Assembly (NCBI GenBank): GCA_031401615.1
Contig: JANNRS010000011.1
Coordinates: forward strand, 1 to 40,548
Direction of reading: 5' to 3'
DNA: 40,548 bases
From: Minisyncoccota bacterium
GTDB lineage: Bacteria; Patescibacteriota; Minisyncoccia; Phycocordibacterales; UBA9973
Shown: one piece after another, positions 1 through 40,548 of the stretch
Numbering within the stretch: the first letter of the stretch is position 1
Layout of the letters: the number at the start of each line of letters is the position of its first letter
Notes under the pieces: model-generated
Told to the model about the DNA's origin: nothing
The model's database searches: none
What the model saw: the letters and a program-made list of their open reading frames with translations, nothing else
Position numbers and translations under genes: made by a program

Positions 1-141
1 ACTCAACAACTCTTCCTATTGAGGATCACGATTTAGTTTCAGGTCAATCTGATTATACCCTAGAAACAACCCACGCTAAAGTTTTAAAAGTCAGAGTAAA
101 AGACTCAAACGGTAATTATGTAACGTTGAAAAATATATCCC
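1..141. repeat. Terminal direct repeat, copy 1 (circular overlap)
   Basis: Bases 1-141 are identical to 40408-40548, giving a unit length of 40407 bp. Confidence 0.97.
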
Positions 142-560
142 GAAGAGATTTGAGCGATTCACAATTAGCAGAAACAGGTATCCCTTGGGGGTATGATCTA
201 CTTGGGAATTCGGTAATTTTAGTCGGGACTCCTAATTATAGCTATACTTCAGGGCTAGAAATACAAGTACAAAGTCCTATGGCATATTTTTTAACTACGG
301 ATACTACCAAAGAACCCGGATTCCCCTCAATGTTTCACCCACTCGTCACTCTGTGGACAAAATATTTTTATGCTTATCCAAAAAGATTAGCGATAGCAAA
401 GGATTTAAGACAGGAGATATTAGTCATGGAAAGAGAATTGGAAGAGGCAATGAACCAAAGGGATTATGGAAAGGCTAAAACCCTCTCTGTGAGCCGTGAA
501 GATTATGGTGGCTCGGCTTTGAATGGAAGTTTAAATTATAATCCTAAAGGAATGTCATGA
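1..560 (+). CDS. 3' part of putative head-tail adaptor; full gene is 40209..40407 joined to 1..560 (252 aa)
   Basis: ATG 40209 reads through the overlap in frame with ORF 126..560; lies between capsid and tail genes. Confidence 0.65.
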   Translation, partial: STTLPIEDHDLVSGQSDYTLETTHAKVLKVRVKDSNGNYVTLKNISRRDLSDSQLAETGIPWGYDLLGNSVILVGTPNYSYTSGLEIQVQSPMAYFLTTDTTKEPGFPSMFHPLVTLWTKYFYAYPKRLAIAKDLRQEILVMERELEEAMNQRDYGKAKTLSVSREDYGGSALNGSLNYNPKGMS

Positions 561-754
561 AATATAAAATAAAAAAACAGGGAATGAATTTAGTAGGATC
601 AGAAGTTGGGGACATTGTTGATATGAATGAGGATGCTTTCAAGTATAACAGTGAATTTGTAGAAGAATGCGAAGATCAAAATGTGAAGTCGAAACATGTT
701 TTGTTTTATGCAGATGTGAGTAAAGCGAAAAATGGGATTTTAACAATTAATTAA
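557..754 (+). CDS. Hypothetical protein, 65 aa
   Basis: ATGA overlap with the upstream gene in the structural operon. Confidence 0.65.
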   Translation: MKYKIKKQGMNLVGSEVGDIVDMNEDAFKYNSEFVEECEDQNVKSKHVLFYADVSKAKNGILTIN

Positions 755-759
755 ATACG

Positions 760-1206
760 ATGGCAAATAATGGTTTTTATGGTTTGGTGTTCAAGACTTT
801 CTTTGATTCAGCGTTTACAAAAATAAACTTTGATTCGGACACAATAAAGGTCGCTTTACTAGATTCAGGTTATACCCCTGATTTTGATACGCATAATGCC
901 TTTGATGATCTTACAAATGAAGAGGCAGGAACAGGATATACAGCAGGCGGGGCTACTTTAGGCTCTAAAACTCTTACTCTTGATACTACTAACAATAGGT
1001 ATGTGCTAGACGCTGCGGATACTACTTGGATAGTTTCTAGTATTACTACCAGATATGCAGCTGTCTATAAATCTACTGGAGTGGGTTCAACTTCTCTCTT
1101 GATTTGTCTTATCAACTTCGCAACTGATAGAACTTCAGATGGCGGGACTTTTCAGATTACTTGGCACGCAGACGGAATCGCTTATTTGTCTTACCCAATA
1201 GTTTAA
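760..1206 (+). CDS. Putative tail-associated structural protein
   Basis: DTIKVALL..GYTAGG..DAADTTW..GGTFQITW..DGI pattern recalled from phage tail modules. Confidence 0.65.
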   Translation: MANNGFYGLVFKTFFDSAFTKINFDSDTIKVALLDSGYTPDFDTHNAFDDLTNEEAGTGYTAGGATLGSKTLTLDTTNNRYVLDAADTTWIVSSITTRYAAVYKSTGVGSTSLLICLINFATDRTSDGGTFQITWHADGIAYLSYPIV

Positions 1207-1210
1207 AATT

Positions 1211-2071
1211 ATGGCAGTCGCAATCGCATCATCAAATACCAATACTACCGCTTCAGGTACTTCCTGTGTCGTAACTAAACCAACTGGATTAGCTGTAGGA
1301 GATTTGATGATTGGGGCTATCCATTCAAAACATACGACTAATGATGTTCAAGTTAGTGCCCCGGGAGGTTGGACTTCAATTCAGAATAATAGAATTTTTA
1401 ATGGTGGTGAAAATGTTGGAACAGCGATGGGAGTATTCTATAAAGTGGCTGATGCTGGAGATGTGGCTGCTGCTAACTTTGATTTTACCGCTGATAATAT
1501 AGGAGCTCTAGGAGCTTGTGTTTTGAGGATAACAGGTCATAGTCCCTCAGTTCCATTAAATACCTCTAATGGTGCAGTTACTGATAACGGCGGTAGTGCA
1601 GGGTCATATTCTTTTGCTGGTATAACACCAACATTTGCTGATTGCTTACTATTATTATTTGCTGGTACTAGAGCTTCTACCTCTCACGATACTTATGCTA
1701 TTGTGACTTCCAATCCAAGTTGGACAGAACTCTTTGATAGAAATACTTCTTTTTCTCTAGGTTATGCAAATAGACCTGAAACTTCAGCAACAGGGAATGC
1801 TAGTTATGCTATTGCTGGGGCTGGAGCTAACACTGATGCTATTGGAGCTTTAGTGGCTATCAAACCATTACAAGATGTAACGATCACTCCCGCAGCAATT
1901 ACAGGCTCAAGTGTAGTAAATACTCCAACTATAGCCGGAGGAGGAACAGTGTCACCAAGTCCTGTCGCGGCGTCTTCTGTTGTAAATACCCCAAGCTATA
2001 TCGGCAAAGCCCCTTGGAGTAAAAGATCAAGGAGTGGTACACCAGATTGGACGGCTAGATCAAGAAGCTAA
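1211..2071 (+). CDS. Putative tail/surface beta-sandwich protein
   Basis: Ala/Gly/Ser/Thr-rich; KPTGLAVGDLMI..APGGWT..VFYKVA resembles a segment of 15433..17385. Confidence 0.6.
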   Translation: MAVAIASSNTNTTASGTSCVVTKPTGLAVGDLMIGAIHSKHTTNDVQVSAPGGWTSIQNNRIFNGGENVGTAMGVFYKVADAGDVAAANFDFTADNIGALGACVLRITGHSPSVPLNTSNGAVTDNGGSAGSYSFAGITPTFADCLLLLFAGTRASTSHDTYAIVTSNPSWTELFDRNTSFSLGYANRPETSATGNASYAIAGAGANTDAIGALVAIKPLQDVTITPAAITGSSVVNTPTIAGGGTVSPSPVAASSVVNTPSYIGKAPWSKRSRSGTPDWTARSRS

Positions 2072-2076
2072 ATTTT

Positions 2077-2394
2077 ATGGATAAAGAAAAATACGAAAAA
2101 AAAATAGCAGAATTAGAGAATAGGATTAGACAACTAGAGAGCCATTTTATATCTGGTTTTAAAGATGAGAAACAATTAAAAAATAAGTTGAAATTACCCC
2201 AATTAAAATTTTTAAAGAATGACACTGCTGGGCATAATGTTTTTTGGGATACGACTGATCCCGCTCAAGAAGTAGTGGAAGTGTTGGAGATACCCTATGT
2301 TTGGTGTGAAGTGACATTTGACCCACCAGCTCCAGTTCCTCACAGACTTCTTATCCCTCTTTGGAGGGCTAATTATAATGAATTTCAGCCGTAA
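2077..2394 (+). CDS. Hypothetical protein, N-terminal coiled coil
   Basis: Tightly packed ORF; KKIAELENRIRQLE heptads. Confidence 0.65.
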   Translation: MDKEKYEKKIAELENRIRQLESHFISGFKDEKQLKNKLKLPQLKFLKNDTAGHNVFWDTTDPAQEVVEVLEIPYVWCEVTFDPPAPVPHRLLIPLWRANYNEFQP

Positions 2395-2403
2395 TTTTCA
2401 TCT

Positions 2404-4179
2404 ATGATATTACCTAATCAACAAAAACAATGGATTCAAAACAACGAAAGTGAGATTTTTAGTAATCTAAACAGTCTTTACGATACCTATAATATGGATT
2501 TTGAATCTAACAAGGGTGCGATTAGAGTTTTTCCTAGGATTGTTTTGAATACAAATGGGTTAGATGGTTGTCCTTGGGGTTTTAGGTTTTTTGATACTAG
2601 AATATGGGCTGGGGCTGGAACATTGATTTATTCAAATAGTGGTGTACCCCAGGGTAATTTTTCTGCCGATGCTTCAACTGATTTTCAATCAGACTATTCC
2701 TCGGATGAATCTGATATGGAGACTTTTAATGGGACTCTATGTACTACCACCACAGACGCTTTATATAGTAAAGTAAGTAATGGATCTGGTACTGGAGCTT
2801 GGACAGCTAGAGATGCCTTAAGCACTGGCGGACAACATATTCTAGCTTACTTCAAGAAAGTTAACCGACTATACTATACTAATCTTTCGGCCAGTATTAT
2901 TTCAATAAGTACTGCTTGGGCAACGGCAGACCCCGGAGTAGACTATGCTATCACTCTATCAGTTGATACAAGTTCGTATACAATCACTTCTTTTAAATTT
3001 AGTTCAGATAGAGCTTGGATAGGTATACTTGATAAAACAAAAGAAGGAGCAACTGGTAAAATAGTAACTTGGGATGGTATCTCATCTCAAATAATGCAAG
3101 AGTATAAACTTAATTCACAGGGATGTTTGTGTTTGATTATTGATCCAAGAACAGATGCTCCTTTTGTTATTGATGTTTATGGTTCTCTTCTTCAATACAA
3201 CAACGCAGGTTTTGAGGAAGTTGGAAGACTACCAGTATCTAGTAAACATCTTCAAGCAATGAATGATGTAGATAATGAGAGATTTATCCATCCTAATGGA
3301 ATGGTGATAACCAAAGAAGGCAATATCAGAGTTATGGTGAATAACATCAATGTTGATGGTACTTATAATGAAAATTTCAAAGCTGGTGTATATGAGTTTA
3401 GACCGATAGGAAATGGAAAGTATTCCTGTCATCATCTTGGATCTCCTAGTTCTTCAGGAGCAACAATTACAGATTATGGCCAGACTAGGCTATCTAGAGT
3501 TGGAGCTTTGGCATCAATGGACGTTTATAGTAACAGCGCCAACCGCAATGGAACCTTCTTGTGTGGAGCGACTTACTTTACTAATGCGAGTAGTACTTCT
3601 AGTGCTATTTTTTACGATGACTCTAACGACACTCTTCAAAAAGCTGGTTATCTAGTGACTGCTAAAATATTCTCTCCTAACATTACTGAATTTTGGAATA
3701 AACTTATTCCAAGGCTGAAACGTCTAAGAGATAGCAGTGATCTTATAGTTGGAAAATACTGCACATCAGATTTTGATCACTTAGATATAAATATCACAAC
3801 TTGGTCTAGTTCTAATTCTGTGAGGACTGACACTGATATTTCTGACTTTGCAGTGGGGGATGAAATTGAGTTTACACAGGGTGAAGGAGCTGGAAGATCT
3901 TTTCATATTGAAACTATCACCGATTTAGGTGGTAGTGTAACTGAAATTCACCTTGACGATGCCTTTACAGGTCTTTCTGGGGCTTCTGGGAAAGCTCGTC
4001 TCCAAAAGTGGAAGAAAATGGGAGAGTTTAGTTCGCAAGAAGAAAACTTTACTGAATTTGATCTCACCGAAGAAAGTAATTCGGTCTGGGTAAAGTTTAA
4101 AATATTTATGATTTTTAAGGGGAAAGACGAGATTTATGATTTTAATTTAATTAATCAAGTAGATAAACTAATACAATAA
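2404..4179 (+). CDS. Putative tail nozzle/stabilisation protein
   Basis: 591 aa, beta-rich; sits before ejection-type genes, like P22 gp10/T7 gp12 (positional inference). Confidence 0.5.
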   Translation: MILPNQQKQWIQNNESEIFSNLNSLYDTYNMDFESNKGAIRVFPRIVLNTNGLDGCPWGFRFFDTRIWAGAGTLIYSNSGVPQGNFSADASTDFQSDYSSDESDMETFNGTLCTTTTDALYSKVSNGSGTGAWTARDALSTGGQHILAYFKKVNRLYYTNLSASIISISTAWATADPGVDYAITLSVDTSSYTITSFKFSSDRAWIGILDKTKEGATGKIVTWDGISSQIMQEYKLNSQGCLCLIIDPRTDAPFVIDVYGSLLQYNNAGFEEVGRLPVSSKHLQAMNDVDNERFIHPNGMVITKEGNIRVMVNNINVDGTYNENFKAGVYEFRPIGNGKYSCHHLGSPSSSGATITDYGQTRLSRVGALASMDVYSNSANRNGTFLCGATYFTNASSTSSAIFYDDSNDTLQKAGYLVTAKIFSPNITEFWNKLIPRLKRLRDSSDLIVGKYCTSDFDHLDINITTWSSSNSVRTDTDISDFAVGDEIEFTQGEGAGRSFHIETITDLGGSVTEIHLDDAFTGLSGASGKARLQKWKKMGEFSSQEENFTEFDLTEESNSVWVKFKIFMIFKGKDEIYDFNLINQVDKLIQ

Positions 4180-4188
4180 CCAAATTTT

Positions 4189-5640
4189 ATGGATGAAAGA
4201 ACAAAAAAACTAATTAATACCTATAAGACTTCCGGGCCTCTTTCGTCTGGGGCAATAAAAGATGTCTTTGACACTACCCCAACTACAATCGCATCCCCTA
4301 CTCCTGCCCCCACACCTCAATCTCCTGTAACTTTGCCACAACCTAAAGCAGACAAAATCCAAGAAGCCTACATCACCTCTCTATCTGAAAACCAAGCTAC
4401 AACTAGAAAGACTTTAGAAGATACTTATAAGTCTCAAAAAGATGCAATAGATAAGGAAAAAGAAACTCTTGAAATAAAACAACAAGGCTACCTTTCAAAT
4501 ATAGACCCTACTACTAGACCAACCTACGACCAAGAAACTCGCATAATGCAAAACCAACTGGATGCTTCCGAAAGTGCATCTAAGACTTTGCAGACTAATT
4601 TTGAAGAAAATCAAAAACTAGTAGGTGAATTGGAGAAACTGCTAACCGAAGGAAATACTTTGATTGAACAACAAAGGAGAACCCCCGGAGCCTTATTATC
4701 AGGAGCTACTATCGCAACTAATAAAACTATCCAAGATGTGTCTGCAAGGACTGGTGTAATTAATGCTGTATTAAGTGCAAGAGACGGCCAGATTGCTCAA
4801 GCCCACAATATAATTAATCAGGGACGTGATGCGGTAAAAGCCCAATGGGATGATCAGAAAGCATATTATAATACCCTTCTTGATTATAACGATAAAAAAA
4901 TAATCTCTCTTGATGAAGACTCAAAAGCTATAGCCGAGAAACAAGTGGGATTGATTGAGAATGATTTGAAACAAGTTGATGAGACGGTTAACTACTTAAA
5001 AGAACAAATGGTAGACCCTAAGACTGCTCAATTTATGGCTGAAGCTGGGGTAACTTTGACAGATAGCATTAAGACAATAAATACTAAAATGGCTAAACAA
5101 GCTAAGGTAGTAGAAATACGAGAAAAGTCTAACGAACTCTCAGAAAAAGGCTATACCCAAGTCCCTATGGGAACAGTTGGGGCTGTGCCTTTGAATGTAG
5201 GAGGAACTACCCTATATTTTAAAAAAACAGGGAAAGGTATTGACGATAAAGATACAAACGATACTAGAGACGAATACGTGTTAGCGGAAGAATTTGTAAA
5301 TGCTAACCCCGAAGCTACTGATGAAGAAATCAAATCTTCTCTTTTAAGGGATTCTAACCTCTCTGTAACAGATATAAACGCTATACTAGCGAATAGACCT
5401 AACAAAGTAACTGTAAGCGAAGAAGATGCTACCGACATTGCTATCCAAGCGATAGAAAATTCATTTGAAAAGAAGTTTTTCTCATCTAGAACAGGTGAAC
5501 TAAAATCTACTAAAGACTTTGTAAAGAAAAATCTTGAGGCTGTACTTGATGCTCTAGGACACAAAGATATGAACGAGAACGATAAGGAAAGGATATTGCA
5601 AGCCATTGAAGGTATAACTGTAGATGATATAGAAGTATGA
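4189..5640 (+). CDS. Putative internal virion/ejection protein
   Basis: 483 aa; Pro/Thr-rich N-terminus followed by long helical coiled coil. Confidence 0.5.
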   Translation: MDERTKKLINTYKTSGPLSSGAIKDVFDTTPTTIASPTPAPTPQSPVTLPQPKADKIQEAYITSLSENQATTRKTLEDTYKSQKDAIDKEKETLEIKQQGYLSNIDPTTRPTYDQETRIMQNQLDASESASKTLQTNFEENQKLVGELEKLLTEGNTLIEQQRRTPGALLSGATIATNKTIQDVSARTGVINAVLSARDGQIAQAHNIINQGRDAVKAQWDDQKAYYNTLLDYNDKKIISLDEDSKAIAEKQVGLIENDLKQVDETVNYLKEQMVDPKTAQFMAEAGVTLTDSIKTINTKMAKQAKVVEIREKSNELSEKGYTQVPMGTVGAVPLNVGGTTLYFKKTGKGIDDKDTNDTRDEYVLAEEFVNANPEATDEEIKSSLLRDSNLSVTDINAILANRPNKVTVSEEDATDIAIQAIENSFEKKFFSSRTGELKSTKDFVKKNLEAVLDALGHKDMNENDKERILQAIEGITVDDIEV

Positions 5641-8600
5641 TAAATTTTGCAGAATTTAAAACAAAAGTAAAGACTGGTATATCCAGTGACTCGGCTAGTG
5701 CTTTGAGTTTTGCTAACTTTAAAACAAAACCAAAAGTAGAGACACCTAAAATAACTCAACCAATAGATATAAGGAAAGAACCAAACTTTTCTGATTTTAA
5801 ATTTCAAACAAGTACTTCACCTTTCCTTTCTCCTAATACGCCAACCATACAAGGTGTTGTCGGAACTTTTGCTAAAGAAGCTGGACAATCAACTATGCGT
5901 AATATAGCTTCGTTTATAGGATCAGAAGCACTTGAATCTGTCGTAAAGCCTGTAACTAAAAAAGTATCAGAACTAGAGAAGGGTAGTCTAAATTTTCAAT
6001 TTTTCACCGAAGACCTTGCTAAAAGACTTTATGGGGATGTAGAAGATTTGACCTCTGTAGAAATTACAGGGGAAAGTAGAGCAGAGCAACTAGCCCCTAT
6101 CGGAGACAGAATTGTAGGGCTTGAAAAACGCCTAGATGAGAAGAAAAAAGAATATGATGAAATCCTAAAGACCCCGGGATTACTTCCTAATGAGAAGTTA
6201 GTTTTAGAGGGGCTTTCTAATTTAATAGGCAAACAAAAAGGAGGATTGTCAACAATCTTAATCGGCGGAATGGTAGGACTTGATGTAGTCCCCGGTTTTG
6301 GTAGTGCTGATAACTTCCTAAAAACTTTAGTCAAGGAAGGAACCGAACTTGGGGCTGAAAGGACTCTACTAAAACTTGGAGTATCCGAAGACCTTGCTAA
6401 ATTCTATGCTCCTGATGTAGTCAAAGTAAAGAACACAAAAGAAGCTCAAACTTTGTATGAGGCAATAGTAAAAGCTCAAACATCAACCAAACCAACATTA
6501 GGGATTAAACCATTTACAACAAAAGCGACAGTGGACAACTCCCTCCTCTCCGAAGCTCGTAAGTATAAGAGTGCGGAGGAGTTTGTGAATACACAGGGGA
6601 AACCCATTTACCACGGTTCATCAGAAGTAATAAGTGGCGATTTTAGAACCCCATTATATTTAAGTGAAAATAAAGCATACGCAGATACCTACCAGCATAC
6701 AGGGGCTTCTTCAATGGGGCGTGTTAAAAAAGGTGGTGGAGAAAAAACATATGAGTTTTATAAAGCACCAAAAGAAAGAATACTTGATGTTCGCAATCCA
6801 GAGCATATGGCTTTAATGGAAGATTATTTTGCGAATGAAAGTGTTAGCGGAGCATTTTATCCTTCAAAAAGAGGGCTTGTGGATTGGACTGATGCGGAGG
6901 GTATTTCTCAATATGTTGAAGATAAAAAACTACCATTTGATGCACTCTTAATTGACGAGGGCGGAATACCAGACCCATTTTCAAACAAAACGATTGATAG
7001 AGGAATTGGATATGTCGCATTAAATAAAAATGGTATCAAAACCAAATCCCAACTCACCGATATATGGAATAAGACACAAGTGGAGATACCAAAAGAAACA
7101 CCTAAAATCCCTAAACCAACCACAGAAGCTAATCCTCCAACTATCGCCTCCATAAAAGAACTTGGTAAAAGAGTAGACAGTTTAGCTGGAAAATCTAAAG
7201 AAGTTATAAAACAAGAAATAAGTGAGCTGGAAGAGAGACTGTCTTTTTTTAAAGAAGGACTGGACGAGATGCCCGGCAAAAAACTTGAGAAGTTTATTGA
7301 TAAAAAAGAAGGATCGTTCTTAGATTTCAAAAATCCTGACTTAGTGAAGACAGCCAAAGAACGACAACTGATAATTGAGCAAAATAAGAAAATAATGCGA
7401 GCTTCTGAAAGTGCCTTTGAAGGAACTCAATACACGGACATGTTTGATGACCCAGACACTATACGAGAAGCAATAGACAAGTACCAAGAAACAAGAAATA
7501 AAGCAGAAACCATACAACAAAATATAACAAATCTACGCAAAGAAGGAGCCTTGATCACTAAAGCCAAAGTAGCTTCGGGGATAGGTATGCGACAAAGACG
7601 CACGCAGTATAGAGCGGTGCAAGCACGGTACGATCTAACTGATAGTGAACTTAAGAAATTCCTACATGGTAGAAATATCTCATCTATGGAAAATGACGAG
7701 TGGTCTTCATTTTTAAAAGAAGCTGAAATATATGGTGAAAAAACTGAATTACACAGGGATGCCATGATCCAGCTTAAAGGTACTATTGAACACAAAGAAC
7801 TGAAGAATTGGGATAATTTAAGGCAAGCTCTAAATCTCCCCCCCATTCACCAAATGGATACTGAACAGATAAAAAACTTAGAGAATATACTAGATCAATA
7901 TAAATCTGGTGATGACTTCCTACCTGTCCGAATGATTGAGACTCTACCTAACACCGAACTTGCTGGAATAAAAACAACAAGGGAAGTGTTGGAAGTCTTG
8001 TCTAAAAAGTCAGGTAAAGCAGTGGAGAATATGCCTATCCAACCTAGTGAATGGCATAGAATGTTGGGGGATAGAAGACTAGCTCAACAACATCCTTTCT
8101 TAGAAGTCTTAGTGGAAAGAAAAAATAGAGGACTAATGCAAGCGGAAGCTAGAACTATAGAACTCTCTGATGAGATAGATGGACTAGTTAAAAACGCTAG
8201 AACCTCAAGAGAAAAAGGTGTATTAGACAAAGCGATACCTAGTGATGACAACATAATCAGATGGCTTGAAGCGGACGAGGCTGGTAAGACTGCTTTGGCT
8301 AAAGAAATGACTACCGAAGAATTAAAAGCTTCCAAAAGAATGGATGAAGTATTTAAAAGCTACTATGAATATCTAATCAAAAGACACGCTGATAAAAAGT
8401 TTTCACGATTTGAAGGACAGTATTTCCCTCACGTTAGAAGAGGATTTTTAGAAGCTTGGAAAGATGATGGTGTCTTATCTGCATTTAAAGAAATGAAAGC
8501 TAAATACGAGCAAGACGCTTTCACAATGAACATCCTCAATGAGCAGACTCAAGAAATATTACCTTATGAAAAATGGATAGGGTTTTCACAATTTCGTTCT

Positions 8601-9896
8601 GGGGGACTTGTTCCTACTAAAAATGCTGCTAAAGCTTTTGATGCTTATGTGACGGCTTTGGAAAAAGCTAAACATCTTGACGAAATGATACCCGAAATGA
8701 TGGCTTATGTGCATACACTATCTCCTCGTAATTTATCGGAGGGTGGGATTGAATTGGACACTTCACTAAAGAAATTTGTAAAAGAATATATTAATGCAAA
8801 TAAGGGTAGAGTGCCTAAAGGTTTTTTTAACCCGGGGGGGAGTTTTGATGCAATGAATAGAGGTTTAATATCTCTCACTAGAATGCTTGATTTAGGTTTT
8901 AACTTTACTACTCAAATTGCTGCACCAATAGGTGAAAATCTGATGACTCTTACAATGCTAAAACCAAAGGCTTATGCTCAAGCTCTAGTTAGATCACAAT
9001 CTCAACAGGGTAAAGCCATATTAAATAAATACAAAGAATTTGTAGGTAGAACTCCTTGGGATTCTGCAACAAGAGCTTCATCAGATATAGGAGATAAATT
9101 AATGTCAGGAGCGTTTGCTATCTATGGGCAAGCTACAAAACAAGCTAATGGGATGTTTTTACTTGGTAAACTCACTGATGAAGAGTTAAAAACAGGGGTG
9201 GTATCTGCTCAAAGGTTAGCTCAACTCAAAGTAGAAATGAGTAAATATCGTTCTGTGAGAGGCTTGGAGTCTATCTTGGGTAGGACAACGGAAGCCGAAA
9301 CTCTAAAGCAATATAAATCTTGGGCTATTCCTCCCTTAACTGCTACAGTAGAAAATGCTCGTGAGTTAGCTTCTATTGTAAGAAGGGATGGAGTAGTCAA
9401 AGCCCTTTCATCTGAAGCAGGTAAAGAATTGTTTTACTCTGTAGGTATCGGATCGGCCATCGGGTTGATGACTTATACAAAGTATAGAGAATTAAAAGAC
9501 AAGGGAGGTGACAGGTCGTTTATGGAAGATGTGGCTTTCAAAGCTATGCGAGACTCCGTGTCTATTTATGGAGCATTTGACCCCACCCTTTGGTCTAAAG
9601 TCAGAGTGGCGGATTTCTTAGATGATATGGCTACTGCATCTTTAGATTTAATCAAAATGGAAGAATACAAAACTACTGGAAAGTTGAAAGGAGTACAGGA
9701 GTTTAAAGAGACCCTAACACCATCAATAGTAAAAAGAGTAATTCCAGATGAGGAAGATGCAACTGGGATAAAAGGTAAATTACAAAAATTGAGAGACAAA
9801 GATAAAACAAATGTCCGATCTAAACTTCAAGACCTAAGAAAGAGTAGTGGAAGTGTCAGAGATAAATTACAAGAACTACGCAAACAAGGCTCTTAA
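5637..9896 (+). CDS. Large putative ejection/polyvalent protein with internal ART-like domain
   Basis: 1419 aa, helical; YHGS..LYLS..ADTY..FDAL..YVAL..IK segment at ~6534-7073; YFPH motif in the C-terminal half. Confidence 0.65.
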   Translation: MINFAEFKTKVKTGISSDSASALSFANFKTKPKVETPKITQPIDIRKEPNFSDFKFQTSTSPFLSPNTPTIQGVVGTFAKEAGQSTMRNIASFIGSEALESVVKPVTKKVSELEKGSLNFQFFTEDLAKRLYGDVEDLTSVEITGESRAEQLAPIGDRIVGLEKRLDEKKKEYDEILKTPGLLPNEKLVLEGLSNLIGKQKGGLSTILIGGMVGLDVVPGFGSADNFLKTLVKEGTELGAERTLLKLGVSEDLAKFYAPDVVKVKNTKEAQTLYEAIVKAQTSTKPTLGIKPFTTKATVDNSLLSEARKYKSAEEFVNTQGKPIYHGSSEVISGDFRTPLYLSENKAYADTYQHTGASSMGRVKKGGGEKTYEFYKAPKERILDVRNPEHMALMEDYFANESVSGAFYPSKRGLVDWTDAEGISQYVEDKKLPFDALLIDEGGIPDPFSNKTIDRGIGYVALNKNGIKTKSQLTDIWNKTQVEIPKETPKIPKPTTEANPPTIASIKELGKRVDSLAGKSKEVIKQEISELEERLSFFKEGLDEMPGKKLEKFIDKKEGSFLDFKNPDLVKTAKERQLIIEQNKKIMRASESAFEGTQYTDMFDDPDTIREAIDKYQETRNKAETIQQNITNLRKEGALITKAKVASGIGMRQRRTQYRAVQARYDLTDSELKKFLHGRNISSMENDEWSSFLKEAEIYGEKTELHRDAMIQLKGTIEHKELKNWDNLRQALNLPPIHQMDTEQIKNLENILDQYKSGDDFLPVRMIETLPNTELAGIKTTREVLEVLSKKSGKAVENMPIQPSEWHRMLGDRRLAQQHPFLEVLVERKNRGLMQAEARTIELSDEIDGLVKNARTSREKGVLDKAIPSDDNIIRWLEADEAGKTALAKEMTTEELKASKRMDEVFKSYYEYLIKRHADKKFSRFEGQYFPHVRRGFLEAWKDDGVLSAFKEMKAKYEQDAFTMNILNEQTQEILPYEKWIGFSQFRSGGLVPTKNAAKAFDAYVTALEKAKHLDEMIPEMMAYVHTLSPRNLSEGGIELDTSLKKFVKEYINANKGRVPKGFFNPGGSFDAMNRGLISLTRMLDLGFNFTTQIAAPIGENLMTLTMLKPKAYAQALVRSQSQQGKAILNKYKEFVGRTPWDSATRASSDIGDKLMSGAFAIYGQATKQANGMFLLGKLTDEELKTGVVSAQRLAQLKVEMSKYRSVRGLESILGRTTEAETLKQYKSWAIPPLTATVENARELASIVRRDGVVKALSSEAGKELFYSVGIGSAIGLMTYTKYRELKDKGGDRSFMEDVAFKAMRDSVSIYGAFDPTLWSKVRVADFLDDMATASLDLIKMEEYKTTGKLKGVQEFKETLTPSIVKRVIPDEEDATGIKGKLQKLRDKDKTNVRSKLQDLRKSSGSVRDKLQELRKQGS

Positions 9897-10004
9897 TATG
9901 TTCTGAATAATAAACATCACTATGAAATACCCAATCAAACAAATAAAAAGAACTTCATTACGAGAACTAGCTAATTTATTTAGTAGTGTTAGAAGTTTTT
10001 GCAT
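9876..10004 (-). CDS. Small membrane protein, 42 aa (not in ORF track)
   Basis: MQKLLTLLNKLASSRNEVLFICLIGYFIVMFIIQNILRALFA*; directly downstream of 10332..10024. Confidence 0.5.
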   Translation of the reverse strand: MQKLLTLLNKLASSRNEVLFICLIGYFIVMFIIQNILRALFA

Positions 10005-10023
10005 TATTTACAATAGAAGAAGA

Positions 10024-10332
10024 CTATCTCAATTTACCAACTTTAGATTGCAAATCATCAACTCTGCTAGTCAAATCTTCAAGGTTATTCACGCAACTCA
10101 TAGAAAGCAGACCTTCAGTCGTATTTCTATTAAGAGGGTAATCTCTGGAAGCTACATAACACTTAATTTCCTGTTCTACAGAATCTTCAACTTTATAGAC
10201 TCGTATTACAGAACTCTCAAGTTGAATGACGGCAATGTAATCACTAGCAGAATAATTTTTAATTACCTGAACAGCCCCGAATGTAATCAAAGGCAGAGCC
10301 AGAATGGAAACCAAAATGAGTGCTTTTTTCAT
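10024..10332 (-). CDS. Putative exported protein, moron-like
   Basis: MKKALILVSILALPLITFGA signal peptide; two Cys; C-terminal coiled coil; own promoter. Confidence 0.75.
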   Translation of the reverse strand: MKKALILVSILALPLITFGAVQVIKNYSASDYIAVIQLESSVIRVYKVEDSVEQEIKCYVASRDYPLNRNTTEGLLSMSCVNNLEDLTSRVDDLQSKVGKLR

Positions 10333-10359
10333 AGATTTAGTTTTATTACTAATAAATTA

Positions 10360-10388
10360 AGCATAAACCCTTATGAGAAATTTGTCAA
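10360..10388 (-). promoter_or_regulatory. Sigma70-type promoter of the antisense cassette
   Basis: Minus strand TTGACA-17 nt-TATGCT. Confidence 0.65.
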
Positions 10389-10391
10389 TAA

Positions 10392-10400
10392 TGCTATAAT
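10392..10400 (+). promoter_or_regulatory. Extended -10 promoter, probably leaderless
   Basis: TGCTATAAT, 6 nt before ATG 10407. Confidence 0.55.
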
Positions 10401-10406
10401 ATCAAT

Positions 10407-11207
10407 ATGACACACGCTGAAAAACTAAGAGAAATATGGAAAAATAAACCGATCCCCACTCCTTTTCTTATGAGAGGTCTTACTCCTGAAGAAAAGAAAG
10501 AAATGATGGAGTCTTTGACTGAAATTGTTTTTAATAAACTATTACCTCTCATTTCAAAACCAAAAGATGGTAAAACTCCAACTAAAGAAGATATTCTATC
10601 TATGATTGAAAAAATAATGCCGACAAACAACGACTTACTTAAACTTATCACCCCTCTTATTCCTAAAGTAAAAGATGGCATTGATGGTAAAACTCCAACT
10701 GCAATTGAATTAAGAAATTTAATCTTACCCCTTATTCCTAAAGTAAAAGATGGGGAGAATGGGAAGACACCATCTAAGATTGAACTAGAAACTATCATCA
10801 GACCTCTCATATTGAGCTATATGGAAGGGATGTCTAAGGAAGCCCCACAACTTACCTACGACCAAATTAAGGGTGTAGCAGAGCCTATAATTCGCCAGAT
10901 GATGACTGAAACTCGCAAGGGCTGGTTTGGTGGTGGAGGTGGTGGAGATAATGTCAGAGCCGGTAGTGGAGTAACTATAACTACCAATGCGATTGGAGCA
11001 AAGGTTATCAGTGCTTCAGGTGGGGGAACAGTAGAAACACCAACAGGAACTGTAAACGGCTCAAATGTAACTTTTACTGTTACAGCTACTCCTAAATGGA
11101 TAGTTGCAGATGGCATCACATACTACGATGGAGCAGGTTATAGTATTTCAGGAACCACCATTACAATGGTTTCTCCCCCTGTACAATATATCAGAGCAAT
11201 AAGTTAA
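10407..11207 (+). CDS. Putative fibre-like structural protein with internal repeats
   Basis: Three PLI..KDG..KTP repeats, a poly-Gly linker, then ETPTGTVNGSNVTFT beta domain. Confidence 0.6.
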   Translation: MTHAEKLREIWKNKPIPTPFLMRGLTPEEKKEMMESLTEIVFNKLLPLISKPKDGKTPTKEDILSMIEKIMPTNNDLLKLITPLIPKVKDGIDGKTPTAIELRNLILPLIPKVKDGENGKTPSKIELETIIRPLILSYMEGMSKEAPQLTYDQIKGVAEPIIRQMMTETRKGWFGGGGGGDNVRAGSGVTITTNAIGAKVISASGGGTVETPTGTVNGSNVTFTVTATPKWIVADGITYYDGAGYSISGTTITMVSPPVQYIRAIS

Positions 11208-11211
11208 AATT

Positions 11212-14200
11212 ATGAAAGAACTATTTATATCAGCATTCATAGCAATACAAGCCTTTCTAGGAATAGGTGGTGAGCCGGTAGAACCAGTACAAGATCAAAC
11301 TTTTGGAGCACTCGTTCCTACTTCTGTCTATAGAGATACTACAGATGGTTTTATACGCCCCCTAATTTCTACCGATGGTTTTAGACTACCCTCTCTTACA
11401 AGTCAAACTTGTGTGGGTACAGATTCAGACGGAGATTTCCAAGCGGGTACTTGTAGTGGTGGCTCTGGTGGTGGTACTTGGGCTACTTCAACCTCTCTAG
11501 TAGTAGGTCAACTCCTCAACTACCCTCTCAACGATACTGATGTAGTAATGATAGGTTCAGAAACGGCTACATCTTCTGCCGAGTTTTGGTTTGATCCAAA
11601 TATTTCAAGGGCTTTCTTATCTTATGCCTCTTCTACCGCTCAAACTATCACCAACCTATTTGCCTCACTTTTTACACTTGATTCAGAAACCTTTGACTCC
11701 CTTACTGATGATGCCACTCTCGCTAATAATGGTGGTGATTTGCAAGTAGTGGATGTCACTTGTACTAATTGTCTAACAACAACAGAGGTAGCAAGTGCTG
11801 ATCTCGCAACTCTAGCTACAAATGTATCTGATACAGATTTTGGTGATGTAACAGTCCTAACTGGTGCTTGGGCAGTGGAAGACGACTCGCACGCTCATAC
11901 AGGTACCACCCTATCAAGCATAGATATATCAGATGATACTAACCTTACAGGTGGTCTTGGATTAACTCTTACAGGTGATGATATGGCTTGCGACACAGCA
12001 TCAGGTTCGGTATTTGGCTGTCTCTCATCAACTGACTGGACTACTTTCAATAACAAAGCAGGCTTTGCCTATCCTTTCCCATCAGCGGCAACTTCAACTA
12101 GAGTAACTTTTTCTGGGGGGTTGGATTTTACTTATTCTAGCTCAACAATCTACTCTTCTTTCATAACTGCTTCCTCAACTAATGCAATATTTGGTAGCAC
12201 TACTCTCTCGCAACTCACTTTTGGTGGAGTGACTGGTTCTGCTTGGTCTACATTTTGTACTTCAATAACTGGTTCGGCTGCTCTTTGTGACGGTTCAGAT
12301 GATGGAGCAGGGGGTAGTGGTGGGGCTGACTTCACCTACGCTACTGACATTGGCTTTGGAATAACTGGTTCCGCTACTTCAACTAAGACATCTTTTACAG
12401 CAGGTATCCACGCCTCCTCAACTTCTCAATTTGCTAACTCTACAACCTCGCTCGCGACTATCTCAAATAGTTTGTGGATCAAAGATAATAAGATAAAACA
12501 ACACGATGCTGGATTTCTTGATATTCAAAAAACGGGGTCTGACTTCACCTTAATGCGTATTCGTGCTCCACTTGGCGACTCTCAAGAAGCTACTCTCTCT
12601 TTGGTGAATGATATGAGTGCTACCGATGCAGGAGTAGATGAAGAATTTGTCGACTTCTATAATGAAAACTACGGTGACTCAAGACAATGGGGTTTTAGGC
12701 AAGCCTATTCTGGTACTGGTCAAGCCAAACCTTTTGTATTGGGTCATTGGAATACCGCTGGCTCAAAAGATGCAGGGAATAAATTCATTATCTTGCCTAA
12801 TGGTACTTCAGCCTTCGCTCTCGCCACTTCAACTGTCAACCAGTCTTCAATGCTCCATATTGCCTCTACGAGTGCTAACTTTAAACTTAAAGTAGATGAT
12901 GCTCCGGGTACAAACTTGTTTTCAGTTTTGGAAGGTGGTTATACAACTATAGCAACTACTACCGCCAATTATCCCCTAACATCGTTCTCAGCCACAGCTC
13001 CTCAGCTCGCTCTTTCAGCAGGAGCAGGAATAGCCCAGTGGACTCAACGAAATGCGGGTGGGAATTTGTACTTTGCCACTACTAGCGTTGCTGGCACCGC
13101 CACTACCTCTATCTCTGCCTTTGAAATCGCAGGCGATGGCTTTGGTACTACCACTCTAAGAGGGTTAAATATTGATGCCCAAGCTACCTCTACTTCTGAT
13201 GTAGGTTTTAACATCACCACAGGTTGTTTCGCAATCGGAGGGACTTGTATAGGTGGTAGCGGTTCAGGATCTCCATCAGTTGGGGCAGTAAATGTCCTTC
13301 AAGCAAGTGATGGATCAGGTGGTTTTATAGCAACTGGTACTCCACAGCTAACAGTGGGTAACTTACGTTCAACTACTACTTCCGCTTCTTTCTTTACTGG
13401 TGGGCTTACAGTGGGGAGCCAAATCAGTGAGACATATCAACTAGTATCAGTAGGAACAAACAACACTACTGGTATTGGAGATTTGGGTATTATTGGTTCA
13501 GTAAACCTTGGAACTACTGACAATAACACTATCGGTTATCAACACGGGCAAGCAAATACATCAGGAACAGTACAGACCGTTGCTGGTTGGGATTTTGTTG
13601 GTAACTCTCACGTTGTAGGTGCTCAAAGTGGCTCTATCGCTTTCACCACTCGAAACGCAGGAAGCTTTGGCGAAAGAATGAGAATAAATTTTGATGGTAA
13701 GATCGGTATCGGTACGACTACTCCTCAATGGTTACTTAACCCAACTTCTACTACTCTGCCACAGCTCTCTCTTTCCAATGGAGCCGGCATCAATCAAGTA
13801 ACCTTCCGAAACGCCGGTGGTTCTCTCTTTATATCCACAACAACTGTAGCCGGCACCGCTACCACCTCCACCTCTATGCTTGAAATTGCAACTGGTGGAT
13901 TTGGAACTACCACACTCCGAGGACTCAACATTTCTGGTCAAGCAACATCAACAAGCAACGTAGGTTACAACATCACCGGTGGCTGCTTCGCAATCAACAA
14001 TACTTGCGTCGGTGGTGGATCCGGCTCTGGCCTCACTAGCTACGACGCTTGGACTCATCCATTCGCTGGTTCATCTGCAACCTCTACCAAGTTCTTTGGC
14101 ATCGGTACTACTACTGTCAACGCTTCAATCCCAGGTCTTACCGTCTCTTCTTCAACTATCCTTTCTGACGGCGCTGGTATCGCTCAATGGGTCACTCGAA

Positions 14201-14889
14201 ACGCTGGAGGTAATCTATATTTCTCAACTACAACAGTAGCTGGAAGTGCTACCACTAGCACCGCCGCTCTTTCCTTAATCGGTAGTGGTAAACCCGGACT
14301 TGCCATCTCCTCATCCTCTCCTTTTGCCACTCTTGCAGTCAATCCAGTGGCAGGAGATTATAGTAATCAGTTTGTAGTGGGTAGCTCTACTGCTACCAAC
14401 TTCAAGATAGACAACTCTGGGCATATATTCGTACCTTCTCTCTCAACAGCCACAGGGGGTACTAACCACGCAGGCTGTATAAACTCCACTACATTTGAGT
14501 GGACAAGGGAAACAACCGGAAGTTGTGTAGTTTCTTCAAGAAGATTTAAAGAAGACATAAAGCCCCTTAATCTTTCGGGAGTTGATCTGGTCTTGCGACT
14601 AAAACCAGTTTCTTTCGCTCCTAAATCTGACGATGTTGCTGACTACCAAAATAATCAAATTGGTTTGATTGCTGAAGATGTTGCAGAAGTTAATCCCCAT
14701 TTTGCAAAATATGGGGAAGATGGTTTGCCTAGAACTCTTGATGACAGAGCATTACTTTCAACAGTAATCAAAGCTATTCAAGAACTCTGGCAAAAGATAA
14801 CTGGAGTTGAAGATAGGGTGGAGAAACTTGAAAAAGAAAATAAAGATCTGAAAGATAGGTTAGAGTTGATTGAAAATAGATTAAAATAA
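11212..14889 (+). CDS. Tail fibre/spike with C-terminal intramolecular chaperone (peptidase S74)
   Basis: SSRRFKEDI..LKPVSF..IGLIAEDV..AIQEL plus terminal coiled coil; GIGTTTP motifs; three internal repeats. Confidence 0.85.
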   Translation: MKELFISAFIAIQAFLGIGGEPVEPVQDQTFGALVPTSVYRDTTDGFIRPLISTDGFRLPSLTSQTCVGTDSDGDFQAGTCSGGSGGGTWATSTSLVVGQLLNYPLNDTDVVMIGSETATSSAEFWFDPNISRAFLSYASSTAQTITNLFASLFTLDSETFDSLTDDATLANNGGDLQVVDVTCTNCLTTTEVASADLATLATNVSDTDFGDVTVLTGAWAVEDDSHAHTGTTLSSIDISDDTNLTGGLGLTLTGDDMACDTASGSVFGCLSSTDWTTFNNKAGFAYPFPSAATSTRVTFSGGLDFTYSSSTIYSSFITASSTNAIFGSTTLSQLTFGGVTGSAWSTFCTSITGSAALCDGSDDGAGGSGGADFTYATDIGFGITGSATSTKTSFTAGIHASSTSQFANSTTSLATISNSLWIKDNKIKQHDAGFLDIQKTGSDFTLMRIRAPLGDSQEATLSLVNDMSATDAGVDEEFVDFYNENYGDSRQWGFRQAYSGTGQAKPFVLGHWNTAGSKDAGNKFIILPNGTSAFALATSTVNQSSMLHIASTSANFKLKVDDAPGTNLFSVLEGGYTTIATTTANYPLTSFSATAPQLALSAGAGIAQWTQRNAGGNLYFATTSVAGTATTSISAFEIAGDGFGTTTLRGLNIDAQATSTSDVGFNITTGCFAIGGTCIGGSGSGSPSVGAVNVLQASDGSGGFIATGTPQLTVGNLRSTTTSASFFTGGLTVGSQISETYQLVSVGTNNTTGIGDLGIIGSVNLGTTDNNTIGYQHGQANTSGTVQTVAGWDFVGNSHVVGAQSGSIAFTTRNAGSFGERMRINFDGKIGIGTTTPQWLLNPTSTTLPQLSLSNGAGINQVTFRNAGGSLFISTTTVAGTATTSTSMLEIATGGFGTTTLRGLNISGQATSTSNVGYNITGGCFAINNTCVGGGSGSGLTSYDAWTHPFAGSSATSTKFFGIGTTTVNASIPGLTVSSSTILSDGAGIAQWVTRNAGGNLYFSTTTVAGSATTSTAALSLIGSGKPGLAISSSSPFATLAVNPVAGDYSNQFVVGSSTATNFKIDNSGHIFVPSLSTATGGTNHAGCINSTTFEWTRETTGSCVVSSRRFKEDIKPLNLSGVDLVLRLKPVSFAPKSDDVADYQNNQIGLIAEDVAEVNPHFAKYGEDGLPRTLDDRALLSTVIKAIQELWQKITGVEDRVEKLEKENKDLKDRLELIENRLK

Positions 14890-14890
14890 T

Positions 14891-15436
14891 ATGCCATCAG
14901 GAAATCCAGGACAAAAAAGAAAACCTCATTCAGAAGAAACTAGAAGAAAAATGAGTGCATCTAAAAAGGGGAAAACTTTGTCTTACGAACATCGTAGGAG
15001 ATTAAGTGAATCTCACAAAGGACAGATTTCTTATATGTTGGGCAAAAAACACACCAAAGAAGCCAGAAATAAAATCAGTAAAATGCAAACAGGAAAACCA
15101 CGTTTAAAACAGAGAGGGGAATTGAGTAATCTATGGAAAGGTGGTATTACCACAATAAACGCAAAAATAAGAACTTCTTTGGAGTATAAAATTTGGCGAA
15201 GATCTGTTTTTGAAAGGGATGGATATACTTGCGTTTGGTGCGAATTGAAAAGTGGAAATGGAAAAGCGGTTTATTTATGTGCTGATCATATTAAACCATT
15301 CTCTTTGTTTCCAGAGCTTCGTTTCGCGATAGATAATGGAAGAACATTATGTCTAGAATGTCACAAGAAAACTGATACATTTGGCAATAAAATTAGAAAT
15401 GCTAGACTTGATAAATTAGAAGAAAAATCAAGATGA
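14891..15436 (+). CDS. HNH homing endonuclease with NUMOD3 repeats
   Basis: HSEETRRKMS, HTKEARNKIS; RDGYTCVWC..ADHIKPF..NGRTLCLECH. Confidence 0.9.
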   Translation: MPSGNPGQKRKPHSEETRRKMSASKKGKTLSYEHRRRLSESHKGQISYMLGKKHTKEARNKISKMQTGKPRLKQRGELSNLWKGGITTINAKIRTSLEYKIWRRSVFERDGYTCVWCELKSGNGKAVYLCADHIKPFSLFPELRFAIDNGRTLCLECHKKTDTFGNKIRNARLDKLEEKSR

Positions 15437-17385
15437 CTAAAAAACTCCTTACAATCCTACTCATCATCACAACGATTATCCTAACTGCTCCTTTTGCCTC
15501 ACCAAAAAGTGTCGAAGCTGCTTCTTTTGGATTCGTACAGAGTACAGTGACTGCAGATGCTTCTGATTTAATAATGAATATGACAGTGACTGCAGGGAAC
15601 CTCTTAGTGGTGTCGTGTAAATGGGAAGGGTCATCAGGTGGTACGGGTATGACTGTAACTGATGGTATAAGTTCTTTTGCCTTAGGGACATTAAGAAATG
15701 CTAGTAACGATATGCACGCCCAGATGGGGTATATGCTGTCCGCTAATGGTGGAGATAGAACCTATACAGTGGCAATAAATGGCACAGAAACTTTTGTAGC
15801 CTGTGCACTCGCAGAATTTACTGTTTCAGGCATAGTGGCTTTTGATACCCAAGCAACAAATAGTGCTTTATCAGGTACTGCTTTATCGTCATCAGATATA
15901 ACCCTTGCCGGAACACAAGCTGGATTAGTGGTGGGTTGGTCAGGGATATATGCCACAGGGTCATTCTCTAGTGTGAATATTAACGGTACAGCTGCTGATG
16001 GTGTGATTACCCCACACAATTATACTTCTATGTCCTATTCACTGATTAATTCAGGTACGATGGATGCTGATTTTACATCAAGTATAGATACCACTTGGAC
16101 TGCTAATATTATTGCGTTTAAATCTACCGATATAAGCCAATCTCATTTTAGGTTTCGCAATGACGATGGTTCGGAAAGCACGGCTACTTGGCTTGCAGGA
16201 GAGGACACAAACATCATCCATCCATCCTTAACTGCTGCTCGTTTAAGACTTCAAGCTTCTACTACTCTTGATATGTCACCAGTTAACTATCAATTAGAGT
16301 ACAAACTCTCTACCGATAATTGGTGGACTGTTGCCACTACTTCAGCTAAACAATACGCTACTACTTCGTATATAGGCAAAGGGACTTTTACATCAGGAGC
16401 GGCCTCACTTTCAATCCCTTTTTATACCAATTATGCACCAGGTGATGTTGCCATCCTTTGTGCTACCACCGACCAGCAAAATATGACTACCCCAACTGGT
16501 TGGACAGAAATATCGGGTTCACCACAAGGGGTTGGAACAGCAAACATACCCACTTCAGTTAGACTAGAAGCATATTATAAAGTGGTGCAAGCGGTAGAAG
16601 CTAACGTTACTTTTGCTGATGTAGGAGCATTTCACGCAGCTCAAATTTATGGTTTTAGAGGGGTATCTACCACTACTCCAATACAGACATCGGCTGGTTC
16701 AGTGGAGTCAGCTTCAACTACCGCAATGTCGTGGCCGTCTGTCACCACTACCACCACAGGAACCTCAATTTTAATGTGTGCGGCTATGAATGATGACGAA
16801 ACTGATACTACCAACTCATCAAGTCAGGCAAACACAAATCTTACTGGACTATGGGAGGCTCACGATCAAGTAGTGACCACAGGGACTGGAGGAGGTTTGG
16901 TCACGTTAGTCGCATCATCTTCAGTTGCAAGGGCAATCGGTAATACTACCTCTACTGGAGACTTATCAGGTCGCCACGGCTACATCACGGTGGCTCTTAA
17001 CCCTATTATTAGAAAATTCTCGTTAAACGCATCCGCTAATATAACTGATGCAGGAGAAAACACTACTGCTCAATTGTCAGTACCGGGAGGTAAATCCTTC
17101 ACTGCTGGACGTATACACGATAGCAAAAACCCCTCTGATGGAGTGGATATAGCATCGGATAGGTATTCGGAGTTTGAATGGAGTTTGATCTCAACTGCCG
17201 CTGTTTCTGATGGTGAAATATACAACTGGAGAATGACTGCGTCTGGTACACCTTTCACTACTTATACTGTCAATCCAACTTGGACGATAGGAACTCCGGC
17301 CGCTGGTGCCCAACCAAACAATCCTGCCATAATGAATGTCCGAAGTCAGATTAATGTACAAGGTGGGGTGAGGGTAGGAAATTAA
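15433..17385 (+). CDS. Signal-peptide-bearing multi-beta-sandwich protein (tail/adhesin-like)
   Basis: MTKKLLTILLIITTIILTAPFA..VEA/A; Ser/Thr-rich; FRFRNDDGSE domain. Confidence 0.65.
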   Translation: MTKKLLTILLIITTIILTAPFASPKSVEAASFGFVQSTVTADASDLIMNMTVTAGNLLVVSCKWEGSSGGTGMTVTDGISSFALGTLRNASNDMHAQMGYMLSANGGDRTYTVAINGTETFVACALAEFTVSGIVAFDTQATNSALSGTALSSSDITLAGTQAGLVVGWSGIYATGSFSSVNINGTAADGVITPHNYTSMSYSLINSGTMDADFTSSIDTTWTANIIAFKSTDISQSHFRFRNDDGSESTATWLAGEDTNIIHPSLTAARLRLQASTTLDMSPVNYQLEYKLSTDNWWTVATTSAKQYATTSYIGKGTFTSGAASLSIPFYTNYAPGDVAILCATTDQQNMTTPTGWTEISGSPQGVGTANIPTSVRLEAYYKVVQAVEANVTFADVGAFHAAQIYGFRGVSTTTPIQTSAGSVESASTTAMSWPSVTTTTTGTSILMCAAMNDDETDTTNSSSQANTNLTGLWEAHDQVVTTGTGGGLVTLVASSSVARAIGNTTSTGDLSGRHGYITVALNPIIRKFSLNASANITDAGENTTAQLSVPGGKSFTAGRIHDSKNPSDGVDIASDRYSEFEWSLISTAAVSDGEIYNWRMTASGTPFTTYTVNPTWTIGTPAAGAQPNNPAIMNVRSQINVQGGVRVGN

Positions 17386-17402
17386 TAGATTAATAAGCCA
17401 CG

Positions 17403-17756
17403 ATGAACGAGCAAGATAAACACATAGAAGAAGTAGCCAAAGATTTTATTGAAAAGAGGATGGAGTCCGTTATCGGGGTATTCAACAATCTATTCTTAGA
17501 CCATAGGGAAGAAATGAAAACACTGGTCATTGATAATATGGATAAGAAGTTTAACGGCAATATGGAAAAGTTGAATGTAAGAATGGACAAACAAGATATA
17601 ATCCTCAAGCGTCTAGATGAGCGTATCAAACCGTTTGAAGAGACGCGGACTTGGTTCCAAGATGCTAAAAAAGGTACTGGTTGGGTAGCTGGATTTTTGA
17701 CATCAATAACTTTAATAGTAGGTGCGATAATTTATTTACTAAAATGGACAAAATAA
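17403..17756 (+). CDS. Membrane protein, possible holin/anti-holin
   Basis: Coiled coil plus C-terminal TM; lies directly upstream of the peptidases. Confidence 0.5.
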   Translation: MNEQDKHIEEVAKDFIEKRMESVIGVFNNLFLDHREEMKTLVIDNMDKKFNGNMEKLNVRMDKQDIILKRLDERIKPFEETRTWFQDAKKGTGWVAGFLTSITLIVGAIIYLLKWTK

Positions 17757-17820
17757 AACAATTTGGATTTGTTCCACCAGTATACAAGGTTAGCTAATAA
17801 TTGCACCTAACTATATCAAA

Positions 17821-18681
17821 ATGAAAAACAAAAATCAAATAGAAAATTATGGGTTTGTGAAGCCTGAGCATGATAATAGGGATTTCATTTTCGGCAGTGC
17901 TTTCAACTCACTACCTAAAACAATACTACAAGCTAATGGGGATTGGTCTCCATATCTCCCCCTTTATGAGAGACAATTTGGTGCTGGATGGGACTCATAC
18001 GGTTGCACTTGTTTTGGAACTCTCAACTGCTTAGAGGTCATAATGAAAAAAGTATATGGTACTGATTTTGACTTCTCTGAACGCTATCAATATAACTTAA
18101 TCGGTATAGAACCGCCCGGCTCTGACCCAAAGAAAGTCGCACAATCTATCCACTCTGATGGTGTCCTAGAGCAAAAAGACTTACCATATGAAGACAATCT
18201 AAATGTCTTTAAGAGTCCCCGACCAATGACAAAAAGTCTCATAGATAAAGGACATCTCTGGCTTCAAAGGTATGGATTTGGTTATGAATGGATTGACGCT
18301 AATGTTAAAAACCTGCGAGAATGTTTGCAATATTCTCCTATAGGGGTATCTGTCTGTGCTTGGTATAAGAACGATAAAGGACAGTATTATTCCCCTAAAG
18401 GAATGGACAATAACCACTGGACTCTATTGTACAAAATAGGAGACAATGGCGAATTTTATGTCTTTGATAGCTACGACCAAGAGATGAAGGTATTAACACC
18501 AGAACATAACATTGAGTACGCAATGCGATATAATGTAGAGGTCAAAAGTCCTCAACAAATATTCAACAATATTCAATTAAATTTTATTAGTATTTTACTA
18601 CAATATGTTGCTAACCTATTTAAAAAGACTGCTAGAATTGGTGCAGAAGTTATTACAGAATACTTCCGTCCCAGATATTAA
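17821..18681 (+). CDS. Papain-family (C1-like) cysteine peptidase, possible lysin
   Basis: DW..Q..GCTCF, FSERY, NHW, FDSY motifs in C1 order; hydrophobic C-terminal helix. Confidence 0.75.
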   Translation: MKNKNQIENYGFVKPEHDNRDFIFGSAFNSLPKTILQANGDWSPYLPLYERQFGAGWDSYGCTCFGTLNCLEVIMKKVYGTDFDFSERYQYNLIGIEPPGSDPKKVAQSIHSDGVLEQKDLPYEDNLNVFKSPRPMTKSLIDKGHLWLQRYGFGYEWIDANVKNLRECLQYSPIGVSVCAWYKNDKGQYYSPKGMDNNHWTLLYKIGDNGEFYVFDSYDQEMKVLTPEHNIEYAMRYNVEVKSPQQIFNNIQLNFISILLQYVANLFKKTARIGAEVITEYFRPRY

Positions 18682-18685
18682 AAGT

Positions 18686-19159
18686 ATGGATTACTTACCT
18701 CTTACTAAAGATTCAATAGAGATATTAAAAGAACAATTAGAACCATCTATGAAAGATAAATTTTTAAAAGTTTGTTTGGATGCTCTTGATACTGATCCTT
18801 CTACACTGGACTCTGTGAAGGATGAGTTAGGTTGTGCGGATACTGTATCTCATTTAATTAAAAAATTACTCCCCGACTTTCCTATCATAGTTTCTACTAA
18901 AGATTTGGATATGAAGTTATTTATGGACAAGAGGTTTCGGAGAGAGACCGAACCTGCTAAGGGTAGAATTATAATTAGTCCGAGAAACAATACACAATAC
19001 GGCCATACTGGCGTATGGATAACAGAAGAAAGAATTGCGAGCAATAATTCTTTTGGGATAAATAAAGGTAAATTTAATGGTAATTATACTTACGCTGAAT
19101 GGATAAAAGAGTTTAAAGAGAAAAGAGGCCTTAGAATTTATATCTATAGTTTAGTTTAA
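18686..19159 (+). CDS. NlpC/P60-CHAP-like amidase/peptidase
   Basis: GCADTVS..GHTGV..ASNNS; ATG 18686 avoids a long overlap with the upstream gene. Confidence 0.7.
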   Translation: MDYLPLTKDSIEILKEQLEPSMKDKFLKVCLDALDTDPSTLDSVKDELGCADTVSHLIKKLLPDFPIIVSTKDLDMKLFMDKRFRRETEPAKGRIIISPRNNTQYGHTGVWITEERIASNNSFGINKGKFNGNYTYAEWIKEFKEKRGLRIYIYSLV

Positions 19160-19666
19160 CCAAGCCCAAGTTTTTCCCGCAAGAATACTCTTAATTGTTC
19201 CTCTTGGAGCGTTATAAAATTTAGCAATTTTACTTACCTTTCTATAACCACCACAATAAAGAGCTCGCATTTCTTTGACTTGTGCTTGTGTTAAATATGA
19301 TTTGTGATGTTTTTCCCCAACAGGAAGGAGTCCATTTTTATCTCTATGTTTTAAATTTTCTTGAATAGAACACCACTCTAAATTCTCTACTCGGTTGTCT
19401 GTTTTTATACAGTTTTTATGGTTGACTGTTTTGTATTTTTTATAATTTGAGATATAAGTTTGAGCTACTAATCTATGAGCGGTTCTATAGAAATGTTTAC
19501 CCCCAATTCTTAGGTGATAAACTAAATAACCATTTTTTAAAATACTTCCATTTAACCACCTGCCCGTCCTTAATTGAGCAAATGGACAATTCATCCTTGG
19601 ATAACTCCACACTCTCCCATCTCTTGTAATTGCATACAAACCCTCAAACCCTTTTATATCTTTCAT
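19151..19666 (-). CDS. NUMOD4-HNH homing endonuclease
   Basis: KDIKGFEGLYAITRDGRVWS; HRLVAQTYI..VNHKNCIKTDNRVENLEW. Confidence 0.92.
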   Translation of the reverse strand: MKDIKGFEGLYAITRDGRVWSYPRMNCPFAQLRTGRWLNGSILKNGYLVYHLRIGGKHFYRTAHRLVAQTYISNYKKYKTVNHKNCIKTDNRVENLEWCSIQENLKHRDKNGLLPVGEKHHKSYLTQAQVKEMRALYCGGYRKVSKIAKFYNAPRGTIKSILAGKTWAWLN

Positions 19667-19763
19667 AAATTTTATACCAGAAAAGGGTACACGCTTGACA
19701 GAATGTACCCATCTCTAGTGTCAAGCTAATAAGACTTTTATTGTATCATATTATCTTTGTATT

Positions 19764-19772
19764 TGGTATAAT
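19764..19772 (+). promoter_or_regulatory. Extended -10 promoter
   Basis: Intergenic TGGTATAAT; the motif recurs genome-wide. Confidence 0.6.
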
Positions 19773-19805
19773 AATGTCGTCTTTATCAGATTAAATAAAA
19801 ATACA

Positions 19806-19907
19806 ATGAGTGAAGAAAACACACCAGAAGCAGTAGAAGAAGCTGTTGATGCCGTTGAAGAAGCGGTAGAAGCCCCAACTGCGGAAGCAGAAGGAGCGAC
19901 TGAATAG
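19806..19907 (+). CDS. 33-aa acidic peptide (not in ORF track)
   Basis: MSEENTPEAVEEAVDAVEEAVEAPTAEAEGATE*, just after a promoter. Confidence 0.6.
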   Translation: MSEENTPEAVEEAVDAVEEAVEAPTAEAEGATE

Positions 19908-19971
19908 TCTTTTAACTCCGCTTCTAGGGCTTTCCTGGGTGCGGGGATTATCAGATTAACGAATTAAACCA

Positions 19972-20160
19972 ATGGGGAAAATCACAAATATAATCGTATC
20001 ATTATTAGTAATATCTTCACTGTTTTTAGGTTATAAAGTTTATAGTTTAGGCAAAAGATTAAACGAAACAAATCTAGTTCTTTCTCAAAGAGTAGAACCA
20101 ACACTTGCTCAAGTTGTAAAATTTCTTACCGAGGCGGTGAATGCTAACCAACCTAAATAA
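19972..20160 (+). CDS. Small membrane protein
   Basis: N-terminal TM IIVSLLVISSLFLGY. Confidence 0.65.
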   Translation: MGKITNIIVSLLVISSLFLGYKVYSLGKRLNETNLVLSQRVEPTLAQVVKFLTEAVNANQPK

Positions 20161-20161
20161 A

Positions 20162-20338
20162 ATGTCACAAGAATATATATTAAGTATCGTTCTAGTTATC
20201 GGTGGAATATTAAAAGCCTTTGGAATTGAAATAGAAAACTCTGCTCTTGAAGGTATAATTGGTGGAGGTATAGCCCTCTATGTAGCATTTAGACGACATC
20301 AAAAAGGCGACATCAATATTCTCGGAGCCAAAGTTTAA
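20162..20338 (+). CDS. Putative two-TM holin
   Basis: Two hydrophobic helices and a basic tail; adjacent to the CHAP gene. Confidence 0.55.
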   Translation: MSQEYILSIVLVIGGILKAFGIEIENSALEGIIGGGIALYVAFRRHQKGDINILGAKV

Positions 20339-20372
20339 ATACCTATCTGACTGATTATAAATAATTTACTTT

Positions 20373-20861
20373 ATGTATGATTATGCACTCAATTTACTCC
20401 TAACCATAGTTGTCCTTGCTCAAACCATAACACCCGTTTATACACCTCCTGTTGTAATAGACCAACAGATAGCACTCCCCCCTATTCAAACGCCTGTAAT
20501 CGCACCACAGCAAGCCACAGAGCCTGTGGCGGTTGAAGTAGAACCTGTTACCGAGCCTATAAAGAAAGAATGTAGCTGTGTTATGTACATACGATCTAAA
20601 GGTATTCCTATGCCTCGCTTAATTGACGCTAAAAACTTTGACATCACTTTAAACTCTCCCCCTTTCAAAGGAGGATTAGTAAAAATGAAATATGGCGAAG
20701 TGTATCACCTAGCCTATGTTGAAAGTATCAGTGCTGACGGCATAAACATCTCCGAGCAAAACTATTCTAAAGACCCAACCTGTCCAGTAACCTATCGCAA
20801 ACTAGACTTTAGCGATCCTACAATTTTAGGTTTTGCAAGGAGTGGGTATCCGATGGAATAA
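20373..20861 (+). CDS. CHAP-domain protein with N-terminal hydrophobic anchor
   Basis: CSCVMYIR..HLAYVE..ISEQNY; Pro-rich linker. Confidence 0.8.
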   Translation: MYDYALNLLLTIVVLAQTITPVYTPPVVIDQQIALPPIQTPVIAPQQATEPVAVEVEPVTEPIKKECSCVMYIRSKGIPMPRLIDAKNFDITLNSPPFKGGLVKMKYGEVYHLAYVESISADGINISEQNYSKDPTCPVTYRKLDFSDPTILGFARSGYPME

Positions 20862-20943
20862 TCCGCCCGAAATTTAAACTCGTCATTTAAAAAGTAGGGC
20901 GATAACATTATTAGCAAAACGCTAATAAATAAAACTAGCAAGG

Positions 20944-20974
20944 ACTTCTCTCTAAATGGGAGAAGTTTTTGTTT
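20944..20974 (+). terminator. Intrinsic terminator ending the late/lysis region
   Basis: ACTTCTCTC-TAAAT-GGGAGAAGT followed by TTTTGTTT. Confidence 0.65.
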
Positions 20975-21013
20975 GCTTGACAATCTAGTTGCTTATTTTT
21001 TCTAAGTTGTATG

Positions 21014-21022
21014 TGGTATAAT
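21014..21022 (+). promoter_or_regulatory. Extended -10 promoter
   Basis: TGGTATAAT. Confidence 0.6.
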
Positions 21023-21048
21023 TAAGTACAGATTTTGTTAGGAGGTTT

Positions 21049-21186
21049 ATGACTCTCCCGCGTTTAAACTGTCAGTGTCAGTGTGGACAGGTAGTGCAAC
21101 CGTACATCCTTGCTCTCACACAACTCCGTCAACTTTTACTGTCGGGTCAAGGAGCCTCAACAACTCCGTTTCTCATTTCCACGTAG
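21049..21186 (+). CDS. Possible 45-aa peptide with a strong SD
   Basis: AGGAGGTTT-ATG; MTLPRLNCQCQCGQVVQPYILALTQLRQLLLSGQGASTTPFLIST*. Confidence 0.4.
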   Translation: MTLPRLNCQCQCGQVVQPYILALTQLRQLLLSGQGASTTPFLIST

Positions 21187-21223
21187 TATCAACTAAGAAA
21201 AGGGGTGATCATTTATCTAGCAG

Positions 21224-21256
21224 AAGGAGTTTGCTCGTCAGACTCCTTTTTGTTTA
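21224..21256 (+). terminator. Intrinsic terminator
   Basis: AAGGAGTTTG-CTCGT-CAGACTCCTT followed by TTTGTTT. Confidence 0.75.
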
Positions 21257-21341
21257 TCCCTTTCGGCACTTTACAAACAAGTAAAAGTTTTCCCCAGTTT
21301 TTATTCCTCTCATCAACATTTTAATTTTATAATTAGTTGGT

Positions 21342-21527
21342 ATGAATTATTATTGTTCTCGTTCAACTAAATGTAGAATTTGTGATTTTTGTGATTTGAT
21401 TACTCCACAAGATAGGTTATGTTTTAGATGTGGAAAGTACACAATGATAAAAAAGGGGAATGTACATAATAGATTATTAACAATACGAAAGTTTTACGCC
21501 AACATTTTATTATATGATATAGTTTAA
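21342..21527 (+). CDS. Small Cys-rich putative zinc-binding protein
   Basis: CRIC, CDFC and CFRC motifs. Confidence 0.4.
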   Translation: MNYYCSRSTKCRICDFCDLITPQDRLCFRCGKYTMIKKGNVHNRLLTIRKFYANILLYDIV

Positions 21528-21682
21528 CAAAAGAGAATCTGATTTCTTTTTTGAATACGCTCACAAGAGCATAGCTCCCCCTAAGACGTGGAGTGAGGAG
21601 ATAGCGAAGCGGACGATTGGTTTAATTGCTGATTGTCTCGCCATCGCTATTTTTCTTTGGTAAATATGTTATACTTTATCGT

Positions 21683-21844
21683 ATGGTTTTAGATCTTAGA
21701 GCATACGCTAAAAAGTACAGAGAAACTCATAAAGAGTATTACAGATCATATAAAAAAGAATATTATAAAAATCATAAAGATTATTTTATAAATTACAGAT
21801 ACACTTGCTATAATCTATTCATAAGAAGTCTCGCCAACTCTTAA
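21683..21844 (+). CDS. Small basic Tyr/Lys-rich protein
   Basis: YAKKYRETHKEYY..YKKEYYKNHK; TGTTATACT 7 nt upstream of the ATG. Confidence 0.45.
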   Translation: MVLDLRAYAKKYRETHKEYYRSYKKEYYKNHKDYFINYRYTCYNLFIRSLANS

Positions 21845-21887
21845 TTTCCACTAAGGGAAAGAGAAACCGCAAGGTTATCACGGCGTA

Positions 21888-22049
21888 ATGGCAAACCATA
21901 AGAAAAAACAACACAAAATACGAGGCAAAGAGATTTTTGAATATGTCTGGGGATTTAAAAAGAGTTTTATAAAAGATTACAGTGACAAAGAAATTTTTAA
22001 AAAAGAAATACACCGAAAAGGAATTGAGAGGTTTTATCAAGATGGCTGA
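21888..22049 (+). CDS. Hypothetical protein, 53 aa
   Basis: Hand-translated MANHKKKQHKIRGKEIFEYVWG..; short, no motif. Confidence 0.3.
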   Translation: MANHKKKQHKIRGKEIFEYVWGFKKSFIKDYSDKEIFKKEIHRKGIERFYQDG

Positions 22050-22125
22050 AGTAGCGTTGCGAGAATGGAATGACTTTTTATTTGAATGTCAGATTAAATT
22101 AAACGATTTAAAGTTTAAAAAATAG

Positions 22126-22248
22126 GTTTATTCACTCATAACCCCGTCAGTCTAATCATTTAGTTCAAAAGTAGAAGACTTAATTCGTTAGGTAAATGAG
22201 CGGTGCAAATTCCACTCAATGATTAGACGGGGTTATGAGTGCATAAAC
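22126..22248 (+). ncRNA. tRNA-like structured RNA A (no anticodon loop, no CCA)
   Basis: Long outer stem; AATCATT/AATGATT acceptor-like stem, D-like arm, TTCG hairpin, T-like arm with TGCAAAT loop. Confidence 0.7.
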
Positions 22249-22274
22249 AAAACCACTCCCGCAAAGGAGTGGCT
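22246..22274 (-). terminator. Terminator-like hairpin with U-tract on the minus strand
   Basis: CCACTCC-CGCAAA-GGAGTGG preceded by AAACAAAA. Confidence 0.5.
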
Positions 22275-22330
22275 AAAATTTTATATATTATCGGGTCAAG
22301 AGGTGTAATAAAAACATTGACCCTACCGCC

Positions 22331-22346
22331 AGCCATACGGCTTTTT
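22331..22346 (+). terminator. Short terminator-like hairpin
   Basis: AGCC-ATAC-GGCT followed by a T-run. Confidence 0.35.
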
Positions 22347-22410
22347 GGTTATAAGACTTTATACTAACATACTTTGACCTTTTGGGTAAAGCCAACTAAA
22401 TGGTGGTGAG

Positions 22411-22419
22411 TTATCCACA
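22411..22419 (+). promoter_or_regulatory. Consensus DnaA box
   Basis: TTATCCACA upstream of the initiator promoter. Confidence 0.55.
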
Positions 22420-22437
22420 CTTATTACAAAAATACTA

Positions 22438-22465
22438 TTGATTGTATTTTTTTTGAGAGTATAAT
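22438..22465 (+). promoter_or_regulatory. Promoter of the replication operon
   Basis: TTGATT-16 nt-TATAAT. Confidence 0.55.
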
Positions 22466-22573
22466 GTATTTGTTGAGCAATCAACCAACGAACCTTTAAG
22501 CCCATTTTTAGTACCCAATCACAGGGCTAGCAGGTCGCAAGATTTGCTGGTTCGTTGATTGGGTTTTAATTTT

Positions 22574-23023
22574 ATGTCAAAACAAAGAGTAATTAAAGAT
22601 GAAATGTGGGATGATGAGTGGTTTTATGATTTAGATCCATCTGAAAAGTTGTTGTGGGTTTTTTTGTTGACTAACCCTAGAAGTAACATTGCAGGTATTT
22701 ATAAAATAAATAGTCGTTGGGTATCTCAAACAACGGGTTTTGAAAAAGATGTTGTAAAAAACATTATGGGTCGTTTCAAAAAAGATAAGAAGATTTTATA
22801 TGAAAATGATTGGATTGCTATTATAAACTTCCATAAACATCTCCCATATAGAAATGAAAATATCGCTAAAGGCATCAAAAGGCTTTATGAAGAAATGAAA
22901 GACTATACAAAGGCTTTGAAAGGCTTTGAAAGCGTTTGGGTTACTCTACTTAACTCTACTCTACTCTACTTATCAGATAGCGAGTCTAAAGACTCGCAGA
23001 GTGTGATTAAAAAAAAACTATGA
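22574..23023 (+). CDS. Replication initiator, N-terminal part
   Basis: QRVIKDEMWDDEWFYDL..KLLWVFLLTN..IAGIY pattern; internal iteron-like repeats; upstream of the helicase. Confidence 0.75.
   Translation: MSKQRVIKDEMWDDEWFYDLDPSEKLLWVFLLTNPRSNIAGIYKINSRWVSQTTGFEKDVVKNIMGRFKKDKKILYENDWIAIINFHKHLPYRNENIAKGIKRLYEEMKDYTKALKGFESVWVTLLNSTLLYLSDSESKDSQSVIKKKL
22868..22997. repeat. Putative origin: iteron-like repeats, CTCTA tract and palindrome
   Basis: AAAGGCTTT-like units at 22868, 22878, 22898, 22909, 22919 and 22929; CTCTA repeats 22944-22968; GCGAGTCT-AA-AGACTCGC. Confidence 0.55.
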
Positions 23024-23352
23024 AAAGATACAACGAAGATCAATCCTATGAGGAGCCTAGTATAGACCTTGATACCGGCGAGCGAGTAGAAGTAAAACCC
23101 CAAACTAAGAAGTACCCCAATTCTAAGGTAGTCTTTAGTCTCTTTGGTAAATACCCCGCTAATTGGAAAATAAATAAAACTCAACTCCAGTCTGCCGAAA
23201 ACCTATTTTTAGAGAGGGGGGTAGAACAGATAATTAAAGCTCTTAATTTTATTAAAGAGAATAAAGAGGATAAGTTTTGCCCCATTATAAATTCACCCTA
23301 TGATTTAGACTCTAAATGGGCAAAAATGATAGGATTTAAAAAACGACAATGA
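23020..23352 (+). CDS. Probable initiator C-terminal-like/replication protein
   Basis: IIKALNFIKE..DKFCPIINSPYDLDSKW resembles initiator C-termini; lies between initiator and helicase. Confidence 0.55.
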   Translation: MKRYNEDQSYEEPSIDLDTGERVEVKPQTKKYPNSKVVFSLFGKYPANWKINKTQLQSAENLFLERGVEQIIKALNFIKENKEDKFCPIINSPYDLDSKWAKMIGFKKRQ

Positions 23353-24299
23353 AAATAGAAGACTTAATAAAATCATTAGAAAAAGAGCAGACTAGAGCAA
23401 CTGGCGATCTTCATAGTTTGGCTGGTATGGTGAGGTTGAAAAGTATTGCTCAAGAATACAATGGGGAGTATAAACTTATTTGGTCAGATAAATTGCTAGA
23501 AGAAATTAAACAAAGACCAAAGAAAATTCTCTATAAGACTGGGGTTCCTTTATTGGATGATTTGATTGGAGGTTTTAAAGAGCAACAACTTATAACTTTA
23601 TCTGGGGCGACTAAGCACGGTAAAACTCAATTTGGGCTTTTCTTAATGGAAAAACTTACTGAACTTAATCCCCTAATGATACCACTAGAACAATCTAACG
23701 AAGAAATTATTGAACAGAGATTTGATAATGGATATTCTATCCCCAAATTCCTTTCTCCTGAAAAATTGGCAGCTCGGGTAACAGTGGACTGGATTGAAGA
23801 AAGAATTGTTGAGGGGATAGCAAAATATAATACTAAGCTGATCTTGATAGATCATTTGGGTTATATAAATGATTTTGGAGAGGATGGTCAATTTAAGAGA
23901 GAAAATCTAGCTTATCGGATTGGTCAAATAATGAAAGGGTTAAAAAATCTAGCTAAGAAATGGGGAGTAGTTATAATTCTTTTAGTCCATATATCTCAAA
24001 AAGATGAGTCGCATCCACCAACAATGGAGGATATAAAAAATTCATCCGATATTGCTCAAGAGTCTGATCTAGTCATTATGTTATGGAGAAAAAATGAGCA
24101 GAAAAATAAAGTGAGAATATATCAAAACGAAACTCTAGTATCGGTAATGGCAAATAGGCGGACAGGTAGAAATGGGAATGTTGGTTTAAAGTTTAATACT
24201 AAAACTGGCCAATACGAAGAAGAGAATGGTTGGGTAAAAGCGATGGAAGACTCTGCTAGGAATGACATTGAGGCTGATGATAATCTTGCGCTGATATGA
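23349..24299 (+). CDS. DnaB-like (SF4) helicase, short form
   Basis: TGVPLLDDLIGG, Walker A GATKHGKT, ILIDHL, SSDIAQESDLVIML, NRRTGRNG. Confidence 0.9.
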   Translation: MKIEDLIKSLEKEQTRATGDLHSLAGMVRLKSIAQEYNGEYKLIWSDKLLEEIKQRPKKILYKTGVPLLDDLIGGFKEQQLITLSGATKHGKTQFGLFLMEKLTELNPLMIPLEQSNEEIIEQRFDNGYSIPKFLSPEKLAARVTVDWIEERIVEGIAKYNTKLILIDHLGYINDFGEDGQFKRENLAYRIGQIMKGLKNLAKKWGVVIILLVHISQKDESHPPTMEDIKNSSDIAQESDLVIMLWRKNEQKNKVRIYQNETLVSVMANRRTGRNGNVGLKFNTKTGQYEEENGWVKAMEDSARNDIEADDNLALI

Positions 24300-24484
24300 A
24301 AAATCTATATGAGAAATTTTTTTATACAAATTGGTACTTAGAGGATTTAGAGTGGTTTAAAAATGACTTGATATTTTTTAGTCATTTGAAAAAACCCGAA
24401 GTAAAGGAAATGTACAAAAGGCATATTGAATGGGAGTTAGCACAATTAAAAACTTTAAAAGATAAATTAAAAAGCTATGACTGA
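24296..24484 (+). CDS. Hypothetical protein
   Basis: ATGA overlap with the helicase gene. Confidence 0.6.
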   Translation: MKNLYEKFFYTNWYLEDLEWFKNDLIFFSHLKKPEVKEMYKRHIEWELAQLKTLKDKLKSYD

Positions 24485-24632
24485 GCAACAAGTCCTAGAA
24501 GAAATAATTGAGTGGGTAGGTAGAAGAATAAAAGAACTCCCAAATGGAGAGTCAATTTATTATAAGGAAATGCGAGAGAGTTTGAGATGGGAGTTGAAGA
24601 CGGTTAAGGAGAGATTAGAGGGTAAAAGGTAG
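24477..24632 (+). CDS. Hypothetical protein, 51 aa (not in track)
   Basis: MTEQQVLEEIIEWVGRR..; overlaps the upstream stop. Confidence 0.55.
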   Translation: MTEQQVLEEIIEWVGRRIKELPNGESIYYKEMRESLRWELKTVKERLEGKR

Positions 24633-24663
24633 TTTTAATCATTAAAGAAGTAATTAAACAAAT

Positions 24664-24843
24664 ATGAAGGAAGACTATTTTGAAAAATGTTTGCATTGTT
24701 ATACAAAATGGAACGCTTGTAAGTGTGAACGATGCCACCATTGTGGTAAATCTATAAGTAAAAAAACTGTTGGTTATCCATTCTGTTCTATGTTTTGTTC
24801 TGAAGGTAATCGTTTAGGAGTAGTTAATCCAAACATAATATGA
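24664..24843 (+). CDS. Cys-rich zinc-finger-like protein, 59 aa (not in track)
   Basis: CLHC..CKCERCHHC..FCSMFC. Confidence 0.55.
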   Translation: MKEDYFEKCLHCYTKWNACKCERCHHCGKSISKKTVGYPFCSMFCSEGNRLGVVNPNII

Positions 24844-24871
24844 AAGCTTTATTAAAATTAAGTTATAAGAA

Positions 24872-25114
24872 ATGAAGAAGAAATTAACAAATATAGAAAA
24901 AGCTTATCCTGAAGCATATAGGTTAGCTCGTAGATTTCACGAGTTTTATGAACAGTCCGCACCTTTCTTTGGATATAAAACAAATAAAGAAACAAAAGAG
25001 TTTGACCCAGAAAGTGCAAATGGTCGTTTAATGGCTTGGGTGTGTTTTGAAATTGTAAAAGAAGAGATTGATAGATACAAAGACGCTTTTTATAAGAACA
25101 GTGGTAAAAAGTAA
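24872..25114 (+). CDS. Hypothetical phage protein
   Basis: 80 aa; LARRFHEFYEQSAPFFGYKT. Confidence 0.65.
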   Translation: MKKKLTNIEKAYPEAYRLARRFHEFYEQSAPFFGYKTNKETKEFDPESANGRLMAWVCFEIVKEEIDRYKDAFYKNSGKK

Positions 25115-25213
25115 AATGAAAATAAAAATCAATCCAAAGGTAAAAATTCACTGTCCCCTCCACAACTTACAAATCAGTAATCCTAACGCTGGCTATGCCG
25201 TAGCTTGTATAAA

Positions 25214-25408
25214 ATGTTATCCAGAGAAATGAAGAAACGAAATCCAAGATTTCCTGATTATACACTCGTAACCACCAAAGAAAGTGGAATAATAACTTTT
25301 GGTACGAATGTATGGATTAGAAAAGATAAGCTAGCTTTGATTATTGTTTTTCCTACAGGACAAGAATTACATTTTAGACCAGTGGAACTTGACAAAAGTG
25401 AAAAGTAA
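25214..25408 (+). CDS. Hypothetical protein
   Basis: ORF track; first in-frame ATG used. Confidence 0.5.
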   Translation: MLSREMKKRNPRFPDYTLVTTKESGIITFGTNVWIRKDKLALIIVFPTGQELHFRPVELDKSEK

Positions 25409-25437
25409 TCCCAAATCCGTTATCAACAGTTTTGATA

Positions 25438-25466
25438 TTGCTTTTATAATTGATAGGTGATAAGGT
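25438..25466 (+). promoter_or_regulatory. Putative promoter of RNA B and the recombination operon
   Basis: TTGCTT-17 nt-TAAGGT with extended TG; DnaA-box-like TTATCAACA at 25420. Confidence 0.4.
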
Positions 25467-25480
25467 ATAGGAGGTCGAGA

Positions 25481-25687
25481 GGAAGTTCTTTGAATTGAGA
25501 GATGGCGGAATATGTAGACGCTAGAGGGGTTAGAGTCTGTGCCCCCTTAATCGAGGAGTTAAAACTATATTTGTTCTGAAGGTAGTTAAATTGATCTTTA
25601 CGCCTTCAAGACTTCTCCAGCCGAAATGCTGGCTCACAGCACCTATGTAAAGTGAAAATCTTTACTCTCTCAACTCAGAGAATTTCC
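25481..25687 (+). ncRNA. tRNA-like structured RNA B with a 125-nt insert in place of the anticodon/variable arms
   Basis: 22-bp outer stem ending TGAGAGA/TCTCTCA; Leu-type D-arm; T-like arm GTAAAG-TGAAAAT-CTTTAC; no CCA. Confidence 0.75.
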
Positions 25688-25709
25688 ATTTAAAAGTAAC
25701 ATCAGAAAT

Positions 25710-25871
25710 ATGGAAAATAAAAAAGCATACTTAGAATTTAGAGGTTTAGAATTTGAAGTTGAAATACTTGGTCATAAGAAAGGGTATGGGAAACAGAGAT
25801 TTCTAATCTCTCCAGTCGCAGGGAATGGACAAGTTTGGATGAATGAAGAAACTTTAATCAAAATAAAATGA
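25710..25871 (+). CDS. Hypothetical protein, 53 aa (not in track)
   Basis: MENKKAYLEFRGLEFEVEILGHKKGYGKQRFLISPVAGNGQVWM.. Confidence 0.6.
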   Translation: MENKKAYLEFRGLEFEVEILGHKKGYGKQRFLISPVAGNGQVWMNEETLIKIK

Positions 25872-25975
25872 ATAACTACATCGGAAGATTTAGATTAGCT
25901 CGTGAAGAGCAATTAAGAATAAAGGTAGGTCTTTGGATTATTTTAGCAATGTTAATAATAACAACAATCAAATAA
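25868..25975 (+). CDS. 35-aa membrane peptide (not in track)
   Basis: ATGA overlap; VGLWIILAMLIITTI. Confidence 0.45.
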   Translation: MNNYIGRFRLAREEQLRIKVGLWIILAMLIITTIK

Positions 25976-25976
25976 A

Positions 25977-26270
25977 ATGGAAAATAAATATAACACAGTA
26001 GCAGGATTAAATTCCGCCCCAAGAGTAATGTCATCTACAGAGAGTGAATTACAAGGACTTCAAGGTGCAACAGAACAATTATCAGATACAGTCAATGCTC
26101 TTTATGCCAGATTAACTTCTGCATTAAGACAACCAAACCCAGAAACAGGTAGGGATGGAAAAGACCAAGTGGAATTGGCTCCATTGCCTCAAAGTATCAG
26201 AGTGCAAAAAGAGGGTGTGTTGAGAAATGTTTATGCAATTAGAGATTTATTAGATAGATTGGAACTATGA
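25977..26270 (+). CDS. Hypothetical helical protein
   Basis: 97-aa ORF in the operon. Confidence 0.65.
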   Translation: MENKYNTVAGLNSAPRVMSSTESELQGLQGATEQLSDTVNALYARLTSALRQPNPETGRDGKDQVELAPLPQSIRVQKEGVLRNVYAIRDLLDRLEL

Positions 26271-26292
26271 TTATTAGTGCTAACACGATTAT

Positions 26293-26964
26293 ATGAGGAT
26301 AAAGAAGTTGTATAAATTCCTCCGTACTGGTCTTAAATCAGATAGAGGAAATCATACTTGGGAGCTAAATAAATGGTACAAAGAAGATATTGTTGAAATC
26401 TGTGAAAAGGGTTATCACGCTTCTAAAACTCCATTACAGGCATTAGGTTATGTAGCAGGTGAAATATTAGCCGAAGTATCTGTTAGGGGTGAATCAGTAA
26501 TCCAAGATGATAAAGAATGCTGGTCTGAAATGAAGATAACTAAAGCATATCATTGGACTAAAAAGGATTCAGTGGAACTCTCTATTTTTTCTGCTGAACT
26601 ATGTTTAGAGAACTTTGAAAAACTGTATCCTGACGATAAGAGACCTAGGGAAGCTATTGAAGCGGCTAGAAAAGTTTTAGGAGCTGACACTGAGGAGAAT
26701 AGGTCGGCGGCGTGGTCGGCGGCGAGGTCGGCGGCGGAGTCGGCGTGGTCGGCGTGGTCGGCGTGGTCGGCGGCGTGGTCGGCGTGGTCGGCGTGGTCGG
26801 CGGCGTGGTCGGCGTGGTCGGCGTGGTCGGCGGCGTGGTCGGCGTGGTCGGCGTGGTCGGCGGCGGAGTCGGCGGCGGAGTCGGCGGCGGCTAAAAAACT
26901 TCTCATTTCAAAGTTGGATGCTTGGTTTATTAAACAAATTAAAACTCTTAAAAAATATGAATAA
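26293..26964 (+). CDS. Phage protein with an Ala-Trp-Ser repeat tract
   Basis: CEKGYHAS..PL.AL.Y N-domain; YPDDKRPREAIEAAR; (A)AWSA repeats. Confidence 0.8.
   Translation: MRIKKLYKFLRTGLKSDRGNHTWELNKWYKEDIVEICEKGYHASKTPLQALGYVAGEILAEVSVRGESVIQDDKECWSEMKITKAYHWTKKDSVELSIFSAELCLENFEKLYPDDKRPREAIEAARKVLGADTEENRSAAWSAARSAAESAWSAWSAWSAAWSAWSAWSAAWSAWSAWSAAWSAWSAWSAAESAAESAAAKKLLISKLDAWFIKQIKTLKKYE
26701..26890 (+). repeat. GC-rich in-frame tandem repeat
   Basis: 9-nt TGGTCGGCG and 12-nt TGGTCGGCGGCG units forming a 30-nt higher-order unit. Confidence 0.95.
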
Positions 26965-27130
26965 CCCAATCTTTGAATATGAGTTTGTAGAAAGCAAAGA
27001 AGACTTAATGAAACAGATTGATGGGTGTGAAGGGAGACATACTCAACAAGCAATTTATTCAACTTTTCACTCGGCACTTACACAAGTTTGTTTTGGGTGT
27101 AAAAAAATTAGAAGTAGCATTAAACGATAA
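26957..27130 (+). CDS. Hypothetical protein
   Basis: ATG overlaps the previous gene end; CFGC motif. Confidence 0.5.
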   Translation: MNNPIFEYEFVESKEDLMKQIDGCEGRHTQQAIYSTFHSALTQVCFGCKKIRSSIKR

Positions 27131-27134
27131 ATGT

Positions 27135-27272
27135 ATGAATGACGAAACAAAAGCTGGTGGTACAGATGCTCCTAGATTTGATGGGGATTATAATGATGAA
27201 GAACCAAAAGAGCCGAGTTGGTTTGATTTGGAAGGAGATCGGCAAGATACACCACCAGATTTAAAAGAATAA
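27135..27272 (+). CDS. Small acidic protein
   Basis: MNDETKAGGTDAPRFDGDYNDEEPKEPSWFDLE.. Confidence 0.45.
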   Translation: MNDETKAGGTDAPRFDGDYNDEEPKEPSWFDLEGDRQDTPPDLKE

Positions 27273-27282
27273 TTAAAAGAAT

Positions 27283-27954
27283 ATGACAAACATTATCGAA
27301 ATCCAGACTGAAATAAAAAAGGAACTTGGAAACAAAAGTGTGATGGACGCTTTGGTCGCTACTACTTTTAAAGGATTAGCAGTGCCACAAATTTATCTAG
27401 CGGTGCAGGAAGGTATCTTGAGGGGGTTTGAATTTAAAGACTTCCTAGAAAAAAATGTCTACGCTATCCCCTACGGATCGGGATATAGCTTGGTAACTTC
27501 CATAGACTACGCTCGTAAAATGGGAATGAAAAGCGGGATTGTTGGAGTATCAGCTCCCACTTACGAAGAAAAAGACGGCAAAATAATCTCTTGCTCAATC
27601 ACAGTCAAAAGAAAAGTAAGTGATTATATCGGCGAGTATTCCGCCACAGTATATTTTGACGAATACAACACTAAAAGAAACCAGTGGACTACAAAGCCTC
27701 GTACTATGATTGCAAAAGTAGCCGAAATGCACGCTCTCCGTAAGGCTTGTCCCGAAGAACTATCACAGGCATACTCTGAAGAAGAAAAGCAAAAAGAAAT
27801 TGAAGTACCAGAATTTGATGTCGCACCTTTCAAAGCAAAGTTAGAAGCTACTAAAACAATGGCGGAAATAAAAACAGTTTGGAATGCTTTACCGGCAGAG
27901 GCTAAAAAGGAGCTAGAAACATTAAAAGACGAATTAAAGTTGAAGTATGCATAA
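27283..27954 (+). CDS. RecT/Bet-family single-strand annealing protein
   Basis: [42 protein letters not shown]. Confidence 0.88.
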
Positions 27955-28315
27955 TAAACCTCATTCCAAAGAAGCCAGAGAGAAAATTAGGATTGGGCAT
28001 ACTGGCAAAAAACATTCAGAAGATCATAGACAGAAAATGCGAGATGGAATGATTAAAAGGTATGATAAAATAGGTAGAAAAGAAAGACCTAGACATTACC
28101 ATACGACAGATAGCGTATATAAACAGTGGCGTTCCAATATTTTTACGAGAGATAATTGGACTTGCCAAACTTGCAGAATTAGAGGCGTGTATCTAGAAGC
28201 TCATCATATAAAATCTTGGTCAAGATTTCCTGAACTAAGGTACGAGTTAAGTAATGGGGTTACTTTGTGTAAAGAATGTCACAAATTAACAGATAATTAT
28301 AAAAACAAGAAATGA
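27947..28315 (+). CDS. HNH homing endonuclease with NUMOD3
   Basis: [18 protein letters not shown]; [26 protein letters not shown]. Confidence 0.9.
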
Positions 28316-28911
28316 AAACTTTTAAATTTGAAACAAGGGAAGAATGGCTAATGGCTAGGCGAGGTAAGATCACTGGCTCTCGTTTAAAAGATATTGTGGT
28401 CAAAAGAGGGACTGGCTACAAAATAGGGTTTTATGAATTGATAGCCGAAAAACTTGGTATTCCTGCTGATGATGAAAGTGCTATGGATCGGGGGACTAGA
28501 CTTGAAAGCGAAGCGGTTGAGCAATTTACAAAAGAAACAGGTAAAAAAGTAGATACAAGTTTGGTGATGTGGACACGAGAGGAAAATGAGAATATCGCGA
28601 TCTCTCCCGATGGCTTCGGTAAGGACTTTGCAGTAGAAGCTAAATGCTTATCCTCTGCCCGCCACATTGAAGCTTGGCTCACTAAGAAAATCCCTGATGA
28701 ATACGAATACCAGAAACTTCAATACTTCATAGTAAACGACAAGCTCAAAAAACTTTACTTTCTCTTTTATGACCCTAGACTGCTTTATAAACCTTTTTTC
28801 ACCATTGAAGTAAAAAGAGAGGATGTAGAAGAAGAAGTCCAAGAATACTTGGAGTATCAAAAAAACATACTAGAAAGAGTAGACGAAATTGTAAACGATT
28901 TAACCTTTTAA
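28312..28911 (+). CDS. YqaJ/lambda-exonuclease-family nuclease
   Basis: [35 protein letters not shown]. Confidence 0.9.
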
Positions 28912-28915
28912 ACTT

Positions 28916-29197
28916 ATGAAAAAATATAACTTGTCCAAACCAAGAAAATACACCGACTCTCAAGGTAACGAAAAAACATACTGGGATAAGGTGGGAGAAA
29001 TGATAGAATTTACCAAACAAGACGGCACTGTAAACAGAATAGTAAAAATCCCTGCAATCGGACTGGAAGCCAATGTATTTGAGGAGAAGCCGAGAGAAGA
29101 AGCTCCAAAACCACAGCCAAAGGTTGATGTGGCTGAAGAAGACTACAATAAATACCCAACGGAAGAAGTCGTGAACGCCGAGGACATACCCTTTTAA
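28916..29197 (+). CDS. Putative ssDNA-binding protein
   Basis: Acidic EDIPF C-terminus; follows recombinase and exonuclease. Confidence 0.65.
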   Translation: MKKYNLSKPRKYTDSQGNEKTYWDKVGEMIEFTKQDGTVNRIVKIPAIGLEANVFEEKPREEAPKPQPKVDVAEEDYNKYPTEEVVNAEDIPF

Positions 29198-29236
29198 GCT
29201 CCTACAGTGCGATTTAAGAGGTTTTAATCAACAACT

Positions 29237-29674
29237 ATGGCAAAGATACCATTCTACGCAAAATCAGAGCAAGGCAAGCTAGTATTCTCTAATCACAGAG
29301 AAATAAACGATTATTTATTATCTGTAAACGGCAAGCAACTCAAAGTAACGATAGAGAGAGCTACTGGTAGGAGAAGCGATGACCAAAACTCTGCCCTCCA
29401 TCTCTGGTTTGAAATGTTAGCTCAAACACTTAACGAAGCAGGCTTTTCGGTTCAACAGATATTAGCAAAGAAAATGGATATGGATTGGTCGGCTGTATCA
29501 GTAAAAGAGTTCCTATGGAGGCCAGCTCAAAAGAAACTTATTCAAAAAGAGAGTACAACAGAATTGGCTAAGATTGAAGAGATAGACTTGATTTTTGACC
29601 ATCTCAATCGGCATTTGTCCGAAAAATTCTTTATTGAGGTTCCTATGTTTCCATTTGACCCTAATAAAAGATGA
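29237..29674 (+). CDS. NinB-like recombination protein
   Basis: RRSDDQNSALHLW..STTEL; adjacent to the NinG-like gene. Confidence 0.55.
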   Translation: MAKIPFYAKSEQGKLVFSNHREINDYLLSVNGKQLKVTIERATGRRSDDQNSALHLWFEMLAQTLNEAGFSVQQILAKKMDMDWSAVSVKEFLWRPAQKKLIQKESTTELAKIEEIDLIFDHLNRHLSEKFFIEVPMFPFDPNKR

Positions 29675-30084
29675 TGAAGAGATCAGGATTTAAAAAACGA
29701 ATAACCAAGCCAATGAAAGCCAAACAAACTGGCTCGGTAAGAATAAACCTTAAAAGGAAGGCTTGGGACTTATTTTCAAAGTGGATTCGTCAAAGAGATA
29801 AACGATGTGTAACTTGTGGCTCTACTAACGATCTTCAGGCAGGACACTTTTGGCACGGAGTCCTTGACCTAGACGAAATGAACATTAACGCACAATGTAA
29901 AAAATGTAATACCCATCTTAGCGGTAATTTAGGTCATTACTCAATGTATTTAATCAACAAATATGGATTAGATAAATTCAAAGACCTAGAACAACGCCAT
30001 TGGCTAGCCAAAAGAGGCGAATTTAGGTCAGATAGTCAGTTGATTGAAATTATTGAACATTATCAAAATCTAATTAAACAGTAA
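29671..30084 (+). CDS. ninG: NinG/Rap-family HNH nuclease
   Basis: FSKWIRQRD..CVTCG..AGHF..NINAQCKKCN..SGN. Confidence 0.85.
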   Translation: MMKRSGFKKRITKPMKAKQTGSVRINLKRKAWDLFSKWIRQRDKRCVTCGSTNDLQAGHFWHGVLDLDEMNINAQCKKCNTHLSGNLGHYSMYLINKYGLDKFKDLEQRHWLAKRGEFRSDSQLIEIIEHYQNLIKQ

Positions 30085-30099
30085 ATTAACATAAAAGAG

Positions 30100-30264
30100 A
30101 TGGAGATTTGCCAACATTGCGGAATGTATATGAAGCCCTTTTCCCATAAGAAGGAAGGCAGTCAGCAATTCAAAGATGCTACTTGTGAATTTTGCGGTGA
30201 AATTATCGCAGAAGTTGTAGATGACAAGTGGCAAAAGGTAACCCCCCTAAAGACTAATAATTAA
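30100..30264 (+). CDS. Zinc-ribbon protein, 54 aa (not in track)
   Basis: CQHCG..CEFCG. Confidence 0.55.
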   Translation: MEICQHCGMYMKPFSHKKEGSQQFKDATCEFCGEIIAEVVDDKWQKVTPLKTNN

Positions 30265-30268
30265 CTAT

Positions 30269-30532
30269 ATGGAAATAGCAAAATACAATGAAGGTAAATG
30301 GTTTCTAACTCACTCTTGGTGTGTGGATGATTTTGGGTTAAAAAGAAATATGATGGAAATATATACTATCAAAGAAGATGGAATGAAAATGATTTACCCT
30401 TTTTGGCCTCCACCTAGAGTTTCAAAAGTAGAAAGAGGTCAGGTTTTTGAAGGAGACGACATAACGCCTTATGAGACCTTTGAGTATGCAGATATGTTAC
30501 GAGAGCAAATTGAGAAATTAAAACTTAATTAA
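30269..30532 (+). CDS. Hypothetical protein
   Basis: ORF track; part of the small-gene array. Confidence 0.55.
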   Translation: MEIAKYNEGKWFLTHSWCVDDFGLKRNMMEIYTIKEDGMKMIYPFWPPPRVSKVERGQVFEGDDITPYETFEYADMLREQIEKLKLN

Positions 30533-30569
30533 CTATGAATAATTTATCAACCCCTTTAACCTCTATGAA

Positions 30570-30761
30570 ATGAGATGGAATAGAAAAGAAAAGAATAATG
30601 GTTGGAAAGTAAGGTTTGCATTTTACCCAATTAAAATAGGAGATACTTGGATTTGGTTTGAGAGATACATATCCAGATTTGAAGGATTGTATTATTCAGT
30701 AGATTTTTACGAGGGCTGTGCTGAAAGGGTTGGGTATCCTTGCGATTGTTTTAGACACTAA
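30570..30761 (+). CDS. Hypothetical protein
   Basis: WKVRFAFYPIKIGDTWIWFE. Confidence 0.55.
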   Translation: MRWNRKEKNNGWKVRFAFYPIKIGDTWIWFERYISRFEGLYYSVDFYEGCAERVGYPCDCFRH

Positions 30762-30781
30762 TTTATTATTTTAACCTCTAT

Positions 30782-31021
30782 ATGATGAAAGAAGAATTAA
30801 AACTCTGTCCTCAATGCCACACTATGAAAGCATTTAGCACTAATATTTGTTTTAGGTGTTTAGATCGCAATGAGGCGAGAGAAGAAGTGAATAAAGAACT
30901 GGTAGCAAAGTTGGAAGGGATGAAAGAAAAAGAAATAGATAATTTATGGGCTTTATACAGAGAATTTTGTAATAGGGCAAATCAAGCAAATATGGAAAAG
31001 CGAACTTTGTTTAGCCCATAA
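30782..31021 (+). CDS. Hypothetical zinc-binding protein
   Basis: CPQC..CFRC. Confidence 0.5.
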   Translation: MMKEELKLCPQCHTMKAFSTNICFRCLDRNEAREEVNKELVAKLEGMKEKEIDNLWALYREFCNRANQANMEKRTLFSP

Positions 31022-31052
31022 CTTATTAAAGACTATAACCTAGAGTAGAAAT

Positions 31053-31259
31053 ATGAAAGAAAAATCAAAAACACAATCTCACTACACATTCAATATAATG
31101 GTAGGTGGGCATATAGACTCTATTGATATCATTCAAGAAGAAAACGAACCTAGACAAGCTATTACTGTGAAATTCTTTCAAGATCGCTGGAGAACACCTA
31201 AAGACACAGTGGAGTTGCTAGAAAAAGTAATCGTTATTATTAAAGATAATTTTAAATAA
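31053..31259 (+). CDS. Hypothetical protein
   Basis: ORF track. Confidence 0.55.
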   Translation: MKEKSKTQSHYTFNIMVGGHIDSIDIIQEENEPRQAITVKFFQDRWRTPKDTVELLEKVIVIIKDNFK

Positions 31260-31260
31260 A

Positions 31261-31617
31261 ATGACTAGAGCATTAAGTGAAGATATAAGTGAGTCAGAGG
31301 TGTATCAGAATAAGTTGTTGGGGGAGATTATAGAAGAGTATATTGTATTTTGTAAAAAAGAAGATATAAAGACTGGCTACCATCAGAATTTAGAGACGAC
31401 AATCATTTCCGATTGGTGGATTAAGAAGATGCCAGATTTTCACTCTAAAATGTCCGATGAAATGTTTAGACAACAGAATACTAAGAATGAAGACTATTAT
31501 TGTAAAGCCCGTACTGATAAAGGTTGGTTATTCTTTAGGACCAAAGAAGACTTCGAGAAGTGGAGAAGTGAAGATGAAGACAAAGTTGGTGGAACTAATA
31601 CTGGTGGTATGGTATAA
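31261..31617 (+). CDS. Hypothetical protein
   Basis: ORF track, 118 aa. Confidence 0.55.
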   Translation: MTRALSEDISESEVYQNKLLGEIIEEYIVFCKKEDIKTGYHQNLETTIISDWWIKKMPDFHSKMSDEMFRQQNTKNEDYYCKARTDKGWLFFRTKEDFEKWRSEDEDKVGGTNTGGMV

Positions 31618-31618
31618 T
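31610..31618 (+). promoter_or_regulatory. Extended -10 promoter
   Basis: TGGTATAAT. Confidence 0.5.
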
Positions 31619-31643
31619 GTAGTCATAATATTTATGTTGAGCG

Positions 31644-31820
31644 ATGACTATATTAAAATCAAAATTTAGAATACCAATAATTACAGAAGAAGAAACCGGT
31701 TATCCTATTAGACAGAAGGTAGGTCGTCCGCACCGGATGCACAGAAGTCCCAAAAATAGACATGATAAAAGAAACAGCAGTAAAAGTATTAAGTATTTAA
31801 GAGAGAAAGGTAAAATATAA
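31644..31820 (+). CDS. Small basic protein, 58 aa (not in track)
   Basis: MTILKSKFRIPIITEEETGYPIRQKVGRPHRMHR.. Confidence 0.4.
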   Translation: MTILKSKFRIPIITEEETGYPIRQKVGRPHRMHRSPKNRHDKRNSSKSIKYLREKGKI

Positions 31821-31824
31821 AGTA

Positions 31825-31833
31825 TGGTATAAT
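31825..31833 (+). promoter_or_regulatory. Extended -10 promoter upstream of the packaging genes
   Basis: TGGTATAAT, 26 nt before ATG 31860. Confidence 0.6.
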
Positions 31834-31859
31834 TAAGGTATTAATTTAAATAAATAACA

Positions 31860-32081
31860 ATGGACTACTTAAATCAAAAAGAAGTAAATAAAAAAGCTCC
31901 TAAAATCTTTGGCAGAGAAAAATATTGGAACGAAGTCAAAAAACAAAGAGATGCTATAGCTGATCCTCTAATTAGAAAAAGGAAATCTAAAGATGGTGTG
32001 TATTCAAAAAAAGATGTATTGAAAGGCTATAATGATGCTTTGAAGAAAGGTCAATTAGGAGGTACTGGTTGGGGGAAGTAA
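31860..32081 (+). CDS. Small basic protein
   Basis: ORF track; Lys-rich. Confidence 0.6.
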   Translation: MDYLNQKEVNKKAPKIFGREKYWNEVKKQRDAIADPLIRKRKSKDGVYSKKDVLKGYNDALKKGQLGGTGWGK

Positions 32082-32085
32082 AACT

Positions 32086-32229
32086 ATGAGAGACACATCC
32101 CTTTGTTGGTACTGTGAAGAACGTCCAAAGAAGAAAGAAAAAGACGCTATTTTTTGTAACAAATATGAAAAGATAAGAGTAAAAGATGTAAAGAGAGCGG
32201 AGCAAGAAAATTTTTATGCAAAAGTTTAA
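32086..32229 (+). CDS. Hypothetical protein, 47 aa (not in track)
   Basis: MRDTSLCWYCEERPKK..; fills the gap before terS. Confidence 0.4.
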   Translation: MRDTSLCWYCEERPKKKEKDAIFCNKYEKIRVKDVKRAEQENFYAKV

Positions 32230-32232
32230 TAT

Positions 32233-32742
32233 ATGAAAAGAGCTAAAAGAGAAGGAGAGGGTAGACCATCAATCTTTACTAAAGATCTTAGTGAAGCTAT
32301 TTGCCAGCGTATTGCTTCAGGCGAGAGTCTTAGAAGTATATGTAAGGATGATAATATGCCAGAGAGAACCACTGTTCATTTATGGTTGATTGACAAAGAG
32401 AAAGAAGAGTTTTTCAACCAATACGAAAAATCTTGCAATACTAGAGCAGAAAATATGTTTGATGAGCTTGTAGAAATTGCAGATGATGGTTCCAACGATT
32501 ATATGGAGAGAGAAAATAAAGATGGTAGTTCATATACCACAGTTGATAGTGAACACATACAAAGATCAAGGTTAAGAGTAGATACAAGAAAATGGTATTT
32601 ATCTAAAGTCTTACCTAAGAAGTATGGAGATAGACAAATACTTGCAGGAGATGAGGATAGTCCACTTAAACTAACTCTAGTAAACTATGCCGATAATAAA
32701 GGAACTATACCAACCAAGGGAATACCAGATACCGATAATTAA
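32233..32742 (+). CDS. terS: Terminase small subunit (Sf6-like)
   Basis: GRPS..ICQRIASGESLRSIC..MP..TV..W..RSRLRVDTRKWYLSKVLPKKYGD. Confidence 0.92.
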   Translation: MKRAKREGEGRPSIFTKDLSEAICQRIASGESLRSICKDDNMPERTTVHLWLIDKEKEEFFNQYEKSCNTRAENMFDELVEIADDGSNDYMERENKDGSSYTTVDSEHIQRSRLRVDTRKWYLSKVLPKKYGDRQILAGDEDSPLKLTLVNYADNKGTIPTKGIPDTDN

Positions 32743-34012
32743 AGCGTTTGATAACGGCTTTAAGAGGATTGTCCAAATCTGGCATCGCAGAGCTGGAAAG
32801 GATCTTACTACTTTGAATCTTGTTATAGGAGAAATGGTGCAGAGAGTGGGAAATTACTATTATTTCTATCCTACTTACGGACAAGGACGCAAAGCTCTAT
32901 GGGACAATAAGACAAAAGATAGTAAACCTTATTTGTCATTCTTTCCAAAGGCTCTTATAAAAAAACAAAACAACCATGAGATGAAAATAGAGCTAACAAA
33001 TGGCTCACTATTTCAGATCATAGGGCTTGAGAATGTTGATAATGTGATGGGGCCCAATCCTAGAGGATGTGTATTCTCTGAATATAGCCTTCTTAATCCT
33101 AGAGCTTGGGACTTAATACGTCCGATTCTAGCTGAAAATGGTGGTTGGGCTATATTCAACTACACCCCTAGAGGCAAGAATCATGGTTTTAAGCTATACA
33201 CAACCAACAAAGATAACCCTAAATGGTATTGTGAGATATTAAGAGCAGATCAAACAAAAGCGATAAGTGATGAAGATATTGATGAGGAGCGTAGAGCCGG
33301 GATGACAGAAGATATGATCCAACAAGAGTTTTACTGCTCATTCATCTCTGCGATACAAGGCTCATACTATTGGGAACAGGTAGATAGGGCAGAGAAAGAT
33401 AATCATTTTAAGGATATACCTTATGACTCGAAATTACTTGTACATACTGTATGGGATTTGGGTAAGAATGATTATAATTGTATTGGGTTCTACCAAAATG
33501 ATGGAGTGAGTGTAAGAAAGATTGATTATTTAGCCGGAGGCAGAAAAGGGCTGTTAGACTGGATAAAGTTAGTAAGAGAAAAACCGTATATCTATGGAAA
33601 ACACTTTGCCCCTCACGATATTGAAGTATCAGATTATACTTTAAATGGAGACCAGACTAGACGAGAGTTTGCCAAAGAACATAACTTTGAATTTGAAGTA
33701 GTTCCTAACAGATTGATAGTTGATGGAATAGACGCTGGTAGAAGATTTTTTAGTAAATTATATGTTGATAAAACTAAATGTGCCGAGTGGATAGATGCTA
33801 TACCGCAATATACTAAAGTCTATGATGAAGAAGGTAAGACTTTTAAAGATAAACCATTACACGATTGGACTTCTAACTTCGCAGACGAACACAGATATGC
33901 CTCACTTGTTTACCCACAATTCACTAATGACAGTTATTTAGTAGATACGGGAGAAATAAGACAACACCGAAAAGAGTCTTTGCATATTGCTCAACAAGAT
34001 GCGGGCTTGTAA
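32687..34012 (+). CDS. terL: Terminase large subunit
   Basis: WHRRAGKD, VFSEY, TPRGKNH, QEFYCSF, WDLG, PLHDWTSNFAD. Confidence 0.95.
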   Translation: MPIIKELYQPREYQIPIIKAFDNGFKRIVQIWHRRAGKDLTTLNLVIGEMVQRVGNYYYFYPTYGQGRKALWDNKTKDSKPYLSFFPKALIKKQNNHEMKIELTNGSLFQIIGLENVDNVMGPNPRGCVFSEYSLLNPRAWDLIRPILAENGGWAIFNYTPRGKNHGFKLYTTNKDNPKWYCEILRADQTKAISDEDIDEERRAGMTEDMIQQEFYCSFISAIQGSYYWEQVDRAEKDNHFKDIPYDSKLLVHTVWDLGKNDYNCIGFYQNDGVSVRKIDYLAGGRKGLLDWIKLVREKPYIYGKHFAPHDIEVSDYTLNGDQTRREFAKEHNFEFEVVPNRLIVDGIDAGRRFFSKLYVDKTKCAEWIDAIPQYTKVYDEEGKTFKDKPLHDWTSNFADEHRYASLVYPQFTNDSYLVDTGEIRQHRKESLHIAQQDAGL

Positions 34013-34022
34013 TAAAAAAATA

Positions 34023-34031
34023 TGGTATAAT
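34023..34031 (+). promoter_or_regulatory. Extended -10 promoter upstream of the portal gene
   Basis: TGGTATAAT. Confidence 0.6.
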
Positions 34032-34052
34032 ATAAAAAACTAATTTATAAAA

Positions 34053-35837
34053 ATGCAAGAAAAACAACTAGCTTTAGCCCGCCAAATTGAAACAGAGGTA
34101 ACTGACTATTTAACTCATCCCGTTTCTTTGACCTCTGGGGAGATCTTTTCACAACAGAAACTTACTAAAAGAATATCTCTTTTTGAAAACCACACTTACC
34201 CTACTGGTAAATTCGATAAACAAGGAAACTACAAATACTGGTATGATATTCAAACTTCTAGAATAGACTCGGAAGTTAAGAATATAGATTTTGATACTAA
34301 AAATGTAGAGGCATACTCCCCGATCACCTTAGATGAAGTACCTAATGTTATTGTAAATCTCAAACTCTCTGAATATCTAAGAGATACTGGACAAGCTGAA
34401 GAGATTAACTCCGCCATTGAAGAAGGCTCTGGTTGGGGTAATATCGTTTGGAAAAAGGTCAAAGGACGATCTGAAAGAGTTGATCTAAAGAATTTTTATG
34501 TAATAAACCAAGTAGCTAGATCTCTAAAACAATCTCCTGTTATAGAAAGACATCAGCTCACTCAATCAGAAATGAGAGAAAAAGGTGCTAATTGGAAAAA
34601 CCTTGATAAAATCCTAAAAGATAGTGGTCAAAAGATATACAAATCTGATGTAGAAAGTACTCAACAGGATACAACAATGCCTATGTATTCGGTTTATGAA
34701 CGAAATGGTGAGGTCAGTATTAAAGATCTAAAAGAATTTACTAAAGAATTTACTAAAGAAATTACAGTAGATGGTGATGAGAATAAATACACCTTTGCTA
34801 AAGTGATTGGAGTTGGAACCGAAGGAACTAGTGGAGGTGTGAAAATTAAACACATTGTCTTTGCTCAAGAATTATCAGGGCTAGATAACTCTGATATTTA
34901 CAAGGAGTACCACCGAGGTCGATATAAGGGTAGATGGTGGAGAGAAGGGCTGTTTGAACTCCTGTTTGATTGCCAAGTAAGGGCAAATGAAATAGGTAAT
35001 CAAATATCACAAGGGCTACAGTATGCTTCTAAAGTGTTATTTACTGGTGAAGACAAGCAAATTATACAGAATGTCATTACAGACCTAAAAAATGGTGATT
35101 ATATTCGCTCTAAAGACCTAAGACAGGTAGCCGTGAGAATGGAAGGCTTTGATCAGCTAATGGCTGATTGGAATAAAACTATTGAACTTGCAAATGAAAT
35201 AGCTAACTCTAGGGAAGTTGTACAAGGTATTACTCCTGCTTCTGGTACTCCCCTTGGCACTTCACAAATGCTTAATGCCAACGCTAATAAACTCTATGAT
35301 TTTTTAAGAGAAAAACTAGCAATACCATTTAAAGAGTTGTTTGAAGAAGAAATAATCCCAGACTTAATCGAAAGTATTAAAATAGAGGAAGTCTTGAGAC
35401 TTACCGGAGACTCTAAAATGATGGATAGAATGCGAGAACTTATCATAGAGAATTGGTATATACAAAATCTTGTAATACTCGGCCCGCACACAAAAGAAAT
35501 GGCTGATACTCTAAAGGCAGAGAAAATGAAAGAAATGGGTAAGAAAAAAGATCTCTTTATTAAAGAATTCAAAAAGGCTTTTGACAACTACAAACCGAGA
35601 GTATCTGTTATCATTACAGGGGAGAATACACGAAGACTAGAGGAAAGAGATAGCTTTATCCAATTTGTACCTATGGAAGCAGATCCGATAAGGAGAACCG
35701 CTTTGATTGAGGAAGGAATGAGAAGAAGCGGTATTGATGTGGGAGGATTACCTAAAACACCTCCAGAACAATTACAAGGTCTTGTTGGAACTGAAAGGAA
35801 ACCAGCTTTAGCGACTAAAGAAGATGCAACAACCTAA
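34053..35837 (+). CDS. Portal protein (putative)
   Basis: 594 aa directly after terL; G.FE.L.D.Q...N and QG..PASGTP patterns. Confidence 0.75.
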   Translation: MQEKQLALARQIETEVTDYLTHPVSLTSGEIFSQQKLTKRISLFENHTYPTGKFDKQGNYKYWYDIQTSRIDSEVKNIDFDTKNVEAYSPITLDEVPNVIVNLKLSEYLRDTGQAEEINSAIEEGSGWGNIVWKKVKGRSERVDLKNFYVINQVARSLKQSPVIERHQLTQSEMREKGANWKNLDKILKDSGQKIYKSDVESTQQDTTMPMYSVYERNGEVSIKDLKEFTKEFTKEITVDGDENKYTFAKVIGVGTEGTSGGVKIKHIVFAQELSGLDNSDIYKEYHRGRYKGRWWREGLFELLFDCQVRANEIGNQISQGLQYASKVLFTGEDKQIIQNVITDLKNGDYIRSKDLRQVAVRMEGFDQLMADWNKTIELANEIANSREVVQGITPASGTPLGTSQMLNANANKLYDFLREKLAIPFKELFEEEIIPDLIESIKIEEVLRLTGDSKMMDRMRELIIENWYIQNLVILGPHTKEMADTLKAEKMKEMGKKKDLFIKEFKKAFDNYKPRVSVIITGENTRRLEERDSFIQFVPMEADPIRRTALIEEGMRRSGIDVGGLPKTPPEQLQGLVGTERKPALATKEDATT

Positions 35838-35890
35838 TACAAGAGAATATTTAAGGGAAGACTTTCAAAGAATGTATGAAGATTTAACAA

Positions 35891-36196
35891 ATGATGAAAA
35901 AATTGATGAAAACAAAAGAAAAAAAGAAAGAAGAGAGCGTATTGAAGCCAGAAAGCTCGACACTGGACTTTAATAGTGAGGATATTAACAAACGGATCAC
36001 TGCAAAGAGAAATAAATTGTATGAAATTCACGCCTCAATTGCTGTCTATGGAATGAACGGACTTACTTTTGAACAGAAAGCTAAGGGTAATGAGCTAGAG
36101 GATAGATTGCATTTTAGAATACTACAAGCAGAGGAACAACTTTTAAATGATAAAATTGATCTTTATGGAGAATTATTAAGAGTAATAAAAAAATGA
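35891..36196 (+). CDS. Hypothetical protein
   Basis: ORF track; head module. Confidence 0.55.
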   Translation: MMKKLMKTKEKKKEESVLKPESSTLDFNSEDINKRITAKRNKLYEIHASIAVYGMNGLTFEQKAKGNELEDRLHFRILQAEEQLLNDKIDLYGELLRVIKK

Positions 36197-36459
36197 AACT
36201 AACCGACCAAGAATTAGGCGAGATTCGTGTGATGCACGATATTATCAAAAGAGAACAGTGGAAACTTGATCTTGTGAAAGTGAATACTGCCTTTGTGCCT
36301 AACGGACAGAAATGGACTAAACAACAGAAAGCAATCTTAAATTTACTCACTAACGAGAAAGAAAACTTTATCTCTCAATGTTGTAGGGCTAAAGGGGTAA
36401 AGGGTAAAATCTCAATAGATTTAGGGACGGGTGAAATAACTGAAAAAAAAGATGAATAA
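36193..36459 (+). CDS. Hypothetical protein
   Basis: ATGA overlap; ends IDLGTGEI. Confidence 0.6.
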   Translation: MKLTDQELGEIRVMHDIIKREQWKLDLVKVNTAFVPNGQKWTKQQKAILNLLTNEKENFISQCCRAKGVKGKISIDLGTGEITEKKDE

Positions 36460-36703
36460 AGAAAGTGCCACAAGATTGATGAATAGTCCAGATGGAAAGG
36501 TCTTAGTTGACTATCTTGCTAAAAAGGTTTTGGAATTGGACAACTGTAGAACAGGGCTAACTAATCCAGTGGAAGTTGCTATTGAAATGAAAGCTAGAGA
36601 GAAATCTATTGGTGTATTGGCAAGTATTTTAGACGGTTTACTTATAGGGAAAGAACAAGAATTTGAATTGTTTGATAAGAAAGAATACGCTATTGACGTA
36701 TAA
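36452..36703 (+). CDS. Hypothetical protein
   Basis: LMNSPDGKVLVDYL; small gene after the portal. Confidence 0.6.
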   Translation: MNKESATRLMNSPDGKVLVDYLAKKVLELDNCRTGLTNPVEVAIEMKAREKSIGVLASILDGLLIGKEQEFELFDKKEYAIDV

Positions 36704-36715
36704 TTTAACAGAGTA

Positions 36716-36724
36716 TGGTATAAT
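36716..36724 (+). promoter_or_regulatory. Extended -10 promoter of the scaffold/capsid unit
   Basis: TGGTATAAT. Confidence 0.6.
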
Positions 36725-36754
36725 ATAGATAACAATTATTATTAATTGATTTAG

Positions 36755-36940
36755 ATGGCAAAGAAAAAAGAAGGGGAAGTAAAAATCACCGAAGAGATTG
36801 TTGAAGAAACTAAGGTGGAAGAAACAAAAAAGAAAGGTAAGTTTGTAGTCTTGGACTCCAATGGTAAACCTGTTAGGGAAGTTGCTACAGAGGAAGAGGC
36901 GAAAGAACTTGCGAAAGTGTATGGAGGTAGATTGAAGTAA
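36755..36940 (+). CDS. Small charged protein
   Basis: 61 aa, Glu/Lys-rich. Confidence 0.65.
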   Translation: MAKKKEGEVKITEEIVEETKVEETKKKGKFVVLDSNGKPVREVATEEEAKELAKVYGGRLK

Positions 36941-37031
36941 ATTGACAACAAAATAATAAAGCACTACAAAACCCTTGGGAAAGTTAGCTAGTTTCCTAAA
37001 TAGTTTGGTAGTGCTTTCTGTTTAGGACACT

Positions 37032-37061
37032 AACCGACTCTCTCAAGGATGTCGGTTTTTT
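37032..37061 (+). terminator. Terminator/attenuator hairpin before the scaffold gene
   Basis: AACCGAC-12 nt-GTCGGTT followed by TTTT. Confidence 0.55.
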
Positions 37062-37099
37062 AATAAAAATAAGCCAAAATTGGCAAAATAATAATCCAA

Positions 37100-37726
37100 A
37101 TGGATGAAAACAAAAATACTCAAATTGAGTCCGCAGAAGAGTTAGAAGCGGAAAAACAACATCTAACAGAGGTAAAAGAGGACGATATAAGAAATCAAGT
37201 CATATCTGAATATGGTTTCGATGCAGATAATGATAATGATAAGGATAGAATTGACAAATTGGTACAAAAAGAAATGGGTTATAAAAAATCTCTTTCCACA
37301 GCAATTGGTCAGAAAAGAAAGTATCGGGATGAATTCACTAAACTGAAAACATCCGCTCCTAAAGTAGACGAGGGTAAGATAAATTTCAAACCCGAAGACC
37401 TTGAAAGCCACGTCAATGCAGCCCTTGAAAAACGAGATCTTGAAGCACTGGAATACCCAGATGACATCAAGAAGTCAATATCTCAAGTGTCTAAAATTGA
37501 AGGTGTATCTATCAGAAAAGCTATGTCCGATCCTTATGTAGCCGCTAAAATAGAGGCTTACAATAAGAAGAAGGATGCTGAAGAAGCCGCACTCGGTAGA
37601 ACTGATAAGAGCGGTAAAAAACAATCTAGTGAATCTGATACTCCCCCAAATGTTGATTTTTCAACTAAGGAGGGTAGAGATGAATACGATAAATGGAGAT
37701 CAGCACAGATAAAAGCTGGACACTAG
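37100..37726 (+). CDS. Putative scaffolding protein
   Basis: Charged helical 208 aa immediately before the capsid gene. Confidence 0.65.
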   Translation: MDENKNTQIESAEELEAEKQHLTEVKEDDIRNQVISEYGFDADNDNDKDRIDKLVQKEMGYKKSLSTAIGQKRKYRDEFTKLKTSAPKVDEGKINFKPEDLESHVNAALEKRDLEALEYPDDIKKSISQVSKIEGVSIRKAMSDPYVAAKIEAYNKKKDAEEAALGRTDKSGKKQSSESDTPPNVDFSTKEGRDEYDKWRSAQIKAGH

Positions 37727-37773
37727 AAGCTCTAAAGTTCTATTGAGGTTTAATAAAATTTAACCTTAATATA

Positions 37774-39003
37774 ATGACCAATTCCCTTTCTGATTTGAAT
37801 CCCGCATTTTGGGCAGCTGAATGTCAGCGTTCATTATTCGTGAATAACAACTCAATGTCCATTGCGAACATGCAACTCCGCAATCTTCTCGCAGGAGAAG
37901 GCCGTACGGCACACAGGACTATCTTGTCCTACCCTGCAACTGAAACTTATACACCGGGGACTGATATGACTAATGTGGCTCTAACTGGTTCTAAGGAAAC
38001 TTTGGAAGTTGATACTTTCAAGTCTGCTCTTATGACTGTAGATGACACAGAAGAAAGACAGTCTATCGTTGATTTAGGTTCCAAAGTGGCAATGAGAATG
38101 ATGAAAGCTCACAATAACATTGTAGAGCAGACAGTTCTTAACCAAATTAGCAACGCTCTTCATACCCTAGATGATGGTAATGTCGGAGGTACAAGTGGTA
38201 ACAATATGGTGTTGAACACTGATGTTATCCCTCAAGTATTTGTATCAGCAGACACTAAATTGGATGCGATTGACGCACCAAAAGCCGGTAGAACAGCGGT
38301 AGTCGGTACTCACTTTAAGAGATGGTTGAAACTCCAGCAAGCTGGTAGAGATACCGTCTTCGGTGATGGTGTTAACTCTAATGGTGTCGTAGCTAACTTG
38401 TTTGGCTGGGATATTGTTGAGTCAAACAACCTTCCTTTCACAGCTGTCCTTACAATGATCACTCAACCTACTAACGGTGATACAGTCACTATCGCAGGGG
38501 TAACAGTGACTCTACACGCTACTTTGATTGCTTCAGCTTGGGCTGATATCAGAACTGACGTAGATACCACTAGAACCTTCCTTCGTGACCTTATTAACTA
38601 TCAGAACGGCACAGGTGGTACTGTAGCTGGTACTGTAGGTACTGACTTCACAGATGTTTCGGCTGAAAACCGATTTATTTGGAGAAAGAGAAACCTGTTG
38701 GCAGTTGACTCACCAAGCGGTGATACCCTCACAATTACTGGAAACGGAGACATTGTAGTTTCTGAAACTCTAACGGCTGCGGCTGATGTTTGGGGTTCTC
38801 AAAGACAAGACTCTTTGTTTGGTATTCGTGGATGTATTGACTTGGTAGTTCAGATGCCTCCAAAGGTTGAAATTTCTCGTGTTCCTAAGCAATTTGCAGA
38901 CCACATCAAATCTATGGTTGGTCACGGTGTAAAAACCTTTGCTGATGGTGCTAGAGAAATGGTGCGTGCAAAGATTGATGCTTCAACTAATGATTGGTCT
39001 TAA
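37774..39003 (+). CDS. Major capsid protein (HK97 fold, P22-coat-like)
   Basis: 409 aa; NPAFWA..LDAIDAPKAGRTAVV..NGVVANLFGWDIVESNNLP..GHGVKTF. Confidence 0.82.
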   Translation: MTNSLSDLNPAFWAAECQRSLFVNNNSMSIANMQLRNLLAGEGRTAHRTILSYPATETYTPGTDMTNVALTGSKETLEVDTFKSALMTVDDTEERQSIVDLGSKVAMRMMKAHNNIVEQTVLNQISNALHTLDDGNVGGTSGNNMVLNTDVIPQVFVSADTKLDAIDAPKAGRTAVVGTHFKRWLKLQQAGRDTVFGDGVNSNGVVANLFGWDIVESNNLPFTAVLTMITQPTNGDTVTIAGVTVTLHATLIASAWADIRTDVDTTRTFLRDLINYQNGTGGTVAGTVGTDFTDVSAENRFIWRKRNLLAVDSPSGDTLTITGNGDIVVSETLTAAADVWGSQRQDSLFGIRGCIDLVVQMPPKVEISRVPKQFADHIKSMVGHGVKTFADGAREMVRAKIDASTNDWS

Positions 39004-39037
39004 TCGTAATACTTATTAGTAGATAATATCTAAAAAA

Positions 39038-39607
39038 ATGACTAACTCAAAAACAATTGGAATAGTCGCAATACTGATAGCGGTTATTGCTTTAGGTATT
39101 ACGATTTTCCACAAAGGAGCTATAGTAGCTCCTAGCCTAGCTGGTGTTGTTGAACAACAGAAAAAATCTTTTATTGAAGGATTTTTTGCTGGAGACAACA
39201 GACAGTTTGAAGTTTCAAGAAAAGGAACTTTGACGCAAGGTGGTGGAGTAAGGGCAACATCTACTTCTGGTTCAGCTGTACCACTTTTGGCTACAGACTT
39301 TGACACAGAAAACTTGATTGATGTAACACTAAACATCGTTGATGCTACTCTTTCATTCCCTGCAACTTCTACTCTACGAAGTTTTCTTCCTAATGCTGGC
39401 GATACTAGAAAATTGTTTATACGCAATGCTTCTACAACTGCCGCTATGGATTTAACTATAACGGGTGGTACTGGAGTGTTACTTAAAAACGCAAGTTCAA
39501 CAGCAGTTATTGTCGGAGATACAGATGGTGCTAACTTCGCGATCATAGAATTGATACGAAAAGCAAACACTGATATTGAAGCAATAATGACCCCTTTTAG
39601 GGATTAA
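39038..39607 (+). CDS. Putative minor capsid/decoration protein with N-terminal TM/signal
   Basis: Directly after the capsid gene; IGIVAILIAVIALGITIF; beta-rich body. Confidence 0.55.
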   Translation: MTNSKTIGIVAILIAVIALGITIFHKGAIVAPSLAGVVEQQKKSFIEGFFAGDNRQFEVSRKGTLTQGGGVRATSTSGSAVPLLATDFDTENLIDVTLNIVDATLSFPATSTLRSFLPNAGDTRKLFIRNASTTAAMDLTITGGTGVLLKNASSTAVIVGDTDGANFAIIELIRKANTDIEAIMTPFRD

Positions 39608-39655
39608 CTTGTGAACTAACTTAGGGGATAACATCCCTTAAGATTAGCTCGCAAG
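39608..39655. other. Long intergenic hairpin
   Basis: CTTGTGAACTAACTTAGGGGAT-AAC-ATCCCTTAAGATTAGCTCGCAAG. Confidence 0.6.
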
Positions 39656-39681
39656 AGATTATTAAAAATAACTTTATAAAA

Positions 39682-40203
39682 ATGAAAAAAATGTATTTAT
39701 TAGGGGTAATCGTAGCGATGTTCGTTACAATTTCTTCTGTAGTAATATTTACGGCAAATCTTGCTTATGGAAAGATAACAAGGGATATAACCACTCAACC
39801 GGCTGGTCGGTTCCAAGACCATTCTTTTTTCCAAGCAACAACTACAACAGCAACATCTACCAATCTCTCGGTTCCTGCTGATGGGGCTTTCCGTATTGCG
39901 GGGGCTAAAAAGGTTACTTTCTACTTCTCAAGAGGTGGAACTACAGGAGCTAACACAGGAACATCAAGGTTTGAATTGGAAGTATCGCCAGATGGTACGA
40001 ATTGGTACGATTTCAACAGAATGATGGTTGATAACACAGCTACTTCAACCGCTTGGACTTCAACCTCTACAGCGATAACTGCGGCTACTTCTACCGTAAT
40101 TGTAAGTATGGATCTGTTTAGAAATACTTTTTACGCAGTTAGATGTATCGTCTACGAAACAACAGATGGGGAACATACATGCAAAGCCACAGCTGAATTT
40201 TAA
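39682..40203 (+). CDS. Putative structural protein with a signal peptide
   Basis: MKKMYLLGVIVAMFVTISSVVIFTANLAYG; Thr-rich; EVSPDGTNWY beta domain. Confidence 0.6.
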   Translation: MKKMYLLGVIVAMFVTISSVVIFTANLAYGKITRDITTQPAGRFQDHSFFQATTTTATSTNLSVPADGAFRIAGAKKVTFYFSRGGTTGANTGTSRFELEVSPDGTNWYDFNRMMVDNTATSTAWTSTSTAITAATSTVIVSMDLFRNTFYAVRCIVYETTDGEHTCKATAEF

Positions 40204-40208
40204 CCAAC

Positions 40209-40548
40209 ATGCAATACAGCGATACTAGTGCAAATAAATCAGGTATCTTACAAGAATGTGAGAGCGATTTGTTTAGTGATAACTACGGAAAGATAACTGG
40301 TAATGCAAATCTTCTTGCTACTTTCACAAGAAACTGTAATAAAGGGGTAGATAAAGTTTCCTCTCTTATTATGAGAAATGATAATTCTTGGGAGTTTATG
40401 GATTCCAACTCAACAACTCTTCCTATTGAGGATCACGATTTAGTTTCAGGTCAATCTGATTATACCCTAGAAACAACCCACGCTAAAGTTTTAAAAGTCA
40501 GAGTAAAAGACTCAAACGGTAATTATGTAACGTTGAAAAATATATCCC
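40209..40548 (+). CDS. 5' part of putative head-tail adaptor (continues to 560)
   Basis: MQYSDTSANKSGILQECE.. open to the window end and in frame with 126..560. Confidence 0.7.
   Translation, partial: MQYSDTSANKSGILQECESDLFSDNYGKITGNANLLATFTRNCNKGVDKVSSLIMRNDNSWEFMDSNSTTLPIEDHDLVSGQSDYTLETTHAKVLKVRVKDSNGNYVTLKNIS
40408..40548. repeat. Terminal direct repeat, copy 2
   Basis: Identical to bases 1-141. Confidence 0.97.

Follow-up and report, generated by a model that had tools for sequence, protein, structure and literature searches.

The window, that is the whole 40,548-nt stretch of DNA analysed here, is a complete circular phage genome with a 141-bp terminal repeat, present as contig C11 in a bin of 55 contigs and 769 kb. 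A Pfam/PHROG scan of the window proteins recognised terminase, major capsid and tail-fibre genes together with a Red-like recombination set. The giant protein P0002 is encoded in the late block, with the major capsid gene on one side and the tail-fibre gene on the other, the late-gene context of a tailed phage that is one mark of polyvalent proteins. Between Pro/Thr/Lys-rich linkers of P0002 lies a globular segment (window 6534-7073, aa 300-479), as the first-pass annotation had described it, and the motifs follow the order given there: LLSEARKYKSAEEFV, YHGS, LYLS, A..Y, FDAL, YVAL and IKTKSQLTDIWNK. We refer to the enclosed domain as the cargo and to the two boundary motifs as handles (Table 1).

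Table 1. Features of the slot, its host gene and the candidate exchange enzymes (positions in the window)
Feature	Position	Strand	Evidence
Giant protein P0002, 1419 aa, host gene of the slot	5637..9896	+	ORF
Upstream Pro/Thr/Lys-rich linker, aa 281-300	6477..6536	+	sequence
Left handle, class I, aa 301-319, two predicted helices	6537..6593	+	PSSM 53 bits; model helices 2-8, 14-19
Left-handle DNA core, silent sites conserved	6561-6587	+	codon test
Cargo, ART-fold domain, aa 320-464	6594..7028	+	AF2, fold searches, subfamily alignment, dN/dS
Right handle, class I, aa 465-481, last strand and predicted helix	7029..7079	+	PSSM 52 bits; model helix 171-183
Right-handle DNA core, silent sites conserved	7041-7064	+	codon test
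Downstream Pro/Thr/Lys-rich linker, aa 482-501	7080..7139	+	sequence
RecT/Bet-like single-strand annealing protein, candidate exchange enzyme	27283..27954	+	PF03837 E 4e-16; phrog_252
YqaJ-like exonuclease, candidate resection enzyme	28312..28911	+	PF09588 E 2e-15
NinB/Orf-like recombination mediator	29237..29674	+	phrog_72 E 2e-6
NinG/Rap-like junction endonuclease	29671..30084	+	PF05766 E 2e-18

Neither P0002 nor the handles have a match in Pfam, PHROG or NCBIfam; one effector domain is recognised in the chain, the remainder being unannotated in these collections. A further mark of polyvalent proteins is the combination of at least two effector domains, along with an MPTase hub, in a single chain. 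The Pfam labels of the Atlas clusters nearest to aa 640-1400, the part that we call the scaffold, are LPD39 (in 28% of members) and LPD38 (in 63%), which is no more than a lead. P0002, the scaffold profile and a 591-aa neighbour recovered no relatives when searched against PDB sequences, the scaffold profile matched none of the solved ejection proteins, a scan of viral contigs with the scaffold found no relatives, and a cultured-phage collection gave weak partial matches only (best E 0.2). None of the 42 proteins scanned matches a tape-measure or sheath protein, and a podovirus-like ejection protein is therefore suggested. On gene position and family context, P0002 is a putative virion or ejection protein that would be injected with the DNA. 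Its C-terminal end (window 9758-9896) carries three short basic repeats of the form KLQxLR, possibly a DNA-binding or packaging tail.

The segment folds as one confident domain in an AF2 model built on a 62-sequence alignment (pLDDT 90.6, pTM 0.84), and the ADP-ribosyltransferase (ART) type of fold proposed in the first-pass annotation is supported by this model and by three fold searches. A search of 48,161 solved chains gives its highest scores to AcrIF11 (Z 7.7), to a cyanophage A4 pre-ejectosome chain (6.8) and to the diphtheria toxin catalytic fold (6.2). Such Z values are moderate, yet almost all of the first 40 VIA rows are, judged by their titles, ART folds. Foldseek found a best BFVD match at E 1.6e-12 and TM 0.68, with ART-PolyVal-named entries among the matches; 37 viral models of that name match at E 0.001 or better, and PARP/tankyrase domains match weakly (E 0.016). 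The cassette profile searched against the PDB yielded only a weak match to the diphtheria toxin catalytic domain (E 0.18). The Pfam ART-PolyVal model, PF18760, does not match the domain at E 0.05, nor is its gathering cut-off reached; a link to it is provided only by a local HMM whose seed was the set of PF18760-positive inserts (E 3e-5 at first, 4e-17 afterwards) and by Atlas clusters at 0.94. The AcrIF11 family model NF052490 matched neither P0001 nor any of the 62 aligned sequences at E 0.01, and one cassette of the second handle class described below scored 22.7 bits with it, below the cut-off of 50.

The H-Y residues of the cargo are H326 in strand 1, invariant in 7/7 subfamily members, and Y341 in model strand 41-44, with Y352 marked in addition. 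The usual strand-5 Glu position, which holds Glu in many sister cassettes, is Gly458 here; E441, invariant in the same seven members, sits after the strand preceding strand 5. The modelled fold and the His/aromatic pair would place the domain in the H-Y (diphtheria toxin/PARP-like) branch of the ART superfamily, and our guess is that E441 is the probable catalytic acid of the predicted ADP-ribosyltransferase. A dN/dS of 0.10 against the cargo copy in locus L203 indicates purifying selection. A domain of the same ART subfamily at L204:3934-4374 lacks both handle classes and sits between two near-exact copies of a ~26-residue peptide repeat; it may represent a separate route to the gain of an in-frame cassette.

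The first-pass annotation had proposed the boundary motifs as possible limits of a swappable slot for diverse anti-host domains. PSSMs for the two motifs, applied with a cut-off of 16 bits, delimit 227 closed cassettes, spread over 178 proteins that were assembled in a way that favours ART; most scores lie at 30-65 bits, whereas 178 shuffled proteins reach 3.1 at most. A profile restricted to the motif junctions retrieves, at E 0.001 or better, 2,027 clusters defined at 50% identity, a few of which look like repeat artefacts. A closed cassette is present in 143 of the best 150 of these matches, one in 58 proteins, two in 76 and three in 9, that is, tandem arrays occur in 85 of the best 150 motif-selected proteins. 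The local ART model matches 140 of the 237 inserts in these 150 proteins; 97 fall outside it, many of them unannotated, with 17 in a ParB-like cluster and others that look like divergent ART, GNAT, NTase or PRTase domains, where labels beyond Pfam matches are our reading of motifs. Pfam applied to 127 locus inserts recognises ART-PolyVal in 48, GNAT in 3 and ParB in 1. The motifs thus delimit a slot in which an ART-like majority is accompanied by ParB-, GNAT-, NTase- and PRTase-like as well as unassigned cargo, and 'diverse' proves apt: the inserts vary among homologues rather than being one invariant domain. Conservation of the motifs at the DNA level, a second handle class and the tandem arrays go beyond that first reading.

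The slot is not tied to one protein family. Among 218 proteins the upstream flanks sort into 81 groups with no connection between them. The full left motif is present in 18 of 80 named-genome rows matching an 8-residue pattern, most of the named matches being chance, and these 18 rows have mixed labels (6 CPR, 4 archaeal), bin labels that are not evidence of host. There is no second handle copy in the 769-kb bin. In the literature outside subscription journals we found neither the motif strings nor the handle concept, and the strings are absent from the supplement of PMC9503650. Two stand-alone genes, at L216:4956-5480 and L015:5992-6585 (174 and 197 aa), consist almost entirely of handle-ART-handle and are possible donor reservoirs. 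L200, whose start is shared with L015, differs from L042 by a stop codon upstream.

Reciprocal comparisons support the idea that the slot is swappable, as orthologues of the scaffold carry other cargo and the cargo has a copy elsewhere. Fifty scaffold orthologues were found with P0002 aa 640-1400 alone: 19 have the class I left motif, 3 have both class II motifs, 1 has a partial class II left motif and 27, including 2 truncated fragments, have neither left motif. The ART domain of the window is absent from all 50 (best identity 27%). The slot instead contains a ParB-like domain in P0108, a RelA/SpoT-like domain by motif reading in P0129 and a 20-aa stub in P0110, and P0117 has no cassette. P0106, 94% identical just upstream of the slot, carries at aa 284-725 a 442-aa unannotated domain devoid of handles, and the slot region must therefore change by other routes too. 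The closest copy of the cargo, in L203, shares 440/525 nt (84%) from window 6552 to 7076 and nothing beyond. Two foreign contigs, from runs of one sediment study, match a 3.6-kb stretch at the left handle only (6558-6589 and 6552-6591, with 2 differences over 32 nt and 3 over 40 nt); contigs of four low-depth runs of one study contain no alternative cargo or exchange joint. Elsewhere, L189/L205 and L205/L206 have near-identical cargo starts behind unrelated upstream flanks, L200/L042 have a common upstream flank and unrelated cargo, and the tandem units of L117 and L133 have junction DNA in common. The positions at which right handles switch vary: at or before 14 in L003/L205, from 21 to 32 in L133 and to the right of 32 in L117; the left-handle switch can extend into shared ART codons. 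As crossover points differ within the handles, one fixed site does not fit and short-homology recombination does. Read from these alignments, cargo has been exchanged between unrelated genes.

The handles are conserved at silent sites. The codon test used 97 cassettes with cargo identity below 50% (119 minus 16 redundant and 6 short of flanking ORF), the expectation being each gene's own codon usage. In the handles GAG was found in 92/95 cases against 31.8 expected, AGT in 82/87 against 19.1, TCC in 72/78 against 6.1 and ACC in 58/78 against 11.9, and this fixation also holds in the 26 non-ART cassettes. Silent-site z reaches 28 in the handles and 3.5 at most in conserved ART codons, taken as control; the z-values rest on the assumption that cassettes are independent and do not prove selection, so that recent spread of handle DNA could account for part of the signal without any selection on recombination. 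The fixed DNA cores adjoin the cargo and measure 24-27 nt (~25), the size needed by Red-beta, which requires 23-27 bp (PMC3945230). Among 4,656 pairs, 17% share a perfect run of at least 23 nt in the left handle and 5% in the right, falling to 0.5% and 0.1% after synonymous recoding; the handles of the window have such runs with 31/96 other cassettes on the left and 15/96 on the right. The right DNA core has 118 distinct matches, 78 of which are handle-like and all in coding frame; the other 40 looked like chance, and no out-of-frame or non-coding use was seen among these matches.

A second class of handles, with the pair AKASGQSFDEW ... KTRSQLKAEW, is closed in 14 of 19 loci around ART-, ParB- and GNAT-like cargo, and cargo is common to both classes, with 3 class II inserts at 70-82% identity to class I inserts. 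The two classes display the same strand polarity. In the left-core codons next to the cargo, G or T occupies the third position in 73-96% (class I) and 67-100% (class II), and in the right core, whose codons end in C or A, in 2-24% and 0-17%, against a background of 49%. The G/T-rich strand therefore runs 5'-to-3' into the cargo from both sides in both classes. Pairing tests do not support left-right base-pairing as the source of this polarity. RecA filaments favour TG-rich DNA, a biochemical bias (PMC3763553), and our literature search found no strand-composition preference data for RecT/Bet. The G/T-rich strands correspond to the 3' tails that would be left by a resected break inside the cargo, which makes gap repair a probable route; this reading of the polarity is the least secure step of our explanation. 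At L454:1501 a class II left motif occurs shortly after a class I right core on the same contig and no enzyme-like insert follows; it is possibly a degenerate second unit.

How might such a slot operate? We consider it probable that the ART-fold domain is an exchangeable cargo and injected effector, that the silent-site-conserved ~25-nt handles provide homology for recombination, and that the handle peptides cap the enclosed domain. The starting point would be two handle-bearing phages in one cell. Pairing of the handles would fall to a phage exonuclease and a RecT/Bet annealase, or to host RecA, and would lead to in-frame replacement of the cargo; the RecT, YqaJ, NinB and NinG proteins encoded by this phage count in favour of Red/RecET-type exchange. 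Cutting of the variable cargo followed by gap repair from the 3' tails of the handles would be the probable route. The giant protein would then be packaged and ejected into the host, where the cargo may use NAD+ to modify a protein of host defence or gene expression by ADP-ribosylation, E441 being the acid, and the handle peptides would form a small helical cap around the enclosed domain. A broader version, possible though we lean against it, is that the handles are a standard in-frame plug format used by thousands of uncultured lineages, in which host attack on the cargo drives replacement of the weapon and the cap docks any fold.

Could the motifs instead matter as protein only, whether they form a helical cap, tag the protein for packaging or signal its processing, with the DNA likeness reflecting recent spread and the exchange being incidental? 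The distal residues (Leu and Glu-Ala; Trp-Asn-x-Ala) are indeed kept as amino acids with freer wobble positions, the handles are predicted helices in both models (pLDDT 83-97), and left and right ends of the two classes rarely mix, a class II-type right end occurring in 1/119 class I cassettes. Near-empty and stand-alone cassettes also exist in nature (L310, P0110, L216, L015). One natural cassette, whose insert is 25 aa long, is predicted to form three helices, with pLDDT 83-92 at the ends and pTM 0.56, and a fold search with the near-empty model returned generic helical matches only (Z 4.5 or less); from these models it is plausible that the handle peptides form a helical cap closing round any fold. 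A role confined to protein, however, does not explain why rare codons are fixed in at least 90% of cassettes around unrelated cargo and in AT-rich genes, or why the polarity recurs in a second class of different sequence, and we regard it as unlikely.

The two remaining explanations are more improbable again. The left handle might act in mRNA, as a Shine-Dalgarno-like run with an in-frame GTG serving as internal start or pause, and the C/A-rich right handle as an unstructured spacer. The left core does read GGAGGAG with GTG five bases past GGAGG, and the consistent coding frame of the handle-like right-core matches would suit this function; yet the third base of the GTG codon is G in 57% of class I handles only, class II retains the polarity without a GGAGG run, and both the concentration of crossovers in the handles and the specific codons of the right handle are left unexplained, which makes an mRNA signal very unlikely. 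Least probable of all in our estimation is that the handles are recombinase or transposase sites, such as an integron attC-like hairpin or inverted ends. The two cores have complementary compositions and some short words in common, in inverted orientation, and an 8-bp stem that includes one G-T pair is possible in class II; class II right handles fold somewhat better than their shuffles (RNA, -9.4 against -4.2 kcal/mol in 13 sequences), whereas class I handles fold no better than shuffles. Against such sites, there is no convincing left-right covariation within cassettes and no preferred pairing register, duplex energy is -11.4 kcal/mol vs -11.3 for permuted pairs, and in 2 of 4 registers picked by hand p was 0.008 and 0.001, the effects being very small. 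Right-handle crossovers fall at mutually exclusive positions, and no integrase match is present among the 42 window proteins scanned. A hairpin or attC-like structure and left-right pairing were thus tested by covariation, duplex energy, shuffles and crossovers and are not supported. Integron attC cassettes combine a covarying single-strand hairpin with one fixed crossover point, and the handles have neither.

Handles that would serve as recombination homology invite comparison with several known systems. ART domains in polyvalent phage proteins are already known (PMC5512222, PMC9503650). The polyvalent proteins of Iyer et al. 2017 share with P0002 the large late-gene protein and an H-Y-type ART (ART-PolyVal, Tox-ART-HYD2-like), and their domains overlap with the cargo found here: ART, ParB-like, GNAT, pol-beta NTase, PRTase, zincin and RelA/SpoT-like (PMC5512222). 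LPD38 or transglycosylase domains also occur in some of our handle-bearing proteins; the ART domain of the window differs in having no PF18760 match. In the main text of that paper a word search found no 'linker', 'shuffling' or bounding motif, and as far as that text goes recombination is raised as a possibility for one locus only. T4 Alt, invoked in the first-pass annotation as an injected ART, belongs to a different ART clade, R-S-E (PMC5512222); the comparison therefore holds as an analogy only, and not at the level of clade. AcrIF11 (PDB 6KYF, 8DWQ), the best structural match (rmsd 3.8 A, 116 aligned), requires a non-canonical acidic DE pair for activity (bioRxiv 10.1101/2024.08.26.609590), and a DE pair with an invariant Glu, which may be its counterpart, is also present here. 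AcrIF11 differs in being a stand-alone early protein with a known target, at 16% identity and with its family model not matched. The pre-ejectosome chain 9K3A_B of cyanophage A4 (rmsd 4.1 A over 129 aligned residues; PMC12002296) has a similar fold and sets a precedent for ejection proteins that contain an ART-like fold, although no sequence homology to the P0002 scaffold was found. That fold lies in residues 946-1600 of PDB 9K3A chain B, which residue numbering suggests is gp27, and the term 'ADP-ribosyl' does not appear in the main text of PMC12002296.

A close parallel in logic is domain movement (DoMo), described for type I S subunits and the type III mod target recognition domain (TRD) (Furuta et al., PMC3077401, PMC3467074), where movement between non-orthologous genes uses 8-117 bp of flanking similarity. 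In both systems a domain sits in an x-domain-y arrangement with in-frame flanking repeats, copy number changes with expansion to two or three units, and domains move between non-orthologous genes with crossovers in the flanks. In those accounts a single fold, the TRD, is moved inside one bacterial species; the present system involves unrelated enzyme folds that pass between non-orthologous phage proteins, and it shows fixation at silent sites, polarity and two classes of handle. The handle cargo is ART-like, ParB-like, GNAT or other and not a restriction-modification target recognition domain, and the system therefore works like DoMo while standing outside it. It likewise works like the shuffling of PeSL cassettes of T4-type phages without being a member: short conserved sequences flank exchangeable DNA in both, but PeSLs are intergenic promoter/terminator elements moving whole genes (PMC2839356), whereas the handles are coding, in-frame and move domains. 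Mosaicism through Rad52-like recombinases, in which Red-type annealases with Orf and Rap promote short-homology exchange, is shared as well (PMC3945230). With ART domains in polyvalent proteins and DoMo-type movement already known, what is likely new here is the presence of probable DNA-level handles for trading unrelated domains among phage genes.

How polyvalent phage proteins acquire and exchange their domains has been a question since their description, and a defined, silent-site-conserved pair of handles makes domain exchange testable. The handles also provide a sequence hook for effectors, any insert between them being a candidate for an anti-host domain delivered by injection, and the strand polarity predicts a particular repair route. 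If the plug-format reading is true, CRISPR or restriction cuts in the cargo would be repaired from a co-infecting phage, replacing the weapon across unrelated virion proteins. The window also encodes three HNH/NUMOD homing endonucleases by Pfam (14891-15436, 19151-19666 and 27947-28315), one directly after the tail-fibre gene, which are possible sources of breaks in co-infecting genomes. Downstream of the tail fibre lie two unannotated ORFs of 650 aa (window 15433-17385) and 286 aa (window 17821-18681), and homologues of the latter are found close to handle-bearing genes in four loci.

Follow-up and report, generated by a model that had tools for sequence, protein, structure and literature searches.

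Features at the Locus

The window, that is, the entire contig of 40,548 nucleotides that was analyzed, carries a terminal direct repeat of 141 nt and is therefore taken to be a circular phage of approximately 40.4 kb. Two gene-free gaps each house a long-stemmed element, E1 and E2 (Table 1), and each element is present as a single copy in the genome bin. No tRNA was found in the window by ARAGORN, no match to Rfam 15 was obtained for the window at gathering scores, and a search of positions 21900 to 25900 at E values up to 10 returned nothing relevant. A sequence-only reading had proposed that E1 and E2 share one noncanonical tRNA-like design and should be compared with known RNA models; neither element has a match in Rfam, the models for YrlA, GOLLD, and ROOL included.

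Table 1. Positions of E1, E2, and associated features in the window
Feature	Position	Strand	Remark
E1, orphan stem-closed hairpin	22126..22248	+ (as listed; strands fold equally)	closing stem of ~30 bp
E1 interior, weak class-I-tRNA-like cloverleaf	22154..22225	+	ARAGORN at 80% thresholds only
GC-rich terminator-like hairpin	22251..22274	.	directly after E1; end of upstream gene block
Promoter-like site TCAACA-16-TATAAT	25423..25450	+	30 nt upstream of E2; 10/12 matches; weak
E2, whole stem-closed element	25481..25688	+	core plus 15-position acceptor-stem extension per side
E2 core	25496..25672	+	family member; scores of models R1 and R2, parts read from sequence
E2 acceptor strands	25496-25502 + 25666-25672	+	7-bp acceptor stem
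E2 U8 and Leu-type D-arm, 19 nt	25503..25521	+	exact word in viral and genome stretches
E2 variable middle, 125 nt, D-arm to T-arm	25522..25646	+	constrained folds: three predicted arms
E2 T-like arm	25647..25665	+	abuts acceptor 3' strand; arm type common across family

The two arms of E1 (22126-22148 and 22226-22248) are 96% complementary and lead into an 11-bp upper stem; one 4-nt bulge and one mismatch interrupt the helix. The fold of the whole element was calculated at -46.0 kcal/mol (z of -9.66), a value equaled by none of 200 shuffles, and the complementary strand folds alike (-47.2 kcal/mol). For the inner 77 nt, which had been drawn as a cloverleaf, the z value is -0.49 and 59 of the 200 shuffles are as good. 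The corresponding ARAGORN drawing carries no weight, since the 80% thresholds give 14 matches in the window and, on average, 11.9 in each of 20 shuffles. The hairpin that follows E1 was flagged on the minus strand, and on the plus strand it is followed by CUAAAAUUUU.

E2 is closed by a stem of 22 bp that includes one A/C mismatch and two G-U pairs. Its plus strand folds at -71.0 kcal/mol (z of -5.43) and its minus strand at -61.9 kcal/mol, a difference of 9 kcal/mol that favors a predicted RNA from the plus strand. The T-like stem is a perfect 6 bp (GUAAAG/CUUUAC) with the loop UGAAAAU, and CCA is not encoded. The insert had been placed at the anticodon position and was found instead to occupy the entire stretch from the D-arm to the T-arm. 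No 5-bp stem with a 7-nt loop was found in the constrained folds of this middle; its first predicted arm may be a relic of an anticodon arm, because the loop contains UUAG. E2 is flanked by small co-directional genes at 25205-25408 and 25710-25871. Counts of promoter-like sites near E2 are not above those in shuffles, and the upstream site is thus a weak candidate.

All five features listed in the sequence-only reading (a stem of more than 20 bp, a U8-type linker with a D-arm, a 6-bp T-like stem, the T-loop GTG(C/A)AAAT, and a replaced anticodon arm without CCA) are present in E2. They are weakened in E1, where the "D stem" has only 3 bp and the "T stem" forms 5 of 6 pairs with a C/A mismatch. 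The T-like loop of E1 is 8 nt long (UGCAAAUU), and its anticodon position is taken by a 6-bp hairpin capped by UUCG.

A Phage Family Derived from tRNA-Leu

Phage sequences were scanned with two independent words. The 19-nt D-arm word of E2 gave 84 matches in 82 viral stretches, and the full design, which under the strict tests required a 6-bp T stem and a 7-bp acceptor stem, was found in 78 of these (63 unique sequences; one of the 78, L087, is a mis-assignment). The same word occurs in 15 genome stretches, of which 11 are family members and 1 is a genuine tRNA-Leu. A T-arm word, used with the D-arm unconstrained, was found in at least 119 stretches; among the matches listed, 70 of the 80 examined have a Leu-type D-arm in place together with a complementary acceptor stem. 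For E2, the proposed fixed scaffold that carries a variable insert has thus held up: E2 is clearly a member of a widespread phage family of tRNA-Leu descent. Members occur in well over 100 non-redundant sequences of phages and prophages, and their paired positions covary strongly. The cultured carriers include Bacillus phages phi3T and SBSphiJ1.

The 5' part of a family member consists of a 7-bp acceptor stem, U8, and a Leu-type D-arm. A variable middle of 23 to 212 nt replaces the anticodon and variable arms, and the 3' part begins with (C)AU and continues with a 6-bp T stem and the T-loop U-G-N-R-A-A-U, again without CCA. The inserts differ freely in length and sequence and are lineage-specific; the shortest member is 75 nt long, with an unstructured middle of 23 nt. 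A stem of more than 20 bp had been put forward as a trait of the class, but the acceptor stem is extended by at least 12 bp in only 5 of 115 members, and the long helix is therefore an add-on and not a defining feature.

Pairing was found in 99.3% of the 560 cells of alignment A1 and in 98.2% of the 896 cells of alignment A2, compared with 34-51% in slid controls, although the two percentages are somewhat inflated because extraction admitted only elements whose acceptor and T stems were almost fully paired, a demand that only 6 of the 84 matches failed. In A1, 12 of the 16 pairs vary on both sides, and this level of covariation was reached by 0 of 500 shuffles; in A2, 14 of the 16 pairs do so, two D-stem pairs among them. 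Compensatory changes and G-U pairs thus occur in three helices with invariant loops across more than 100 non-redundant copies. A D-loop G is coupled with C56 of the T-loop in 51 of 52 members and a D-loop U with A56 in 28 of 59, a covariation that points to a probable contact between the two loops.

E2 was left out of both seed alignments. It scores 64.4 bits with model R1 (E of 1.6e-16) and 55.2 bits with model R2 (E of 2.9e-15), the best match of the whole window, but the latter value lies close to those of genuine tRNA-Leu genes from related genomes, which R2 matches at up to 52.3 bits. Because the scores fail to separate tRNA-Leu, membership rests on derived characters read from the sequences themselves. 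These demonstrate that E2 belongs to the family and has its acceptor, D, and T stems.

By sequence comparison, descent of the family from tRNA-Leu is established. The acceptor stem, U8, the Leu-type D-arm, the U before the T stem, and U54/A58 of the T-loop have been kept, and it is these features that maintain the L shape of a tRNA. The anticodon arm has been lost, an insert lies between the D-arm and T-arm, and U55 has been changed to G; the 6-bp T stem yields a 13-bp acceptor/T stack. The tRNA-Leu(CAA) of the host scores 25.1 bits with R1, and a real tRNA-Leu(UAA) at locus L140 contains the exact D-arm 19-mer of E2. Decoding by the family can be dismissed, given that ARAGORN called none of 70 members (among the matches listed) a tRNA, that the shortest middle is unstructured, and that the middle of E2 has no anticodon-type arm.

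A tRNA or tmRNA gene lies less than 1 kb away from 33 of 87 copies, and all 31 copies with the nearest such gene within 500 nt are on its strand. Since 53 of the 87 copies, including E2, lack a tRNA gene in the stretch examined, an RNA array is not the general setting. At locus L015, in a relative of this phage, a row of three different long-stem elements directly follows tRNA-Trp; two of them match the family models weakly, at 26 and 16 bits. Genes for ROOL, drum, and tmRNA adjoin family members at some loci: among the 29 scanned, ROOL is abutted at three (L035, L044, and L217) and drum lies beside members at two (L044 and L210). The bracketing of a replication module by E1 and E2 is not conserved, as only the core at 23020-24632 is common to the relatives. 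A co-occurring protein had also been suggested, and no protein family was found in more than 8 of 58 loci.

Proposed Roles of E2 and E1

We consider it probable, with considerable reservation, that E2 is a small noncoding RNA gene of this large tRNA-Leu-derived phage family and that E1 is a separate orphan hairpin. The RNA of E2 would serve as a tRNA-processed, nondecoding scaffold or as a cutting signal. It would be transcribed from the plus strand together with its neighbors and excised by the tRNA-processing enzymes of the host, with RNase P making the 5' cut and a 3' nuclease the opposite one. RNase P RNA is found in the host bin (89.7 bits), as is a gene for RNase III (126 bits), which the 22-bp closing stem might also admit. 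A long leader-trailer helix such as that of E2, rare in the family, could hinder RNase P. The released RNA might then persist as a stable, tRNA-shaped molecule outside translation, and either display or stabilize the insert, or serve to separate the flanking messages.

The element could instead be punctuation only: its tRNA-like shape would direct RNase P and 3' processing to cut a polycistronic message, and the RNA would be a by-product and the insert unconstrained filler. The position of E2 between co-directional genes, the freedom of the inserts, and the failure to find a partner protein are all consistent with such a function. However, a need for shape alone would not explain why the D-loop is invariant and why G55 in the T-loop and a T stem of 6 bp are kept in different phyla, and many copies reside within real tRNA arrays, where cleavage sites already exist. 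We regard this explanation as rather doubtful.

It is unlikely, in our judgment, that E1 and E2 form one class after all, with E1 either a member that has diverged far or a second chassis of class-I tRNA origin, and with both elements made, processed, and used alike. E1 does have a closed stem, U8, and an A-A...G-U-A D-loop as in E2; a U precedes a T-like stem that is closed by G-C and adjoins the 3' strand, and the loop reads U-G-C-A-A-A-U plus one extra U. The best matches of R3, the model of E1 itself, outside this element are real tRNAs, including a phage tRNA-Pro with a UGCAAGU T-loop (27.8 bits), and three different long-stem elements stand in one row at L015. Against these points, E1 scores 4.1 bits with R1 and 7.1 bits with R2 (rank 17 of 23 noise matches), the Rfam tRNA model gives nothing for it at E values up to 10, and its inner fold is no better than that of shuffled sequence. 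The D-arm word of E1 gave 14 matches in viral contigs, all unrelated, its T-arm word gave none there, and a search of 400 other genomes from the same phylum yielded no relatives. Among the 80 T-arm matches examined of those listed, none of the 10 that lack a Leu-type D-arm shows a recognizable class-I design. Of the single shared design, what stands is that both long-stemmed elements exist; E1 is most likely a separate orphan hairpin where the upstream gene block ends, outside the family of E2, and most likely has a stabilizing, processing, or terminating role. Its interior may represent the remains of a class-I tRNA.

We find it quite improbable that E2 is a decoy that titrates a protein binding the tRNA-Leu body (leucyl-tRNA synthetase, a modifying enzyme, or a defense nuclease) during infection. 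What is conserved corresponds precisely to the upper body of tRNA-Leu, the side that enzymes face; leucyl-tRNA synthetase is known not to read the anticodon, and A is the most common discriminator base. However, CCA is not encoded, the base after the acceptor stem is not conserved (A in 63, U in 33, C in 15, and G in 4 of 115 members), and G55 with a 13-bp stack is unlike what tRNA-binding proteins normally meet. Decaying tRNA-Leu pseudogenes or DNA-level inverted repeats (an origin, a recombination site, or a mini transposon) without RNA function would fit the equal folding of both E1 strands and the placement of E1 and E2 on either side of the replication genes, but this is very unlikely, for E2 in particular, as decay would not keep the compensatory changes, G-U pairs, and invariant loops of its family, the plus strand of E2 folds better, and a mobile repeat would not be expected as single copies.

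Comparison with Known Systems

ROOL, GOLLD, and drum share with the family a genomic habitat near tRNA genes. They have no match to it in sequence or structure, none is found in the window, and E1 and E2 are far smaller. The long and nearly perfect helices of E1 and E2 resemble the leader-trailer closures cut by RNase III in stable-RNA operons and phage early transcripts; with RNase III encoded in the host bin, cleavage of E1 and E2 is putative. YrlA and the bacterial Y RNAs are described in PMC4201824 as noncoding RNAs, found also in phages, that combine a tRNA-like module with a long helix and can be cleaved by RNase P. YrlA T-loops are tRNA-like and modified by tRNA enzymes. Unlike in YrlA (RF02553), the ends of E1 and E2 form the acceptor stem. 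RF02553 has no match in the window, and no Ro60/TROVE gene was found in the genome bin by a search in which control genomes were positive.

Bacterial and phage class II tRNA-Leu (RF00005) has in common with the family the acceptor stem, U8, the D-arm word, CAU before the T stem, G53-C61, and the U54/A58 positions, and there are cross-matches in both models. The family differs in the absence of an anticodon arm and CCA, in a T stem of 6 rather than 5 bp, and in G55, and E2 escapes the Rfam tRNA model even at E values up to 10.

The closest described system is RNA1 of phage T5 (rna1, AY543070 30501-30644), recorded as a "tRNA-like stable RNA with unknown functions". T4 RNAC and RNAD are grouped with it, and their function is stated as unknown in PMC3014915. 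T5 RNA1 is likewise a small phage RNA located among tRNA genes; its acceptor stem and D-arm are of the tRNA-Leu type, and a long insert stands where a tRNA has its anticodon arm. It is aligned end to end by R2 with 25.7 bits (E of 1.6e-6), a score no better than that of the tRNA-Leu of T5 itself (20.9 bits). Its T-loop is canonical (UUCAACU) and its T stem shorter, whereas the family is marked by G55, a T stem of 6 bp, and D-loop variants of its own, and E2 lies outside tRNA arrays. The family matches no entry of Rfam 15 and is in that sense an uncatalogued class, as had been suspected, yet its kind is not wholly new, given its descent from tRNA-Leu and its likeness to T5 RNA1.

Structure of E2 and of the RNA family to which it belongs

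E2, the second of the two long-stemmed elements, contains three helices, namely those of an acceptor, a D, and a T arm. Its closing stem comprises 22 bp, with one A/C mismatch and two G-U pairs. The + strand was calculated to fold with -71.0 kcal/mol (z -5.43) and the - strand with -61.9 kcal/mol, which is a preference of 9 kcal/mol for the + strand. Both ends together form the acceptor stem UGAGAGA/UCUCUCA, in which 7/7 positions pair and which is followed directly by U8. The D-arm is of the Leu type (GGCGG, an A-rich loop with GUAGA, and CGC), and its exact 19-mer is common to 82 viral stretches. The T-arm, GUAAAG UGAAAAU CUUUAC, has a loop that conforms to the family consensus U-G-N-R-A-A-U and a perfect 6-bp stem that is separated by 0 nt from the 3′ strand of the acceptor; it is preceded by UAU, with a U before the AU in place of the C that is more common in the family. 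Between the D-arm and the T-arm lie 125 nt that form additional hairpins; an anticodon arm is absent. The first of these hairpins, with UUAG in its loop, may, to judge from these letters, be an enlarged remnant of a UAG anticodon loop. E2 was not called by ARAGORN, either with or without introns.

The 19-nt D-arm word of E2 was used to scan a collection of viral contigs. It gave 84 exact matches, all of which showed one design when placed side by side. Of the 84 matches, 78 satisfied strict requirements: no fewer than 6 of 7 pairs in the acceptor and 5 of 6 in the T stem, with a T-loop that has U as its first base and A as its fifth. They comprise 63 unique sequences and include one mis-assignment (locus L087). 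The T-loops of the passing members were UGAAAAU (32), UGCAAAU (16), UGUAAAU (7), UGCGAAU (4), and UGGAAAU (3). Among the six matches that failed, one is at a contig edge, and by eye most of the others are members with an imperfect stem. As a control word, the 17-nt D-region of E1, the first long-stemmed element, gave 14 matches with nothing in common. Against the circularity of selecting members by the D-arm, a second scan was made with the T-arm word alone, CATG NNN GGTG N AAATCC NNN C. This word was found in at least 119 viral stretches, and among the 80 matches listed, 70 have a complementary 7-nt strand upstream at the right distance, followed by U and a Leu-type D-arm. The commonest D-arm of these 70 members has GG in the D-loop and is identical in 29 of them; the variants of the D-stem keep the pairing. 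None of the 70 was called a tRNA by ARAGORN. With both words, the scaffold proposed by the sequence-only reading was thus found to recur in phage DNA, in the design of E2. The D-arm word was also found in 15 stretches of species-representative bacterial genomes. Eleven of these belong to the family (Lachnospiraceae, Oscillospiraceae, Clostridiales, Acutalibacteraceae, Paenibacillus, Bacilli, and Rikenellaceae), a Desulfobacteraceae genome contributes one genuine tRNA-Leu(UAA), and three are others.

Two alignments were made, A1 with 35 D-arm-selected members and A2 with 56 members that are mostly T-arm-selected. The paired cells amount to 99.3% of 560 in A1 and 98.2% of 896 in A2, percentages that are flattered by an extraction that demanded near-complete pairing, although few candidates were lost to this filter. 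Changes on both sides were observed for 12 of the 16 pairs in A1 and for 14 of the 16 in A2, the latter including two of the three D-stem pairs. The pairing level of A1 was reached by 0 of 500 shuffles, and slid partners gave 34-51% paired. Outside the helices, U8, G9, A14, A15, the GUA of the D-loop, and the U directly before the T stem are invariant or nearly so, as are G53, U54, G55, A58, A59, U60, and C61 of the T-arm. With the exception of G55, the conserved positions are those that hold a tRNA in its L shape. A D-loop G is accompanied by C56 in 51 of 52 members, and where the D-loop has U (59 members) base 56 is A (28), C (20), U (8), or G (3). This co-variation, observed between two member sets that were ascertained differently, is suggestive only and would fit a contact of the G19:C56 type that is relaxed in the subtype of E2.

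The middle region of the family is not conserved. Its length varies from 23 to 212 nt, with predicted arms that number between one and six; the final arm frequently stops two bases short of the T stem. In 115 copies the base after the acceptor stem is A (63), U (33), C (15), or G (4), and no CCA is encoded. Pairing beyond the 7-bp acceptor stem is frequent, with at least four further perfect pairs in 17% of the copies versus 2.6% for permuted flanks. Closing stems that reach at least 12 bp were found in 5 of the 115 copies (E2 and those of loci L036, L083, L095, and L107). The inserts at four other loci (L053, L082, L097, and L091) contain an internal canonical T-arm-like hairpin, GGUUCGAnUCC, followed by a small hairpin with the loop AGUGCACG just before the T-arm of the family. 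These inserts look like a tRNA-like module nested within a tRNA-like scaffold.

Two covariance models of the family, R1 from alignment A1 and the broader R2, were built from seeds without E2. In the host bin, R1 matched E2 with 64.4 bits, followed by the host tRNA-Leu(CAA) with 25.1 bits. With R2, the match in the window that follows E2 has 13.2 bits, and in 150 other genomes of the phylum this model found genes of 81-87 nt; all five of those checked by ARAGORN are genuine tRNA-Leu. In a BLAST search with a family member, those matches that cover the 5′ part alone fall on annotated tRNA-Leu genes of cyanophages. Because the two models match real tRNA-Leu and the 5′-part matches fall on cyanophage tRNA-Leu genes, these comparisons demonstrate the descent of the family from tRNA-Leu. 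Profiles of the host's own tRNAs were too insensitive in nhmmer, with E values of 0.11 for a true tRNA-Trp and 12 for the D-arm of E2.

Since R2 gives scores of up to 52.3 bits for genuine tRNA-Leu versus 55.2 bits for E2, the score alone does not separate the family, and the separation rests on characters that are read directly from the sequences. In the tRNA-Leu genes the T stem has 5 bp, the T-loop reads UUCAAAU, and an anticodon arm is present, whereas the family has a 6-bp T stem and G55 and lacks the anticodon arm. E2 bears all of these derived characters and has lost the parts needed for decoding. G55 is not confined to the nondecoding family, because it is also found in a phage tRNA-Pro(UGG) (locus L232, 12993-13066; T-loop UGCAAGU) that is called by ARAGORN at default settings.

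Distribution and genomic neighborhood of the family

The family is hosted by phages and prophages of Bacillota, Bacteroidota, and other phyla. With one family member as the query, 96 GenBank phage records were matched by BLAST, and R2 confirmed the Bacillus phages phi3T (71.2 bits) and SBSphiJ1 (73.1 bits; OM982668, about 40993-41118). The phi3T copy (locus L275, 2500-2634; KY030782, about 50193-50326, complement) is located just past phi3T_58, an HU-like gene, and overlaps phi3T_57; this 50-aa "hypothetical protein" was probably annotated in error in place of an RNA gene.

Rfam 15 assigned no family to the elements in 15 + 14 member loci at E values up to 0.1. The same scans did identify neighbors, including tRNAs, tmRNA, ROOL, drum, int-alpA, and twister-sister. 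A literature search that included the conserved words, with supplementary catalogues outside its scope, returned no description of the family, and the words led to unrelated primer matches. The motif may be included in the catalogue of 10,006 candidate viral RNAs that accompanies PMC10690425, or among the 224 motifs that accompany PMC5737381.

A tRNA or tmRNA gene lies within 1 kb of 33 of 87 copies, and where the nearest such gene is within 500 nt, the copy is on the same strand as that gene (31/31). For 53 of the 87, E2 included, there is no tRNA gene in the stretch examined. A co-occurring protein was looked for, as the sequence-only reading had suggested. No partner was found among the neighbor clusters of 58 loci, the largest being a C5 DNA methylase (8/58), with DNA polymerase III alpha at 5/58. 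Members abut ROOL at three loci (L035, 396-1144; L044, 4522-5103; L217, 667-1384); the element stands just before ROOL in the first two and 13 nt after it in the third. Drum RNA is a neighbor of family members in L044 and L210.

The hairpin E1 and the phage genome

The genome bin to which the contig belongs has 769 kb in 55 contigs and is 100% complete by markers. A direct repeat of 141 nt is present at both ends of the contig, which therefore represents a circular phage genome of about 40.4 kb. Nearly all of its genes are on the + strand, and gene-free gaps are few; E1 and E2 each occupy one of them.

Positions of the features in the window and in related phage loci
Feature	Sequence	Positions
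E1	window	22126-22248
Gap containing E1	window	22126-22558
GC-rich terminator-like hairpin	window	22251-22274
Promoter-like site and leader hairpin	window	22438-22576
DnaD-like replisome organiser	window	22574-23023
Block common to relatives	window	23020-24632
DnaB-like helicase	window	23349-24299
Gap containing E2	window	25409-25709
Weak promoter-like site	window	25423-25450
E2	window	25481-25688 (core 25496-25672)
DUF7666 gene	window	26293-26964
GC-rich tandem array	window	26682-26903
RecT	window	27283-27954
RecE-like exonuclease	window	28312-28911
Terminase	window	32233-34012
Imperfect palindrome	window	36958-37017
Gene after the palindrome	window	37100-37726
Major head protein	window	37774-39003
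HNH endonucleases (several)	window	
tRNA-Trp	L015	204-277
Long-stem multi-branch element, first in row	L015	about 278-505
Long-stem multi-branch element, second in row	L015	about 510-605
Long-stem multi-branch element, third in row	L015	about 615-790
Long-stem multi-branch element, 209 nt	L004 (= L023)	10441-10649 (= 11441-11649)
Long-stem multi-branch element, 126 nt	L010	4080-4205

The closing stem of E1 is about 30 bp long. Its arms, 22126-22148 and 22226-22248, are 96% complementary and are continued by an 11-bp upper stem; the imperfections are a 4-nt bulge and one mismatch. The whole element folds with -46.0 kcal/mol (z -9.66). The inner 77 nt have a z of -0.49 and are matched by 59 of 200 shuffles, and the folding signal thus comes wholly from the long stem. 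The two strands fold alike (-46.0 versus -47.2 kcal/mol).

It had been proposed that E1 and E2 share one noncanonical tRNA-like design and form a single new class with a variable cargo. The features listed for this design are clean in E2 and weakened in E1. The interior of E1 can be drawn as a cloverleaf with tRNA-like linker lengths, a 3-bp D stem, a 7-nt D loop, and a UUCG-capped 6-bp hairpin at the anticodon position. The T-like arm, GAGCGG UGCAAAUU CCACUC, is in the right position with a U directly before the stem, but 5 of its 6 pairs form and its loop, of an 8-nt type, is one base longer than that of the family. ARAGORN at 80% thresholds called 22154-22225 a tRNA with a 2-nt "anticodon". 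This call is worthless alone, because 14 hits were obtained in the window versus 11.9 in shuffles; the intron and relaxed calls are likewise at chance level.

It is unlikely that E1 is a degenerate relative of the kind represented by E2. E1 could not be assigned to the family, as it lacks the Leu-type D-arm and scores at noise level with both models. With filters off, R1 gave a trivial alignment of the T-like hairpin (4.1 bits), and R2 aligned 22154-22224 end to end with 7.1 bits (E 5.1), which ranks 17 of 23 noise hits in the window. The D-region and T-arm words of E1 had no meaningful matches in the viral contigs, BLAST of 22100-22300 against 400 other genomes of the phylum gave matches of 19-34 nt only, and R3, a model made from E1 alone, found no E1-like element in 1.7 Mb of retrieved phage loci. 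The proposal of one class for both elements was therefore not borne out. The best outside hits of R3 are real tRNAs, such as a phage tRNA-Pro with the T-loop UGCAAGU (27.8 bits), and descent of the interior of E1 from a class-I tRNA fits these data weakly.

E1 is an orphan hairpin. It comes after the small reading frame that closes the upstream block and is followed directly by the terminator-like hairpin; the likeliest role is that of a 3′-end hairpin for stabilizing, processing, or terminating. A promoter-like site (TTGATT-16-TATAAT) lies 190 nt past E1 and precedes the strong 5′-leader hairpin of the replication operon, which extends almost to the start codon of the DnaD-like gene. This leader gives a spurious match to Rfam mir-6301 (E 0.0035). 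A different hairpin, with a three-way junction, occupies the same position in locus L029, and a structured leader before the DnaD-like gene seems to be conserved in position and not in sequence.

Relatives of the phage were retrieved with the helicase, the DnaD-like protein, RecT, and a 97-aa neighbor as protein queries. These searches gave 2 + 5 viral loci, 19 metagenome loci, and two more loci via RecT. The relatives and the window have only one block in common, and the flanks are mosaic; neither element can therefore be traced by synteny. No counterparts of E1 or E2 were found at the matching places of the retrieved relatives (the ends of L019 looked coding), and BLAST of the two elements against the retrieved loci and the phage collection gave no match. 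The bracketing of the replication module by the two elements, to which significance had been attached, is not a conserved layout. In four DNA runs of one study, two of which are possibly the source of this DNA, no variant letters were observed in E1 or E2.

One relative, L015, has a helicase that is 75% identical to that of the phage studied here. One strand of its first 800 nt carries a promoter-like site, a 21-bp hairpin, a genuine tRNA-Trp, and three long-stem elements. Two of the three open with the D-arm letters of E2 right after the closing stem; the middle unit (about 110 nt) was matched by none of the models used. The spacer word TTAGAGAAT precedes each L015 unit and is found at unit junctions in L014 and L015, with a near-match in the 3′ strand of E2. 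This sharing may only be a reflection of related AT-rich phages. The elements of L004/L023 and L010, from more distant relatives, have stems of 21-22 bp, show no sequence relationship to E1 and E2, and were not matched by R1 or R2.

Two further features of the window were noted. The DUF7666 gene of this otherwise AT-rich phage contains a GC-rich tandem array of 9- and 12-nt units, GTCGGCG(GCG)TG, with 14 copies in register, that encodes a low-complexity repeat. Upstream of the head genes, a gap contains a 30-bp imperfect palindrome (73% complementary) with adjacent arms.

Proposed function and comparison with known RNAs

A weak promoter-like site precedes E2, and for this reason E2 would be transcribed together with the genes downstream or shortly before them. 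RNase P RNA and RNase III are both encoded in the bin, so the RNA could be excised by the host tRNA-processing enzymes. The product would be a stable RNA with an L shape, and three features, namely G55, the 13-bp acceptor/T stack, and the lack of an anticodon arm, would bar it from translation. The purpose may lie in the insert (a displayed and protected cargo), in the cut (punctuation of the message), or in the body (which would act as a decoy for a tRNA-Leu-binding factor). The freely varying insert and the strictly conserved elbow point in different directions.

A broader proposal, which we regard as distinctly improbable, is that phages of many phyla use a dedicated tRNA-Leu chassis as a cassette for interchangeable RNA modules, with E1 as a second chassis of class I. 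Changes at U55, in the T stem, and in the D-loop would leave the chassis open to cutting by tRNA-processing enzymes and exclude it from translation. Activity would reside in the inserts, for example as decoys or guides against host factors, and a single conserved factor, of the host or the phage, would recognize the invariant elbow.

The observation of two tRNA-like elements was confirmed in part, and its interpretation is supported in part. Comparison with known RNAs had been suggested, and E1 and E2 fit none of the candidates, as described below. The 13-bp acceptor/T stack of tRNA-Sec is like the 7 + 6 bp of E2, but the UCA anticodon arm of tRNA-Sec is absent from E2; this candidate was rejected for lack of an anticodon arm and of an RF01852 match on E1 or E2. 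YrlA and Y RNA were rejected because there is no RF02553 match in the window and Ro60 (TROVE, PF05731) is absent from the bin, with two control genomes positive. In addition, the ends of E1 and E2 form the acceptor stem and the arms follow in the order D then T, and the ends-to-arms arrangement described for YrlA (PMC4201824) is different. No Rfam model of GOLLD or ROOL matched in the window, and ROOL is merely a neighbor of some members elsewhere. A canonical tRNA is dismissed, as ARAGORN at default thresholds found 0 tRNA genes in the window and Rfam gave nothing there at gathering scores and, at E values up to 10, only three irrelevant weak matches and no RF00005 match in 21900-25900.

The closest RNAs described so far are tRNA-like stable RNAs from phage T5 (RNA1), together with RNAC and RNAD of phage T4. 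They appear in phage records (T5) and in the review literature (T4) without an assigned role: the role of T5 RNA1 is stated as unknown in the phage record, and those of RNAC and RNAD are so stated in PMC3014915. One sharply defined form, a tRNA-Leu body with G55, a 6-bp T stem, and a swappable insert but no anticodon arm, is now seen to be very common. Its presence in the Bacillus subtilis phages phi3T and SBSphiJ makes an old question testable in a standard host, and from its characters annotators gain a rule by which to recognize a gene class at present overlooked or mislabeled as small hypothetical proteins, as in phi3T. R2 aligns end to end with T5 RNA1 (25.7 bits), which has a canonical T-loop, unlike the G55 loop of the family. 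By its derivation and its loss of the anticodon arm, the family of E2 may be likened to the T5 RNA1 type, with an excision and a stability that we only infer. E2 is a well-defined, very widespread, and new form of a known but unexplained kind of phage RNA.
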